Shown here in pieces: positions 1 to 64,000 of a stretch of 64,000 nt of DNA. The translations under genes were made by a program, and so were the position numbers. Source of the DNA: Selaginella moellendorffii. Its lineage: Eukaryota; Plantae; Lycopodiophyta. Position 1 is the first letter of the stretch. Each line of letters starts with the position of its first letter. The DNA lies in assembly GCF_000143415.4 (NCBI RefSeq), contig NW_003314281.1, positions 1,899,882 to 1,963,881 of the forward strand. Direction: 5' to 3'. The notes below the pieces were generated by a model. It made no database searches. It was not told where the DNA came from and saw only the letters and a list, made by a program, of their open reading frames with translations.

Positions 1-47
1 TTTCTTTCTTCCTCCGGCCAACTCTGTTCTTTGTTTCTCTCTTGCAG

Positions 48-358
48 CGTTTCTTTGTGCTGGGCTCGTTTCGCTGGATGTGGAGCTCCAGCCCGAGGTA
101 ACTCTGCGATTGTTGCTTCTCTGGCTGCCGCTGCTGTGTAGAACCAGCCATGCAATCGACGAGACGACGCTGAGCTCCTCGGATAAGATCGACACGGAGC
201 AAATCCTGTCCAAAGTCATCCAGCGCCTGCCCGATTCTTACCAGGAGCTTGTTCTCGCGATGTGGCTCACCGAGTACGTTGGTTCCTCGTCCGACTGGCC
301 AAACATCCAAGGCTGCTACCACGGCTGGTGCCAGTCGACCCGCAAGCTCTACTATTGA
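48..358 (+). CDS. Last exon of a gene entering from the left edge; conserved plant protein with C-terminal WLPLLCR...SSDWPN motifs (BTB/POZ-associated-like family, tentative)
   Basis: Pyrimidine-rich acceptor ...cttgcag at 41-47, then an open frame FLCAGLVSLDVELQPEVTLRLLLLWLPLLCR...DWPNIQGCYHGWCQSTRKLYY* ending at 358. Confidence 0.6.
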
Positions 359-459
359 TGAGAATAAGTATTCTTTGATATTGTTCGCGAGAAGAGGTAC
401 GTAGGATTTCCTGTAAGTATTTGAAGCGGTTTAATGTCCATTGGTGTGTTTTTGCGTTC

Positions 460-2172
460 TTATAACTCGGTGACGGTCTTGCCATGGACGAATTTCAGTG
501 CCATGACGACGGTTTTGAGCAGTGCCACTGCCGCAGTGGAGAGATTTTCTAAGAATTCTTCAGTTGTGGGCCGCACGCCGTCGACGATGTCAGTGACTGA
601 CTTGAGAAGAATCGCTGGAACTGACAGGAGATTTGTCACGTACACGACTGCTGCTCCCTGCGAAGAACGAAACGAGTTAAAAACAAAGGCAAGCTTTTGA
701 ATTTGCGCTTTGCCTCCATGTCTTTGATGGAGGCGTCGTTCGATTTGATTAGCTGCTCGTCTTGCTGGGTCATGTCTAAAGAGTTTCCAGTCGAGAGGTT
801 GCCTTCCTGATAAAAGAGAGAGAGCTTATAAGAAACTAAAGCATGCTTGTAGAGTCAACCTTGAAACCAAGAGCAGCGATCATGTTTGGGACTGCGGTAC
901 ACTTTGTGGTGGCAATGCCATACGTATCAAAGATCTGGAACAACAAGGAAGAAAAGAACGGAGGATCAAATTAAAAAGTTATAAGAGGGACGCACCGGGA
1001 TGGGGATTCTTCGATCGTGATAGGCTACTTGAGTCGCGAGAAAAACGTCTCCAACGCAAGCTCCTTTTGCCTGGAGGTTTGTAAAAGGAATTCGATCGAT
1101 CCACCACCAATGCAAGCTTATCATTCGTCACCTTGAATCCGCCGGCAGTTCCAGCATTGATCACCAGGTCGGGTTGTAGAGCCTGGATCGCCGCGAATGT
1201 CGCAAGAGCTAATGGTACAGTTCCTACGTTGTCTACTCCTGCCAAGAACACAAACTACTTCAAAAACTTTGTTTTAAGAAAATCACGAAGCACGGAAACT
1301 AAACAACAATTACTTCAAGCATGAGAAGAACCAAACTTTCAAGTTACCAAAGAAAATCACGATGAGAATTTCTTCAAGCATGAGAAGAACCAAAACTATC
1401 AAGTTACCAAAGAAAATCACGATGGAAACTAAACAAAAATTTCTTCAAGCATGAGAAGAACCAAACTATGAAGTTACCAAAATCACAACCACGAGAAATA
1501 AATCCAAACTATCATAGATAGACTAGCTAAGAACACAAAGGTAACTTGCCACAAAATTTCTTGAAGCATGAGAAGAACCAAACTATCAAGTTACCAAATC
1601 ACAACCACGAGAAATAAATCCAAACTATCATAGATAGACTTGCTAAGAACACAAAGATAACTTGCCACAAAATTTTTTCCAAGAGAAAGAACCAAACTGT
1701 CAAGTTACCACCACCACGAGAAATAAATCCAAACTATCATAGGACTTGCTAAGAACACGAAGAATCTATTGCTAAAACACAAAGAGCAACAAGAACACCA
1801 AGCAAGAGAAACAAAGAAAGACTCGCGTACCAAAAATGGGGCATTTCCCAGGCACTACCACATCAATGTCGAGTAGTCCCTCTTCCAGGCTCCCAGTGTA
1901 TCGGATCCACGGCACGCCCTTTGGAAAACTGATCCAAGCAAGAGCACAGAAGTGATCCAAATCCGAGCTAAGACGAGCAGTGCGAGGGATTTTGGGGGCT
2001 TACATTGCCGAATCGGCCTGAGTGAGCTTGAGCACATCCACGATCGGCATCGCCTCGGCGTGCATTGCTTAAGGGACGCTGTGATCAGGACGATCCATCG
2101 ACATAGCAAGGACTTACCGATCACAAGGAGGACTCTCTGGATTGGCTTCGCCGGATTGATCGAGTTCTCCAT
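460..2172 (-). CDS. MTN: 5'-methylthioadenosine/S-adenosylhomocysteine nucleosidase (multi-exon)
   Basis: Exon peptides MENSINPAKPIQRVLLVI, FPKGVPWIRY, GVDNVGTVP...PDLVINAGTAGGFK, STGNSLDMT, DASIKDMEGAAV, KSVTDIVDGVRPTTEEFLENL; GT-AG introns. Confidence 0.93.
1294..1760. repeat. Imperfect tandem repeat array (59-118 bp units) inside the 592-bp MTN intron (1239-1830)
   Basis: Core caagcatgagaagaaccaaact..caagttacca recurs near 1316, 1375, 1446, 1563 and 1680; ccacgagaaataaatccaaactatcatag...gctaagaacac recurs three times. Confidence 0.85.
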
Positions 2173-2212
2173 TTTGAAAAACCCTAAGTGATATTTTGGG
2201 GTTTTACACGAA

Positions 2213-4266
2213 ATGGAGGATGGCGATGGCGATGGCGCCAAGTCTCTCGGCGCTCTCGTCGTGGCGCCGGGCGCGCCATCGCCAGATTTTCTCCTCTTCG
2301 ACAGCAGTGGAGAAATCCGGCTCCAGGGCGAGCGCAAGCGGCGTAGGAGGCGGCTAGGTTTCGTGAAATCCATCGCCAGGTTCGTGTCCAGGCAGCTCAG
2401 GAACGCGAATCGCTATGTCGACCCGGTCTTGCTCGTTCCGAGCGATCGAGGAGGCTGCCGGCTCCATTACAGCGAGATTTTCCACCGGAAATGCCTCTCT
2501 TGCAATGCTGGCCCAGGTTTGGAGTTTAATAGAGCGGCGATCTCAGTTCTTAGCCGGTGTGGCGCGGCTACGTCTTGGAATTCCGGGAATGTGAGACTTA
2601 AAAGCCAGGAGCTGGAAAAAGTGAGCAAGCTTGGAGATATTGATCGCAGCAGCAGTGATGGTGTCAGTGTTTCTACGACGATGGTTAATTCTAGCTTGCT
2701 GGACGAACTGGTCGACGACGATCAAAGTAGATTTTCCCAGCTTCAAGAGATGTCAGTTTCTTCTGCCCAGGTCCAAAGCATGCCATCTTCGACGCAAGAT
2801 TTGGGCGTCAAGCTCGCCGAGAACTTAAGCTTGGCGCCTGTGCCGAACGAACCAAAGTCTACAAACGTGAAGCTCGGTGAAGAGCTGGTGGCAGAAGAGA
2901 AGCGGAAGAATGCAAGTTGCGGCAAAAATCACGCGGTTGCTGGTGCTCTTGCTGGAGTTTTTGTGAGCTTGTGCTTGCATCCTCTCGACACCGTCAAGAC
3001 CGTGATCCAGTCCAAGAACACCGGGAAGCAAGCGATCTTGCCGATTGTTGCGTCCATTGTATCTACAAGGGGTACGTACTTTCGAAGTGCTCTTGCTTTT
3101 CTTCTGTGGAGATTAGTGATAATTCTTTTGTTTAGTTTTGCAGGTGTCTCTGGTTTGTACAGAGGTTTAGGAAGCAATCTCGCGTCGTCGGCCCCTATAT
3201 CGGCAATCTACACGTTTACGTATGAAACCATGAAAGCGGCGTTGTTACCACGCCTTCCAGAGGTAACGCACACAATCACTGGAAACCGTAACCATTTATA
3301 ACTTCGATTGTTTTCCTATGTAGGAATACCACTCGCTCGCTCATTGCGCTGCCGGGGGCTGTGCAAGCATCGCTACGTCTCTTGTTTACACACCAAGTGA
3401 GCGTGTGAAGCAGCAAATGCAAATTGGAGCAGTGTATCGAAATAGCTGGTGGGTTTTCAGTATTCTCTGCTGCTCACGTATTAGAAACCATGGATGGTAG
3501 GCTGGCTTTTGTTGGGATTCTACAAAGAGGAGGCTTTCCGGCGCTGTATGCAGGATGGGAAGCCGTCCTCTGCCGCAATGTTCCGCAATCGGTTATCAAA
3601 GTGAGCTGCATTGCCTTGGGCTTTTGAGTTTTCCTCAACGCTTTGAAACAGTTCTTCACGTACGAAGCTTTGAAGCACCGTGTTCTTCGTGATTCTCCTC
3701 CGGACACGCATCTCACAAATTTGCAGACGGTAAGGACAAGATGTTCACATCACTTCGAGCGTGATAACAGATTGTCTGGGTATGGAAAAATCTTCAGCTC
3801 GCGTGTGGAGGACTTGCAGGATCGACGGCAGCCTTATTTACCACACCTTTTGACGTGGTGAAGACAAGATTGCAGACACAGGTATCTTTGACTGCAAAGT
3901 TTCTTTCCTTCACGTTAACTTGGGCGATTTCTTTCTTCCAGACAATCGGATCGCAACATCAATACAGCAGCGTCTTAAATGCCTTGCAGATGATAACCAG
4001 AGACGAAGGCATTCGAAGTTTATACAGGTAAAGAGCTCGATCAAAAACTAGTAGCGACTTTGCGCGATTGATCCTTCTTCGCTTCCAGGGGTCTCATCCC
4101 GAGGCTGGCGATCTACGTCTCGCAGGGAGCGCTGTTCTTCGCGTCCTACGAGTTTTTCAAGAGGGCTCTGGCGATGGAAGCGCGAAACTATCAAACCCCA
4201 AAGAGCATTTCTTCCGACGGCTCGGAGGCTAGCCGCCGGAGACGAGCTCTTTTGAGCGCCGCGTGA
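2213..4266 (+). CDS. Mitochondrial carrier family (SLC25) protein with long N-terminal extension; SAM-carrier-like group
   Basis: Three Solcar repeats with the Px[DE]xxK signature: HPLDTVKT, TPSERVKQQMQ, TPFDVVKTRLQ; GLYRG motifs; spliced; TGA at 4264-4266. Confidence 0.9.
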
Positions 4267-4459
4267 TTAATTAGTGAGTTTAAGGCTAACGGAAATGATT
4301 TATAGTTAACCAGCCTGCCACGTCGTTCCCGCTGGTCCTGGAAATTTGAATCCTCGTTTTTTGTATACGTTGAGCTCAAAGAAGGGGGAAGAGAAGAGGG
4401 AAGAGAAGAGGAGGGAAGATTTTTAGGGCGTGGCACGGCGGTGAGCTCCAGAGGGCCCG

Positions 4460-5536
4460 ATGGCGGAGGAGGGAGGAGCGATCGTGACAAAGGCGGCGGC
4501 GGCGGCTCTTGCTCCTCCTCCTCCTCCTCCGTGCGCTGAGGGCAAGGAGAATGTGGCTCCAGACGGCGAGAAAGGGATCATTGGAAGCCCTCTTCCCGAT
4601 GGATTTCCTCGCAGGCCGCTCCAGGATATCACTCAGGTGCTCGAATCGGACAATGTAAGCGTAAGGCTAGAGTGTAGATCTTTAGGTAGGAAGGCACTGT
4701 TTCATCGACTGTTTTTGAGTGGATGTGGAGTATTTTCGATGGAACAGTGTGTTTGCCTGTGTAGATGGTCTCTTTTTTATTCTTGGTTTCTTCTTTGTAG
4801 GTGGCCTCTTTCGTTTTCTTCTTTCTTTTGGTTTTAAAAGTGGGCTGCCTTGACTCTACAGAGAACCGAGAGCATAACGATCACTTGCACTGGACAGTCC
4901 AAAACAACTCGGGCCAAGAAAGGTACAACAAAAACTACGACGACATGCAAGGTAGTGTTGGCTTTTGCTGTGCAAATCACTGCTGATCGATGTGCTCTCG
5001 TCACAGGGCAAAGAAAACAGACGTTGCAAGTCGCGAACGGGCCTCGAGCAAGGTATGATCACGATAGGCAGACATGTCTCATTCCACAGCACAGTGCTAA
5101 ATCGATTTCCCTCTTGCTTTTTTAATCCTTCCAGTGGTACTTGTCACGAGCTCCAAGATGCAGCAGGCCGAAGGCGATTCTCCTACAGTGGTGAGATCTC
5201 CACAATGCCTTTGAAGCTTAGCGCTTGGCAATATCTAACTAGTGTTGGATTTCGAAACAGGAAACCTTGGACGACATAAAACAAGCGCACACGCCGTCGC
5301 AATCCACAGTTCACTCAGAGCAAACTACAAGTCGCTCCAGACACAGCGATGGCGAAAAACAAGAGGATGCCGCAGCAGAGGGTACGCTCCAACCGGGTGC
5401 CGCGGCTCTAGGCGACGAAGGGGAAGATTCCGGTGTGGTTTTGCGGAAAAAGAAGAGGAAATCTCAGGCACAAGCACAGGCAACGGCAGCCGCGAAGCCA
5501 AAACACAACAAGAGCAGCATTCTCAAATTCAGGTGA
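4460..5536 (+). CDS. UVI4/PYM/GIG1(OSD1)-like APC/C regulator (multi-exon, mostly disordered)
   Basis: KEN box (GKENVAP); SPLPDGFPRRPLQDIT resembles the LPSWYPRTPLRDIT D-box motif of UVI4/OSD1; second GKEN in an internal exon; C-terminal ...SILKFR* tail analogous to an MR/IR tail. Confidence 0.6.
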
Positions 5537-6545
5537 CCAACTTGGTCCCCTTGTCTCAACTTCATCTGATTAAAAAAAAGTGCCTAAAGTGCTTAGGACT
5601 AAATCTTAGTTGAGCTTGAAACTATTAGTTGTACATCTCTTGAATCAGCATATTTGATTTAAACTTCTAGAGGTCTTGCATACAGAATCGGAGAAATAGT
5701 AGAAAAAATAACTCCTATAGAGATGCTAATGTAATGCCCACTAGCATAAAAACTATTATGCTAATAAAATGAGTATGTAATCCACTAATATTAACATTGT
5801 GCAGAAGAACACTCTTATGGCTCTAGGATTCCCAAGGAGACACCTTCCGGCTTGTATGATTGTGGGTGGGGCTCTCTTTCTCTTCGTCACCTTTTGGAAT
5901 GGGTGGGGTCCTGGCCAAACATTCCATCTACAATAGAAAAAGTAGCATTTATTGTTAAATTAAAAGAGAAAATGTTCTTTGTCAAGCACAATACTGATGG
6001 AATGAATCAAATAATATTTCTGTGCTCATGCTTTGCATTTGTGTTATCTAATGAAGTGAAATATGTTTTTTCTTTACAATTTATTTTATACTTTTACAGG
6101 GCTGCATGTACCGCAAGCAACAATAGAAGTGTTGCTAAATTGTCAAAACAAATTTTAAACTCACGATCTATATTAGAAATATACACAACAATCTTTTTCT
6201 AATGTAAAAAACAATTAAAAGGATGCTGTGTCTCTTTTGCAGCTTTTTCTTCCTCTCCTTATCTATGTGATCTTTTAAGCCACTAGCCAACAATTGATAG
6301 ATCTACTGGTGTGTCGCATTTTTCCACCACTTTTTCTTTGTTACAGATCATAAGAGCCTTGATCTTCTTGATAGCAATTGAAGGCATCCACAAACTGATC
6401 TCTTCAGGATCATACATCGATACAAGTGATATGGACTTGTTCCAGTAGAAATCTACGTAGCCAGATCAAAAAAGAGAGAAACAAACAAGTAGAAATTGAC
6501 AAGAAAAGGCGATAAAAAGGTTAAAGAAAAGGCAAACAACTCTTT

Positions 6546-6959
6546 CTACCTTGTGTGACCAGTCCACAGGTACCTTCCCTTCTTCCAGCACACGACGATC
6601 CTCTTGTGGCACAGAAGCTGATCGATGGGAACGTAAACAGGGGAAGTTTCCAAGTTGATCATGTTCAAGTAGTGGTGATACCGGTGGTGGTCGTGGTGGC
6701 GATCGGGGATCTCCTCCTCCTCCTCCTCGCCATAGACCATGACGAGCGCGGCGTTGTGGCGGCTCGCATCGTCCAGCTCCAGCCGGATCACTGCCGTCGA
6801 CCACGGCTCGATTTGGTACCGCATCTCTTGCCTCCAAATGCCCCTTCCTTCCTTGAGCAGCAGCGTTCGATCGGTTTGATTCTCGATCATGGTTAGAACG
6901 TAGCCGGAATTGGGACTGGAGGAGCTCCCGCTGCCACTGTTGCTACTGCTGCTTGCCAT
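6546..6959 (-). CDS. Small intronless protein (137 aa) resembling a seed-free-plant family with an N-terminal TxIxNxTxxxLxLKEG motif
   Basis: ATG-initiated, GC-richer ORF in AT-rich surroundings; TMIENQTDRTLLLKEG motif; Glu/His-rich insert. Confidence 0.55.
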   Translation of the reverse strand: MASSSSNSGSGSSSSPNSGYVLTMIENQTDRTLLLKEGRGIWRQEMRYQIEPWSTAVIRLELDDASRHNAALVMVYGEEEEEEIPDRHHDHHRYHHYLNMINLETSPVYVPIDQLLCHKRIVVCWKKGRYLWTGHTR

Positions 6960-9083
6960 TTCTCTATGCTCTTCGTGAATTGATATCTATGTATCGCGAG
7001 CACGCTAGGTACTATAAGGTAGAGTGTAGTATCTTAAGAACTTATCTACAACTCATGGAAATTCACACACATACACTGAGGAGATTCTCGGATTCTTGGA
7101 TCATCAAGCTCAAGCTGTGAGTTGCTAGAGAGAAATGTGTGCGTTTTCCAGAATAACTCTGGATCTTCAATGTATGTTCCTCTTTAAATTGTTTCAAGCA
7201 AAGCAGAGAGGAAGAGAACCAACAAAAGGGACAAAAATAAGAGGAAAATGGAGAAGCAAGGGAATGTTGTCACAATGAGGTAATGCCCTTGTGTACATAT
7301 TGTGTGTATTTATATGTGGAAATAGTTACCACCACGTAAATCGTTCTTTTACCATGCAGGCGGCAGCCGCATGGTAGAAACAAAAAATAAAACCAGACCT
7401 TGTATTTCAAGTGGACAGAGTGAAAACACATCCCCCGGGGTAAAAAAATCTCCCTCAATTATTCAAGCCAAGTCATTAATTATTATTAATTAATTTAGAT
7501 TAGTTTTGATCTGTTGTGTTCTTTCTCTCCACATATGATGGAAGGGAGAGTCTTTATCTTGGCCAGCATGGCATCTAGCTGTTTGTCCCAACCAGTGCCA
7601 ATTTATGCCAGGCTTGTGGGGAGGAAAAGGGGAGAACCAATTTGGTTCTCCCTTGATGCAGGGAGTCCTTGTAAGCTCAAATCAAACCAAATATCTTGAC
7701 ATCTTCTCGCAAACAAGGACACACCATCACAGAAAAGCTAAAGGACCAAATGCATGAATTTCTACAAAGTCCAAACTGTGGGTGTTTGGGTGGTGCAAGC
7801 GAGCGCCCAGCGTGTATATTATTGTTTCTAGCCGGAATGGCGTGCAACACAAGAGACGAAGGCAACCAATTCAAAGAGTTTGGTGGCCAGGACACAAAAG
7901 ACTCGCCCCCGTACTTTTTTTCGACGTATATAAATACGTGAGGCTCCCAGTTGATGAGATAGACCCCCTGGATGCTGCCAATCATGATGCACGACGTAAG
8001 ATTCCCCGTAGTTATCAAATATCAATGGGATTAGCGCCAAAGTATATAAACTTTTTTACGAGCACACTAATCTCTAATAAATCTCTTTGGAGTCGTTATT
8101 CTATTTTATCTGATTATTTCTGCTGTTTTTCTTCCCCGCATTCATTGACTTGTTGCTCCCGGAAGCCAGTGGAGTGAATGAAAACAGTGTGATTCACCGA
8201 GCAAAGTTTACACGCAAACAGGACAGTTTGTTGACCTTGAAATTTCAAGGAGGGAAAGGGACAAGGTAAATAGATAAGTGATTTTGGATAAACAGAGAAA
8301 AAAGGAGAGAAAAGAAAGCACCACTACAAAAAATAATGGGTCCACAGCAGCATATTTTCTGGATTTTAAAGTTTTACCTTTGAATTTTCAAGTCAAGAGA
8401 TGGCAGAGCTCAGAGGTTCTTTTTGTTTTGCTTTCGTTGAGCTAAAAAGAATCGTTTGCTTCTCATTCACTCGTTTGGCATTATTAAACTGAATACGAAT
8501 CTAAGCCCAGCCAGCAGAGAGTTTATAATTCATCTTCATCACAGGGTGTTAGATCCAGTTTCAAGGTGATTTTACCATTGTAATCTTGTGGAATTATCAA
8601 ATTCCTTTTCCACTCTCATAGTGAGTCGCTAGAGAGGCGCGATGGTACGAACTCTACATTTGCAGGACGCAGGAATTGAGGTGGTGGAAGCTTACTTGAT
8701 GGATCGAAGCTGTTGAAGCATTCCTCCCTCACGCCACCTGAGAGAAAAAAGAGAGAAACACGTTTAGTTTCATCATGCGCATACATACATACATCCACGT
8801 CTTTGTAGCCGCCCCGAGACTAGCGTTACGTCACATGGAGGTTGCTTTGTCTGGCTGCGACTGGCAAAGATTCAAGCGTTACCTCCGTATTCGCGATCCC
8901 CAAGAAGAACTTGCTCATAGTCTTCCCTCGAGGAACGATCCATCGATCCATCGACTTGCTCGACGGAGAGCGAGAGCGCAGCGCACAGAACAGCAAGAAC
9001 CTGAGGTGAGGCAACGGTAGTAGTAATTGCTCTCTACGAAAAGGAGCAAAAAGCGTAAAAGAACCGCGTACCTTCGTACTAGC

Positions 9084-10490
9084 ATGGCGAACAAGCCAGT
9101 TCCATTGCTACCAGCAGCTGTGATGACGACGCTCCTGGCAGTAGCCGGAATAGCTTGGACGCTTCTCAGCAGCCAACGCTTGCCATCCGCTTACAACTAT
9201 TTCAAGTCCTTGTCTCCAGCTGTGCCTGCTGCTACCTTTGCAACCTTTCCTGCAGGCCTGTGCAATTGCTCCGTAGACTTTGGCGCCATCGGCACGCTTT
9301 CGAAGCCTCACGTCGAGTGCCAGTGCTCTGGAGCCAACTCCACCGCCCCCGACCCCATCGAGACAAAGGTTGTCCATGCTGAAGTGGAGAAGCCGTGTCC
9401 AAAACAACCCACCGTTGTCAAGTACGAGCCGTGGTGGGCCGAAGGCAAGACTTGGCACTATCCGGCAAAGTTCCCCAGGTGCTCCATGGACGCCTGCTTC
9501 AACTTCTCGCGCTGCTCCAACATGGACAACTTGATGGTCTTCACGTACGAGGACCACAACGCCCCTGTCCGCTACTTCACCAAGCTCAACGAGACCAGGT
9601 GGCATACCAAGGATCCGGAGAAGGCCTGCATCTTCATGGTCTTTCTGGACACTTCAAGTCCATGGCAGAAGCAGCCCCGGGACCTCCCACACTGGAACAA
9701 CGGCCTCAACCATGCGCTCGTGACTTTTGCTGACAAGTGGAGCCAGAGGGCGGTTGCCGAGGAGTCCATTGGCCTGGCGTCGTTGATCGTTTCGGAAGCT
9801 CACGAGACCATCTTCCGACCTGGCTTTGACATCAGCATCCCGCTTCCGCCTTTCTACCACTTCCATGAGTTCCAGAACCTGAAGCCGTTTGAGAGGAAGT
9901 ACTTCCTCACCTTCAAAGGACTCAGGTATATCGGCAGAGGAGAGGGCCTCCTTCGCAGCTTTGACAGCTTCCGAAACCTTCACAACGGTGCTGACATCGT
10001 CGTTGTAACTTCGTGCAAACACTTTGTCAACGATCTCAAGCGGAAGGAGAACAGTTCCCTGGGAGTCCACTGCGACGAGGATGAGAACCTGTACTCTCAG
10101 TACTCTTCCTTCTCGGATCTCATGAATACGACCTTTGGCCTCGTCCCTGCTGGTGTCCAACCAAACTCCTACAGATTTGGAGAGGTCCTCAGTGCCGGTG
10201 CAATACCAATCTTGATCGTCGACAACTACGTAAAACCGTTCAGTAATCTAGCCACCTGGTATCAGTGCCTGCTGCAATTCCCTTCCACCGAAATCCACCT
10301 CATTGTTGCAGCTCTGAGAGCCATGTCCACGGCTCACGTTGAGAAACGACAGCACGCGTGCTCGAAGATATATAGTAGGCACTTCCAGAGCGACTTGACC
10401 CTTCTAGAGAGTACCATCGCTGCTTTAGAAGAAAGATTTCTGGGTGCATTTCCAGCTTTCTCATCCCATTTGTCAGACCTGAACCTGTAA
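9084..10490 (+). CDS. Exostosin-family (GT47) glycosyltransferase, EXT1/EXT2-like; type II membrane protein; coding region intronless
   Basis: N-terminal TM segment; motifs CSMDACFNFSRC, WNNGLNH, FRPGFDISIPL, RKYFLTFKGLRY, LHNGADIVVVTSCKH, TFGLVPAG...SYRFGEVLSAGAIP. Confidence 0.9.
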   Translation: MANKPVPLLPAAVMTTLLAVAGIAWTLLSSQRLPSAYNYFKSLSPAVPAATFATFPAGLCNCSVDFGAIGTLSKPHVECQCSGANSTAPDPIETKVVHAEVEKPCPKQPTVVKYEPWWAEGKTWHYPAKFPRCSMDACFNFSRCSNMDNLMVFTYEDHNAPVRYFTKLNETRWHTKDPEKACIFMVFLDTSSPWQKQPRDLPHWNNGLNHALVTFADKWSQRAVAEESIGLASLIVSEAHETIFRPGFDISIPLPPFYHFHEFQNLKPFERKYFLTFKGLRYIGRGEGLLRSFDSFRNLHNGADIVVVTSCKHFVNDLKRKENSSLGVHCDEDENLYSQYSSFSDLMNTTFGLVPAGVQPNSYRFGEVLSAGAIPILIVDNYVKPFSNLATWYQCLLQFPSTEIHLIVAALRAMSTAHVEKRQHACSKIYSRHFQSDLTLLESTIAALEERFLGAFPAFSSHLSDLNL

Positions 10491-10947
10491 GTTCAAAGGA
10501 AATTTTGAAGCAAAAGAAAATAATAACCATGCACTGCTTACACATATGAAGACCGGATGGCTCACTAGACTTTCATAGCCTGGAAGAAACTAGCCATAAG
10601 TTTCGCAGACGAAAAACTAAAAATTCAAATAAAGAAGAAGAAGAAAACCACTGCTCACCGTTTGTCTTCGATAATCATACATACTATAGCTAGACATGGA
10701 CGAGAACAGAACAAAAGCAGTATACATATATTTGCATGATACGAGAACAACGCGGTTTGCAGCTTAAAAGTCTGTTTCATAGGCTTCAAAGCTGCTCCCT
10801 ACATTTTGCATGCTGCTCCACCAAAGAATTATGCTACAACAGACCTTGGTGTCGTATTTGCGCACTTACGGTTAACCCCGCTTTGACGAATGAAGTTCCT
10901 GCGTCAAAGCTGCAATGAATATAACTGAAACAAGTGTAGCATCTACC

Positions 10948-13916
10948 TTAATCTCCATCGCCAGGCACCATTCCAAAAGTCAAGGGATCAGATGTTTCTG
11001 CCTGTTAAGATAGAGATGATTTGAGTAACATGTAATAAGAGTAAGGCTCACCTCCAGAAGCTGATCCTCCAGCCCATGTTGTCTGGACGAGCCAAAAGAA
11101 TTTGTGATCCAGTCCCTACGGATGATTCGGAGCTTGCCTTCCTGTTATTTGTGCATTAGGCCGAGTCATCCATCTCAAGGAAAGTTGCCGAACCTTTGTG
11201 CCGTAAACAAGCCCTCCGCCAACTCGAGGATGAAAGCACGCTACATTAACTTCATCTTCAGCACTTGGGAGAACTCGCACTAGTTTCAAATCTGATATTC
11301 TATAAATCTGAGAAACAAAAGGAAAATTTCAATGGAGTCCAAAAAACAGAGAGCGCAAACCTCGAGTATTGTATATACAGGAATCGTAGTTGTTCCATCC
11401 AACACGATGCTCCTCAAGAGTGAGCCGTGACGTCGACCATAGGCCAAAAGTATATGACCAGATGTGGGAGAGAACTGCAATAAGAATTCATGTTATGAAA
11501 ATAAAAAAGAGAGGAACAAAAAGAAAGAAGAGCGTTTAATGGGGAAGAAAAGAACCTGTATTGAAGTTAAGCAGTGTGCTGCACGGACAGCCTTAGAAGC
11601 GAGTACTTCTCCAAACCTGTAAAGAGCAATTAGGAAACAAACTCCTTCAAGATTCACTTACGTGGCCTCTTCCAAAGAGTAGATCCGCAGCTCGTATATA
11701 ACTTGCTGAGTAGAAATTGGATGTTGTGTAGGAGACTGCACTGAAAATCCAGGGCCACCAGGACCATTTGTTCGACCCTGCGCAGGCTCGGCTTCCGGTG
11801 GTAACACACAAGCAACACAAGCGGCGAGAAAACGGCCGCATGGTGAGAAATGTGTACCCATCTCACTACGTAGACAATAGAAAGGTTAGTCCACAAAAAC
11901 AGAACGGGAAAAAAGCGAAAACACAGAAAGTGAAAGAAGAAAAACCAAAAAACGAACCTGCATAATACCGCATGAGGAATGGTCAATTTACACGTCTCCG
12001 GATCAAGAAGCGCACTGGGTTGCTTGATGTCGTGCGGCCAAAGCTTCAACTTTACTGTACAAGGAAGCTCTGCTGCTGTTGCTGCGGTGACGGCAGCTTC
12101 AGCAACACCGAAACCAGTAAACTGAGGTCTGCTAACTCCCTGAGCACGATGTTGCGTCCGTCCTTCAGCTGCATTCCGGCCACCTCTCCGCGTACCAGAT
12201 GGTTCGGGCGGTTGAGGTTGATGTTGCGGTTCACCTTCGTTTTCCGGCTGGTCATAACGTACCCAGCCTTGAAGAAACGGGTCCAGCACCACAGGTTCGG
12301 TCACATGAAGAAAGCGTGGCAAGTGTGTTTGTCCGGTCATTGAATATGCCTGAATGTTTGGGAACAATCCAATCGGCCAGATTCCCGAGCCAGTGCCAAC
12401 TTCCACCGCTTCTTCCTGTCTTCTAGCTACCGGAACCAATGGCACTCGCAAAGCACTAGCGCCACCAAAAGAAATGTTCTCCACCTGGCCAGTTGCTGCT
12501 TCAGGAAGTACGAGAGGATCCCAGGGGCCGCCAACAACCGTAGGACTCACCCTGCCTGTCTCCGAAACTAAACCTGGAGTTTCCACTGGATCCATGCCAT
12601 CTGAAGGTGGTGGTACCGCAGCATTCGATGGTCTGGGAGAAATATCCATTGGAGCAGTCGTGGTTAGAGACTCCCGTTGCACTTGGGCATCGCCAGTCCA
12701 TATCCAGTTTTGAGGGGCAGCACCACCAGGATGCGAATAATGTAGTTCCGTATAAGGATACACTTGGTACTCCCTCGATGTGGCGACGGACATAGGACAG
12801 TCTGGTGAATCCAGATCATTCACCTAGAAAGAAAAACCGTAAGACGCGTTTTTAAGAGGAGAAAGAAAGTATCACCTCCGCAGTTAGTACAAGGGGCGCT
12901 GCTAGCGGGTGAAAATGTACTGCACGAAGCGATCGACGTGTGCGAAGAACGATATTTGGACATGCTGCATCACCTTCTTTCGTATATTGCCAAATGTAAA
13001 GCTAAATATCGAAACATTAGAATGGTATGCTAAAGAAATTAGAAGGTAGAACCTTATGTCCGGAAGCAACTGCGAGTAAATCCCCTCGTGCGTGAAATGC
13101 TAGAGACGCAATAGGCCGGTCTGAAAGGAAAAAACCAGCTATTAGAAACAAAACTTCCATGCGAATGCTTACAAAAATCCCGAGATGCAACACATTCTGC
13201 AGTGTTAGCGTTCCAAAGACGAACTTCATAGTCCAAACTACCGCTTGCTAGCACTTCAGGGCTGCTAGGATGAAAACGGACCTGCATGTAAGTAGGTAGA
13301 AAAGATCCATGCTATGGAAAAGAACGTCCATAACATACCACCCACGGCGTTCTTCGGTGTCCGCTCAACACTTTAAGGCATTGGCCGCTTTGACAGCATA
13401 TAATTTTCACGGTATGATCGCCACTGCAAGAGTGTTGTCAAGACAAAGAAGTCGACAAAGAGATTTACTCACTGTGTTGATGCTAAAGTCAATCCATCCG
13501 GACTGAAGGCTGCAGCAATAGTTGACCTTGGTGCCGGCACCAAAGAACAATACTTCGCAATAGAGTGCTTGAACGACTCAGCTTCCAGCCTAAGAGCAAA
13601 TCTCAGGAATTCAGTAAGTTGTTTGTAGCAAAGTCATCAACTCACCAGTTAACTAGAGCATGTTTGGCGTTTGTAGTTTCGCGAGAATGCCCATGGCATT
13701 TACTGGAAGATGCAGCTGTATCCCTCCACAACCTTTTCGAAGGTCTTCTTACGCTTGGCGAAATCTGTCTCCAATCAAGCATACGCAAAACATTGTCCGC
13801 TCTAAGTAGAGAGAAAGAACACTGTTAGAAACAAATAAACATAAGAAATTCTTACAAGTTCTTTGACTGGCACTGTGAGCACGACGATGCCTGCGATCCA
13901 GACACTCCTGCCGCAT
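10948..13916 (-). CDS. AMBRA1-like WD40 repeat protein (DCAF-type), multi-exon
   Basis: PRSTIAAAFSPDG..LASTH, KCLSGHRRTPWVVRFHP, LASGSLDYEVRLW, ELPCTVKLKLW, HFSPCGRFLAAC, NVACFHPRVGGGLVYGTKEG; start exon tentative. Confidence 0.88.
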
Positions 13917-14378
13917 TATTTTCAAAGCAGGAGGACACCATCCCCACCCCGTCCAAGCTACATACGTAACACTAGAGTTGCTACACTATCACAGCGCGCG
14001 CAGAATTCCCTTGCATTCTCCGGAAATCCCCGATCACAGACCTGGAATCCATGCCTCGGAGCTCTCAAATCCGATGCCCGGTAAAATCTAAGCTTCCAGA
14101 GCCCCGGAATCTGGAAATCCATCGCAAAATCTGTGCCGGCGCCCCGGCGCGCCGCCCATACCGCGCCATACACTGATCCCTAAGCGTCACGATCTTACGC
14201 TACCACTCCCGTGCCCTAAAATCGTACTTCTGGCTATGGCGAAAATGCATAATGCCGATCTAAGCCGCCGATTTGAATTAAATCGAACGGCCATGATTCG
14301 GTTTTGCGCCAACGGCCCCGATACCCGCGTAATTTCTTTTGTAGCTAACGCGGTTTAGGGTTTCATCGGATCTCTCTC

Positions 14379-14437
14379 AGGAAGATCTTGGAGAGCTTGA
14401 GCGCTAGGAAGATCTGGAGAGTTTGAGCGCTAGGAAG
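14379..14437. repeat. Tandem duplication (~27 bp x2) just upstream of the PPR gene
   Basis: aggaagatcttggagagcttgagcgct / aggaagatctggagagtttgagcgct / aggaag. Confidence 0.7.
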
Positions 14438-14491
14438 GAAGGTCTGGAAATCTCTCCAGATGAAACGGAGGAGATTTAGAAAAGAGGGCAA

Positions 14492-16378
14492 ATGGAAAGA
14501 CGAGCGAGCTTGTGCTCACAGATTCGCTCATGCGACACCGCAGCCGCGGTGGAGAAGATTCACTGTGACATTGGCGAATCGGTCCTCTCCGACGTCTTTG
14601 TCGCAAATCTCCTCATCAAGAAGTATGGAGAGTGCGGTAGCCTCGAGAAATCGAGGGAGATTTTTGACCAGATCCCGAGCTCCTCCAGGAGTCGAAACAT
14701 ACACACCTGGATCGCGCTGCTATCCGCATACGTGCACTGCCAGGATCTGCGAGAAACCAAACGGATCTTCGATAGAATGCCCGAGTGGAACCTGGTCGCC
14801 TGGACGATTCTACTCGTTGCCTACGCTGGCAGCGGCGATCTCCAGGAGGCTGATCGAGTGTTTAGATCGATGCAAGAGAGGGATCTCGTTGCCTGGAATG
14901 GGATCCTATCAGCATCTGCCACTGCTGGGCACTTTGCTCGTGTCCAAAACATCTTCCAAAGCATGCCAGAGAGGGATCTAGTTTCCTGGAATTGCATGCT
15001 AGCGGCATATTCCCGTGACACGAATATGCAAGATTTGGAGCGAATCTTCCGGACAATGCCTGCTTGGAACATGGTATCCTGGGCGACAATGCTGGCAGCA
15101 TATTCCCGGACAGGGGATCTATTATCATGTAAATGTTTGTACGAGGCTATGCCTGAGAGAGATTCCTTTTCTTCCACAACGATGCTAGCGCTTTTAGAGG
15201 AAAAAGGCTACCTAGATCTAGCTCAACGACTATTTGCTTCCATGAAAGAGCGGAGTCTAGTAACTTGGACAGTCATGGTTACAGCATATGCCCGGAGAGG
15301 GCATATTGATTTTACTGTAGAGTTCTTCAACAAAGCCCCGGAGCTGGATCGAATCCTGTGCACTACAATGATCGCCGCTTTTTCAGAGGCTGGATTTATC
15401 GATAGAGCAAGTGAAATCTTCCACAAGATGCTCGAGAGAGATCTATGCGCTTGGACTACCATGCTCGAAGGATTTGCCCTAAATGGGGATCTTGGAATGG
15501 CAAACTTATGCTACCAATCCCTCCCCGCTCTAGACGTGGTGTCGTGCAATGCCATGATCGCTGCGTACGGCACCCACGGCCTCACAGGCAAAGCCAAACA
15601 TTTGTACGACTCCATGCCCGTACAGAGCGTGGCATCCGCGACGCTCATGGTAGCGGCATATTCCCATTGCGGGAATGTGGAGGCGGCAAGGTGGGTGTTT
15701 GAAGAGTGGTCAGGCGTTCGAGACCCAGGGCTCTCTAACGCGATGCTGTATGGTTACTTGAATTGCGGGTATGTGGAAGAGGGCGAGCTCCTCTTCGCTG
15801 CGATGGAGGAGGGCCATCGCGATTCGTTCTCATGGAGCACGATGATCACCGGGCTGGCCCGGAATGGGGATTTCAAGCGCGCGGCAGCGATCTTTGCTAG
15901 GGTTAGCGAGCGGGGATTGGTGCTGTCGACGGCGATGCTGCGCGCCTATTCGGGGTATGGATCCGTGGAGGCTGCCAGGAAGATCTTCGAGGCAATGCAG
16001 GATTACGACGTCATTCTCTGGAACTCGATGATTCTCGCCTACGCGCAGAACGGCCGATTGCCCGAGGCGATGGGGCTTTTTAGGCTCATGAATCTTGGCG
16101 GCCAGGCGCCCGACGAGAGCTCCTTTGTCACGATCATCGCCGGATGCAGCCATTTCGGTGTGATCGACGACGGCAATAGGTTCTTTCTCTCGCTCCAGCA
16201 AGATTTCCATCTCCAGGCATCCAAGATTCTCTACAGCGCCATGGTCGATCTCCTCCAGCGCGGAGGGTATCTAGCAGATGCCCAGGAGCTCCTTGCGAAA
16301 TTGCCGCTTCTTCCGGCGCCAACGCGGCAGTGGCGTGTCGCAGGCCGCTTGTGCCACGTCTGCACTCCACGTCGGTAA
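14492..16378 (+). CDS. PLS-class pentatricopeptide repeat protein, mostly 31-aa short motifs; degenerate E domain, no DYW
   Basis: Intronless 628-aa ORF with repeating (xFxxMPERDLVSWNxMLAAY) units and a terminal P2-L2-S2 (PDESSFVTIIAGCSHFG...YSAMVDLL). Confidence 0.92.
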   Translation: MERRASLCSQIRSCDTAAAVEKIHCDIGESVLSDVFVANLLIKKYGECGSLEKSREIFDQIPSSSRSRNIHTWIALLSAYVHCQDLRETKRIFDRMPEWNLVAWTILLVAYAGSGDLQEADRVFRSMQERDLVAWNGILSASATAGHFARVQNIFQSMPERDLVSWNCMLAAYSRDTNMQDLERIFRTMPAWNMVSWATMLAAYSRTGDLLSCKCLYEAMPERDSFSSTTMLALLEEKGYLDLAQRLFASMKERSLVTWTVMVTAYARRGHIDFTVEFFNKAPELDRILCTTMIAAFSEAGFIDRASEIFHKMLERDLCAWTTMLEGFALNGDLGMANLCYQSLPALDVVSCNAMIAAYGTHGLTGKAKHLYDSMPVQSVASATLMVAAYSHCGNVEAARWVFEEWSGVRDPGLSNAMLYGYLNCGYVEEGELLFAAMEEGHRDSFSWSTMITGLARNGDFKRAAAIFARVSERGLVLSTAMLRAYSGYGSVEAARKIFEAMQDYDVILWNSMILAYAQNGRLPEAMGLFRLMNLGGQAPDESSFVTIIAGCSHFGVIDDGNRFFLSLQQDFHLQASKILYSAMVDLLQRGGYLADAQELLAKLPLLPAPTRQWRVAGRLCHVCTPRR

Positions 16379-16860
16379 AGCTTTGCCACGCCTGCGCGAA
16401 TATCTCGGAGAGGATATTCTGCCGCGTGTCCTTTGGAGCGCCAAAGGTTGCTACACAGGAAGGCCACGCGGATTCTTTTTTCGTTGGGCAGATTGATTGA
16501 TGCGCTCACTTCCAAGATGATGATGGTCATTGGGCGCGGCCTCCTCCGGTGATTTCCATTTCCTCCACTCAACGCATTCCACCAGTCCAGAAGAGTTCTG
16601 GGACAAAAAAAGGGAGCGTGTTTATAGCGGTGCATTAGGGGAAAGGTTTAGGTCAACCAGGGGTTTGCTTCTCCGCTTGAGCAGGGAGGCGTCTCTAGAA
16701 GTCGCCAAGAGAAGGTCTGTGTCTGCCTGGATTGGTTTCTTCGCGGAAAAATCCCATTTTTCTGACTAAAAGCTCTTTCTTTTTGTTTGGCAGGAAGCCC
16801 GGAGGAGGGGGAGGAGGAGTAGCACTAAAAGCAGCAGCAGCGGCAGGAGGAGGAAGCTCA

Positions 16861-19015
16861 ATGGGGTCGAATGCGACGAACTGGAAGCTGGAGGCGCATC
16901 CGAACATGCCCAAAGGCAAGATTTTGGCCATGATTGTGTTGGACGGATGGGGGGAGCAAATCAAGGACGAGTACAATGCGATCCATGTCGCTCCCACTCC
17001 ATGCATGGATTCGTTCCGCGAGGTAAAAGCGCTTTTTGGATCCGGATCTCGATCGATTGATCTTGTTGCTTTTTTTCTTTTAGACCGCCCCCGATCGGTG
17101 GAGACTTGTCAAGGCGCATGGACCTGCCGTCGGCCTTCCAACCGAGGATGACATGGGAAATAGTGAGGTTGGTCACAATGCTTTGGGAGCGGGACGTATT
17201 TTTGCTCAAGGGTATTTTGTAGAGCTTCTCTCGTGAGCTTTCTCACAGTTTTTTTGTTCTTCCCATTTCAGTGCGAAGCTCGTCGACTCGGCTATTGCAA
17301 CCGGGAAGCTGTTTAAGGGAGAGGGGTTCAATCACATCAAGGAGGCTTTTCCTACTGGTACCCTCCATCTCATTGGATTGTTGAGTGATGGTGGTGTCCA
17401 TTCTAGATACGACCAGCTTCAGGTTTCTTCTTCTTTCTTTCGCTTTTCTGTGTGGGGTATTGACTCTCGATTTGCAGGGTTTGATGAAAGGGGCCGTGGA
17501 AAATGGCTGCAAGAGACTTCGCGTGCATGCTCTTACGGATGGACGTGATGTTCTTGACGGGACGAGTTTTAAGTTTTTGGAGATGCTAGAGAACGATCTA
17601 AAGGAACTACGTGAGAAGGGGTGCGACGCCCAAGTTGCATCTGTTGGTGGGCGTATGTACGTGACCATGGACAGATACGACGTATGTGTTTTCCTCTCTC
17701 TCTCTCTCTCTTTTGCTTCTCTCTTTTATCCCTGTTTAACTTGTGTTGCTCTCCAGAATGATTGGAACGTCGTGAAACGAGGCTGGGATGCTCAAGTGTT
17801 GGGTGAAGCACCTCATAAGTTCACGAATGCACTTGAAGGGCTGAAGAAGCTCAAAGAAGCGGACCCCAAGTTCAATGACCAGTACTGTCCCGCGTTCGTC
17901 ATCGTTGACGAGGCGGGCAAACCCGTTGGACCGATAGTTGATGGTGACGCCGTTGTCACCATCAACTTCCGTGCCGATCGGATGATCATGCTTGCAAAGG
18001 CTTTAGAGTGGGAGAAGTTCGATAAGTTTGATCGTGTTCGTGTTCCAAAGATTCGGTACGCGGGCATGCTACAGTATGATGGCGAGTTGAAACTTCCCAC
18101 GAAGTATTTAGTTGATCCCCCGGAAATTGACAGAACCTCTGGTGAGTTTTTGGTAAAGAACGGCGTCCGGACTTTCGCTTGCAGGTAAGATTTACTCTTC
18201 TTTGCAATGTATCCGCTACTAAACTGTCTCTTTGCAGCGAGACTGTGAAGTTCGGGCATGTCACATTTTTCTGGAACGGAAACAGGTCTGGCTATTTTGA
18301 TAACAAGCTGGAAGAGTACGTTGAGATTCCTAGCGATTCTGGCATCACTTTCAACGAGCAGCCAAAGATGAAAGCCTTGGAAATCGGTGAGAAGGCGCGG
18401 GACGCCATTCTCAGCAAAAAGTTTGATCAGGTAACTCCAAAGTTTGAATCGTGCCATCGTATTCTTTCTCTTCTTAGATAAGGGTTAATTTACCCAATGG
18501 TGACATGGTTGGTCACACTGGAGATCTCAAGGCGACCATTGTGGCTTGTGAAGCGGCCGATAAGGCTGTTAAGGTGAAGTTCCTTGCATTTTTATTTTCT
18601 GTGTCAGACGATGTTTTTCTTTTTTGTTCTTGCAGCTCATGGTTGATGCTATTGAACAAGTTGGCGGAATTTTCGTGATAACCGCTGACCATGGAAACGC
18701 GGAAGACATGGCAAAGAGGAACCCCAAAACTGGGGAGCCTATCAAGGACAAGGACGGAAACATTCAAATCCTCACATCTCACACCTGTGCTCCGGTAAGC
18801 TTCGTAACTTCGTAGTAGTGATCTTTGAGCCTCACTTAAACCATGGTCACCAGGTTCCATTTATTATCGGCGGGCCTGGATTGGCAAAAGAGATAAAATT
18901 GAGGAAGGATTTGCCTACGGCAGGACTTGCAAACGTTGCTGCGACGGTGATGAATTTGCATGGTCTTGTAGCGCCGTCGGACTATGAGCCTTCTATGGTG
19001 GAGTGGGTCCAGTAA
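16861..19015 (+). CDS. iPGAM: 2,3-bisphosphoglycerate-independent phosphoglycerate mutase (multi-exon)
   Basis: [88 protein letters not shown]. Confidence 0.97.
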
Positions 19016-20871
19016 CCATATTAACCCCCCTTGATTGGACAAATGAGATTTTATATAAAACTATCAATAAAAGAAGAGTTCGTTTATTTGATGGTTCTTT
19101 TTGGATATTTGTTTTCTACTACAACTTTCATCATTTACTTGCATTAACTGTATTTAGATTGATCAAGTGCCTGTTGTACAATTCATGGAATCTCATTCTT
19201 ATTATGAAGTTTCAAAGGCAGCTCACATTTTTTGATTTAGAAGAAACGAGATTAAAGCATTTTTTTAGAGTTATCTATAATAATAAGAACGAAGAAATCC
19301 AGACCCCCGCAGCCGTCCGATCCCAGGCCCGGGGCAGCCTCGGAAGCCATGGTTCTCGGAAAGGGGAGGCCAGCCCAGGCTCGGGCCAGGGCGGGTGGCT
19401 ATGGTTAGTGGGAATATCGGCTCAATGTTGTGGCGGCCAATGGGCAGGATGCACGCGTGGCTGGGAAAGGAAGAGGGCGTGGTGACAGGCGTTATGCCAT
19501 GCACTCCTAGGGCTCCATGGCTGCTCTGGTTGGACACGGTTGTGTGGGCGAGTAGAATGGTAGTCGAGCACACAATCCAAGACTGTGAGAGGCAAATTGG
19601 CTCATCTCCAACTCAGCAAAGCTTTGATCCCTGTTCGCCACTGCCTCACGAGCTCTTTGGCCTGCAGGAAAGCAATTATCAAGGACACTCCCTCTTCATC
19701 CCCGGATTCTCTCGAGGAATCCCTTGCTGCTGGGCCTGGTGAGGGATTTTTGTTTCAGCACATGCTCGGGATCAACTCCGTTTGTAGGAACCAGGTGTTT
19801 CGAGTTGACGTAGGGCTGTTGAGTGGCTGCGCCAGCCAACACTGCTCCTGAAGTTTTGGAAATCCGACATAGCACTGATGTCTGGGTTCACTTGAAAGAG
19901 AAGGAGAAGCAGAAGGCGCCACCGCAAGCATCGCCTGGTTTAGCTTCGTTTTAGATCGAGGTAAGTCGTAAGTTTGAATATCTTTGTATTCTATGATGAG
20001 ATTTTTTTTCTGTCCGATACTGCTTCTGTCGAATCTAAAATTTAGTTCCAGTTTCCGAGAGTTTGAGGGCCGGTTTCAACGATGCTGTGCTGGGATTCTG
20101 TGCCAGGTAACCTGATGCTGGTGTAGGAGCAGCACTTGGGGCTGCAGCTCAAAATTGCAAAGCTGTGGATTATGAGGCAGAGATTGGTAAACACAACATT
20201 GGAGTTATTTCGTTGTTCTTGAGTGTGCTTCGCAAAAGTCTAATATTTTCCTTTCAGATTATTACATAGTTGTGAAATTTATATATATCCTGCATTTCTA
20301 TTCTGCATAAACTTCTATACAAACTCAATTAAAAATATATATATATAATCAAACCTATAATCGAAGTGACTGAAAATGCCTCGCCTCCGCCATCTTTTGA
20401 GAACCATACGACATAGTAAACAATCTAATGGAGATTTAGATGCCTCTGAAACTATGATTGACCATGATACACATACTATAGCTGTTCAAAATAATCATGA
20501 TAATGATTCCATATACCAAAATATTAATCATGATAATGATTATATACAGCAATCAGTTGGACAGTTAAAAGCATCTGGAACCTTACATGCATGTCATTAT
20601 GATGATTACATATATCAAGCAATATTAAATCCACCACTCCCACCCATGAATACCACACTACCATAATGACTTTAACATAATAAATTTTAATATTGGTAGT
20701 TTATCATTTGTTTGTACTTTTTGTAATGCATTGCATTTTAAAGATGAAAACTCTTCAATGTGTTGCCAGAATAACCAAGTTATATTACCTCCAATTTCAC
20801 CTTTACCATTTGATTTACTTTCACTTTACAAGCAAAATAAGAACTCTAATTTTAAAAAAAATATTAGACAC

Positions 20872-21045
20872 TGTGAGGGCCAAGTGTACGGCTACGATGC
20901 CGTATACTAATATTAGCGTAGTGGATTTTGGTAGCCGTCGGATTGGTTTCAATCCGGACCACTCGCTCCTGTATATAAGCTAGGGTTTTTGGGTTAATTG
21001 ATATGCACATTTCTGTATTCCCTTTCCATATTCCATGCACTCACA
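20872..21045 (+). repeat. 5' LTR (174 bp, TGTGAG...CTCACA)
   Basis: Direct repeat of 25705-25879 with 6-bp inverted termini, a TATATAA box and a TAGGGTTT motif. Confidence 0.95.
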
Positions 21046-21046
21046 T

Positions 21047-21066
21047 TGGTGGAGGAGAGGGGCACC
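21047..21066 (+). promoter_or_regulatory. Primer-binding site (TGGTGGAGGAGAGGGGCACC), probably tRNA-Ala-like
   Basis: Starts with TGG 1 nt after the LTR; TGGTGGAG..G.GGGG partially matches the complement of a tRNA-Ala 3' end (tRNA identity inferred). Confidence 0.7.
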
Positions 21067-21278
21067 TTTGATTGTCCCTGGGGAGTGCTTGGATTTGGGA
21101 TTTCGGTTTAGATCTAGCTTTTGCATTATCTAGATCTAGCTTTTTCCATTTCCTTTTTTTTGTTCTTTCCTTTCAGGATTTTGGTTTAGATCTAGCTTTT
21201 TGCATTGTCTAGATCTACCATTTCTTTCCAGCTTTTTGTCATTTCTCTTCTTTTGCTCTTTCTTTCTCATTCATTTTC

Positions 21279-22211
21279 ATGGCCGATCCGCAATCTCCTC
21301 CTTTGACTCTAGAGCAGCAGTTGGTTCAATTGCTTGATGCTATGCGCCTGCAATTGAACAACCAAACTCAGTTGATGGCGGTGTTCACGGCACATGGTAC
21401 AACTCCTCCTGCTTTTGGTGCCAATCCTCGCGTTCGGCCGGAGTTCTTTCGTGGGAATCCTGGGGATGATGTGTACCATTGGTTCGATCACTTCACGGTG
21501 ATTGCCACATATCATTCTTGTGATGATGCTCGACGTTTGCGTGAGTTCCCCACATGTCTTCAAGGGATGGCATTGCAGTGGTACAATGGATTGAGCGCAG
21601 CTACTCGTGGCGATTGGAGTGTTCTTCCGGACGTCTTCAAACGCGCCTTCGGACACGCCGACGATTGTGATGATGCCTTCCAACAATTGCATCGTCTTCG
21701 CCAAGGGCCATCTGAGTCGGTGATGCAATTTGGCGTTCGTTTCCGAAGTCTTTTGCTTCGTGCGGAGCCAAATATGTCGGAGCGGATCAAGCTAGGAATG
21801 TTGTGGCCAGCACTTCGTCAAGATCTTGTTGGACTTGTGCATGCACTTGCTCCTGCCACTCTTGACGATGCTCTTCGCTTGGCACAACGTTATGAGACGT
21901 CGCCTCTTCCACTTCTTGCTACACGTCCTTCAGCTCCACTTCCTATGAGTGATGGTCCTGTTCCCATGGAGGTTGATGCTGCTGCTACTCGAGTCCAAGG
22001 ACAAGGGCGAGGACGTGGTCGTGGCCGTGATGTTCGTTGCTGGGCGTGTGATGAAGTTGGTCATACTTATCGGCGTTGTCGGCGCTTTCCGGATTGGCGA
22101 CCTTCATTTCCTGGGTGGAGACCTTGGCATCAGCAACGTCCTGTTGGTGCTGCTGCGGTGGAAGGTTTGGATACCGAGGTGCATTCGGGAAACGAGGAGT
22201 CACGCGAGTAA
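21279..22211 (+). CDS. gag: Retrotransposon Gag with CCHC zinc knuckle (intact ORF)
   Basis: PEFFRG, LQGMALQWY, LRQGPSESVMQF, PVPMEVD, CWACDEVGHTYRRC. Confidence 0.92.
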   Translation: MADPQSPPLTLEQQLVQLLDAMRLQLNNQTQLMAVFTAHGTTPPAFGANPRVRPEFFRGNPGDDVYHWFDHFTVIATYHSCDDARRLREFPTCLQGMALQWYNGLSAATRGDWSVLPDVFKRAFGHADDCDDAFQQLHRLRQGPSESVMQFGVRFRSLLLRAEPNMSERIKLGMLWPALRQDLVGLVHALAPATLDDALRLAQRYETSPLPLLATRPSAPLPMSDGPVPMEVDAAATRVQGQGRGRGRGRDVRCWACDEVGHTYRRCRRFPDWRPSFPGWRPWHQQRPVGAAAVEGLDTEVHSGNEESRE

Positions 22212-25200
22212 TGGAGGGACCTTGCGCGAATAAGTTAGTGACCCCTCCATCTTTCTTTCGGGAGTATCATCAAGGGGTTCACTCGGCACCGGTTCATCCA
22301 GTGTTTACTTTCCAAGCTCGTTTTTATAACAAGAGGTCTCCTATTCTTCTCTCCGTGTTGGTTGATACAGGTTCGAGTTTATCTTCTATTGCTCAACCTA
22401 TTGCCACACGTTGTCGTCTACACTTGCGTCGTGCGGTGGATCCAGTTTTCATTCTTTATGGCAACGGCCGTACACATGCATGTGCACGGGATGAGGCAGA
22501 CCTGGTTGTGCGTGGGGGCGATCTCGAGCTTGAGTTGCAGTCGTTGCGGGTGGTGCCGAGTCAAGTTTTTGACCTCATTCTTGGTATGGATTGGTTGCAG
22601 CGCAATCATGCCAAGTGTGACTTTGAGGCTTTTCCCCCTTGTCTCATACTTCCTTATGTTTCATCCATTCCTCTCACTTCCGTACCTCTTCGTCCCTTTA
22701 CTTCTACCTCTGCTTCCATTACTTTTGTTCCCCCATTATTTCCTCTTGTGTTTCCATCTTGTTCTACTCTTCCCTTTTCCAATCCCTCCGATGATCTTTG
22801 TGTTGCAGCTGTTGACCAGCTCATGAAGGAGTATTCTGATCTCTTTGAATTTGACCTATCGTCTGGAGCCAAGATTGCTACATGTCATCCGATTCCAACT
22901 GGGGATGCTCGTCCAATCAAGGTTCCTGTTTGTCGTCGGTCACCAAAGGAAATTAAGATTTTACGTGCAAATGTCCAGGAGATGTTGGAAAAGGGTGTTA
23001 TTTGGAAGTCGCGAAGTCCTTGGGCATGTGAACCTCATCTTGTGACGAAGCCTGATGGGAGTATTCGTTTCTGCATCGACTATCGTCCGTTAAACAACGT
23101 AACGATCCCGGATGTGTACCCTCTTCCTCACACTGCTGATCTCTTAGATCGTCTGGGGCGAAGTCGTTGGTTCACCAAGCTAGATCTTGCTTCTGGGTAC
23201 TGGCAAGTACCGATGGCCGAAGAAGATATTCCTAAGACTGCTTTTCGTACACCATTTGGTTTGTATGAGTTCTTGGTGATGCCATTTGGTTTGAACAATG
23301 CTCCAGCAACTTTTCAACAGATGATGGACGAGGTTCTTTGCGATATGCCGGAGATGACTGCTGACTTCATTGATGATGTCTTGATCCACTCGGAGGGGAC
23401 GTGAGAGGAGCATGTTCTTGATGTTTGTAAAGTGTTGGATCGGCTACCTGATGTTGGTTTAAAGCTGAAGTGGTCGAAGTGCGTGTTTGGATCCAAAGAC
23501 ACAACTTATCTTGGGTACCGTATTTCTCGTGAGGGTTTGCAAGTTGATCCTGACAAACTTGTGGCTGTTCTAAAGTTCCCTACTCCGAAGTGTGTGAATG
23601 ATGTGCAGTGCTTCTTGGGCAAGGTGCAGTATCTCGGGTGTTTTGTGGATCATCTTTCTGATCGCACTGCGCCATTGCGAACGTTGCTGAAGTCATCAAC
23701 ATCATCTTTCTTCTGGTCTCCGGATTGTGAGCAAGCGTTTGGGGATCTCAAAAAGTTATTAACAACTCCGGTTTTGGCATATCCTCACTACACTCGACCT
23801 TTTATTTTGCGCGTGGAGGCTTCTGACATTGGTCTTGGAGGTGTGTTAATGCAAGAGAGCTCGAGTGTGCCTGGTCAGCGCCATCCCATTGCATATATAA
23901 GCCGTACATTACAACCAGCGGGGATGAACTACTCCACGACAGAGAAGGAGTGTTTAGCAGCAGTTTGGGGTTTCGAGAAACTTTATGCATATCTACATGG
24001 TTCTTGGACGTTACTTGAAGGTGACCATGCTGCTGTTACTTCATTATTAAAGCGAAAGAACCTGGTTGGTCATACTGCTCGGTGGGCTTTGAAGCTTCAG
24101 ATATATGATTTTGATGTTGTTCACCGCCCAGGGAGTTCTATGGCTGATGCTGATGCCCTTTCTCGAGCTCCTCTTCTTTCTTCATTCTCTTCTCATGTTT
24201 CTGATGAGCCTATTATTCCAGCATCTGTGGATTTTCTAGACGAGGATTTTGTGCCATCGGCGGTTGCTATACTTGACGTTTAGTGTCCACAAGGTGCAGA
24301 GCAAGATCTACCTTCGCTTGATGAGGTTCGCGAGGCTCAAAAGATTGAGCCATAGATTCGAAGGCTTCGAGATGGGTTTGAGAATCCTGCATCACTTGCT
24401 GATGACTTGCCTTTCCGGCATTTACATTCTCAATATCGTCTTGAAGGTGGCCTTCTTTATTTTATGGGGACAGATCCTGATGATCATTTACGGCTGGTGG
24501 TGCCTTCTATCTTTATTCCGCGGTTTCTCCATGCCTACCATGATTCTCCTGTTCTAGGTGGGCATATGGGACATCGTCGTGTAATCGAGAAGCTACGCAG
24601 GTCTTTCTATTGGCCGGAGATGCGACGTGATATTATCCGGTATGTACGTAGCTACGTTTGGTGCCAAGCTCGTAATACTCCCCCTCGGACTGCAGAAGGA
24701 CGGTTGGAGTCAATTGCAATTTCCCGTCCGTTTGAATTGGTGGCATTTGATCTTATGGGGCATTTTCCACGGTCAACTGTTGGCAATGAGTATGTTATTA
24801 TTGCTTCTGACTACTTGACTCGTTGGGTGGAAGTTGGTGCTCTTGCTAGTGCCTTTGCAACTGCTGTTGGATACTTCCTCCTCAATTGAGTGGTGTTCCA
24901 GCATTCTTGTCCAGAGCGGATTCTTTCGGATAATGGTCCCGCTTTTATGGCTGAGGCGTTTCATGTTTTGATGTCTCGGTTGGGGATTCACCACACTTTC
25001 ACGAGTGCTTATCATCCACAATCAGACGGTCTGGTGGAATGGCTCGTTCGGACATTCAAGGGGATGATTGCGAAGTATGTGAACTTTCAGCATTCGGATT
25101 GGGATGGTTATTTGCCGTCTCTTCGGTATGCATATGTCACTAGGGTGCAGAGTTCTGTTGGTGCTTCACCATATAAACTCCTATATGGTCATAATCCAAT

Positions 25201-25672
25201 ATTACCAATGGAGCTGGGTTTACCTTCGCGATTGCCACGAGCTGCAGATGCTAAGTCATGGGATCAATATTTGACAAGCATTCTTCCACTTGTCCGAGCG
25301 GAGTCTGCCGAACACTTAGGCCGTGTACAAGTGGGACAACAACGGCGCTACAACTCCCGTCATCATCCACCTGCGGAGTACAAAGTGGATGATTTGGTGT
25401 TAGTCCGTTTTCCCCATCTTACAGTACGTGGTTTGTTTAAGGGGCTCCTTGCACAGTGGAAAGGATCGTATCGGGTGTTGCGGCAAGTTGGACCACAAGT
25501 TTATGAGGTTCGACATGATGTCCAGCAGGCCGATCCTCCAGAGATTGTGCATGTGCAGCGGTTGAAACGCTTCATACAAAGGGATCAGGAGCAGTTAATA
25601 CCATCTACAGATCCACCGATGCCTCCTCCTGATATTCCTCTAAATCCCAGCCTGTCTACAAGAGAACCCTGA
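22187..25672 (+). pseudogene. pol: Retrotransposon Pol (protease, RT, RNase H, integrase with GPY/F-like tail) in the -1 frame, with four in-frame stops
   Basis: VLVDTGSS, LILGMDWL, FCIDYRPLN, MPFGLNNAPATFQ, FIDDVLIHS, NYSTTEKECLA, ADALSR, SDNGPAF, YHPQSDG. Stops at 23402, 24281, 24353 and 24887 are all in one frame. Confidence 0.95.
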
Positions 25673-25689
25673 TGGTCTTCCATTATCCT

Positions 25690-25704
25690 GAGAGGGGGGG
25701 ATGA
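25690..25704 (+). promoter_or_regulatory. Polypurine tract
   Basis: GAGAGGGGGGGATGA immediately 5' of the 3' LTR. Confidence 0.9.
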
Positions 25705-25879
25705 TGTGAGGGCCAAGTGTACGGCTACGATGCCGTATACTAATATTAGTGTAGTGGGATTTTGGTAGCCGTCGGATTAGTTTCAATCCGAACCACTCAC
25801 TCTTGTATATAAACTAGGGTTTTTTGGCTAATTGATATGCACATTTCTGTATTCCCTTTCTATATTCCAAGCACTCACA
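25705..25879 (+). repeat. 3' LTR (175 bp)
   Basis: By manual alignment it differs from the 5' LTR by 10 substitutions and 1 indel. Confidence 0.95.
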
Positions 25880-26185
25880 AAGCATGCTATCAGGTATTTT
25901 ATTAGATAAAGAACAGAAGGGGTCAATAAATTACCTTTACTTAACAAATAGATTTTGTGTACTAGCTTACACAATATGAATATAGTAAACATACTTTGTA
26001 AGGTTCGTAATCCTGAGCACTCACAATTTAAGCTTATACATATAACTGTAAACAAGACCAACAAGAGAGTTATATAAACAATGCAAAGGAATTATATTTG
26101 TTCCATAGATGGATTAAAAACAATTATCATTGATCTGTTATGTTGTAACACTGTTTATGGAGAATGTCTTATTTTTCTTACAAAA

Positions 26186-28372
26186 TCACAGCGCAAAGGT
26201 TACGAGAAGCCATGAAGTAACTGCTACGACGCAGAAGCAACCACAGAGAAGCCTTTGTACTCTCTTCCAAAAGCTTCGGCTTTCTCTTCCTTCCTCGCTC
26301 TCTTCATTAAAGAGTGAAGTTTTGAGAGTCGGCAGACAAATGCAAGAACGAACTTTACCAGTCTTTGTGTTGCTCCTGCTCCAGTCACTTGATTGTAGGG
26401 AGGTAGTGCGAATTACCTCAGCCAAAATCTTAGCAACCTGTAGGATGACTGATCATAAAAAAATTCTTTGAAAAAATCAAGATGCCAAACCTCTTTTGTG
26501 TTCTGGTGAGTTACAAGGTGGCCACCAGAAAGCACCCAAAACCGTGCTGAGCTCCCCAATCGTTGCGCCAAGCGTTTTCCATAGCGAATCTGTGCAATAA
26601 CGTCATCTCTAGAAAAACAAAAGAGGACTCAATGTATGACGATGCGAGCTTTCTTTTTTCTTTTTGTTCTCGACTTACATGCCATGGATGACTGCCACAG
26701 GAAATCCAGCCGCGCGTATTTGCTGTATGTCGGAGTCTTTGGCTTCGTGACACCAGCAGGCATGAATGTGACCATTTAAGCCAGCCTTCGGTTGCATTCC
26801 ACCAGTCTCCATGTTTTTCAGGTACTCCTGCGCAAAACCAAAAAGAACCAAAAAACAAAAAAGAGAAACGTTTCATCTCCGTGTTAATGACTACAAAAGT
26901 TTATACCTTGTAAAGGATGTTCTTTCTTTGTACTCCCCCGGTAATTTCATTCAAGTAGTCCTGGAAGTAGCTTGTTACGACAGCACAAAAGAATGAGACC
27001 ATGACATACGCGCGTGTAATGCGTGTCTAGATCCACAAGAATTCTCTGCTCGAGTGTTTTAGCCGTGAGAAATCTGTACGCAATCGAGAGTGACCGCCAT
27101 TCCATCTGTAGCAAGTCCAAAGCTGAAGAAAGTTTATGTTTCAACAAAAAAAGACATACCTTTGGAAAGCACTGGAATCCGCCACCGGTGATACTTATAA
27201 GCGTCAAAGAGAGAACTCGTTGGGGGGCCATTGCTGCCAGTTTGAATCCGATCATTGCACCTGGAAGAAGAAAAACTCTGAGCTTGTCGAGAGAAAATCT
27301 GAAAGTTTTAAGTTCATGAACGGTGTTTGTACCCATGGAGTGACCACAGATGTGAGCCTGTTTCCAGCCGAGGAAATCAAGCAAAGAAAGTGCATCCATA
27401 GCCATGATTGTCGTCCTGCACTTCACAAAGAATTTAGTAGAAAATGAATCGAAGAAAAGAAAAACTAGAAGCAGAAGAACACTTACGAATACTCGGACTT
27501 TTGTGTGGGAATTGAGCTGTTTCCCACTCCCCTGTTGTCAAAAGTACAGATCTGAACTCCGCCATCGTTTTCAAAGCTACTACAAAACTCATTGCTTTCT
27601 TCTTCCACTTCACTCGGCGTACCACTGTTAGAAGCACTACTGGTTAGCTCACGAACATAAGGCCCCCAGAAACCATGGCCACAAGCAAGTCCTGGGAAAA
27701 AGAAAATGACCAAAAAATCAACGAACGCCCTCAAAAGAAGAAGAAAAATAAGTCTAGAAGTCGATCGACAAGATCTAGTCCCCGAAAGAAAAACACTCGA
27801 ATAGAAGAATCTGAGCTTCGAAAGAAGAAAGTACTGAAAAAACTCAGTACAAAACCAATGAACTCAACTACGAAGAAATCGACAGAGAGAACTACAAACC
27901 AATGAACTTAAAGTTCTTAGCGCAACCAGCAAAGTAGAAGGAGATAGGAACAAGAAAATGCCAAAAGGAATCTGGAGAGCTCCCGAATTTTGGGAAGCAT
28001 ATCCAGCGAGCTAGCTGTCTCTGTGACCCACAAGCTCATTAAAATGCAGCGTAGCAGCACAAAACTTCTATTTTTTTTTTTAAGAAAAAGAAAGAATTTG
28101 TTATCTTTTGCGAGTGCCCTAGGGCCTGATCGATCGATCAATGCATCAATCAATCAACAGTTCCAATTTCCGCTCCAATCCAATCCCATCGAAGTGAAAA
28201 GAGAGAAAGAGATCCTCTTACCTGGTATGAGCAGTAGCTTTGTGGCGCCAATTCCATATAATTGGTAGCTGATGACGACGCCGTGCGTGGATCCTGGCGC
28301 CAGGCACGAGCTCCCCTCGCCATTGCCCAGCGCCCCGGGCGCGGAATATGCCCCTCCAAGATCTTCCTCCAT
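26186..28372 (-). CDS. Alpha/beta-hydrolase fold protein with C-terminal hydrophobic segment (multi-exon)
   Basis: TKLLLIPGLA, CTFDNRGVGNSS, nucleophile elbow ICGHSMGAMI, VIHGM..DVI, GGHLVTH. Confidence 0.88.
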
Positions 28373-28636
28373 TTTGCAAGGGGCTAAAATGTGCAAAGAA
28401 TATTCTATGTTCGATGAATATTCTTGTGCGAGGAATATGCTTCTAGTTTGAAATGTTGGAGAGAAAAATAATCAATGCTGTATTGTTGTTACACGCGACG
28501 AAAAATAACCATAGTGTTACATAGACATACAACGACGAAGTGAAGAACACTTACTCTTTCTTGGACGAATTGTTTTGGTTTGCCGCCTGGAAATCTTCTC
28601 TGCTGCTGCAAATTCTTGGAAGAATTTGGCTCTCGA

Positions 28637-31600
28637 TCAGGCCTTGAGCTGCTGCTGCTGCTGTGATTCCAAGCGACTGACTTGGTTCTTCCACGCCTGC
28701 GCGCACTCGTCGATGGAAGCTCGCCGCGAAGTTCTTCGCGACATGGCCTTGAGATTTGGAACTGGATGATGCTTGACAATGGTGGTGGTGGCGGTGTTCT
28801 CCCCCTGGTTCTCCTTGTTGCTGCTGCCATGGCTCCGGTTTACGCTGTTGCCCCGGAAGTTATCGGTCGAGTAGTAGAGCACGGACTTCGCGAGCTTGGG
28901 CGGCGGAGGAGAAGGATCCACTGCTATCACGCTGCTCGTCGTGTTCTTGCTCGCCGGGGAGCTCGTCGAGCCGCGGGCGCTCGCGCTTCTCAGGTGATGG
29001 TTTGCAGCGTCTCTCCTGTCTCTCACTACCGAGTGCCTGTTGTTGCTGCTGCCGCTGTCGATGTTCATGGCCACCAGCTTGGTGGAGATGCCTTCCCAGT
29101 CCTCGAAAGTAACTTGCCTCCTGGGAGGATCCTTTGCGTCGGCATCGCCGGTTGCCGCTGGCTTTGGAGTAGCGCCGTGCTGCTGCCTCAAGCTCAGCCT
29201 ACGGAGGAGACCGGAGAATGGGACCTTGAGCTTGTCGGAGCTTGATTTCTTCGCCTGCGCTCGTTCCTCTGGTATCTTCTGGCTGAAGCCTCGAGCCAGT
29301 CCGGGGGGAGGGACTGCAATGTCCTCTGGCCATCCTCTTGACTTGCTTTGGCTCGGCTGTAGCTGAATTGCCTCCTCCTGCTCTATCTCTGGCTTTGTTA
29401 CGATGTCCTGAGTTTCGGGACGGGGTGGATCCTGCTTTTCTGCTCCCGCAACCTGTTCTGTGCTCGTCAAGAGTATTTGCAGCCACTTATCGAGAGTGTT
29501 CTTCCCTTCCTTGATGCTTTCCTCGTCGCATGACATCTCCCCGCGTTCTGACAGTGCCTTCCTTGCCTCCGGCGAATGCAGCTCCACAAAGTTCCTAGCC
29601 GACGGTGTCCTCGAGCACTTGGAACTTCCTGCTGTCACGCGGGAATCTATCGCGGAGACGTCGATCTCAAAGCGCTCGCTGCTATCCCTGCTCTCCTTGC
29701 TCTGTGGTGCATGGAGTATGCCTTTGAATCGCTGGCTCCCGCAGCTCGCATAACCGCTGTCAGTGTTCTGCTTATCCCTCTTGATAACAGGCATCAGCTT
29801 GAATGTTCTCGTCACCTCCGATCCTTCACCATCACTGCCCGCATTCGCAATGTTACTTCCATCGTCAGCTTCCCTTGGCGCAGTACCACCCTCGTAGTAA
29901 ATTCTGTCCATTGACGGTTTTGCAGACGCGGGTGCCGCTGGTGTTTCCCGACGAGCCACACTGTTTTCTTTGTCAAGTCGTTGCCGTGGAGCGGACTGGG
30001 ATCTCCTGCTCTTGGCCGGTGTTGTCGACTTCCGGAATCGCTTATGACTACGATGCTGATCTTCGGAGTCACTGAAGCTGTCTTGCTTGTTGGAGACGTT
30101 GGCTGGCGGATGGTTTTGGAGATCCCTTGCTTTCAAGACTTCTCTGTCTCTGGTGCTGCTTCTCTGCTTCTTGGGAGGAGCATGACGATCTGCTTTCACC
30201 AGCTGCGTTGAAGATTTCTCTGGTACGCATTCCTCGTCCACGCTTCCGGACTCTAAAAGAGGAACTGGCTTGGTCATCTGCAGCAGGTCTTGCCTCTTAT
30301 GAGCGTTATGCAGAAGCCGAGATTCGGCCGCGTTGCATGTCTCAGCTTGAGACTCCAACTGCGCCATGAGAGAATTGCAGGCAATTTCATTCAGCCTCGA
30401 CTCTTCCTTATAAACCACGCTCCTGATTAACGGTCGCGCAACCATTAGTCACGTAAAGATTGCATACGATAGAATGACTTACTGGTGCATAGTTTCCTGA
30501 ATCATCCGCTCAAGGCAGATGCGATATGATGCCTGTGTTTCGTTCCACTGTCTTTGCTTTTCCACCTGCTTTCTTTGTTTTCGTAGCTCTGCTTCCAGAG
30601 TGTCCAAGGAAGCCTTTTCCTGTTCATTTTGGTCTTTGATACTCTGCAGGGCCTGCTTCAGTTTTGAAGATTCGCCTTCCCTCATATGCTTTTCTTCCTC
30701 CCTCAGTAGCTTGATCTTTGACTCTCTCTTTATGGATGATAAAATTCGGCTGTTAGTGTCACCGTCCTGTGAATGAAGAGGTGACAGACAACTCGGAGAA
30801 TGAAGGTTTTCCTTTTGAAGGCCAGTCAAGGATCGATACTGATTAACAAACTGTGTCAGTTTTAACATAATATTAACCAGACACTGCCTACCTTATCTCG
30901 AATTTGAACCAGAGAACGATTTGTAAGAAGTGGTTCACTTTCTTTTATAGCCTTCCAATTTCCAAAACCAAACTTCTGATATCCTCGCAAAAGCGCATCT
31001 TCCTCCGAAATAGTCCAGTCTTTTTGGTGTAATCCTGGAAGTAGCATGCGAAATATAGTGTTTTTCGTACGTTGGAACAAGACAAAGACAAATGCCAACC
31101 TGAAGGTGAAGACGACAGCCTGGAGTTTGCAGATTCGTCTCCTTTCTGAAGCCGGACGAGCCCAGCCACTGCAAGCCCCGAGCGTTTCTTCTTCTCTAGA
31201 AAATGATGTGACCATTGATGATCGTTTATGCACGTCTTTCCATCTGGAAGCTCGTCTTCACCACCAAGAAAGAAAAAAGAAAAACACCTTTGTCTGAAAA
31301 GAACGAAGTATTAGCCAAAAAGCATAGATTGTACAACGAGTGATTACCGGAATCCAATATTCGGTGAATCAAATGCTGTAAGAAACTGATTAATCGACAC
31401 CCCAAGCTGGAGATCCCACCAAGGAATGAGAAACTCAAGCTTCTCCTTTTTCTTCAGACTCACTTGCCATTGCGCGAGCCTTAGATTGTTAAGAACCGTC
31501 TTGCCGCCTCCTACGCAGGGAGAGAGACAAGAGTTATCGTCACGTAGGAAAGTAAAACACAACATACTTGAATAGGGGAACCAGTGGCAGACTTCCCAGG

Positions 31601-32123
31601 CTAGTGGCGAGGCGGGGTCAGCATGCCAGTAAAGAACGTTGCCATACGAGTCTACTCTAAAACACGCTGGATCAAAACCAGCATTGCTGCGCAAAGAAAT
31701 CCACAATACTTTTTAGCAAGAGACAAGCAAAAAACTACTTTTTACCCGAGGTGATCAAGCTGCTGCCAGAGAACATCCTTGAATTTGTGGAGATGCGAGG
31801 GATGCTCCTTCCTGCTGTCGCTGAGAACGATCGGGAACAAATCTTGGACTTGTTCTAGCTTTGCAACCTGGAAAGAACTCGTTGGAACCAAACCCTACCA
31901 CAGTAAGAAACCGCACCTCTTCCGGACGAGCAGTGTAGGGAAGAAACGCTCTGGGAGGGCCATCTGCGTGAGGCAGCAAGAATCCCTGGAGCTGGAGCCA
32001 GGCACAGGCGTTCCGGCACAGCTTCGCATAGGCCCGAGGATACCCCAAGTGAGGATCGACCCCGCGATCTTCGTCCGAGAAGCAAATCCCCGCGGCCACC
32101 ACTGAATCTTTCCTGCTTCCCAT
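28637..32123 (-). CDS. Large plant protein: N-terminal HNH-like domain, Myb/SANT (telobox-like) domain, coiled coil and long disordered tail
   Basis: LGYPRAYAKLC; FRVDSYGNVLYWHADPASPLAWEVCHWFPYS-RGGKTVLNNLRL; WTISEEDALLRGYQKFGFGNWKAI...RSLVQIRDK; coiled-coil exon 30479-30850. Confidence 0.8.
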
Positions 32124-32489
32124 GAAAAATCGACCCAAGAACTAGCCTAGCCTTCGATCTGGAGCGCCGGAGGCGAAATTTCAGGCATTTCTTGGCCAAA
32201 AATCTTGGCGCTGCTCCGCGGCATTGTGGCGCCCTCCCACCGGGCTCGCGAATTCGTGCGCGCCTAATCCTAGGTCACACCCCTCTCCGACCCGCCGGGG
32301 TCATCACTCCAGAGAAGAAACGACCAAACAACACCCGACCTCTTCATTCATTCGAAGCAAACGGCTAGAAAATTTGTGTCAATCCAACGGCTCGAATTCC
32401 CACCTGTACGGGAAGGGAGCATATTCCTTTAGGGTTCTTGGGAGGCTAGGGTTCTAGGCAGTGTAAGCGGCGGAGATTGAGCGGCAGCG

Positions 32490-32731
32490 ATGGCGAAGTC
32501 GAAGAATCACACTGCCCACAACCAGTCGAGGAAGGCGCACCGCAATGGCATCAAGAAGCCCAAGAGGCAGCGCTACACCTCCAAGAAAGGGGTAAGTAGA
32601 GATTTCTCTAGAAATTTGTGATTGATCGATCCGAATACCGGCAGATGGATCCGAAATTCCTGAGGAACCAGCGCTACTCGAGGAAGCGCATGGCGCTGCT
32701 AGCGAAAGAGATCGTGAAAGAAGAATCCTAG
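32490..32731 (+). CDS. RPL29: 60S ribosomal protein L29 (eL29); 2 exons (32490-32591, 32645-32731)
   Basis: [34 protein letters not shown]|[14 protein letters not shown]; absent from the ORF track. Confidence 0.97.
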
Positions 32732-32844
32732 ATAGAAGAAGGCCTGTCCCAATTTTCGATTTAATCCAGCAAAAGAATTTGCCTTCCTCATAAACCCTAA
32801 ATTTCTACAGTGTTCTAGCATTAGGGTTCTTGGTTGCCATAGCG

Positions 32845-34240
32845 ATGGAGGCGTACAAGGCGTGGGTGCGTGGCAATCGGCAATGGCTCGCTTCAATCGA
32901 GAGCATTGCTACGGTGAGATCTGCTATCGCGCCGCTCTTGGTCCTGAGAGTTTCTTGCTTTCCAGACCATGACTTGGCTGCTGCCGGAGAGATTCGCGAG
33001 CTCGGAGCTGGCTCCGGAAGCGCGTAAGGAATTCTCTTTGGCCCTTCCGTCCAGCATTTTGTTCTGATCGCGATCGTGGCAGTGTCGACGGCGATTGGGC
33101 TCGTCACCGTGATGAATCAATATATTGTGGAGTCTGCCAGTCCCAAAAATCTTCCCCCATTCATGCGCAGCGGCGCTGACGATCGTGACAAAAGCATTCC
33201 TTGGCCGATTTTCATCTCGATTGTGAAAGAGCTCGAGGTGTTGGTGGAGCTGACTGCCGAGCACTATCGCGGTCCAAATGGGAAATGGAGCACTCTAGCC
33301 GTCGTGGAAGCAATCAAGTAAGCTTTATTTCTATGAAGAAGAGAATTTTCTGCTAACTTTGTTTGCTCTATAGGGTCTTGATCAGGCTAAAGATTTTCCA
33401 CGACAGTGGATACAAGATGCTCATCGATGGGGGAGAGACCGAGAATCAAGAGGAGGCCTCGTACTGCGATCCTTACGCGAGACGAGGAGCTAGAACAAGC
33501 GGTCGACCACAAAACGTTCAAGGAAAAGCTATGGGAGCCTTGTATAGCTTTGGAAACAGCCTCTCTGGAAGACCATCGTGGCTACAAAAGAGGGACGCTG
33601 CTCAACATCGTAAGAACATCACCTCTCCTTCGTTCGAGTTCTCACTTTGGTTTCTTCTAGCTGTGCAAAGAGGCTTGCTCTCGCTTTGGAAGCAACCAGC
33701 CGCTAGGTGGTTCATCGTCGGTGAAACTTCTCTCATCTTGAGACCACTGATCTACGTTTTTCTCATCCGCCGATATGGACTCAAGTCATGGAAACCTTGG
33801 CTGGCTTCACTCGCCATAGATCTTACGGGTTTCAGCATCTTGTTTTTGACAGATCAATGGAGTAGCAAGAGTAGCAACGAGTCCTTGATAATTTCTCAAG
33901 GGAGTCCATCCAGACCACTATCAGCTGCCGAAAAGAATGAGGCAAGTTCTAAAGCTTTCCACATCTCAAGGAGGTTTTTTAACCTTTTGTTCATTGCAGC
34001 TTAAGCGACGACAACTCTTGTGGGCTTTCTATCTTCTCAGGAGTCCCTTTTTCGACAGATACTCGAGGTAGCTTTGTGAACTTTCGTCACTGCTAGTATC
34101 AATCCTTTATTTGCAGACACCAATTCCAAAGGATCGGAAAGGTAGCAAAGCCTCTACCTTTGTTCGGCACCTTGGCATCCAAGGCGATGGAGCTGCTAGC
34201 GGGAGTCCAAAGCATTTACTCGTACACTGCCGCGTCGTGA
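32845..34240 (+). CDS. PEX16: Peroxisome biogenesis protein PEX16 (SSE1)
   Basis: MEAYKAWVRGNRQWL, LTWLLPERF, SGYKMLIDGGE, ILRPLIYVFLIRRYGLKSWKPW, ELKRRQLLWAFYLLRSPFF, YSYTAAS*; includes a GC-AG intron (33942-33999). Confidence 0.93.
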
Positions 34241-34301
34241 CGAGAGAAGAACCGTAAAGATTTAAGATGGACCAGCGATTGGGTTCTTATTTTAGGGTTT
34301 C

Positions 34302-35104
34302 TATGTCGAGCTCCGCGATGAATGAATCCAGGCTCCACGAGAAGAGGTGGGGATTGATCGATCTCTTGTCCAGCGTGACCCCTGAGTGTTTTCTTGCAGC
34401 GTCGAGGAGCTCCGGAAGCTCTTGTCGGATAAAGACGCGTATGAGAGTTACCTCCATTCGATCGAGGAGGTGAAGCAACTGGATACGGTGAGCGTGGTTC
34501 CTTTCTTCTTGGCTGGATCCCTTCTTATTTGGGAATTTTGGCAGCTTCGGAACGATTTAAGAAAGAGCAATGTGAACCTCGCAAGTGAGTGATTGATTGG
34601 TCTTTGTTGAACAAAAAACTCATTGCTTTTGCTTGTCAGGACATAATTTGGGGAAGGAGTCCGAGATGGCTGAGCTTAGAAACCAGGTATGCTTCTTTTC
34701 TCGTGTAAAAAAATTGTATTTTTCGTCTTTTTTTAATTTTTTTCTCTGTGTGCAGTGTATGATCATCAGAACGACCGAGTTGGCCACAGCACAGGAGAAG
34801 TTTTCAGACGCTCAGCGGCGAGAGAAAGAGATCCTGGCGAGGAGCTCGCCAGCATCAATCTTAAACAAGCTACAAGGTCTAGAGAGTTTTTTTTTTTCTT
34901 CTTCTTCTTCTTCTTCTTTGCTGACGACGCGTGTATTGATTCATTCCAGAGGCAGCCAACGCGGCGGACGACGAATCGGAAAGCTTACACCACAAGCTAC
35001 TGAGCGGCGAGCTTGAGTTCCCGGAGTTTCTCCAAAAGTATAGGCAGCAAAGGGTTCTCTATCACCGAAGAACTTTGCTTCGCCTGGCCGCTCTGGCCGG
35101 GTGA
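34302..35104 (+). CDS. VPS37: ESCRT-I subunit VPS37 (Mod(r) domain); start at 34267 or 34302
   Basis: KSVEELRKLLSDKDAY, ELRNQCMIIRTTELATAQEK, SPASILNKLQ, DESESLH, FLQKYRQQRVLYHRRTL. Confidence 0.9.
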
Positions 35105-35266
35105 TCCATCTTAGAGATCTCATAGCGCTGCGCACTGGTATCTTCAATTTAAACCCTTTCGCCGATTAACAGCCTTTCTCTCCTTTTCGTGTGCCTTTTA
35201 GAGCGAGTATTTTATCCTCGTAGCGCTTTAGGGGAGGAAACAGGGAAGGTGAAAGGAGGAGCAACG

Positions 35267-37003
35267 ATGCCCGCGGCAGTGGCTAGCATTCCGGTATGGC
35301 AGTTAGCAAGCAGTTCTTCAAATGGGTCACGGGTAGCAGCATGCCCAACAAGTGGCCTTCCGTCACCTTCGTGCTTCACAAGTCGGGCGACGATGGGGAC
35401 GTGCTCCTTGTGGGGTTGCAACGTCGCCAGGAAGAGCGTCCGGGATGGAAGCCCAATGCCCGAGGCTGCGTCCATGCCGGCTGTGACGCCGCTCGCGGAT
35501 CTCTACGACTTTATCTGCAAGGGGCCGCTGCTGGAGACGATTGGATTGGATGCCGAGGACGTGAGGCGGGACATGAACGAGTGGATTGAGATGGGACTGA
35601 GGCTGTCTCGGATTCTGGGCTTCAGGGAATTGATGCTCAGCGAGTCGGAGAAGACGAGAGTTTATCACTACTACCTGCCGGTGTATATGTGGTGCAAGAG
35701 GGAGCTGGAACGCCATCGCGGCCGGTTTAACGACGGCGATAAGCCGATTCCTGCGTTAGTGGTAAGACTTTGTTTTGTGTTTCCGAGGCTTCTGTTAGCT
35801 GCTGTTAGTGCATGCATGGCGCACTTGCCTTACGAGGATGTTGCTGAAACATGGAGTTGGTTTTGCTGTGTTGCAGATTGGGATCAGTGCACCTCAAGGT
35901 TGTGGGAAGACTACGCTTGTGGATGCTCTTGAGTACATGTTCAACTATTCTGGAAGGTATGGTGTTTTGTTCATTTGCAGAAGGACGCAACCTGTGTCTT
36001 CAGAACCGCTGCGTCAGTGTCAATTGATGACTTCTACCTTACGGCTGCCGATCAGCAAAAACTTGCGAAAGAGAATCAAGGCAACTTGCTTTTGGAGGTA
36101 AGAAGTTGCTGACCTTGGTGCGTTTCTTACAATTGCTTACAGCTTCGCGGAAACGCTGGAAGCCACGACTTAGATCTTGGGACTCAGACAATAAAGTGCC
36201 TTCAAAATCTTTCCGAAGGTCTGTCAGGATTGTTTGTTGTGCTACATATGCTAACATCTCGCTTTTGTTTTTCAGGAGAAGTGGCCAGTGTGCCACACTA
36301 TGACAAGTCTGCATACAATGGTCGAGGTGATAGATCAGATCCATCGACATGGTCCAAAGTGACAGGACCATTGCAGGTATTCGTTGTCGTTTCTTTTTAC
36401 GCACAGCTTTTCTCAAACGCGTTGCAACAGGTGATTTTGTTCGAAGGATGGATGCTGGGCTTCAAGCCGTTGGGTAAAGCCGCAGTTAGCTCCGTGGATC
36501 CTCAGGTAACTTGTTTTGATTACTTAGGAACTCTTGTTCGGTTGCTTAAACCCGGTGGTTGTGTCTCCTGATGCAGCTGGAAGTAGTCGACAAGAATTTG
36601 GTGGCCTATCAAAAAGGCTGGTTCAATCTTGTGGATTCATGGATAATTGTCAAAGTGGACGATCCCGGTTGGGTGTATGAGTGGCGTCTTGAGGTACTAA
36701 AGAAACTTTTGTTTCGCTTCGAGGCATTCTAATAATGTCGTGGGTACAGGCAGAGATCGCTATGAAAGCCAAAGGCAAACCTGGCATGAGCGATGAACAG
36801 GTTCTTTAGAAAACTTAGAAAGCTTCCTCACTAGAAAACGAGCTGACCATAAGAATACTTTCCAGGTTGCGGACTTCGTGGCGAGATATATGCCCGCATA
36901 CAAGGCCTACCTCCAAACTTTGTACAGCGAGGGACCTGGCAACGCGAAACCAGACAACGTCCTCAAGTTTTCCATCGACAAGAACAGGAACCCGGTTGGA
37001 TAA
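35267..37003 (+). CDS. GLYK: D-glycerate 3-kinase (photorespiratory, with transit peptide)
   Basis: Ser-rich N-terminus; YHYYLPVY, ISAPQGCGKTT, SIDDFYL, LRGNAGSHD, YDKSAYNGRGDR, LFEGWMLGF, FVARYMPAYKAYL. Confidence 0.95.
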
Positions 37004-37227
37004 GTCAATCGATCAATCCAACACGAGGTTGGTTTGTGAATTCAAGAATGCTTGTCCTTCGTTTTATGCAGTGGAGATGTGCAATATAATCAAGGATTTC
37101 ACATGCTGCTACTGTAGTGGTTGTTCTCCTGAAGGCGACGGACTGTTAGAAATTCCGCTTTTTCTAAGGAGGTGATGTCCTTTGTGTTTCCTTTTGCTAA
37201 CCTAGGATAGAAGCTAGCTTTGTAGCA

Positions 37228-38702
37228 ATGGGAGCTCTTTCAGGGAGGACACTGGTCCTAGCAGGAACTAGAGCCTGGTTCTTCGCTAACAGCAGCAAGA
37301 ATGGTGGTCTCAGATTACCCGCATTTTTCCGGCTGGGCTTTGTGATTTGCATTCTGCTACTCGCAGTGGTGCTGCTCATCTTGGTCAGTGCAGAATGGAA
37401 CCAGAGCTGGAAATCGTCTCAGAAAGCCCGAGCTGCTGCTGCACTGTCGGCGGAATTCGGCGTCTTGGGTGTTCCCTGGTGCAAGTAAGCATCGAGTCTG
37501 TGATTGGAATCTCTCCTCGGCTAAAAGTTTCGTTTTTTTCTGTATTCCTTTTAGAGCGAAGGAAGGTTCTGCGGTTCCTTGGACGAGAGAGGAGCTCGTA
37601 CAAGGATTGCAGGAGTTTGTTCCGGTGTACAAGAAGAGACCCATCAAGAACAATGCTTTCGGGATGGGCTTTGATCATTCCTTCGGCCTTTGGTTCCTGG
37701 CTCGTCAAGTGAAACCTTTGCTCCTCATCGAAAGCGGCGCGTTCAAAGGGCACTCGACGTGGGTCATGAGACAGGCTCGGCCGGAGACGCCGATAATCTC
37801 GATAAGCCCCCGCCATCCAGAAAAGTACCTCAAGAAAGGTCCCGCATATGTGGATCGCAACACTCGCTACTTCGCAGGAAAGCAGTTCGTGGATTTCGGA
37901 AGCGTCAAGTGGAACAAAGTTCTCGAGGAAGCTGGTGTCCAGGACAGGAGCAGGATACTTGTGTTCTTCGACGACCACCAGAGCCAGTTGAAAAGGTACA
38001 TTTTTTCTGGAGCAAACTTTCCTCTTTTTCTTACAACCAACTTGGATGTCAGGATCAAACAAGCCAGGGATGCTGGATTCCAGCACCTCGTCTTCGAAGA
38101 TAACTACGACACCGGGACTGGCGATCACTACTCGCTTCGGCAAATCTGTGACCAGCTCCACATCGAAGGTATTGGTTTTGTAGTAGCTTTCACTTTCCCT
38201 AGTAGCTTCGTTTCGTTGCTTTCTTGTTTTTTGCTTTTCAAGTTTCTTGGTTTTCACGTTTTGTAGCTTCCTTTTCTTCGCAGGTGGCGGACACAACTGT
38301 GACCCCGAAAGCGAAGAGGCACGAACGAGACAGTACAGGAGCAAGAAGTGGGAGAAGGCGATGGACTCGTCCCAACTTTGTGGAGGCGGCGGCGAGTGGT
38401 GGGGCGTCCGCGGCGAGATGCGTGACAACTTCAACCATAGCAACGCTCCGATCTCTCACCAGCAGCACCTCCACAATGGCCGGCTGGTGGAATCGATGCT
38501 CCAGCTCTACTGGGAGCTCCCGCCGGTGGCTGGCCCGAGCCTGACCAAGCAGAACCGCTACGACCCCGCCAGGAGCTCCAGGCCGCTGGTGGGCGATGGA
38601 GACCGAGCTCTCTTCCGGAAGCTCGGCCTCCATAGCTTGGAAAAGCGAGTTTTCAATGGCTACACACAGATGGCTTACGTTCGCCTGCTAAGCAGCAGCT
38701 AA
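37228..38702 (+). CDS. Conserved plant type II membrane protein with class I SAM-methyltransferase-like motifs (uncharacterised)
   Basis: N-terminal TM; RPIKNNAFGMGFDHSFGLW, LIESGAFKGHSTW (motif I-like), VFFDDHQ, FEDNYDTGTGDHYS. Confidence 0.8.
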
Positions 38703-39394
38703 AAATCGGTCTTTTATGTGAAAAGATGATTCTTTGGCGTGAGAATAGTTGGATTAAACAATTGTAATTGTCTTTTTCACCTGTGATGGAAATGTTTTTT
38801 GACGAAGACTTCTATCAAAAGTAAGCCACTCCTTTTCTCCTTTTGCATCGCGTCGTACGGACGAGGGGTAAATTTCAAGTTACGGACTGACGTGTAAATC
38901 CCAGCTTAAGCAAAATGGCGTTTTAAAAGTGTTTTCTTTTTCCCCCTTGGCTATGGTGTTCTTGGAGCTCTTTAGTTTTCCCCCAGGGCGCTAGGGTTTC
39001 GCGTGCGCGGATCTAGGGCGCCTTGCTGGGAGCTGCGACGCCGGGCGCGCCTCACAGGTACGATCTCTCTCGCCGCTGCTTGGCTCGGATGCATTTCGGC
39101 AGAAATTCGCGAAATTTCTCGCTTCTCGCTCTTCCATTGCGATGGCTTTCTTCGAGAGGCTCCTCGAATCGCATTTTCTTGCTCCAGCGCTCACAACGTT
39201 CATTTTTTAAAAATCTTTCCAATTTTTCTTTTTCTTCTCCATTCTTGTTTTCCTCTGGCAGCTGTTCTAGACTGCATGCATGGTCTCTGAGACAACGGTT
39301 TTTGTTTTTATTGCCGCAGGAAAACAACGCACTAAAATCCACTTGTTCCGAGACCGATGTGACTTCTCGTCTGGGATGAAGAGGTTGCCTGGGA

Positions 39395-42300
39395 ATGGAG
39401 CTCAAGGCAATTCTCCTAGGGGTTTTAGCACTCTGGCTCACTCTGGGAAGTTTTTCCATCGAATTCTCAAGCGCCCACAACATCGCCAATGACTTCCAGG
39501 CACAAGCTCCCCATCTCGGCTGCTCACCATTTGCCAAGTCTTCGCCGGTTCACTGTGAAGAAGACTTACATGGAAGCGGCTCGTTCGACACGACTTGCTA
39601 CTTGGAAGAGAGTGTGTCGGTGGGCAGGGATCTCTGCATCGCCGGCGCGGGAAATCTCAGCATCTCTTCCGACGTGACACTCGACTGCCCCTTCTCCGGA
39701 TGCACCATAGCAGTGAGTCTCTCCGGGGACGTGATTCTGGGGGTGAATGCGTCCATCGTTGCGGGAACGATCGTCATCCAGGCCGAGAACACGTACTTGA
39801 GGGCGAACTCGTCACTTTCATCGCTTGGTCTCGGTGGAGCACCACCTGCACAGACAAGTGGCACTCCCTCAGGGCTCGAAGGCGCTGGTGGCGGTCACGG
39901 GGGACGAGGGGCTTGCTGTGCCACCAAAGATCAAGGTGATATATGGGGTGGTGACGTGTATGCTTGGTCGTCGCTTGCTACGCCTTGGTGCCATGGAAGT
40001 CGTGGAGGTAGCACGAGCGAGACTGTAGACTATAGTGGTGGTGGTGGTGGCCGGATCAACGTCACAGTAATACACGCTTTGGAGCTGAATGGGACTATTA
40101 GTGCAGATGGAGGATCCGGGGGGAAGAAAGGTGGTGGTGGCTCTGGTGGTAGTGTGATTGTGGGGGCTGCTAGATTGTGAGTGTTTGGTCTTTCTCTTTT
40201 TTACTTTTATTCCTTGCCTTACTCGGAAACGTTTGTAGGACAGGAGTTGGGACAATAACGGCTAGAGGCGGCGATGGTCGGGGTGGGGGAGGCGGTGGTC
40301 GCGTGGCTGTCAAGTGCTATAGGCAGGAAGATGTCTCCATTTACGTCCATGGTATAAGCTCAACGATTTGCATTTGATTTAATTTCAACTGAGCATTTCA
40401 ACCGGTTTGATGTTTGCAGGGGGGAGTAGCTTTGGCTGTCCAGAAAATGCTGGGGCCGCAGGAACGCTCTTTTATGTCGTTCGGCAGAGCTTAACCATCA
40501 GCAATAACAACAAATCGACTGTGACTGATACTCCTCTACTGGACTTCCCTACACATCCTCTCTGGGTGGATGTGGAAGTGCTCTGTAGAGCTAGAGTGGT
40601 AGTTCCGCTGCTCTGGAGTAGAGTTTTGGTACGTCACTCGACTACTATGTTTGTTAAGGCATTGACGACATTTTGGTGTTGTCCAGGTTCGAGGGCAGAT
40701 AAGTTTATCGTACGAAGGGACACTTATATTTGGCTTGGCTCACTATCCAAGCTCTGAGTTTGAACTTGTTGCGGAGGAGGTTGTTATGGAGAATTCAATA
40801 ATCAAGGTGATGTTCGTGTTTTGAAAGCTAGAATCTTACGAGGCTTTGCGACGCAGGTTTATGGAGCTCTCAAGCTGTCTGTAAAGATGCTGTTGATGTG
40901 GAATTCTATTTTGCAAATTGATGGTGGCGGAGATGTCATGGTCAGCACATCCACTATGGAAGCCAGCAACTTGGTGTTTATAAGGGTGAGCTTTAAAACC
41001 AGTGAATGTGGTCTAATGTTTCTTATTGTCAGGGTAAATCAGCTTTGCAATCCAATACAAATCTTGGCATTCATGGACAAGGGATGCTTAAGTTGGCCGG
41101 TGCTGGTGACTACATCAGAGCTCAAAGACTATTTCTGTCGCTTTTTTATAACATTCATGTAAGTTTGATAAAGTTTCCTAGAATCTGAGCATTAACAGCA
41201 TTTGTGGCGTTCTAGATTGGTCCAGGCGCCATGTTATTAGCTCCACCCGATGAGACTACAACTACAGACGAGTATGTATGTCGACGAACTTCGACATCTA
41301 TTAATCTTGTTTACAGGTCTTCAAAACTTTATTGCGACACCTCCAAATGCCCTGCCGAGATTATCAATCCTCCGGAGGACTGTACCTTAAATGTTTCACT
41401 CCCTTTCACCCTTCAGGTGCGGTCTTCGTGATTTAAAGTCCTTGTTGAGCTGAATGTTTATGCTATAGATATGCCGTGTGGAAGACATTGCAATTGACGG
41501 TGTTATACGGGGTAGTGTCGTCCATCTTCAACGTGGCAGGACTGTTACAGTCAATCCCGGAGGACTCATATCAGCTGCTGGCCTTGGTACGTAGGTTTCA
41601 GTCTGCTTGAAAGGCTCATTGTCTTGCTCGCAGGATGCAAAGGTGGTCTTGGAAAAGGTCACTCGTCTTCGTCAGGCGCTGGAGGAGGTGGAGGATTTGG
41701 AGGCAGAGGTGGCAAAGGGTATTACAAAGGCAGCTGGAGCGAGGGAGGAGATACTTATGGAAAGAAGACTCTTCCATGCGAACTAGGAAGTGGTGGTGGA
41801 AATTCTTCAACCTCAAATAAAAGCAGCAGTGGTGGTGGAGTGATTGGTACGTAAGATAAATTTTCGAATTCATCTCTAATTTCTTGCTTTTGCAGTTATG
41901 GGATCGCAAAATCACCCTCTTTCAACTCTCGAAGTTTATGGAACTATCAGCGCTGACGGTGGAAGTCTTACCAACTCGAGTGGTTCCGATGCCAAAGAAG
42001 AAACAGGAGCTGGTGGTGGATCCGGCGGTAGTGTTTTGCTCTTCCTGCAAAATCTGGCCTTGCAAAATGGATCAGTCCTTTCTGCGGGTGGAGGCGAAGG
42101 TGGGTATGTAGGTGGAGGCGGTGGCGGCGGCGGACGAGTTCATTTTCATTGGTCAAACGTACCAACTGGAGACGATTTTGTTGCAATTGCAACGATAAAA
42201 GGACTTATACATACCAAGTACGCAGTTCTTGCAGTTTTGTTTCAATGTCAGAGGCTTTTTGGTACCTTTCAACAGAGGTGGAAATGGAGGGGATATTGGC

Positions 42301-44814
42301 TATGCCGGAGACGATGGTACCATAACCGGAAAAGAGTGCCCAAGCGGTTTGTTTGGAGTTTTCTGCATGGTAAGTTTTTTGCAATAAGAGAAATAAAGTT
42401 CACACTTAGTGATTCTCTTTTGACAGGAATGCCCTGTTGGAACATACAAGAATGACTCTGGCTCGGATGCTTCCTTGTGCAAACCTTGCCCTCCGGAAAA
42501 ATTGCCTCGGCGGGCTTCTTATGTCTATGTTCGTGGTTAGTGTTTTGATTTATGTGTTTCAAACTCTCTACGCAACTCTGGCTTTGTTTTTCAGGAGGAG
42601 CACTCAAGCCTACATGCCCCTATCAGTGCCATTCCGATAAGTACAGGATGCCAAACTGTTATACACCATTAGAAGAGTTGATATATGCGCTGGGAGGGCC
42701 TTGGCTATTTACTCTGCTCTTATCTGGTCTTATGATAGCTTTGGCTCTCGTGCTGAGCATTGCTCGTGCGAAGCTAGTCGGTACAGACGACTTCTCTGGG
42801 CCTACTCCAGCCCCACAGGGCGCTCATATTGATCATTCCTTTCCCTTCTTGGAATCTTTGAATGAGGTACGCCTTGCCTGTGGATGTCTGTTTCGTTTTT
42901 CTTCTTTAACTTTTTGCATCTGGCAGGTCTTAGAGACCACAAGAGTCGAAGAATCCCAAAGCCATGTACATAGGATGTTCTTTATGGGATGTAATTCTTT
43001 CGCAGAGCCTTGGCATCTTCCTCATTCTCCGCCCGAGCAAATCGTTGATCTTGTGTACGTTGAATACTTCATCTTCAATTTACTGTCGACTAAGTTTCTT
43101 GTACAGGTACGAAGACGCTTTCAACAGATTCGTTGATGAGATCAATTGCCTTGCAGCGTACCAGTGGTGGGAAGGGTCTGTGTACAGCATACTGTGCTTT
43201 GCTGCATATCCCGTTGGCTGGTCATGGCAGCAGTGGCGCCGGAGGAGAAAAGTTCAGCAACTTCGTGAGTTTGTAAGGTCCGAGTATGATCACGCATGTT
43301 TACGTTCGTGTAGATCACGAGCACTGTACGAGGGCCTGAAGGTTTGTAGTGCAAAGCTTCTCGCTGTTCTAAGTTGCAAATTTTTTCAGGTGGCTGCAAC
43401 CGCCGAGCTAGTCCTGGGCTATATTGACGTCTTTCTGGGTGGCGACGAGAAACGACCGGATTTACCTCCAAAGCTAATGCAAAGGCTTCCAATGTCAATC
43501 ATTTTTGGTGGAGATGGTAGCTACATGGCTCCCTACCACCTTCACAGCGATAACCTTTTGACAAGTCTCATGGGACAGGTTTGGCTGTCCTTACAAGTTG
43601 ATGCTTGCTTCAAACATTCTACTCTATGGCAGGCTATACCAGCGACCATATGGTATCGAATGGTAGCCGGTTTAAATGCACAGTTAAGACTGGTCCGCAA
43701 GGGGCGGCTAAGATCTACGTTGATACCAGTTATTGAGTGGCTGAATTCGCATGCAAACCCGAGGCTGGAGCATCACGGTGTCGCTGTTCGTTTGGCATGG
43801 TTCCAGGCCACTGCCTCTGGATACTATCAGCTGGGACTTGTTCTAAATACTGCTGAGTCCTTTTCTTCAATGCCCCTGGATAGTATGGCTTCATTATGGT
43901 CTCAGCATCCAAGGTGAGGTGCATTTTTCTTGGAAACTCAGTGAGTGGCTATTCTTCGAATGTAGGACAAACAACGGCGTCCAAGCTCCACTTCTTTCCT
44001 CTGAGCGGCAGCATGAACAAACTCCTCGACTAAGAAGAGCTGGGGGAGGTTTAATAGACACGGTTACCTTGCGTACTTTGGAGGATTCAAGAGACATACT
44101 GTATCCTCTTTCATTGTTATTGCAGAACACCCGGTGTGTCGGCCACCACGTAAGTAGTCTGCTCTCTCTGTACTTTTTAAGTTTTTCTCTTTCGTTTTTG
44201 TTTGGCAGGCTTTAGTGGGTCTGGTCATCTCAATTTTGCTCCTCGCGGATTTCAGCCTTACGCTACTATTGTTGCTCCAGTTTTACTCGATTTCGTTGGA
44301 CGCATTCCTTGTTGTGCTCCTAGTTCTACCCCTGGCGTCGCTGCTTCCTTTTCCTACAGGAATCAACGCTCTCTTCAGCCACGGCCCCCGGAAAGCTGCC
44401 GGACTGGCTAGAGTATACAACCTCTGGAACATGACTTCTCTCACAAACACGGTAAACCAACTTGGCTTTTCTTCTTCGCGTTTTGTGATCACACGCTGTT
44501 GGAAATGTGCATAGGTGGCAGCGTTTGTCTCGGGTTTTTTCCACTACAAAGTCAAGTTCTCATCGAAAAACCTGTCGTCCCTCCTGAGCTTGGCGTTTAG
44601 TTCGTAAGTATTTTGCTCGATCGAGAGTTTCTCACTCGCTCACTCGCCGTGTCTATGAATTGGCAGGGAGGAGAACAACTGGTGGCTCATTCCCGTCGCT
44701 CTGCTCGTCTGTAAATGTACCCAGGCAAGGATCGTAGATTGGCACGCTGCAAATCTGGAGATCCAGGACCGGACTGTCTATACCGAAGACCCGGCCAAGT
44801 TTTGGGAGGCCTGA
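39395..44814 (+). CDS. Large glycine-rich, Cys-rich membrane protein of a conserved uncharacterised plant family (signal peptide, GGGxGG repeats, ephrin-receptor-like Cys repeat, several TMs); ~20 exons
   Basis: GAGGGHGGRG, GGGGGGRV, CELGSGG, CPSGLFGVFCMECPVGTYK, CYTPLEELIYALGGPW, EYDHACLRSCRSRALY, WHAANLEIQD...FWEA*. Confidence 0.88.
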
Positions 44815-45101
44815 TCAAATCTCACAAGATACGCTCTCTCGTCATCCAGTGAGTTTGCATAGAGCAAGCACAGTTTTGCATTTTGATTATCCTCCTTCTT
44901 ACTCTTTTTTTTATCCTGTAAAGAAAGAAAACGAACAGAAAAATGGTCATAAGTTATATTAGTACTCTATGTTTCCACAGACCGCCAGATACATAGATTT
45001 TACTACGATTGGTTTTAACGGTCAGGATTTGTCTTCGTCTCAAAACAGGGGAAGATCATCAAGCTCAGGAGCCTCAAGAGAGGCTTGGCTCTTCATTCCC
45101 A

Positions 45102-46500
45102 GATCCAGAGTGGTGGATTCTTGGTGGACAGGTTCGTGGCCAGCGCCATGGTGGATTTCTATGGAAAGTGTGGCAGCGTGAGAGAAGCTCTAGAGATTTT
45201 CCAGGCTGCTGCCAAGTTGGGAACAAAGGACGTGGTTTTGTGGAGTGCAATGGTCAGTGCTTGCTCGCAAGGAGGGGAAGACGAGCTAGCCTTGGAGCTC
45301 TTTGCGCTTATGCTTTTGGAAGATGGAGTGGAGCGGCCGTGCTCAATGGTTGCACGAATCTGGGATGACTGGACCGGGGCGGAGAGATTTACTCCCAGCT
45401 TATAAGAACAGGGACAGAGATTTCGTCCAGCGTTTTCGTCTGCAACAGTCTGATGGATATGGATGCGAAGTGGGGGAGATTGCTGGATTGTCGGCGAGTT
45501 TTCGATGGGATGATAGAGCGGGATTCGGTCTGCTGGAATGTTATGATCATGGCGGTCTGCTGGAATGTTATGATCATGGGATATGCAAAAGGTGGCGAGA
45601 CCGAGAGTTTTTCACGGCGATGCAAGCGGGAGACGTGGTCGTCAGTTCGAGAACTTTGGTGGCCGTTCTCCAGGCGTGCTTGGATATGGCCGAGAAGGAA
45701 GGGGTGGATGGAAGGCCCTTGAAAGTGGCGTCGCTGGAGAAGTTATTGACGTTGGTTTCTCCACGGGCTGGAAGATGTTTACTCTACAAACAACTTTTAT
45801 CAGTCTCTACGCACGGTGTGGAAGTTTGGGGTGATGTGCTCGGGTTTTTAACAACACAGACAGGAACATCATGATCGAAGCGTACACCGAGTGGCAACCA
45901 TGGGCTTGACCTGCAGGAGGTTTCGAAAATGGGACTCCAAGGACTGAAACCGGTCTTGGAGCACTACAGGCTAGACAGACAATCCATCGTCTGATCGAGG
46001 AAGCTGGGGTCGAGAACTCTCCGGCGGTGGCAAACTCGCTCATAAGTTTCTACAGCAAGTGTGACATGGTGGAATCTCGCCAGAGTGTTCGATGGGTTTC
46101 CAGACAAGGACGCAGTGTCTTGGAATGCACTGATCGCAGGATACAGGCGTCAAGGGGACAGTGACGCAGAGTTTGATCTTTTCGCCAAGCCGGACGCTCT
46201 GACATTCTCTTCAGTTCTATCGGTCTGCTGCCACGCTGGTTTGGTCGAGGGGATGGAATACTTTCACTCGGACTATGGACTTAGTCCGAGTGTGGAGCAC
46301 GTAATCTCCATGGTTGACGTGCTAATCGGCTGGAGGATGCGCTTCCGGTGGTGGAAAGCCTGGAAGATGTGTGCTCTAGGATATGGATGGGGCTTGTTTC
46401 AAGTGGAAAAATGCGGTGATTGGAAAGGCAATCAAAGGTTGACGATCAAGGTGGTACACCTTACGCTCTCACGGCAAACATGTACTCAGGCTCAAACAAT
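45102..46500 (+). pseudogene. Degenerate PLS-class PPR pseudogene of the same long-L subfamily as 48664-51660
   Basis: PPR fragments split across three frames (FVASAMVDFYGKCGS, DSVCWNVMIMGY, GRPLKVASLEK, DAVSWNALIAGY, PDALTFSSVLSVCCHAGLV); ~27-bp tandem duplication at 45527-45579. Confidence 0.85.
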
Positions 46501-46558
46501 GAAAGCACAACCTTGAAGTGATTGGTACATAATTAAGTTTCTATGACTTTGCATTTAT

Positions 46559-48040
46559 CTAAGCTTTGTTGTTTTCTTTGCAGCTGGATCTTTGTGATGT
46601 CCACTTCGAGACATGAATTGTGGAAAGAGTTGGATCCGATGCTCCACTGATGGTAATTCCTGAAGCATGGGCTTGCTTCAAATAGCCAAGAGCCTCTGCT
46701 TCGTCAGCTTTGCAGCAGTAAGATTCTGCAAAGAATGCATCTCTTGGTCTAACTAGTGCTTTCCATCTGATTTTGTTACAATCAGGCACTCGGGTCTGGA
46801 ATAAGAACCTATCATCAATCTGGAAGAACTCTAAAGCTCTTGAAAGCCTTTGGTAAGTTTCTCAATGTCGCTGCTGCTAGTGCCGGCTCCCATAGCAAAA
46901 GTTATGGAGTTCAGAAGAGGAAGCTCAGCCACCACCTTGCATTTATCACGCAGAAAGCCATTGGGAAGAGTTCCTGTGACTCCGAGCTCTCACAAACCAA
47001 TGGTGATCCTAAGCTCATAAAAAATGGTATCAGCTAGTTGCCAAGCTCTATCAAGGACTAAAACTTGTGGGATATTTTCAAGGCGTCATCGAGCTGTGGA
47101 AGCCAGCTCCAGAGCTGTATCAAACGCTGGATGGTCATCGCTTGCTGCACAACTCATCTGGTCCCTTGTGGCATCGAGAGAGACCAAGAGAAGGTAACTT
47201 GGACTGGAGCTTTGCAAGGCTCGAAGGCACTTGCTAATTCTCCCGTGCTTTACAATCTCGCAGCCTTTCACTAGATGGAGCATCCCGGACTGCATCAGAG
47301 ACGAGAGTACCTTGTGCGTGGATTGGACAACAACGTCGGCTCCCTGCTCGAGTGCCGTTGCTGGAAACCTCAAGTGGAACTTGAAGTGAGCTCCATGAGC
47401 CTCGTCAACTATGATTGGGATACCATGCTTGTGAACACACCTTTGCGATCTCCTCCACTGAGCTACACACTCCAAAGTAAGTTGGCGAGACAATCAGAAC
47501 AGCTCCAATGCTCACGTCTTTTCCTTTCTGCAGATCCAAGATGGCCAGCTCAATGCTCTCGGCAAAGAGACCGTGAGAAATCTCCCAGAGCTCATAAGAA
47601 GGAAGAACATAGTGAGGCATTGCTCCAGCAAGAACCATAGCTGAGAATGCTGAGACGTGGGCGTTCCTGGGGAGGATCAAAACGTCACCTGGCTTGCAGC
47701 AGCTCATCACCGCCGCTTGAATTACACACGTAGAGCCGTTTACCAAGAACCACTAATAAAAAGCTCCGCAGCCATTTGCTGCGCTTCGGCTATGGCTTCT
47801 TATGGCGAGTGCAAGTTATCCATGCCTGGCAGCTCCGGGAGATCAAACTGGAAGAGCTGAGCTCGAAAAGCTTGGAAATCGAAGAGGGCGCTGAGGAACC
47901 GCGGCCGTGGCCTGGGAAGTGAACTGCAGCGACACGCTCCTCGCCGGTTCTCTTGAGAGCTTCAAGCAAAGGAGCTGAGGGGAGCAGTAACGGAGGATGA
48001 TTGTTGAGCACCGACGTCGGCATAGCCATCCACGCCATGA
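46559..48040 (-). pseudogene. Intronless prokaryote-type Orn/Lys/Arg decarboxylase (fold type I, PLP) pseudogene
   Basis: PLLEAL, FPGHGRG, DLPELPGMDNL, VNGSTC, ILPRNAHVS, VSPTYFG, IVDEAHGAH, ADVVVQSTHK, QSSSPSYLL; in-frame TAA at 47800-47802 and several frameshifts. Confidence 0.88.
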
Positions 48041-48663
48041 CTCGCTCACGCACGAATACTTGGAATGCGAGACCCACAAATTTTCATCCAGCGACACAAA
48101 AGTCTCCAACCAATTCTTCTCTTCCGCATTCCCTTATTTCTTGCTCTTTTGTTGGCCAGAAAGAAGTAGAAACAACACATGTTGCGATTCCTGGGCTGCT
48201 GTTAGCCACATCGTCCTATTCGACTCAACCGTCTTCAAGGTCAAATAGCTCTGACACATTTGACCAAGTCAAACCAATTGCACACTCCCGTTGCCCCGAT
48301 CGTTTTTCAGTTTGACCATGACGGCCACATTTCAAGGTACGTATGTTATGAAGGACGTAAGGGGATACTATACCATTTCTCAAAATAAATGACTTGTACT
48401 TATTGCTGCAATACTTTAGCGTTGGAATCCTTGTTTGTGTCGCACCATCTTTTCTCTTAGTTGAATGATAGTTGATAATTGAAAGTTTATATTCCTGCTT
48501 TGGAATGGTTTTCTCCTCGACTTAGACTTCAAGATCACCATCTCTACGTTCTTGGACTCAGTCTCTCAGACTATAACACATGGGGTGAAAACCCAAAGTG
48601 TTTGTCTCCCTGGGGTGTGAGAGGGAAAAGGAGCTGGAGGTATGTATTGTCAATGAAAACTTA

Positions 48664-51660
48664 TCAGATCTCATGCTGCCATCGCTGTAGATAATGCTCG
48701 TCCATGGTGGAATGCTCCCGATGTTTGATGGGAAGCGGAATGCCACACTGGCTATACAACTTGGCCATCAAAACATAGGCTGCAGAATCACTCTCGTCCA
48801 GCTCCACCATCCTCTGGAACGCAGCCCTTCCATTCTCCAAATCCTTCCACTCAATGCAAGCGCATAACACCGTCTTCCACACCATTGAGTCGGGCTCCAC
48901 CAGCATGCTCTCGGCCACAGCCACGCTCTCCTCCACAAGGTTTGCTCGTCCAAGTAGATCCACCACGCAGTTGTAGTGCTCCACGCCGGGAGCAATGCCG
49001 TAATCTCTTGCCATGGCCTCCAAGTAGCACTTGCCATCTTCCACCAGTCCTGAGTGGCTGCAAGCGCTTAGAAGCCACAGGAAAGTCGCGCCGTCAGGAG
49101 CTACCGATCGATCCTTCGTCATCCTCTCAAAAGTTTCAAGTACTGACTTGGAGTCCCCGCACTGGCTGTATCCCGCAAGAAGATTGTTCCAGATGATCAC
49201 TGGAAGAACAAGGTGCTGCTGCCTCTGGATTGATGCAAAAACCTCCTCTGCCTCGGCCATGCTTCCACACTTCCCGTAAAAGACAATGAGTGCGTTGGCC
49301 AGAAGAACACAGTCGCTGGGCCCAGCCTCGCGAATGCTGGCATGAATCTTTCTCCCGACCTCGAGCAATGCAAGTATCGTGCATGCCTTGAGTGCCGGCA
49401 AGAAAGTTTGAGCGTTTGGTGCTGGATCTTCTTGCTGCTGCTGCAAGCGCTGGAAGAGCTCCAAAGCCGTGTGGCTCTCCCCAGCCTCGACGTAGCCACT
49501 GATGATCGCATTCCACGATACTATACTTCGCTGCTGCATCCCTTCAAAAACCCATCTCGCCATGTACATGCACTTGCACTTTGAGTACATGTCCACCAGA
49601 GTGTTGGCCACGAATATATCTGCCTCAAATCCCAGCTTTGCTGCTCGAGAGTGAAGTTCCATCCCTGTTTCCAGCCACCTCTGCTGCTGCTGCTGCTGCT
49701 GTCCAGTAAGTTTCTTAGTCTTCTCTCCTTTGCTGGCAAGGCCTGAGCACGCACTTAAAGCCGCAATGAAAGCCCGAGAGTCCGGTTCCACACCTTCGTC
49801 TTGCATCCTCTGGAACAAATCCAGAGCCATCTTGCCTTCACCACCTTCCGCAAGCGCCATTATCATCGAAGTCCACAGCACCGAGCTTCGATGCCTCGTC
49901 ACGAAAAAGACACGCTCAGCATCACCAAGGCTGCCACACTTCGCGTACATGTTGATAAGCGAAGTTGCCACAAACGAGTTGGAGTCATCACCAGATCTTC
50001 GAGCTCGAGAGTGAACAGCCATGCCTCTCTCCAAGCTCAAAACTTTCACCAGTATTGTTCCATCGCCTGGAAAACCCGCTGGCTCTTCCTTCTCCGCCAG
50101 ACTTGTGCAGGCCATGAGCGCTGGAAGATAAGCCTGAGCGTCAGTCGCGAAGCCTTCAGCTAGCATCGCTTCAAAGTACTTTAAAGAAAGCCCGCCTTCA
50201 TGGTTCTCCATATATCCCGAGACCATAGCAGTCCACGAAACCACACTATGCCTTTGCATGCTATCGAAAACCAGCCGCGCGTTGTCCATGCTTCCACATT
50301 TCGCGTACATGTCCACCAGCGTGTTTGCCACAAAAATGTTTGTACTGTGCCCGAGCTCCGCAAGCATAGCATGCAAAGCCATGCCTGTTTCCAGCCACCT
50401 GACTTTAAGATCTCGTCCTTGGAGTCTCTGGCTTTCCTCCTTGGCTGCAAGGCTTGAACAGGCCCTCAAGACAGCGACGATAGTTCTTGAGTCCGGTGCC
50501 AAGCTTTCCACCTGCAGCATGCGAGAGAAAACCTCCAAGGCCGCTTCATCTTCTTTGCTTTCCACGAATCCCAGAAGCAAAGCAGTCCACAGCACCACGT
50601 CGCGTTCTCTCATCTTCTCAAAGACCCGACTAGCGTCCACCATGCTCCTGCACTTCGCATACAAGGTGATCAGGGTGCTCCCAACGAAGAGGTTTGCAGG
50701 GAGATTTCCTCCAAGTAGTTTGTGAAGTACCATGCCTCTTTCCAAACTGACCACCTTGACAAGTTTTCCCTGCAGAAGTTTTGCGCTTTCTCTAGCTGCC
50801 AGACTCGTGCAGGCAATGGCTGCCGCGAGGAATGTCCGAGCATCCGGCTCACCACCTCTAGTGCGTTGCATGCGAGAAAAGAGCTCGAGAGCCACCTCGC
50901 CTTGATCGCTCTCTGCATATCCAAGGATCATTACGTTCCAAGACGACACACTGCGGTCTTGGATCCTGTCAAAAACCCGTCGAGCGTCTTCCAGAGATCC
51001 ACACTTCACGTAAAAGTCGAGTAGCGTGCTTGCCAGAAACCGGTTAGACTCGAGGTCACTCCTGGAAAGCTCTGAGTGAAAAGCCATTGCTCTCTCCAGA
51101 GAGACCACTTTCACCATTTTTCCAGCCAGCTCCCTGCCGTCTTCTCCCGCTGCCAAGCCGGCGCAGGCACCAAGAACAGCCACGAAGGTTCTCGCGTCCG
51201 GCTGGAAGCCTTGATCCAGCATGGTGGAGAAAAGTTTCAGTGCCAAATCCTTTTCTCCACTCCGAGAATAAGCCTTGATGATCGCATTCCAGGACACCAC
51301 GGTTCGCTGCTCCATGTCGTCGAAAACTCGCCGAGCTTCGTCCAGGCTCCCACATCTGGCGTACATGTCGATGGACGTGTTCGCCAGGAAAACGTTCCCA
51401 TCTCGTCCACATTTGGCGAGCACCTGTTCAAGTTCCTCCTTACTGCTGCAAGACTTTAGCGTCGCGAGGAGCGCTGGAATGCTCCTTCGTGTCGTGCTAT
51501 CTTTTCTCTTCAAGTTGCCGTTAGAGTTGAATGCTCGGTGATCATCAAAGCTACAAGTTTCCCCGGGTTGCGAGTTTGTACTCCCGCATCTGCGACGCTC
51601 GGAGAGAGCATTGGAATTGTTTTCTCTCAACGATACATCTAGCAAAGAACAAGGAAACAT
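48664..51660 (-). CDS. PLS-class PPR protein (998 aa) with extended L motifs and a partial E domain, no DYW; true start uncertain
   Basis: Repeated P-L-S triplets (DMYAKCGS..ARxVF..M..RSVVSW); HYNCVVDLLGRA; WKTVLCAC; AYVLMAKLY. Confidence 0.93.
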   Translation of the reverse strand: MFPCSLLDVSLRENNSNALSERRRCGSTNSQPGETCSFDDHRAFNSNGNLKRKDSTTRRSIPALLATLKSCSSKEELEQVLAKCGRDGNVFLANTSIDMYARCGSLDEARRVFDDMEQRTVVSWNAIIKAYSRSGEKDLALKLFSTMLDQGFQPDARTFVAVLGACAGLAAGEDGRELAGKMVKVVSLERAMAFHSELSRSDLESNRFLASTLLDFYVKCGSLEDARRVFDRIQDRSVSSWNVMILGYAESDQGEVALELFSRMQRTRGGEPDARTFLAAAIACTSLAARESAKLLQGKLVKVVSLERGMVLHKLLGGNLPANLFVGSTLITLYAKCRSMVDASRVFEKMRERDVVLWTALLLGFVESKEDEAALEVFSRMLQVESLAPDSRTIVAVLRACSSLAAKEESQRLQGRDLKVRWLETGMALHAMLAELGHSTNIFVANTLVDMYAKCGSMDNARLVFDSMQRHSVVSWTAMVSGYMENHEGGLSLKYFEAMLAEGFATDAQAYLPALMACTSLAEKEEPAGFPGDGTILVKVLSLERGMAVHSRARRSGDDSNSFVATSLINMYAKCGSLGDAERVFFVTRHRSSVLWTSMIMALAEGGEGKMALDLFQRMQDEGVEPDSRAFIAALSACSGLASKGEKTKKLTGQQQQQQQRWLETGMELHSRAAKLGFEADIFVANTLVDMYSKCKCMYMARWVFEGMQQRSIVSWNAIISGYVEAGESHTALELFQRLQQQQEDPAPNAQTFLPALKACTILALLEVGRKIHASIREAGPSDCVLLANALIVFYGKCGSMAEAEEVFASIQRQQHLVLPVIIWNNLLAGYSQCGDSKSVLETFERMTKDRSVAPDGATFLWLLSACSHSGLVEDGKCYLEAMARDYGIAPGVEHYNCVVDLLGRANLVEESVAVAESMLVEPDSMVWKTVLCACIEWKDLENGRAAFQRMVELDESDSAAYVLMAKLYSQCGIPLPIKHREHSTMDEHYLQRWQHEI

Positions 51661-53110
51661 GACTTAGAGAGCTCTGTCGAATTTAAAAGCCTTGGTTGAA
51701 CGTACCTCTCAAGGAAATTCCCTTGCCTGCCGAAGCTACCATGTAGTTCCTTCCATCGCTCCAGAATGCTACTGCTTATACGAACATTGGGATTTTCTTT
51801 GAATACCTCGAAGAAAAACCACTCTGGACGAGACTTGCAGATGGGAATCTTCTGATGGCAGTGGCAAAGAGGAGCTCCAGGAATCGCGAACAATCCAAAC
51901 CCCAAAGAACCCTAGAATAGTGCCTACATTTTTTCAAATCACTTGGCCAGGCGCTGTGACGATGGACGCACACGCAGCGAATTTCGTTTACTTTCTTAGA
52001 GAGCTGGTTTTCACCATGTCCAACTCAAGGGGAAAGGACACAGGAAGATTTCAAAAGTCTCCAAAGCTACAAATGTTACAATCCTGGCTGCGAGAACGAG
52101 TAGTCAGGATTTACAATGTACTTCCCTTTTTCCGAGCAGAAAAATGATAAGTTCACATAAAAAAAACTGAAAATTGCGCCACCATCTTAGCACAAATGTA
52201 TGGAGACCCACAAATTTTCATCCAGCGAATCAAAAGTCTCCGAAGCAAGCCACATCTTCCACAAAAATGGCGGAGGTGCTCGAGCACAAAGCATTCCACT
52301 GGATCTTCGGACTTCAAGAATTTTAGTGTTTTTAGTGTAAATCAATGCCGTCGTCATAAAAAAATCCATAAGTCTTTAGGAAAAAAAAAAAAGAACTAAA
52401 GAAACAAGGAAAGAACACATACCTAAATAAATAGAAAGGGGTCTGCCGTTAAAAAGAATGTTGGCAAAACTAAGAAAACATACCGGTGGTAACTTTGGAG
52501 GAGAAGTGACACCATCAGGCCTGTGTTGCTCCACGTACTTGCCAAAGTGAAGCAGAGACACTTTGCTCGTTCTCGGTAGCCTTGCCTCGATCAGCTTGGA
52601 CAACATAGCCTTTGCGTTTAGGAGGCGTGCATTCTCCCTTGTTGCATCATTCCAAGCACAACCACAAACATTACAGAACGTCACCCATTCTCGTAACGCT
52701 AGCCCTAGTTCCGCACATCTGGAAGTTGGCCCAAGCTGACGATCCGAGGCCCACGACCCTTACGGTATTGTCGCAGAGCCTTCGCAAGTAAGGGTGCGAG
52801 CATCTAGATCGCTCTCACACGAGTCGCGGTAGATTTCAGCGACCATCCTGATGCAGTCATAGACAAGGAACAGTTACGCTTCATCTTCATTTCGGAGTGC
52901 AGCGCCTCGCGTGCATCAACCCAAGCTCTCGAAGTCTTGGTACTGCAGCACATCACACCAGGTACCTGCCGACGAGTACTCCACACGCCACCTTTTTCAT
53001 CGCATCCAAGAAGAGTTCCTTGCCCGTATAGAAGCTCCGCCACATACAGCATCCTTGAAACAACCCAGTTGACCTAAAATTTGAAGGATAATGCAGCTTT
53101 AACTCATACT

Positions 53111-53118
53111 GACGTGGC
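53111..53118 (+). promoter_or_regulatory. ABRE (GACGTGGC) upstream of OEP16
   Basis: ACGTGGC consensus ~340 bp upstream of the ATG; function inferred. Confidence 0.45.
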
Positions 53119-53456
53119 AGTTTAGCTAGCCGAAGAGCAACGTCCTTTCAAATCACTAGGGCTTTTGGCGATCGCGGTGGAGGCGCTGCGACGATGGGCG
53201 CACACGAATCAATCCGCGAGCTCCATCTCTTTTCGCGCTGAGCTTCACAGCTTGCAGAGCTTTCTCTAAAGGTACGCCGATCAAACTTTCGGTTTGCCAT
53301 CGATTCGATTCCATCGCTCACAAGCACAATGCGCGCAGGGGAATTTCGTTTCCTCTCGTCGTCAAGAGCTCGAGAGAAGATCGTCTCTGCTAGTTCTCGA
53401 GGGCTTCTTTTTTCTTTTTCCGTTCGTTTATCCTGCCAAGTTAGCTGGTTTTCACC

Positions 53457-54441
53457 ATGTCGAAGCCAAGGGGAAAAGCCATGTTTGATACAGGGAATCC
53501 TATGCTCAACAGTGTAGTGGATGGATTCATCAAAGTTGGAGGAGTAAGTATCGAAAAACTTTCCTTTCTTTTTTTTTACGCCCGCTGTTCTAGTTTGAGA
53601 CGAAGTGTTTGACAAAGAATTTTGGCAGGTTGGGGCAATTCAAGCAGCATCCAAGGAGTCATATCGGATTTTAGTCCATGGTATACATTGATTTTCTCTA
53701 GGAGAATGAAGCTTACTCTCCTTTGTTCTTTCTTTCCTGGCCACTTTAAACTGACGATATTCTTGACTTTGCAGACGATACGAACAGCAGAAGATCTGTT
53801 GAGAGAGCGGTATGTCAATTTGTCCATCATTTACTCAACCCGGAGGAAGAGGAGGAAACCACAGCTGTTACTTCCTCAACCTTTGTTTCGTTCGTTTAAG
53901 TTCTCTAAGACTCGTTTTTAGTTCCCTTTTGTTTTGTGCTTCATTGCTTTGTCTTTGTATATTTTTCTTTGTTCTTGTGGCTTCAGTGATGCGGGATAGA
54001 AGTCGAGATGTCTTTCTCTCAAAGCATTGACAAAGCTTTTCCGGTTTTTGCAGGTCCAACGTATGGGCCGAGACTCGGTGAACTGGGGTACGTTTTCTAA
54101 GATTTTTCTCTTCGTTTAACTCCGTGACGACTTTGATCCAACCAGGTCTAGCTGCTGGCATGTACACTGGGGTTTCTTACGGGATCCAAGAAGCCAGAGG
54201 CGTCAATGACTGGGTAACTCTCAAGAAATCCTCGAAAACTTAAAAGCAGAGGTATAAAACGAGCTCTCGATGATTGTTTTGACGCTTTGTTTTCCAGAAA
54301 AACGCCGTTTTAGCAGGAGCTGTGACCGGAGCGGCCATAACTCTAGCCAATCCCAGACCTCGACAAGACCACGTCGTTCACAATATGATCACGGGAGGAG
54401 CCATTGCCACCGCAGCCGAGATCATACGAAACTTATGCTGA
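53457..54441 (+). CDS. OEP16: Plastid outer envelope pore protein OEP16 (Tim17/22/23 family); 6 exons
   Basis: FDTGNPMLNSVVDGFIKVGG, WGLAAGMYTGVSYGIQEARGVNDWKNAVLAGAVTGA, ITGGAIATAAE. Confidence 0.92.
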
Positions 54442-54675
54442 CACGGAGGAGGCGAGAGAAAAGGAGTGACAAAGTTTGACAATCCACGGGCATCACGATC
54501 GATCCACCACTTTGTTTCCAACTCGCCATCGTTCTTCCCGGCAGAACTTACGTGTTTTTCTAGCATGAATCCATCGTTTTTTCTTTTCTAGAGGTGTTCT
54601 TCCGGGGAAACAAACTCAGGTTTTATTTCATAGCTTTCTACTAGAGCACAGGCTATGGAGCAAAGCCAAGCTTTC

Positions 54676-55341
54676 CTAGAGAGTTGGCTGCTCCACGAGA
54701 CGGATGTAGGCCTTGCCAGATGGAACTTTGACGGTGTCGAATCCTTTTGGAAACATCTCCTTGGCCTTCTCGTCCGAGATAGTGGGAAGAATCATACACT
54801 TCCTCCCATTCTCCCAGTTCGCGGGCGTGGCCACGCTAAACTTATCCGTGAGCTGCAGGGAATCGATCACGCGCACGAGCTCGCTAAAGTTCCTGCCCGT
54901 ACTGGCCGGGTAGAGGATAGACAGCCGTACCCTCTTGTCCGGGCCAATCACGAAGCACGCGCGACACGTCAGCGGCATCCCCGCGGCATCCTTCTCCACG
55001 GGGTCGAGCATCCCGAATCGGACGGCCAGATCGCGGCTTGGGTCGGCGACGATAGGGTATTTCACCTTGGTCTCCGGGCAGTAGCTCTCGATGTCGCCCA
55101 GCCACTCGCGGTGGGAATTCACGTCATTGCAGCTGAGAGCAATCACCTTGACGCCGCGGCGATCGAATTCGTGGATGCGCGACGCCAGGGAGCCCAGCTC
55201 CGACGTGCACACGGGCGTGAAATCGCTGGGGTGGGAGAGGAGAATCGCCCAGCTGCCGTTGATATACTCGTGGAATTTGATGGTTCCCATTGTGGATTCC
55301 GCCTTGAAATCCGGCACAATGTCGCCCAAATTCAGACCCAT
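54676..55341 (-). CDS. PER1: 1-Cys peroxiredoxin (rehydrin type), intronless
   Basis: GLNLGDIVPDF, SHPSDFTPVCTSELG, LYPASTGRNF, VATPANW. Confidence 0.96.
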   Translation of the reverse strand: MGLNLGDIVPDFKAESTMGTIKFHEYINGSWAILLSHPSDFTPVCTSELGSLASRIHEFDRRGVKVIALSCNDVNSHREWLGDIESYCPETKVKYPIVADPSRDLAVRFGMLDPVEKDAAGMPLTCRACFVIGPDKRVRLSILYPASTGRNFSELVRVIDSLQLTDKFSVATPANWENGRKCMILPTISDEKAKEMFPKGFDTVKVPSGKAYIRLVEQPTL

Positions 55342-55403
55342 TTTCCCCTCCTCTCTCCTCTTTCTTCGCAAGAACCCTAAACCTTTGCAGTGCCTCTGAG
55401 TGG

Positions 55404-55439
55404 CTTTTATATCCTAGCCGCTCAAGTGGGACACGTGGG
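55404..55439 (-). promoter_or_regulatory. PER1 core promoter: G-box/ABRE (CCACGTGTC) and TATA box (TATAAAA)
   Basis: On the minus strand CCACGTGTC at 55430-55438 and TATAAAA at 55404-55410, ~63 bp upstream of the ATG. Confidence 0.65.
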
Positions 55440-55542
55440 CGGTGGGATGCAGGGTAGGTGCCAATAACGGCTTTCCTGTGAAAGCGGGAATATGTACGGA
55501 CGGTATAGAACGTTCCGACGAATATTCCATACCTTTAAAACT

Positions 55543-56815
55543 TTACAAAAAGTTGTTTGAGAAGAGGTCATTGGCATTTACGCGGATTTGTTCTTCGCTG
55601 CTTCCATCTGATGTTAAGAGATCACGGAGAGAGACGCTTACGCCCGGATTTGGATTTCGCGACTGGATTCTTGTGGTGAGCATTTTGTTGGCGGAGAGCC
55701 AGTCCAAAAATTTGGACCACTTGCCGCTCGCCATGGTCCCCCATTCGCCCGATGGATTGGCAAGAAAGGTCTTTGATAGGAACTCGAGGGACTCCATCAC
55801 CATGTCCAAATCATCGAGGTGCTCGGGAGCTTGTGCCTGTCGCAGCGCTTTAAAAACCGTTTTTTGCTTACAACTTCAAGCTTACCAGAAGAATTTTTGC
55901 CGAGGACTCGATGTTTGCTGTGCTGTAAGCGAATCCTTTTGCCGAAGCTCGTAAGAATCCCCTCACAACGTCTGGTTTCTCCCTGTTGGAAACATTAGGA
56001 AGAAAACGCAACGAGACGAAGGAGCTTACTCGAGAGTGTCCGGGTGAGCTATGACGACAGGAGAATAGCAGTAAGGAATCCTGATACATTGGATGGTGCT
56101 AATCAGTTGCAGGGTACTTCACAAAAGCCACAAACATACCCGTATTCCTCGAGGATAAACTCGTTTAGTTCGATGCCTTTGCGCTTCGCCTGCACACCCT
56201 CCCAAGCTCGAAAAATCCAGGTTGCGTCTGCCTTGTTTTGTAATAGAGTGTTCCAGATTCCCAACTTGTCGGGAGTAGCCTCTTCAAAATTCCCGGCACC
56301 ACCATCGGCTTGGATAAGTTTCTGGACAATTCTGCCTTCAAATCTTGCTGCGTAGGACGCATAAACCTTCCCATCCAAATCTCTAGGACGACACAATCCA
56401 CTCTGTTTTAGAGTAGCTGCACAAACAGGGAAAGATTACAAACAAGATTTCGAAAAATCCAAGTACCAATTGCGCTGAGATCATCTTGAAGAACTGCTGC
56501 TACAGCGACGAGTTTGGACCTCGCTGGAGGTAAATGATAACTTATTACAGTCTCGCTAGGTGCAAGCCCGAATGCTGCATAAACACTTCTTAGTTTCTGA
56601 AAGCACGAACCAGACCACTTACTTGCTTGTCGTGCAGAAACCTGAGAAGCTGGGGTCACTTCGTAGTTGGAAACATGGGGACTTAGAAACTCCACGGAGA
56701 TGCCTTCCTCCTTGTAGTAGCCCAACGCCTGTGCCACATAAAAGCCCACATGATTTGTGTTGGCCGTCCAGTCCAGCGCCAAAGAAACGCTTTGCAAGGT
56801 TCCTTCGGTGGCCAT
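55543..56815 (-). CDS. NMT1/THI5-like (SsuA/ThiY periplasmic-binding-fold) protein, multi-exon
   Basis: LALDWTANTNHVGFYVAQALGYYKEEGI, SETVISY, RPRDLDGKVYASY, ADATWIFRAWEG, YGIPYCYSPV, FLRASAKGF, LFSNNFL*. Confidence 0.88.
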
Positions 56816-56890
56816 GGCTGGGAGTTGCAAGAAGTAAAATTTCTTTTCAAGTCATAAGCTGAGAAGTTAACAACGTTTCATTCATACCTG

Positions 56891-58604
56891 TCAATGGACG
56901 CTGTTGACAGCAAGAGTATGAGAACAATATGGACAAGTTCCATGAAGTACATTGAAGGACCTGACACCGCGCCGTTCGTCAAGAAACCGTAAGAGAACGC
57001 AATGCTTACTGTATAGTTGTGGGCAACAACGGCAACCAATCAGCTAGACATATTGTGTGGAACGCTTGGCCACAGCTTGGATTGTTACAAACATGATCCG
57101 GTATGCCGTCCTCTGTGTAACATAACAACGCAGTAAAACAGCAGTTACCAACACGAGATTTTACCGTCTGGTAGTTTGTATGCGTAACATATTCCACATT
57201 CCGTTGACAGTCCTCCCAGTTGATGAGTTTCAGGAGGAGGAGGAATAGGAACTTGAAGAACGGTTTCTAGATTGTCAAGCAAGTTCTTATCTTCTGTCCT
57301 GCAGGAAAAATATCATTTTTGTTAAAAGGATCGTAAGAAAGAAAATGTTTCAGAACCATATCATGCTACTCCCAATCAATCTTTGCCTCAGTGGCGAGAC
57401 GACAGTTCCAGGGCCGAAAAAGGTGCACCTAGCAAAAGCAATTCTAAGCGTCATGTAAAAACTATCCTACCTTACTCTGGTAAAGAACGCGGAGTTGCTG
57501 GATTGATCTTGATTGATACTGAGCAGTGACCACCTGTGAAAAAGAGAGTGTGAAATTTGAACACGTAAAACAACGACAAACCCAAATAAATTCGTCTGGA
57601 GATGTCAGCTCGAGAGAGCTGAACAGGTTCATGCACCCAAGCTCTTTTGACAATGTCGTCCATCACATTCCAAAAATCTTGATAGCTATCCACGGCCTGC
57701 ATTTACATTGTTTAAAGATTAAAGTTCCAAAAGGAAAAAAGAAGAAAGAAGTTACCAACTGGAACTGTGATAGAGCATCTCTCAAACCAGCACGGGAGGT
57801 CCATTCCACAGACCACGAAGATGGAAGGTCCTACAAAAAGTTCCGGTAAAAACTAATTGGCAGGATGGGTGCTTACAGCAGTAATACTGGGTTGCGACAA
57901 TGGAAAATCTGGAGAGAAACTTAAACGTAGAGTGTGCATTCGATCTGCGCTGTCGCTGAAAAGAGAGTACTTGATTAAGAAACGTAGAAGACAATTATCT
58001 TACATCACGCGAAGCCAGAGCTTAGAGAAGTCGTCACTAATGTAAGCAATGTTCTCCCATCCCATCTCATCGATCTGAAAAAAATAAATCTAAAGTGTTT
58101 GGAAAGATAGAAGAAGAAGAAGATGCTTACCTGAGTGTAGAGCTGCGAGGGCGATAACACTGGCTTGGATTGAGCATGCAAAATACATTCCTACAACCAC
58201 AGTAAGTAAAGCCTTCGCTCGAGAAATCGAAGTAGAAAGCTTTACCATAACGCTTTTAACTTCCACACAAAACGCATCGATGTTCTTACTCTTCTGCAGC
58301 CTCTGCAAAAAAACTTTAGCATTGAAGAAAAGAGTAAGAGAGAAAACTCTTGCCACTCACATCCCAAAGAACTTCCTCAAAGCCTCGAAACATTGCGCGC
58401 ATCGGGGCGCCACACTCGATCTTTGCGTTGGATAAGGGATTAGAGCTAGGATCTACATCATGGAGGGAAAACGAGAATTCCTGGTTCTGTGAAGGAAGAA
58501 ATCGCCACTAGAAAGAAGAATCCGATTGATAAGGATACCTGGATCGAGAAGAAGACTTGAAATGCCGTGGCGCTGGTGCCAAGCGGCAGCACAGTGGGCG
58601 CCAT
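56891..58604 (-). CDS. FANCL: E3 ubiquitin ligase FANCL (ELF, DRWD and RING domains), ~12 exons
   Basis: MAPTVLP...FFSIQ|NQEFSF, LSNAKIEC, RLQKSKNIDAFCVEVK, IDEMGWENI, DFWNVMDDI..WVHEP, PRSLPEC, ECGICY...CNNPSCGQAFHTICLADWL...SFNVLHGTCPYCS. Confidence 0.93.
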
Positions 58605-58630
58605 TCTCCTCAAGAGCCCTAAGAATATGA

Positions 58631-58646
58631 AATTTTGGCGCCAATT
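58631..58646. promoter_or_regulatory. Two-way E2F-type site in the 58-bp FANCL/RecQ divergent spacer
   Basis: AATTTTGGCGCCAATT contains TTTGGCGC (+) and ATTGGCGC (-), both matching WTTSSCSS. Confidence 0.7.
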
Positions 58647-58662
58647 TTCTAGGGTGCTAGTG

Positions 58663-61007
<2,345 letters not shown>

Positions 61008-61161
61008 AAGAAAAGGTATTTACTTGATGTCAATAAATCAAGTAAGAAACCACAAGGGTAAAAAAGTGCGCTTTGTTTCAAAACATCTCCCGCGTCTTTT
61101 TGCCCTAAGATTATTCTCTTCGTTGAGCTAGGGCGCGATGAGCAGCGTCGTCTAGGGCCCG

Positions 61162-62966
61162 ATGAGCAGCATCGTCTGTCCGGTGTGTTATGAGGATGCC
61201 AAGCCTGGAAGCGAGGATCTCCAAGCTATTGCTGGATGCGGACATGTGTTTCACGAGCTTTGGTATGTGATTCATTTCGCGCGATCAATCTATTCATTCC
61301 TTTCTTCTGATCCTCATTCTCTTCTCGTCAAGTCTCCAGCAATGGCTCGAGTATTGCCACAGGAAACCGTGCTGCCCGGTGTGTAAAGAATCTTGCCCGG
61401 CGAAACAGATCCATCGGCTATACTTTTTATCATCCGACCAACAATCAGTTTCTCACTCGCAAAACAGCAGCGCAACCATTGACGCAGTAAGATCTCCACA
61501 TTTTATTCTCCATGGTTTTGCTCAAATTCTTTACTTTCTTCTTTTCCTTGTAGGTGCTTGGGAAGCTGGAGTCTCAGCTCTCGGTAGCTAATGCAGCACT
61601 ACAAGCGATCAAGCAAGAAAACAAGCATCTCGATGACGAGGTGGATTTTCCTTTTATCAAAAAGTGTTTTTTACTGATAAATCTGTGTCGCAGCTCGCCA
61701 ATCTTAAGATCAAGCTTGAGAAATCAGAGTGTGTTCGACGGAAAGCTATGAGTGACCTTGGCAACTGCAGAGAATCCTCGTCAAGGCTCCAGGAGGTATA
61801 TTCAAACTTTTTTAGACGTCCAGCATGAGCCTGTGTGTTCTTCATGTAGGAAGTGAATAGGAGTTTAGAGGACCGCACGAAGCTGATTGAAAAGAACACG
61901 TCGCTAGCAAAAGAGCTTGCTTCCATGAAAATGTAAGTAGTGCCTTGTATTTGCAGTGTTTTAAAATCGTCATTGTCACAGGGTAGCAGACATTTCCTTG
62001 GACGAGGATGAAATCTTGCGGCTTGCAAATGTAGGCCAGGCAAAGAACAAGGACAATATTATTGACACGCTCACAAGATCCCTTGTCATTCGTAACAAGT
62101 ATGTTTCTATGTTCTTCTTGACACGACCAATCCTTCCAAGCCATCTATATCCAGGAGTTACAGAGACTTGGTGAACAAGTGCAGCTCTTTGGGAATGAAC
62201 GAGACAGTTGCTATTCAAAAAGCTAACAAAGCATCTGAGCAACTCAGAATTCTGAAGGTATGCACAGCTTTGATCCATGGTTATTCTCTACTTATCGAAT
62301 CCAGGCTCGCGTCCAAGAGCTAGAAAAAGCTCTAGAGGTTAAAGAAAACAAGGAGCTTCGAGACCTGAAGAGGAAGATCGAACAAAGTAATACGAACTTT
62401 GTAGCTGAAAAACAGATGGCTTCCACAACCGCGGAACATGAGAACAAAGTCAGGCATGAAACCGCTACTGAGGATGGATGCTTTGTGCCTAAGCCTACAA
62501 ATCTCTGCTCTGATAAAGCTCTACAAATCTCCATAAGGCGCGACGCTCCAATATGTAGCCCGATTCTTCCAGGTAAATCACTGAAACGTCTCACTTCCTC
62601 ACCAGCAGCACCATGAATCGCAGGCGACTTGGCGAAAAACCAAGAGCACGTCTGTGCGCAAGACTCGTCGACCAGAAAGAGAGTGTACGCCGCAACGAGC
62701 GGGACGAGCTCTCCTCGAGGATTGACACCGTCCAGTAGTGACAAGGGAAGCTTCATACTCCGCGGTGCAGATGGCCGTGGTGGAAGAGTGACGATCTTGA
62801 AGCCTCCGGTAAGTCCGATCACTTTAGTCTCACAGTGTTTAAGTTCATATATGTTTCCAAATTCCAGGGAATCAAAGCAAGCGCGCATAAACAATCCAAG
62901 CGTGCCAGGAATCACGGCAGCAACGAAGGATTGCACATAGAACACTTCTTCGGGCGCGCAGAATAG
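61162..62966 (+). CDS. TRAIP: TRAIP-like RING E3 ubiquitin ligase (RING, coiled coil, C-terminal PIP-box-like motif)
   Basis: CPVCYED...AGCGHVFHELCLQQWLEYC...CPVCK...RLYF; coiled coil with TLTRSLVIRNK; IRGADGRGGRV; terminal LHIEHFFGRAE*. Confidence 0.82.
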
Positions 62967-63042
62967 AGTATGTTTGCATTACATAGTATATATTTTGCGG
63001 TATATTGCATTTTGCAGCAATGTATGATACCATAGTTCTCCG

Positions 63043-63739
63043 TCAAGGAGCTTCCAGGAGCATCTTGCCAGTGTCAAACTCCAGAAGCGGCTGCTGCTCC
63101 AGCCAAGACTCATCGAACTCGATGTTGTTATCCGGGATCGAGAAGAGCTCCTCCAGAAACGCATCGTCCAGTGTAAACGTTTGCTCGTCACCTTCCAAGC
63201 TTCTGGATTGCGGCTGCTTGCCATCGATATCACTTCCCACAAACTCTCCTTGCACAGCTTGAATTGCATCCTCGAAATCACCATCTGCAGAGCTCAGCGA
63301 AGGCGAGGATACCAGAGGTGGTGGCGAATCCTTGTTCAAGGTTAACTCCTCTGGCTCTTGAGACTTGGGACGATCCTCCGCCAACTTATGGGTAGTGTCA
63401 CCTTGTAACGATTGGATGAAGGGCTTCATCTGGGGTGGCAGAGTTTCGAAATTGAGGCCGGCGATAGTGTCGAGCGCGTATTTCTTGCCCGTGTCCGGAG
63501 AGATAGCCGATACCGTGAGTATTGTACGTGTGAGCACATGTAGTTCCCATATTTTCTTTGTGATGCCGAAAATTCTCTTGCGGAAGCAACTTTTTCTTGT
63601 TTCCGGGTCCTGGATGTATTTGAGTGGGATTTTCTTCTTTCCGGCTGTTTTTTTCTACAACATAAATCAAAGAAGGAAAATTGAAGAACTATACATGGAA
63701 CAATCATACAAATACAAATACCTTGATTGATGGCGACAT
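63043..63739 (-). CDS. Type I MADS-box transcription factor (209 aa; exons 63739-63722 and 63654-63043) with acidic C-terminus
   Basis: GKKKIPLKYIQDPETRKSCFRKRIFGITKKIWELHVLTRTILTVSAISPDTGKKY aligns with the MADS/SRF consensus; no K domain; the ORF track misses the domain. Confidence 0.8.
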
Positions 63740-64000
63740 CCTATTGGGGGGACAATCCCTTAAATTGTCCCCCCATGGGGGGGACAACAACTTAAATATT
63801 ATATCTTACCCTTAAATCAGAAATAATATTTTATTAAGTGTACGATCTGCTAATTCCAGATGATCATACAAGTGTATCCCCAAAATAATCACGAAAGCAT
63901 CTTCACATGATATCTCTAAGAAATGTACTCGTGTGGAATTTCATCCTCAAAGCGTATCCGGTGGTGCGCAGTCTCTTAGAAGAAAGCTCACAACTATTTG

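Follow-up and report, generated by a model that had tools for sequence, protein, structure and literature searches.

FANCL, RECQL1 and TRAIP side by side in Selaginella moellendorffii, with a putative bidirectional E2F-type promoter

Between positions 56891 and 62966 of the window (the whole 64-kb stretch of Selaginella moellendorffii DNA that was analysed) lie three intact adjoining genes: FANCL on the minus strand, and RECQL1 and a plant TRAIP orthologue on the plus strand. The reading we prefer, with a little more belief than doubt, is that these three single-copy repair genes were juxtaposed in the Selaginella lineage, and that an ancestral E2F element of RECQL1 is probably now used by FANCL as well. 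We infer E2F binding to the element and its use by FANCL, as we do any co-induction of the three genes or selective benefit of their adjacency.

In the proposed mechanism, FANCL, RECQL1 and TRAIP would have been brought together in the Selaginella lineage, in a densely packed genome. The palindromic E2F-type element in the FANCL/RECQL1 spacer would drive RECQL1, as its ancestral promoter element. The start of FANCL is 30 bp from the palindrome, and FANCL probably uses the element too, which would make the spacer a bidirectional E2F promoter. TRAIP would be served by E2F-type words of its own, one lying 76 bp in front of its start codon, the other in its intron 1, and some RNA would pass through the spacer in front of it because it stands so close behind RECQL1. 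The locus would thus most likely consist of separately E2F-regulated genes lying side by side, with a bidirectional promoter plausibly shared by FANCL and RECQL1.

Gene models and protein identities

The gene models (Table 1) were built by hand, and every intron is GT-AG and 45-73 bp long. An earlier note on this DNA had described three consecutive genes with FANCL and RECQL1 head to head, 58 bp between the ATGs of these two, and 154 bp between the RECQL1 stop and the TRAIP ATG. The models reproduce both distances and, together with stranded RNA-seq, the order and orientation of the genes. The trio is flanked by unrelated THI5-like and MADS-box genes at spacings of 75 and 76 bp, so close packing is no peculiarity of these three genes. 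All neighbouring genes at the locus are 58-154 bp apart, and most intergenic spacers in the S. moellendorffii genome are <200 bp.

Table 1. Features of the FANCL-RECQL1-TRAIP locus, in window coordinates
Feature	Position	Strand	Description
FANCL	56891..58604	-	13 exons (58604 down to 56891), 12 GT-AG introns, 361 aa
FANCL/RECQL1 spacer, putative shared bidirectional core promoter	58605..58662	.	head-to-head, 58 bp between start codons
E2F-type element TTTGGCGCCAAT	58634..58645	.	readable on both strands
RECQL1	58663..61007	+	10 exons, 604 aa
RECQL1-TRAIP spacer	61008..61161	+	154 bp; AATAAA, E2F-type word, uORF
TRAIP orthologue	61162..62966	+	10 exons, 432 aa
Second E2F-type word TTTCGCGC	61275..61282	+	within TRAIP intron 1

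Both spacers contain further short features. An in-frame ATG at 58627, upstream of the RECQL1 start, would add 12 aa to the protein, and if it is used, the E2F element may fall inside the RECQL1 reading frame. Given the 58 bp between ATGs, the element may also sit inside one or both 5' UTRs. In the RECQL1-TRAIP spacer, the AATAAA is at 61032-61037, 25 nt past the RECQL1 stop, and the 5-codon uORF is at 61138-61155, and stems from a duplicated stretch of the TRAIP start.

FANCL was searched against Pfam and the PDB as exon pieces. The FANCL exon 12 piece matches Pfam FANCL_C (2.9e-10; 40.7 bits vs a cut-off of 27.3), and in the PDB it matches FANCL chains only (4ccg, 6sri and 7kzp). The exon 8 piece matches Pfam FANCL_d3 (8.1e-6, above the curated cut-off) and, at collinear positions, PDB entries 3zqs, 7kzp and 6sri. 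The predicted architecture is three UBC/RWD-like domains followed by a C-terminal PHD/RING-type finger. As a FANCL, the protein would be predicted to monoubiquitinate FANCD2-FANCI.

The second gene, previously called only RecQ, can be placed more precisely in the plant RecQ1 (RECQL1) subfamily by its Pfam domains and full-length alignment. Its window model matches RefSeq XP_002972846.2 over 602 aa at 100% identity. The sequence used for the domain search (P0319), 100% identical to the model over 602 aa, contains DEAD (3.6e-24), Helicase_C (6.3e-18) and RecQ_Zn_bind (8.1e-14), and UBA_RECQL1 (PF28551) is among the domains given for the Selaginella allele P0293, as for all orthologues. The protein ends 3 residues beyond the final zinc-ligand cysteine, without a winged-helix or HRDC domain. 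In this it resembles other plant RECQL1/RecQ1 proteins (AtRECQl1, At3g05740; OsRECQ1), which are ~600 aa long, have the common order UBA_RECQL1-DEAD-Helicase_C-RecQ_Zn_bind, and likewise do without winged-helix and HRDC domains. Alignment with plant RECQL1 is end to end at 45-50% identity, and Gossypium RECQL1 (P0003) and the Mesotaenium orthologue (P0015) align over the full length. The difference is in the neighbourhood: RECQL1 of the other plants examined adjoins neither FANCL nor TRAIP, whereas that of Selaginella adjoins both.

The identification of the third gene as TRAIP is also supported, by several kinds of evidence. The window model is identical to EFJ26067.1 (P0316), and the allele on the sister scaffold has the RefSeq name 'E3 ubiquitin-protein ligase TRAIP'. 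In the ESM Atlas, the clusters closest to it by features are those of chordate and arthropod TRAIP (0.97, with 208-217 of 256 features in common). Pfam places a RING-H2 domain at residues 6-52 (zf-RING_2, 4.6e-8), and the AF2 model has long helices at 82-178 and 199-287 (pLDDT >90) followed by disorder over residues 289-428. The C-terminus carries a PIP-like GLHIEHFF, 4 residues from the end, and the motif ..LQIEHFF.. is kept across mosses, lycophytes, conifers and angiosperms. Other searches were less specific: the RING exon pieces gave only generic RING matches in Pfam and the PDB, a PDB search with the whole protein (P0316) yielded no chain of TRAIP, and the best 120 matches of a sequence search were all from plants.

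Animal TRAIP (RNF206), a replisome-associated E3, has the same RING-H2 N-terminus, long coiled-coil arm and disordered C-terminal part, but beyond the RING the plant and animal proteins are too dissimilar for a simple BLAST-type assignment. The C-terminal motif of the plant protein resembles the human PIP box, also C-terminal (QAKLDTFLWS, PMC4923944), but the plant ..LQIEHFF.. lacks the leading Q. The Selaginella gene has E2F-type words at its 5' end, and human TRAIP is an E2F target (PMC4673240). By these criteria, a clear orthologue of TRAIP appears to be present in land plants, and its C-terminal PIP-like (putative PCNA-binding) motif is conserved; a literature search found no paper on plant TRAIP.

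Transcription and E2F-type elements

Stranded RNA-seq from the same species (three runs from one study) covers FANCL on the minus strand and RECQL1 and TRAIP on the plus strand at 1-6x, with similar and low expression of all three. Read joints reproduce every listed RECQL1 and TRAIP intron; FANCL has minus-strand coverage and a loose end joining exon 13 to exon 12. The RNA contig of RECQL1 begins at 58655, and strand-specific reads reach the 58-bp spacer from both genes. With ATGs 58 bp apart and transcription in both directions, the divergent pair falls among bidirectional promoters as defined by starts <1 kb apart.

The RECQL1-TRAIP spacer is transcribed too. An unbroken RNA-derived contig covers 60898-61261 and extends through the TRAIP exons, and read depth drops within the spacer. 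With a poly(A) signal and E2F-type words inside the 154-bp spacer, separate transcription of TRAIP is at least as likely as a shared transcript.

Continuous RNA raises the question of whether RECQL1 and TRAIP could be one gene, encoding a helicase-E3 fusion or giving a bicistronic mRNA. RefSeq does fuse the two on this scaffold (the 1048-aa XP_002972846.2), and an RNA-derived contig of 3526 nt extends from RECQL1 exon 1 across the spacer into the TRAIP exons. However, a contig across two genes is no proof of a single transcript, and here it crosses both the fall in depth and the AATAAA behind RECQL1. On the sister haplotype the annotation has two genes, and elsewhere each orthologue is a gene of its own, the two lying on different chromosomes. 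The fusion would also require a 157-nt intron of non-canonical CA..AG (or AC..TA) type. We rejected the 1048-aa fusion protein because its junction intron is a non-canonical CA..AG, and we consider it very improbable that the two are one gene in either form.

E2F-type words were sought with the consensus TTTSSCGC and the looser forms TYTSSCGC, YTSSCGC and WTTSSCSS. The FANCL/RECQL1 spacer contains TTTGGCGC on the plus strand at 58634 and ATTGGCGC on the minus strand at 58638-58645. The earlier note had reported a near-palindromic E2F-type site here, readable on both strands; the site is present and its palindrome is in fact perfect, the 10-bp TTGGCGCCAA at 58635-58644, which is unique in the window and almost central in the spacer. 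The chance of one TTTSSCGC match in a given 58-bp spacer is ~1%. The E2F-type site reported in front of TRAIP was found as well, as TCTCCCGC at 61086-61093 (also given as TCTCCCGCG at 61086). The TRAIP 5' end has two TYTSSCGC-type sites within 200 bp (61086 and 61275), vs 17 in the whole 64 kb. Over the window as a whole, TTTSSCGC is not enriched (11 found vs 9.95 expected) and WTTSSCSS is depleted.

Comparison with other plants used a YTSSCGC word <=100 bp upstream of the RECQL1 ATG as its criterion. An E2F-type element 27-87 bp upstream of this ATG occurs in Selaginella (-29) and in 4/4 other vascular plants: Diphasiastrum (-82), Adiantum (-40), Magnolia (-28, where it is palindromic) and Theobroma (-87). 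The per-locus chance of such a word is 0.013-0.043 for these four and 0.013-0.1 over the whole comparison, and neither of two liverwort RECQL1 promoters carries a YTSSCGC word within 100 bp. Because the element has the same position in vascular plants without FANCL next door, the spacer palindrome is most likely the ancestral proximal-promoter element of RECQL1, now adjoined by FANCL. The element is conserved, so RECQL1 is most likely an E2F (S-phase, DNA-damage) target. E2F/RB control repair genes in mammals and plants (PMC7956360); our literature search found no paper dealing with E2F regulation of FANCL or RECQ1 in plants.

A more sceptical view is that the three are mere neighbours in a gene-dense genome, that the E2F element belongs to RECQL1 only or is idle, that FANCL and TRAIP have independent promoters, and that the read-through is noise. 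The lack of E2F-word enrichment over the window agrees with this, as do the 58-154 bp spacings of all neighbouring genes and the lack of conserved synteny (see below). The same can be said of Diphasiastrum TRAIP, the sole TRAIP orthologue checked, which has no E2F word near its ATG. However, the FANCL ATG is only 30 bp away from a conserved promoter element, so that a core promoter of its own could scarcely be fitted in between. TRAIP has two E2F-type words near its 5' end (<200 bp), and in humans it is an E2F target (PMC4673240). Pure coincidence therefore seems to us rather unlikely.

Linkage in other plants

RECQL1 and TRAIP served as the anchors of the synteny comparison. FANCL and TRAIP are both absent from the RECQL1 flanks of Diphasiastrum, Adiantum (over 3 kb on each side), Magnolia and Theobroma, and of three liverworts (Calypogeia, Riccia and a further liverwort contig). 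In ~35 species, RECQL1 and TRAIP are on separate contigs. The head-to-head partner of RECQL1 in Theobroma is a DUF3511 gene, and in Arabidopsis, AtFANCL (At5g65740) and AtRECQl1 (At3g05740) are on different chromosomes. Within S. moellendorffii, RECQL1 and TRAIP are both encoded on a 1.16-Mb scaffold, which is most likely the sister haplotype. As far as tested, these comparisons suggest that the order of the trio is most likely a Selaginella-specific juxtaposition.

The earlier note had proposed a co-regulated cluster and had named in advance a lack of conserved linkage as grounds for refuting it; the linkage is absent from all six other plant lineages examined. Its gene identities and E2F-type sites stand.

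The same evidence bears on the idea that selection maintains a co-regulated repair module, in which a shared E2F chromatin domain, a bidirectional promoter and read-through would give stoichiometric, S-phase or crosslink-induced expression. A run of three functionally related genes has P ~0.01-0.05 under random order, for a repair class of 200-300 genes, but this class was defined post hoc and very many windows were scanned. The nearly central position of the palindrome speaks for such a module, but the element is older than the adjacency. RNA is continuous from RECQL1 to TRAIP, these two are together on the sister-haplotype scaffold too, and OsRECQ1 is strongly induced by mitomycin C (PMC6947026). 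Against this, unrelated neighbours are spaced as tightly, and the linkage is missing from every other lineage tested, including a second lycophyte. We consider a selected module improbable. Its operon-like form, i.e., an E2F-driven crosslink/replication-stress module in which one palindrome would serve FANCL and RECQL1, RECQL1 and TRAIP would be co-transcribed, and selection would keep the whole together, we regard as decidedly doubtful. We therefore prefer a lineage-specific juxtaposition around an ancestral RECQL1 element.

Related systems and biological meaning

Mammalian bidirectional promoters of repair genes (PMC2709261; e.g., FOXM1/RHNO1, PMC8104967) are like the FANCL/RECQL1 pair in having divergent starts well <1 kb apart and at least one partner that is a genome-maintenance gene. 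They are also short and contain E2F-like GC words, as here, the top human word being TCGCGCCA (PMC2709261). The Selaginella pair differs in that it comes from a lycophyte, has only 58 bp between ATGs, and is known from sequence and RNA coverage. Plant operon-like clusters for specialised metabolism likewise consist of adjacent non-homologous genes with one functional theme and proposed co-regulation. However, they are usually larger and hold consecutive enzymes of one pathway, whereas the Selaginella trio consists of three housekeeping repair genes.

The cluster itself is a modest finding. As far as the comparisons go, only Selaginella has it, and all genes in this genome are tightly packed. 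It also bears on the plant RecQ1 subfamily, whose biological role is still open (PMC6947026). The E2F-type element upstream of RECQL1, present from lycophytes to eudicots, is a testable lead to RecQ1 as an S-phase, replication-stress helicase, and the physical coupling of RECQL1 to FANCL and TRAIP in one lineage is a second lead to a replication-stress role. The induction of rice RECQ1 by mitomycin C is consistent with that role (PMC6947026). If the operon-like module were true, the plant-specific RecQ1 helicase would act alongside FANCL and TRAIP in crosslink repair coupled to replication.

Gene models, identities and packing

We assembled the three gene models by hand (introns 100% GT-AG, 45-73 bp), and the coordinates in the earlier note all proved correct against them. 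The trio lies in a very compact plant genome. Since unrelated neighbours are equally near (a THI5/NMT1-like gene, also on the minus strand, beginning 75 bp past the stop of FANCL, and a MADS-box gene with its end 76 bp beyond the TRAIP stop), close packing is not peculiar to the trio.

Features of the FANCL-RECQL1-TRAIP region
Feature	Position	Strand	Details
THI5/NMT1-like gene	56408-56815	-	unrelated
TTTGGCGC	56776-56783	-	first coding exon of THI5-like gene, 115 bp past FANCL stop; probably a chance match
FANCL	ATG at 58604, stop 56893-56891	-	13 exons, 361 aa
FANCL/RECQL1 spacer, ATG to ATG	58605-58662		58 bp
TTTGGCGC	58634	+	overlaps minus-strand ATTGGCGC
RECQL1 (RecQ helicase)	58663-61007	+	10 exons, 604 aa
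Short GA/AG-rich tract	58663-58675		
Long poly-T run	59969-60007		RECQL1 intron 6; skipped as repeat in read mapping
RECQL1 stop to TRAIP ATG spacer	61008-61161		154 bp
TCTCCCGC	61086		76 bp upstream of TRAIP ATG
Tandem duplication, TRAIP start region	61134-61180		GATGAGCAGCGTCGTCTAGGGCCC then GATGAGCAGCATCGTCTGTCC
uORF (first copy of duplication)	61138-61155		5 codons, MSSVV-stop; stops 6 nt upstream of ATG 61162
TRAIP (RING protein)	61162-62966	+	10 exons, 432 aa
TTTCGCGC	61275		TRAIP intron 1
Glycine-rich TRAIP tail motif	62740-62800		GADGRGGRVTILK
MADS-box gene	63043-63730	-	SRF-TF, 6.6e-7; unrelated

The FANCL and RecQ calls of the earlier note both held. For FANCL, exon pieces served as the sole queries: they match Pfam FANCL_C (2.9e-10) and FANCL_d3 (8e-6), both over curated cut-offs, and their sole PDB matches are FANCL chains at collinear positions. 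Full-length RecQ relatives were retrieved via a representative search with exon 8. The RecQ model gives end-to-end alignments with proteins of 632 aa (Gossypium) and 637 aa (Mesotaenium). Its domains are UBA_RECQL1, DEAD, Helicase_C and RecQ_Zn_bind, and source records label its family 'ATP-dependent DNA helicase Q-like 1'. The plant RecQ1 subfamily, to which it belongs, lacks both human members and a settled role; mitomycin C strongly induces rice RECQ1 (PMC6947026).

EFJ26067.1, encoded on a 2.3-Mb scaffold, matches the RING-protein model exactly. A full-protein search found orthologues across land plants (Diphasiastrum, Sphagnum, Adiantum, conifers, angiosperms) with 40-50% identity over the N-terminal 62% of the protein, some named TRAIP, TRAIP-like, trul-1 or TRAF-interacting protein. 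Their alignment has a glycine-rich motif (consensus GADGRGGRIKVLR) common to the otherwise disordered tail, and human TRAIP has a similar stretch, DGLGGR. By language-model features, the closest ESM Atlas clusters are chordate and arthropod TRAIP (0.97, with 208-217/256 features in common). The AlphaFold model, from 36 plant sequences, has a RING (1-62), a pair of long helices (82-178 and 199-287, pLDDT >90) and a disordered tail (289-428), the same architecture as described for human TRAIP (PMC12242765). Most plant orthologues have ..LQIEHFF.. within their last ~10 residues (GLHIEHFF among the final residues in Selaginella), which appears to resemble the human C-terminal PIP box QAKLDTFLWS (PMC4923944). 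These features and the RefSeq name of the sister-haplotype allele XP_024545307.1, 'E3 ubiquitin-protein ligase TRAIP', agree with the TRAIP call, so TRAIP orthology is well supported but short of formal proof.

Transcription and the RECQL1-TRAIP junction

RNA evidence came from three stranded RNA-seq runs and one RNA-derived contig set from the same organism over 56950-62949, and is shallow and from one study. FANCL is covered solely by pairs with the first mate on the + strand, and the RecQ and RING genes solely by pairs of the opposite orientation, matching what one gene on the minus strand and two on the plus strand should give. All three show similarly low depth (1-6x). All 15 listed joints coincide with modelled RecQ or RING-gene introns, and exons 13 and 12 of FANCL are connected by a loose end. 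The second haplotype scaffold (1.16 Mb, including XP_024545307.1) carries alleles that are 97.5% identical. Many read SNPs are consistent with two haplotypes, and both reads and contigs have a 6-nt in-frame insertion (CAAACC) after 61441 in TRAIP exon 2, corresponding to that scaffold's 434-aa TRAIP allele.

One 3526-nt RNA-derived contig begins at 58655, follows all RECQL1 exons and continues into TRAIP exons, unbroken over 60898-61261, i.e., across the RECQL1 stop and the spacer. On the window's scaffold, RefSeq XP_002972846.2 (1048 aa, 100% identical to the RecQ model over 602 aa) fuses RECQL1 and TRAIP. We rejected a fusion protein: its junction (...CSR|GPM..., 60999-61155) requires a non-canonical 157-nt intron (CA..AG or AC..TA), the sister haplotype is annotated with two separate genes, an AATAAA lies 25 nt past the RECQL1 stop, and read depth falls within the spacer. 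XP_002972846.2 is probably an annotation artefact caused by read-through RNA. We read the RNA across the spacer as read-through or overlapping UTRs, not a fusion protein; a bicistronic RECQL1-TRAIP RNA, with which the unbroken contig is consistent, is a less likely alternative.

E2F-type sites in Selaginella and other plants

The E2F-type sites that the earlier note placed in the FANCL/RECQL1 spacer and at 61086 are present as stated. The core of the spacer site, TTGGCGCCAA, is a perfect 10-bp palindrome near the spacer centre and the sole copy in the 64-kb window. E2F-type words are not enriched in the whole window (11 observed vs 9.95 expected), and the chance of one in a given 58-bp stretch is ~1%. 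RefSeq models of both haplotypes take an upstream in-frame ATG at 58627 as the RECQL1 start, which would put the palindrome within the reading frame. In this region (58627-58662), two codons are inserted in frame in the other haplotype, and the RNA contig begins downstream of that ATG.

Orthologous loci, the source of the strongest evidence here, were inspected for E2F-type words up to 100 bp upstream of the RECQL1 ATG. Diphasiastrum has TTTGGCGCC at -82, Magnolia a palindromic TTTGGCGCGAAA at -28, and Adiantum and Theobroma have reverse-strand TTCCCGCC and TCTCCCGCG at -40 and -87, respectively; within the same distance, two liverworts have none. Because such words number just 3-12 per locus, the per-locus chance is 0.013-0.043, and the element is most likely an old vascular-plant feature of the RECQL1 promoter, irrespective of a FANCL neighbour. 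A GA/AG-rich tract, with (GA)n up to ~45 bp, lies immediately before or at the RECQL1 ATG in Diphasiastrum (L008:9955-10000), Adiantum (L010:2975-3000) and Calypogeia (L006:9975-10000); this tract might be conserved as part of the 5' UTR or promoter.

Gene order and origin of the trio

Conserved linkage of the trio, which the earlier note had inferred to be co-regulated, did not hold in the plants compared. The synteny set was centred on RECQL1 loci rather than anchored on FANCL, with Selaginella the only representative of Selaginellales/Isoetales. Within 10-kb flanks, no genes were called beside RECQL1 in Magnolia sinica or Diphasiastrum complanatum; Theobroma cacao has DUF3511, a DNA_pol_A_exo1 protein, DUF4378 and DUF1645, Calypogeia fissa has Yippee, LLG1-like and adh_short, and Riccia sorocarpa has an ABC transporter at the edge. 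Adiantum capillus-veneris has none called within 3-kb flanks, and a Calypogeia-like liverwort contig has Yip1 within its downstream flank of ~3 kb. Searching all seven loci with Selaginella FANCL and TRAIP proteins (tblastn, E up to 1) gave zero matches. RECQL1 and TRAIP are on different-sized contigs in ~35 species common to their homologue tables, including Diphasiastrum (locus tags 21G vs 01G) and Adiantum. Three species have both on one chromosome-sized contig, with locus tags ~900 genes apart in one of them, Paulownia. The Arabidopsis loci are At3g05740 for RECQl1 and At5g65740 for FANCL (PMC3091640, PMC4132730).

In Theobroma, 864 bp separate RECQL1 from the head-to-head DUF3511 gene (L011:8778-10001), and annotation of a Macleaya protein (P0239) fuses the two; DUF3511 is thus another divergent RECQL1 partner in eudicots.

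If 22,285 genes were ordered at random, three consecutive genes of the same class would turn up with P = 0.013, 0.047 or 0.22 for classes of 200, 300 or 500, which is suggestive for one genome and weak once the great number of windows and possible themes searched is considered. Head-to-head promoters with E2F-like words are common among human repair genes, but pairing of one repair gene with another is rare (PMC2709261), so the FANCL/RECQL1 pair is unusual. Our literature search yielded nothing published on plant TRAIP, nor on control of plant FANCL or RECQ1 by E2F.

RECQL1 most likely contributed the ancestral E2F element, and FANCL now begins 30 bp from it. Such a distance leaves scant room for a separate FANCL core promoter, so the two genes likely share one putative bidirectional promoter, at which E2F may bind. 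TRAIP carries separate E2F-type words, as does human TRAIP, a proven E2F target (PMC4673240). The three genes may also be co-induced, and their adjacency may have some selective value. The best-supported reading is that a lineage-specific juxtaposition brought together the trio, whose members are each typical S-phase or DNA-damage genes.
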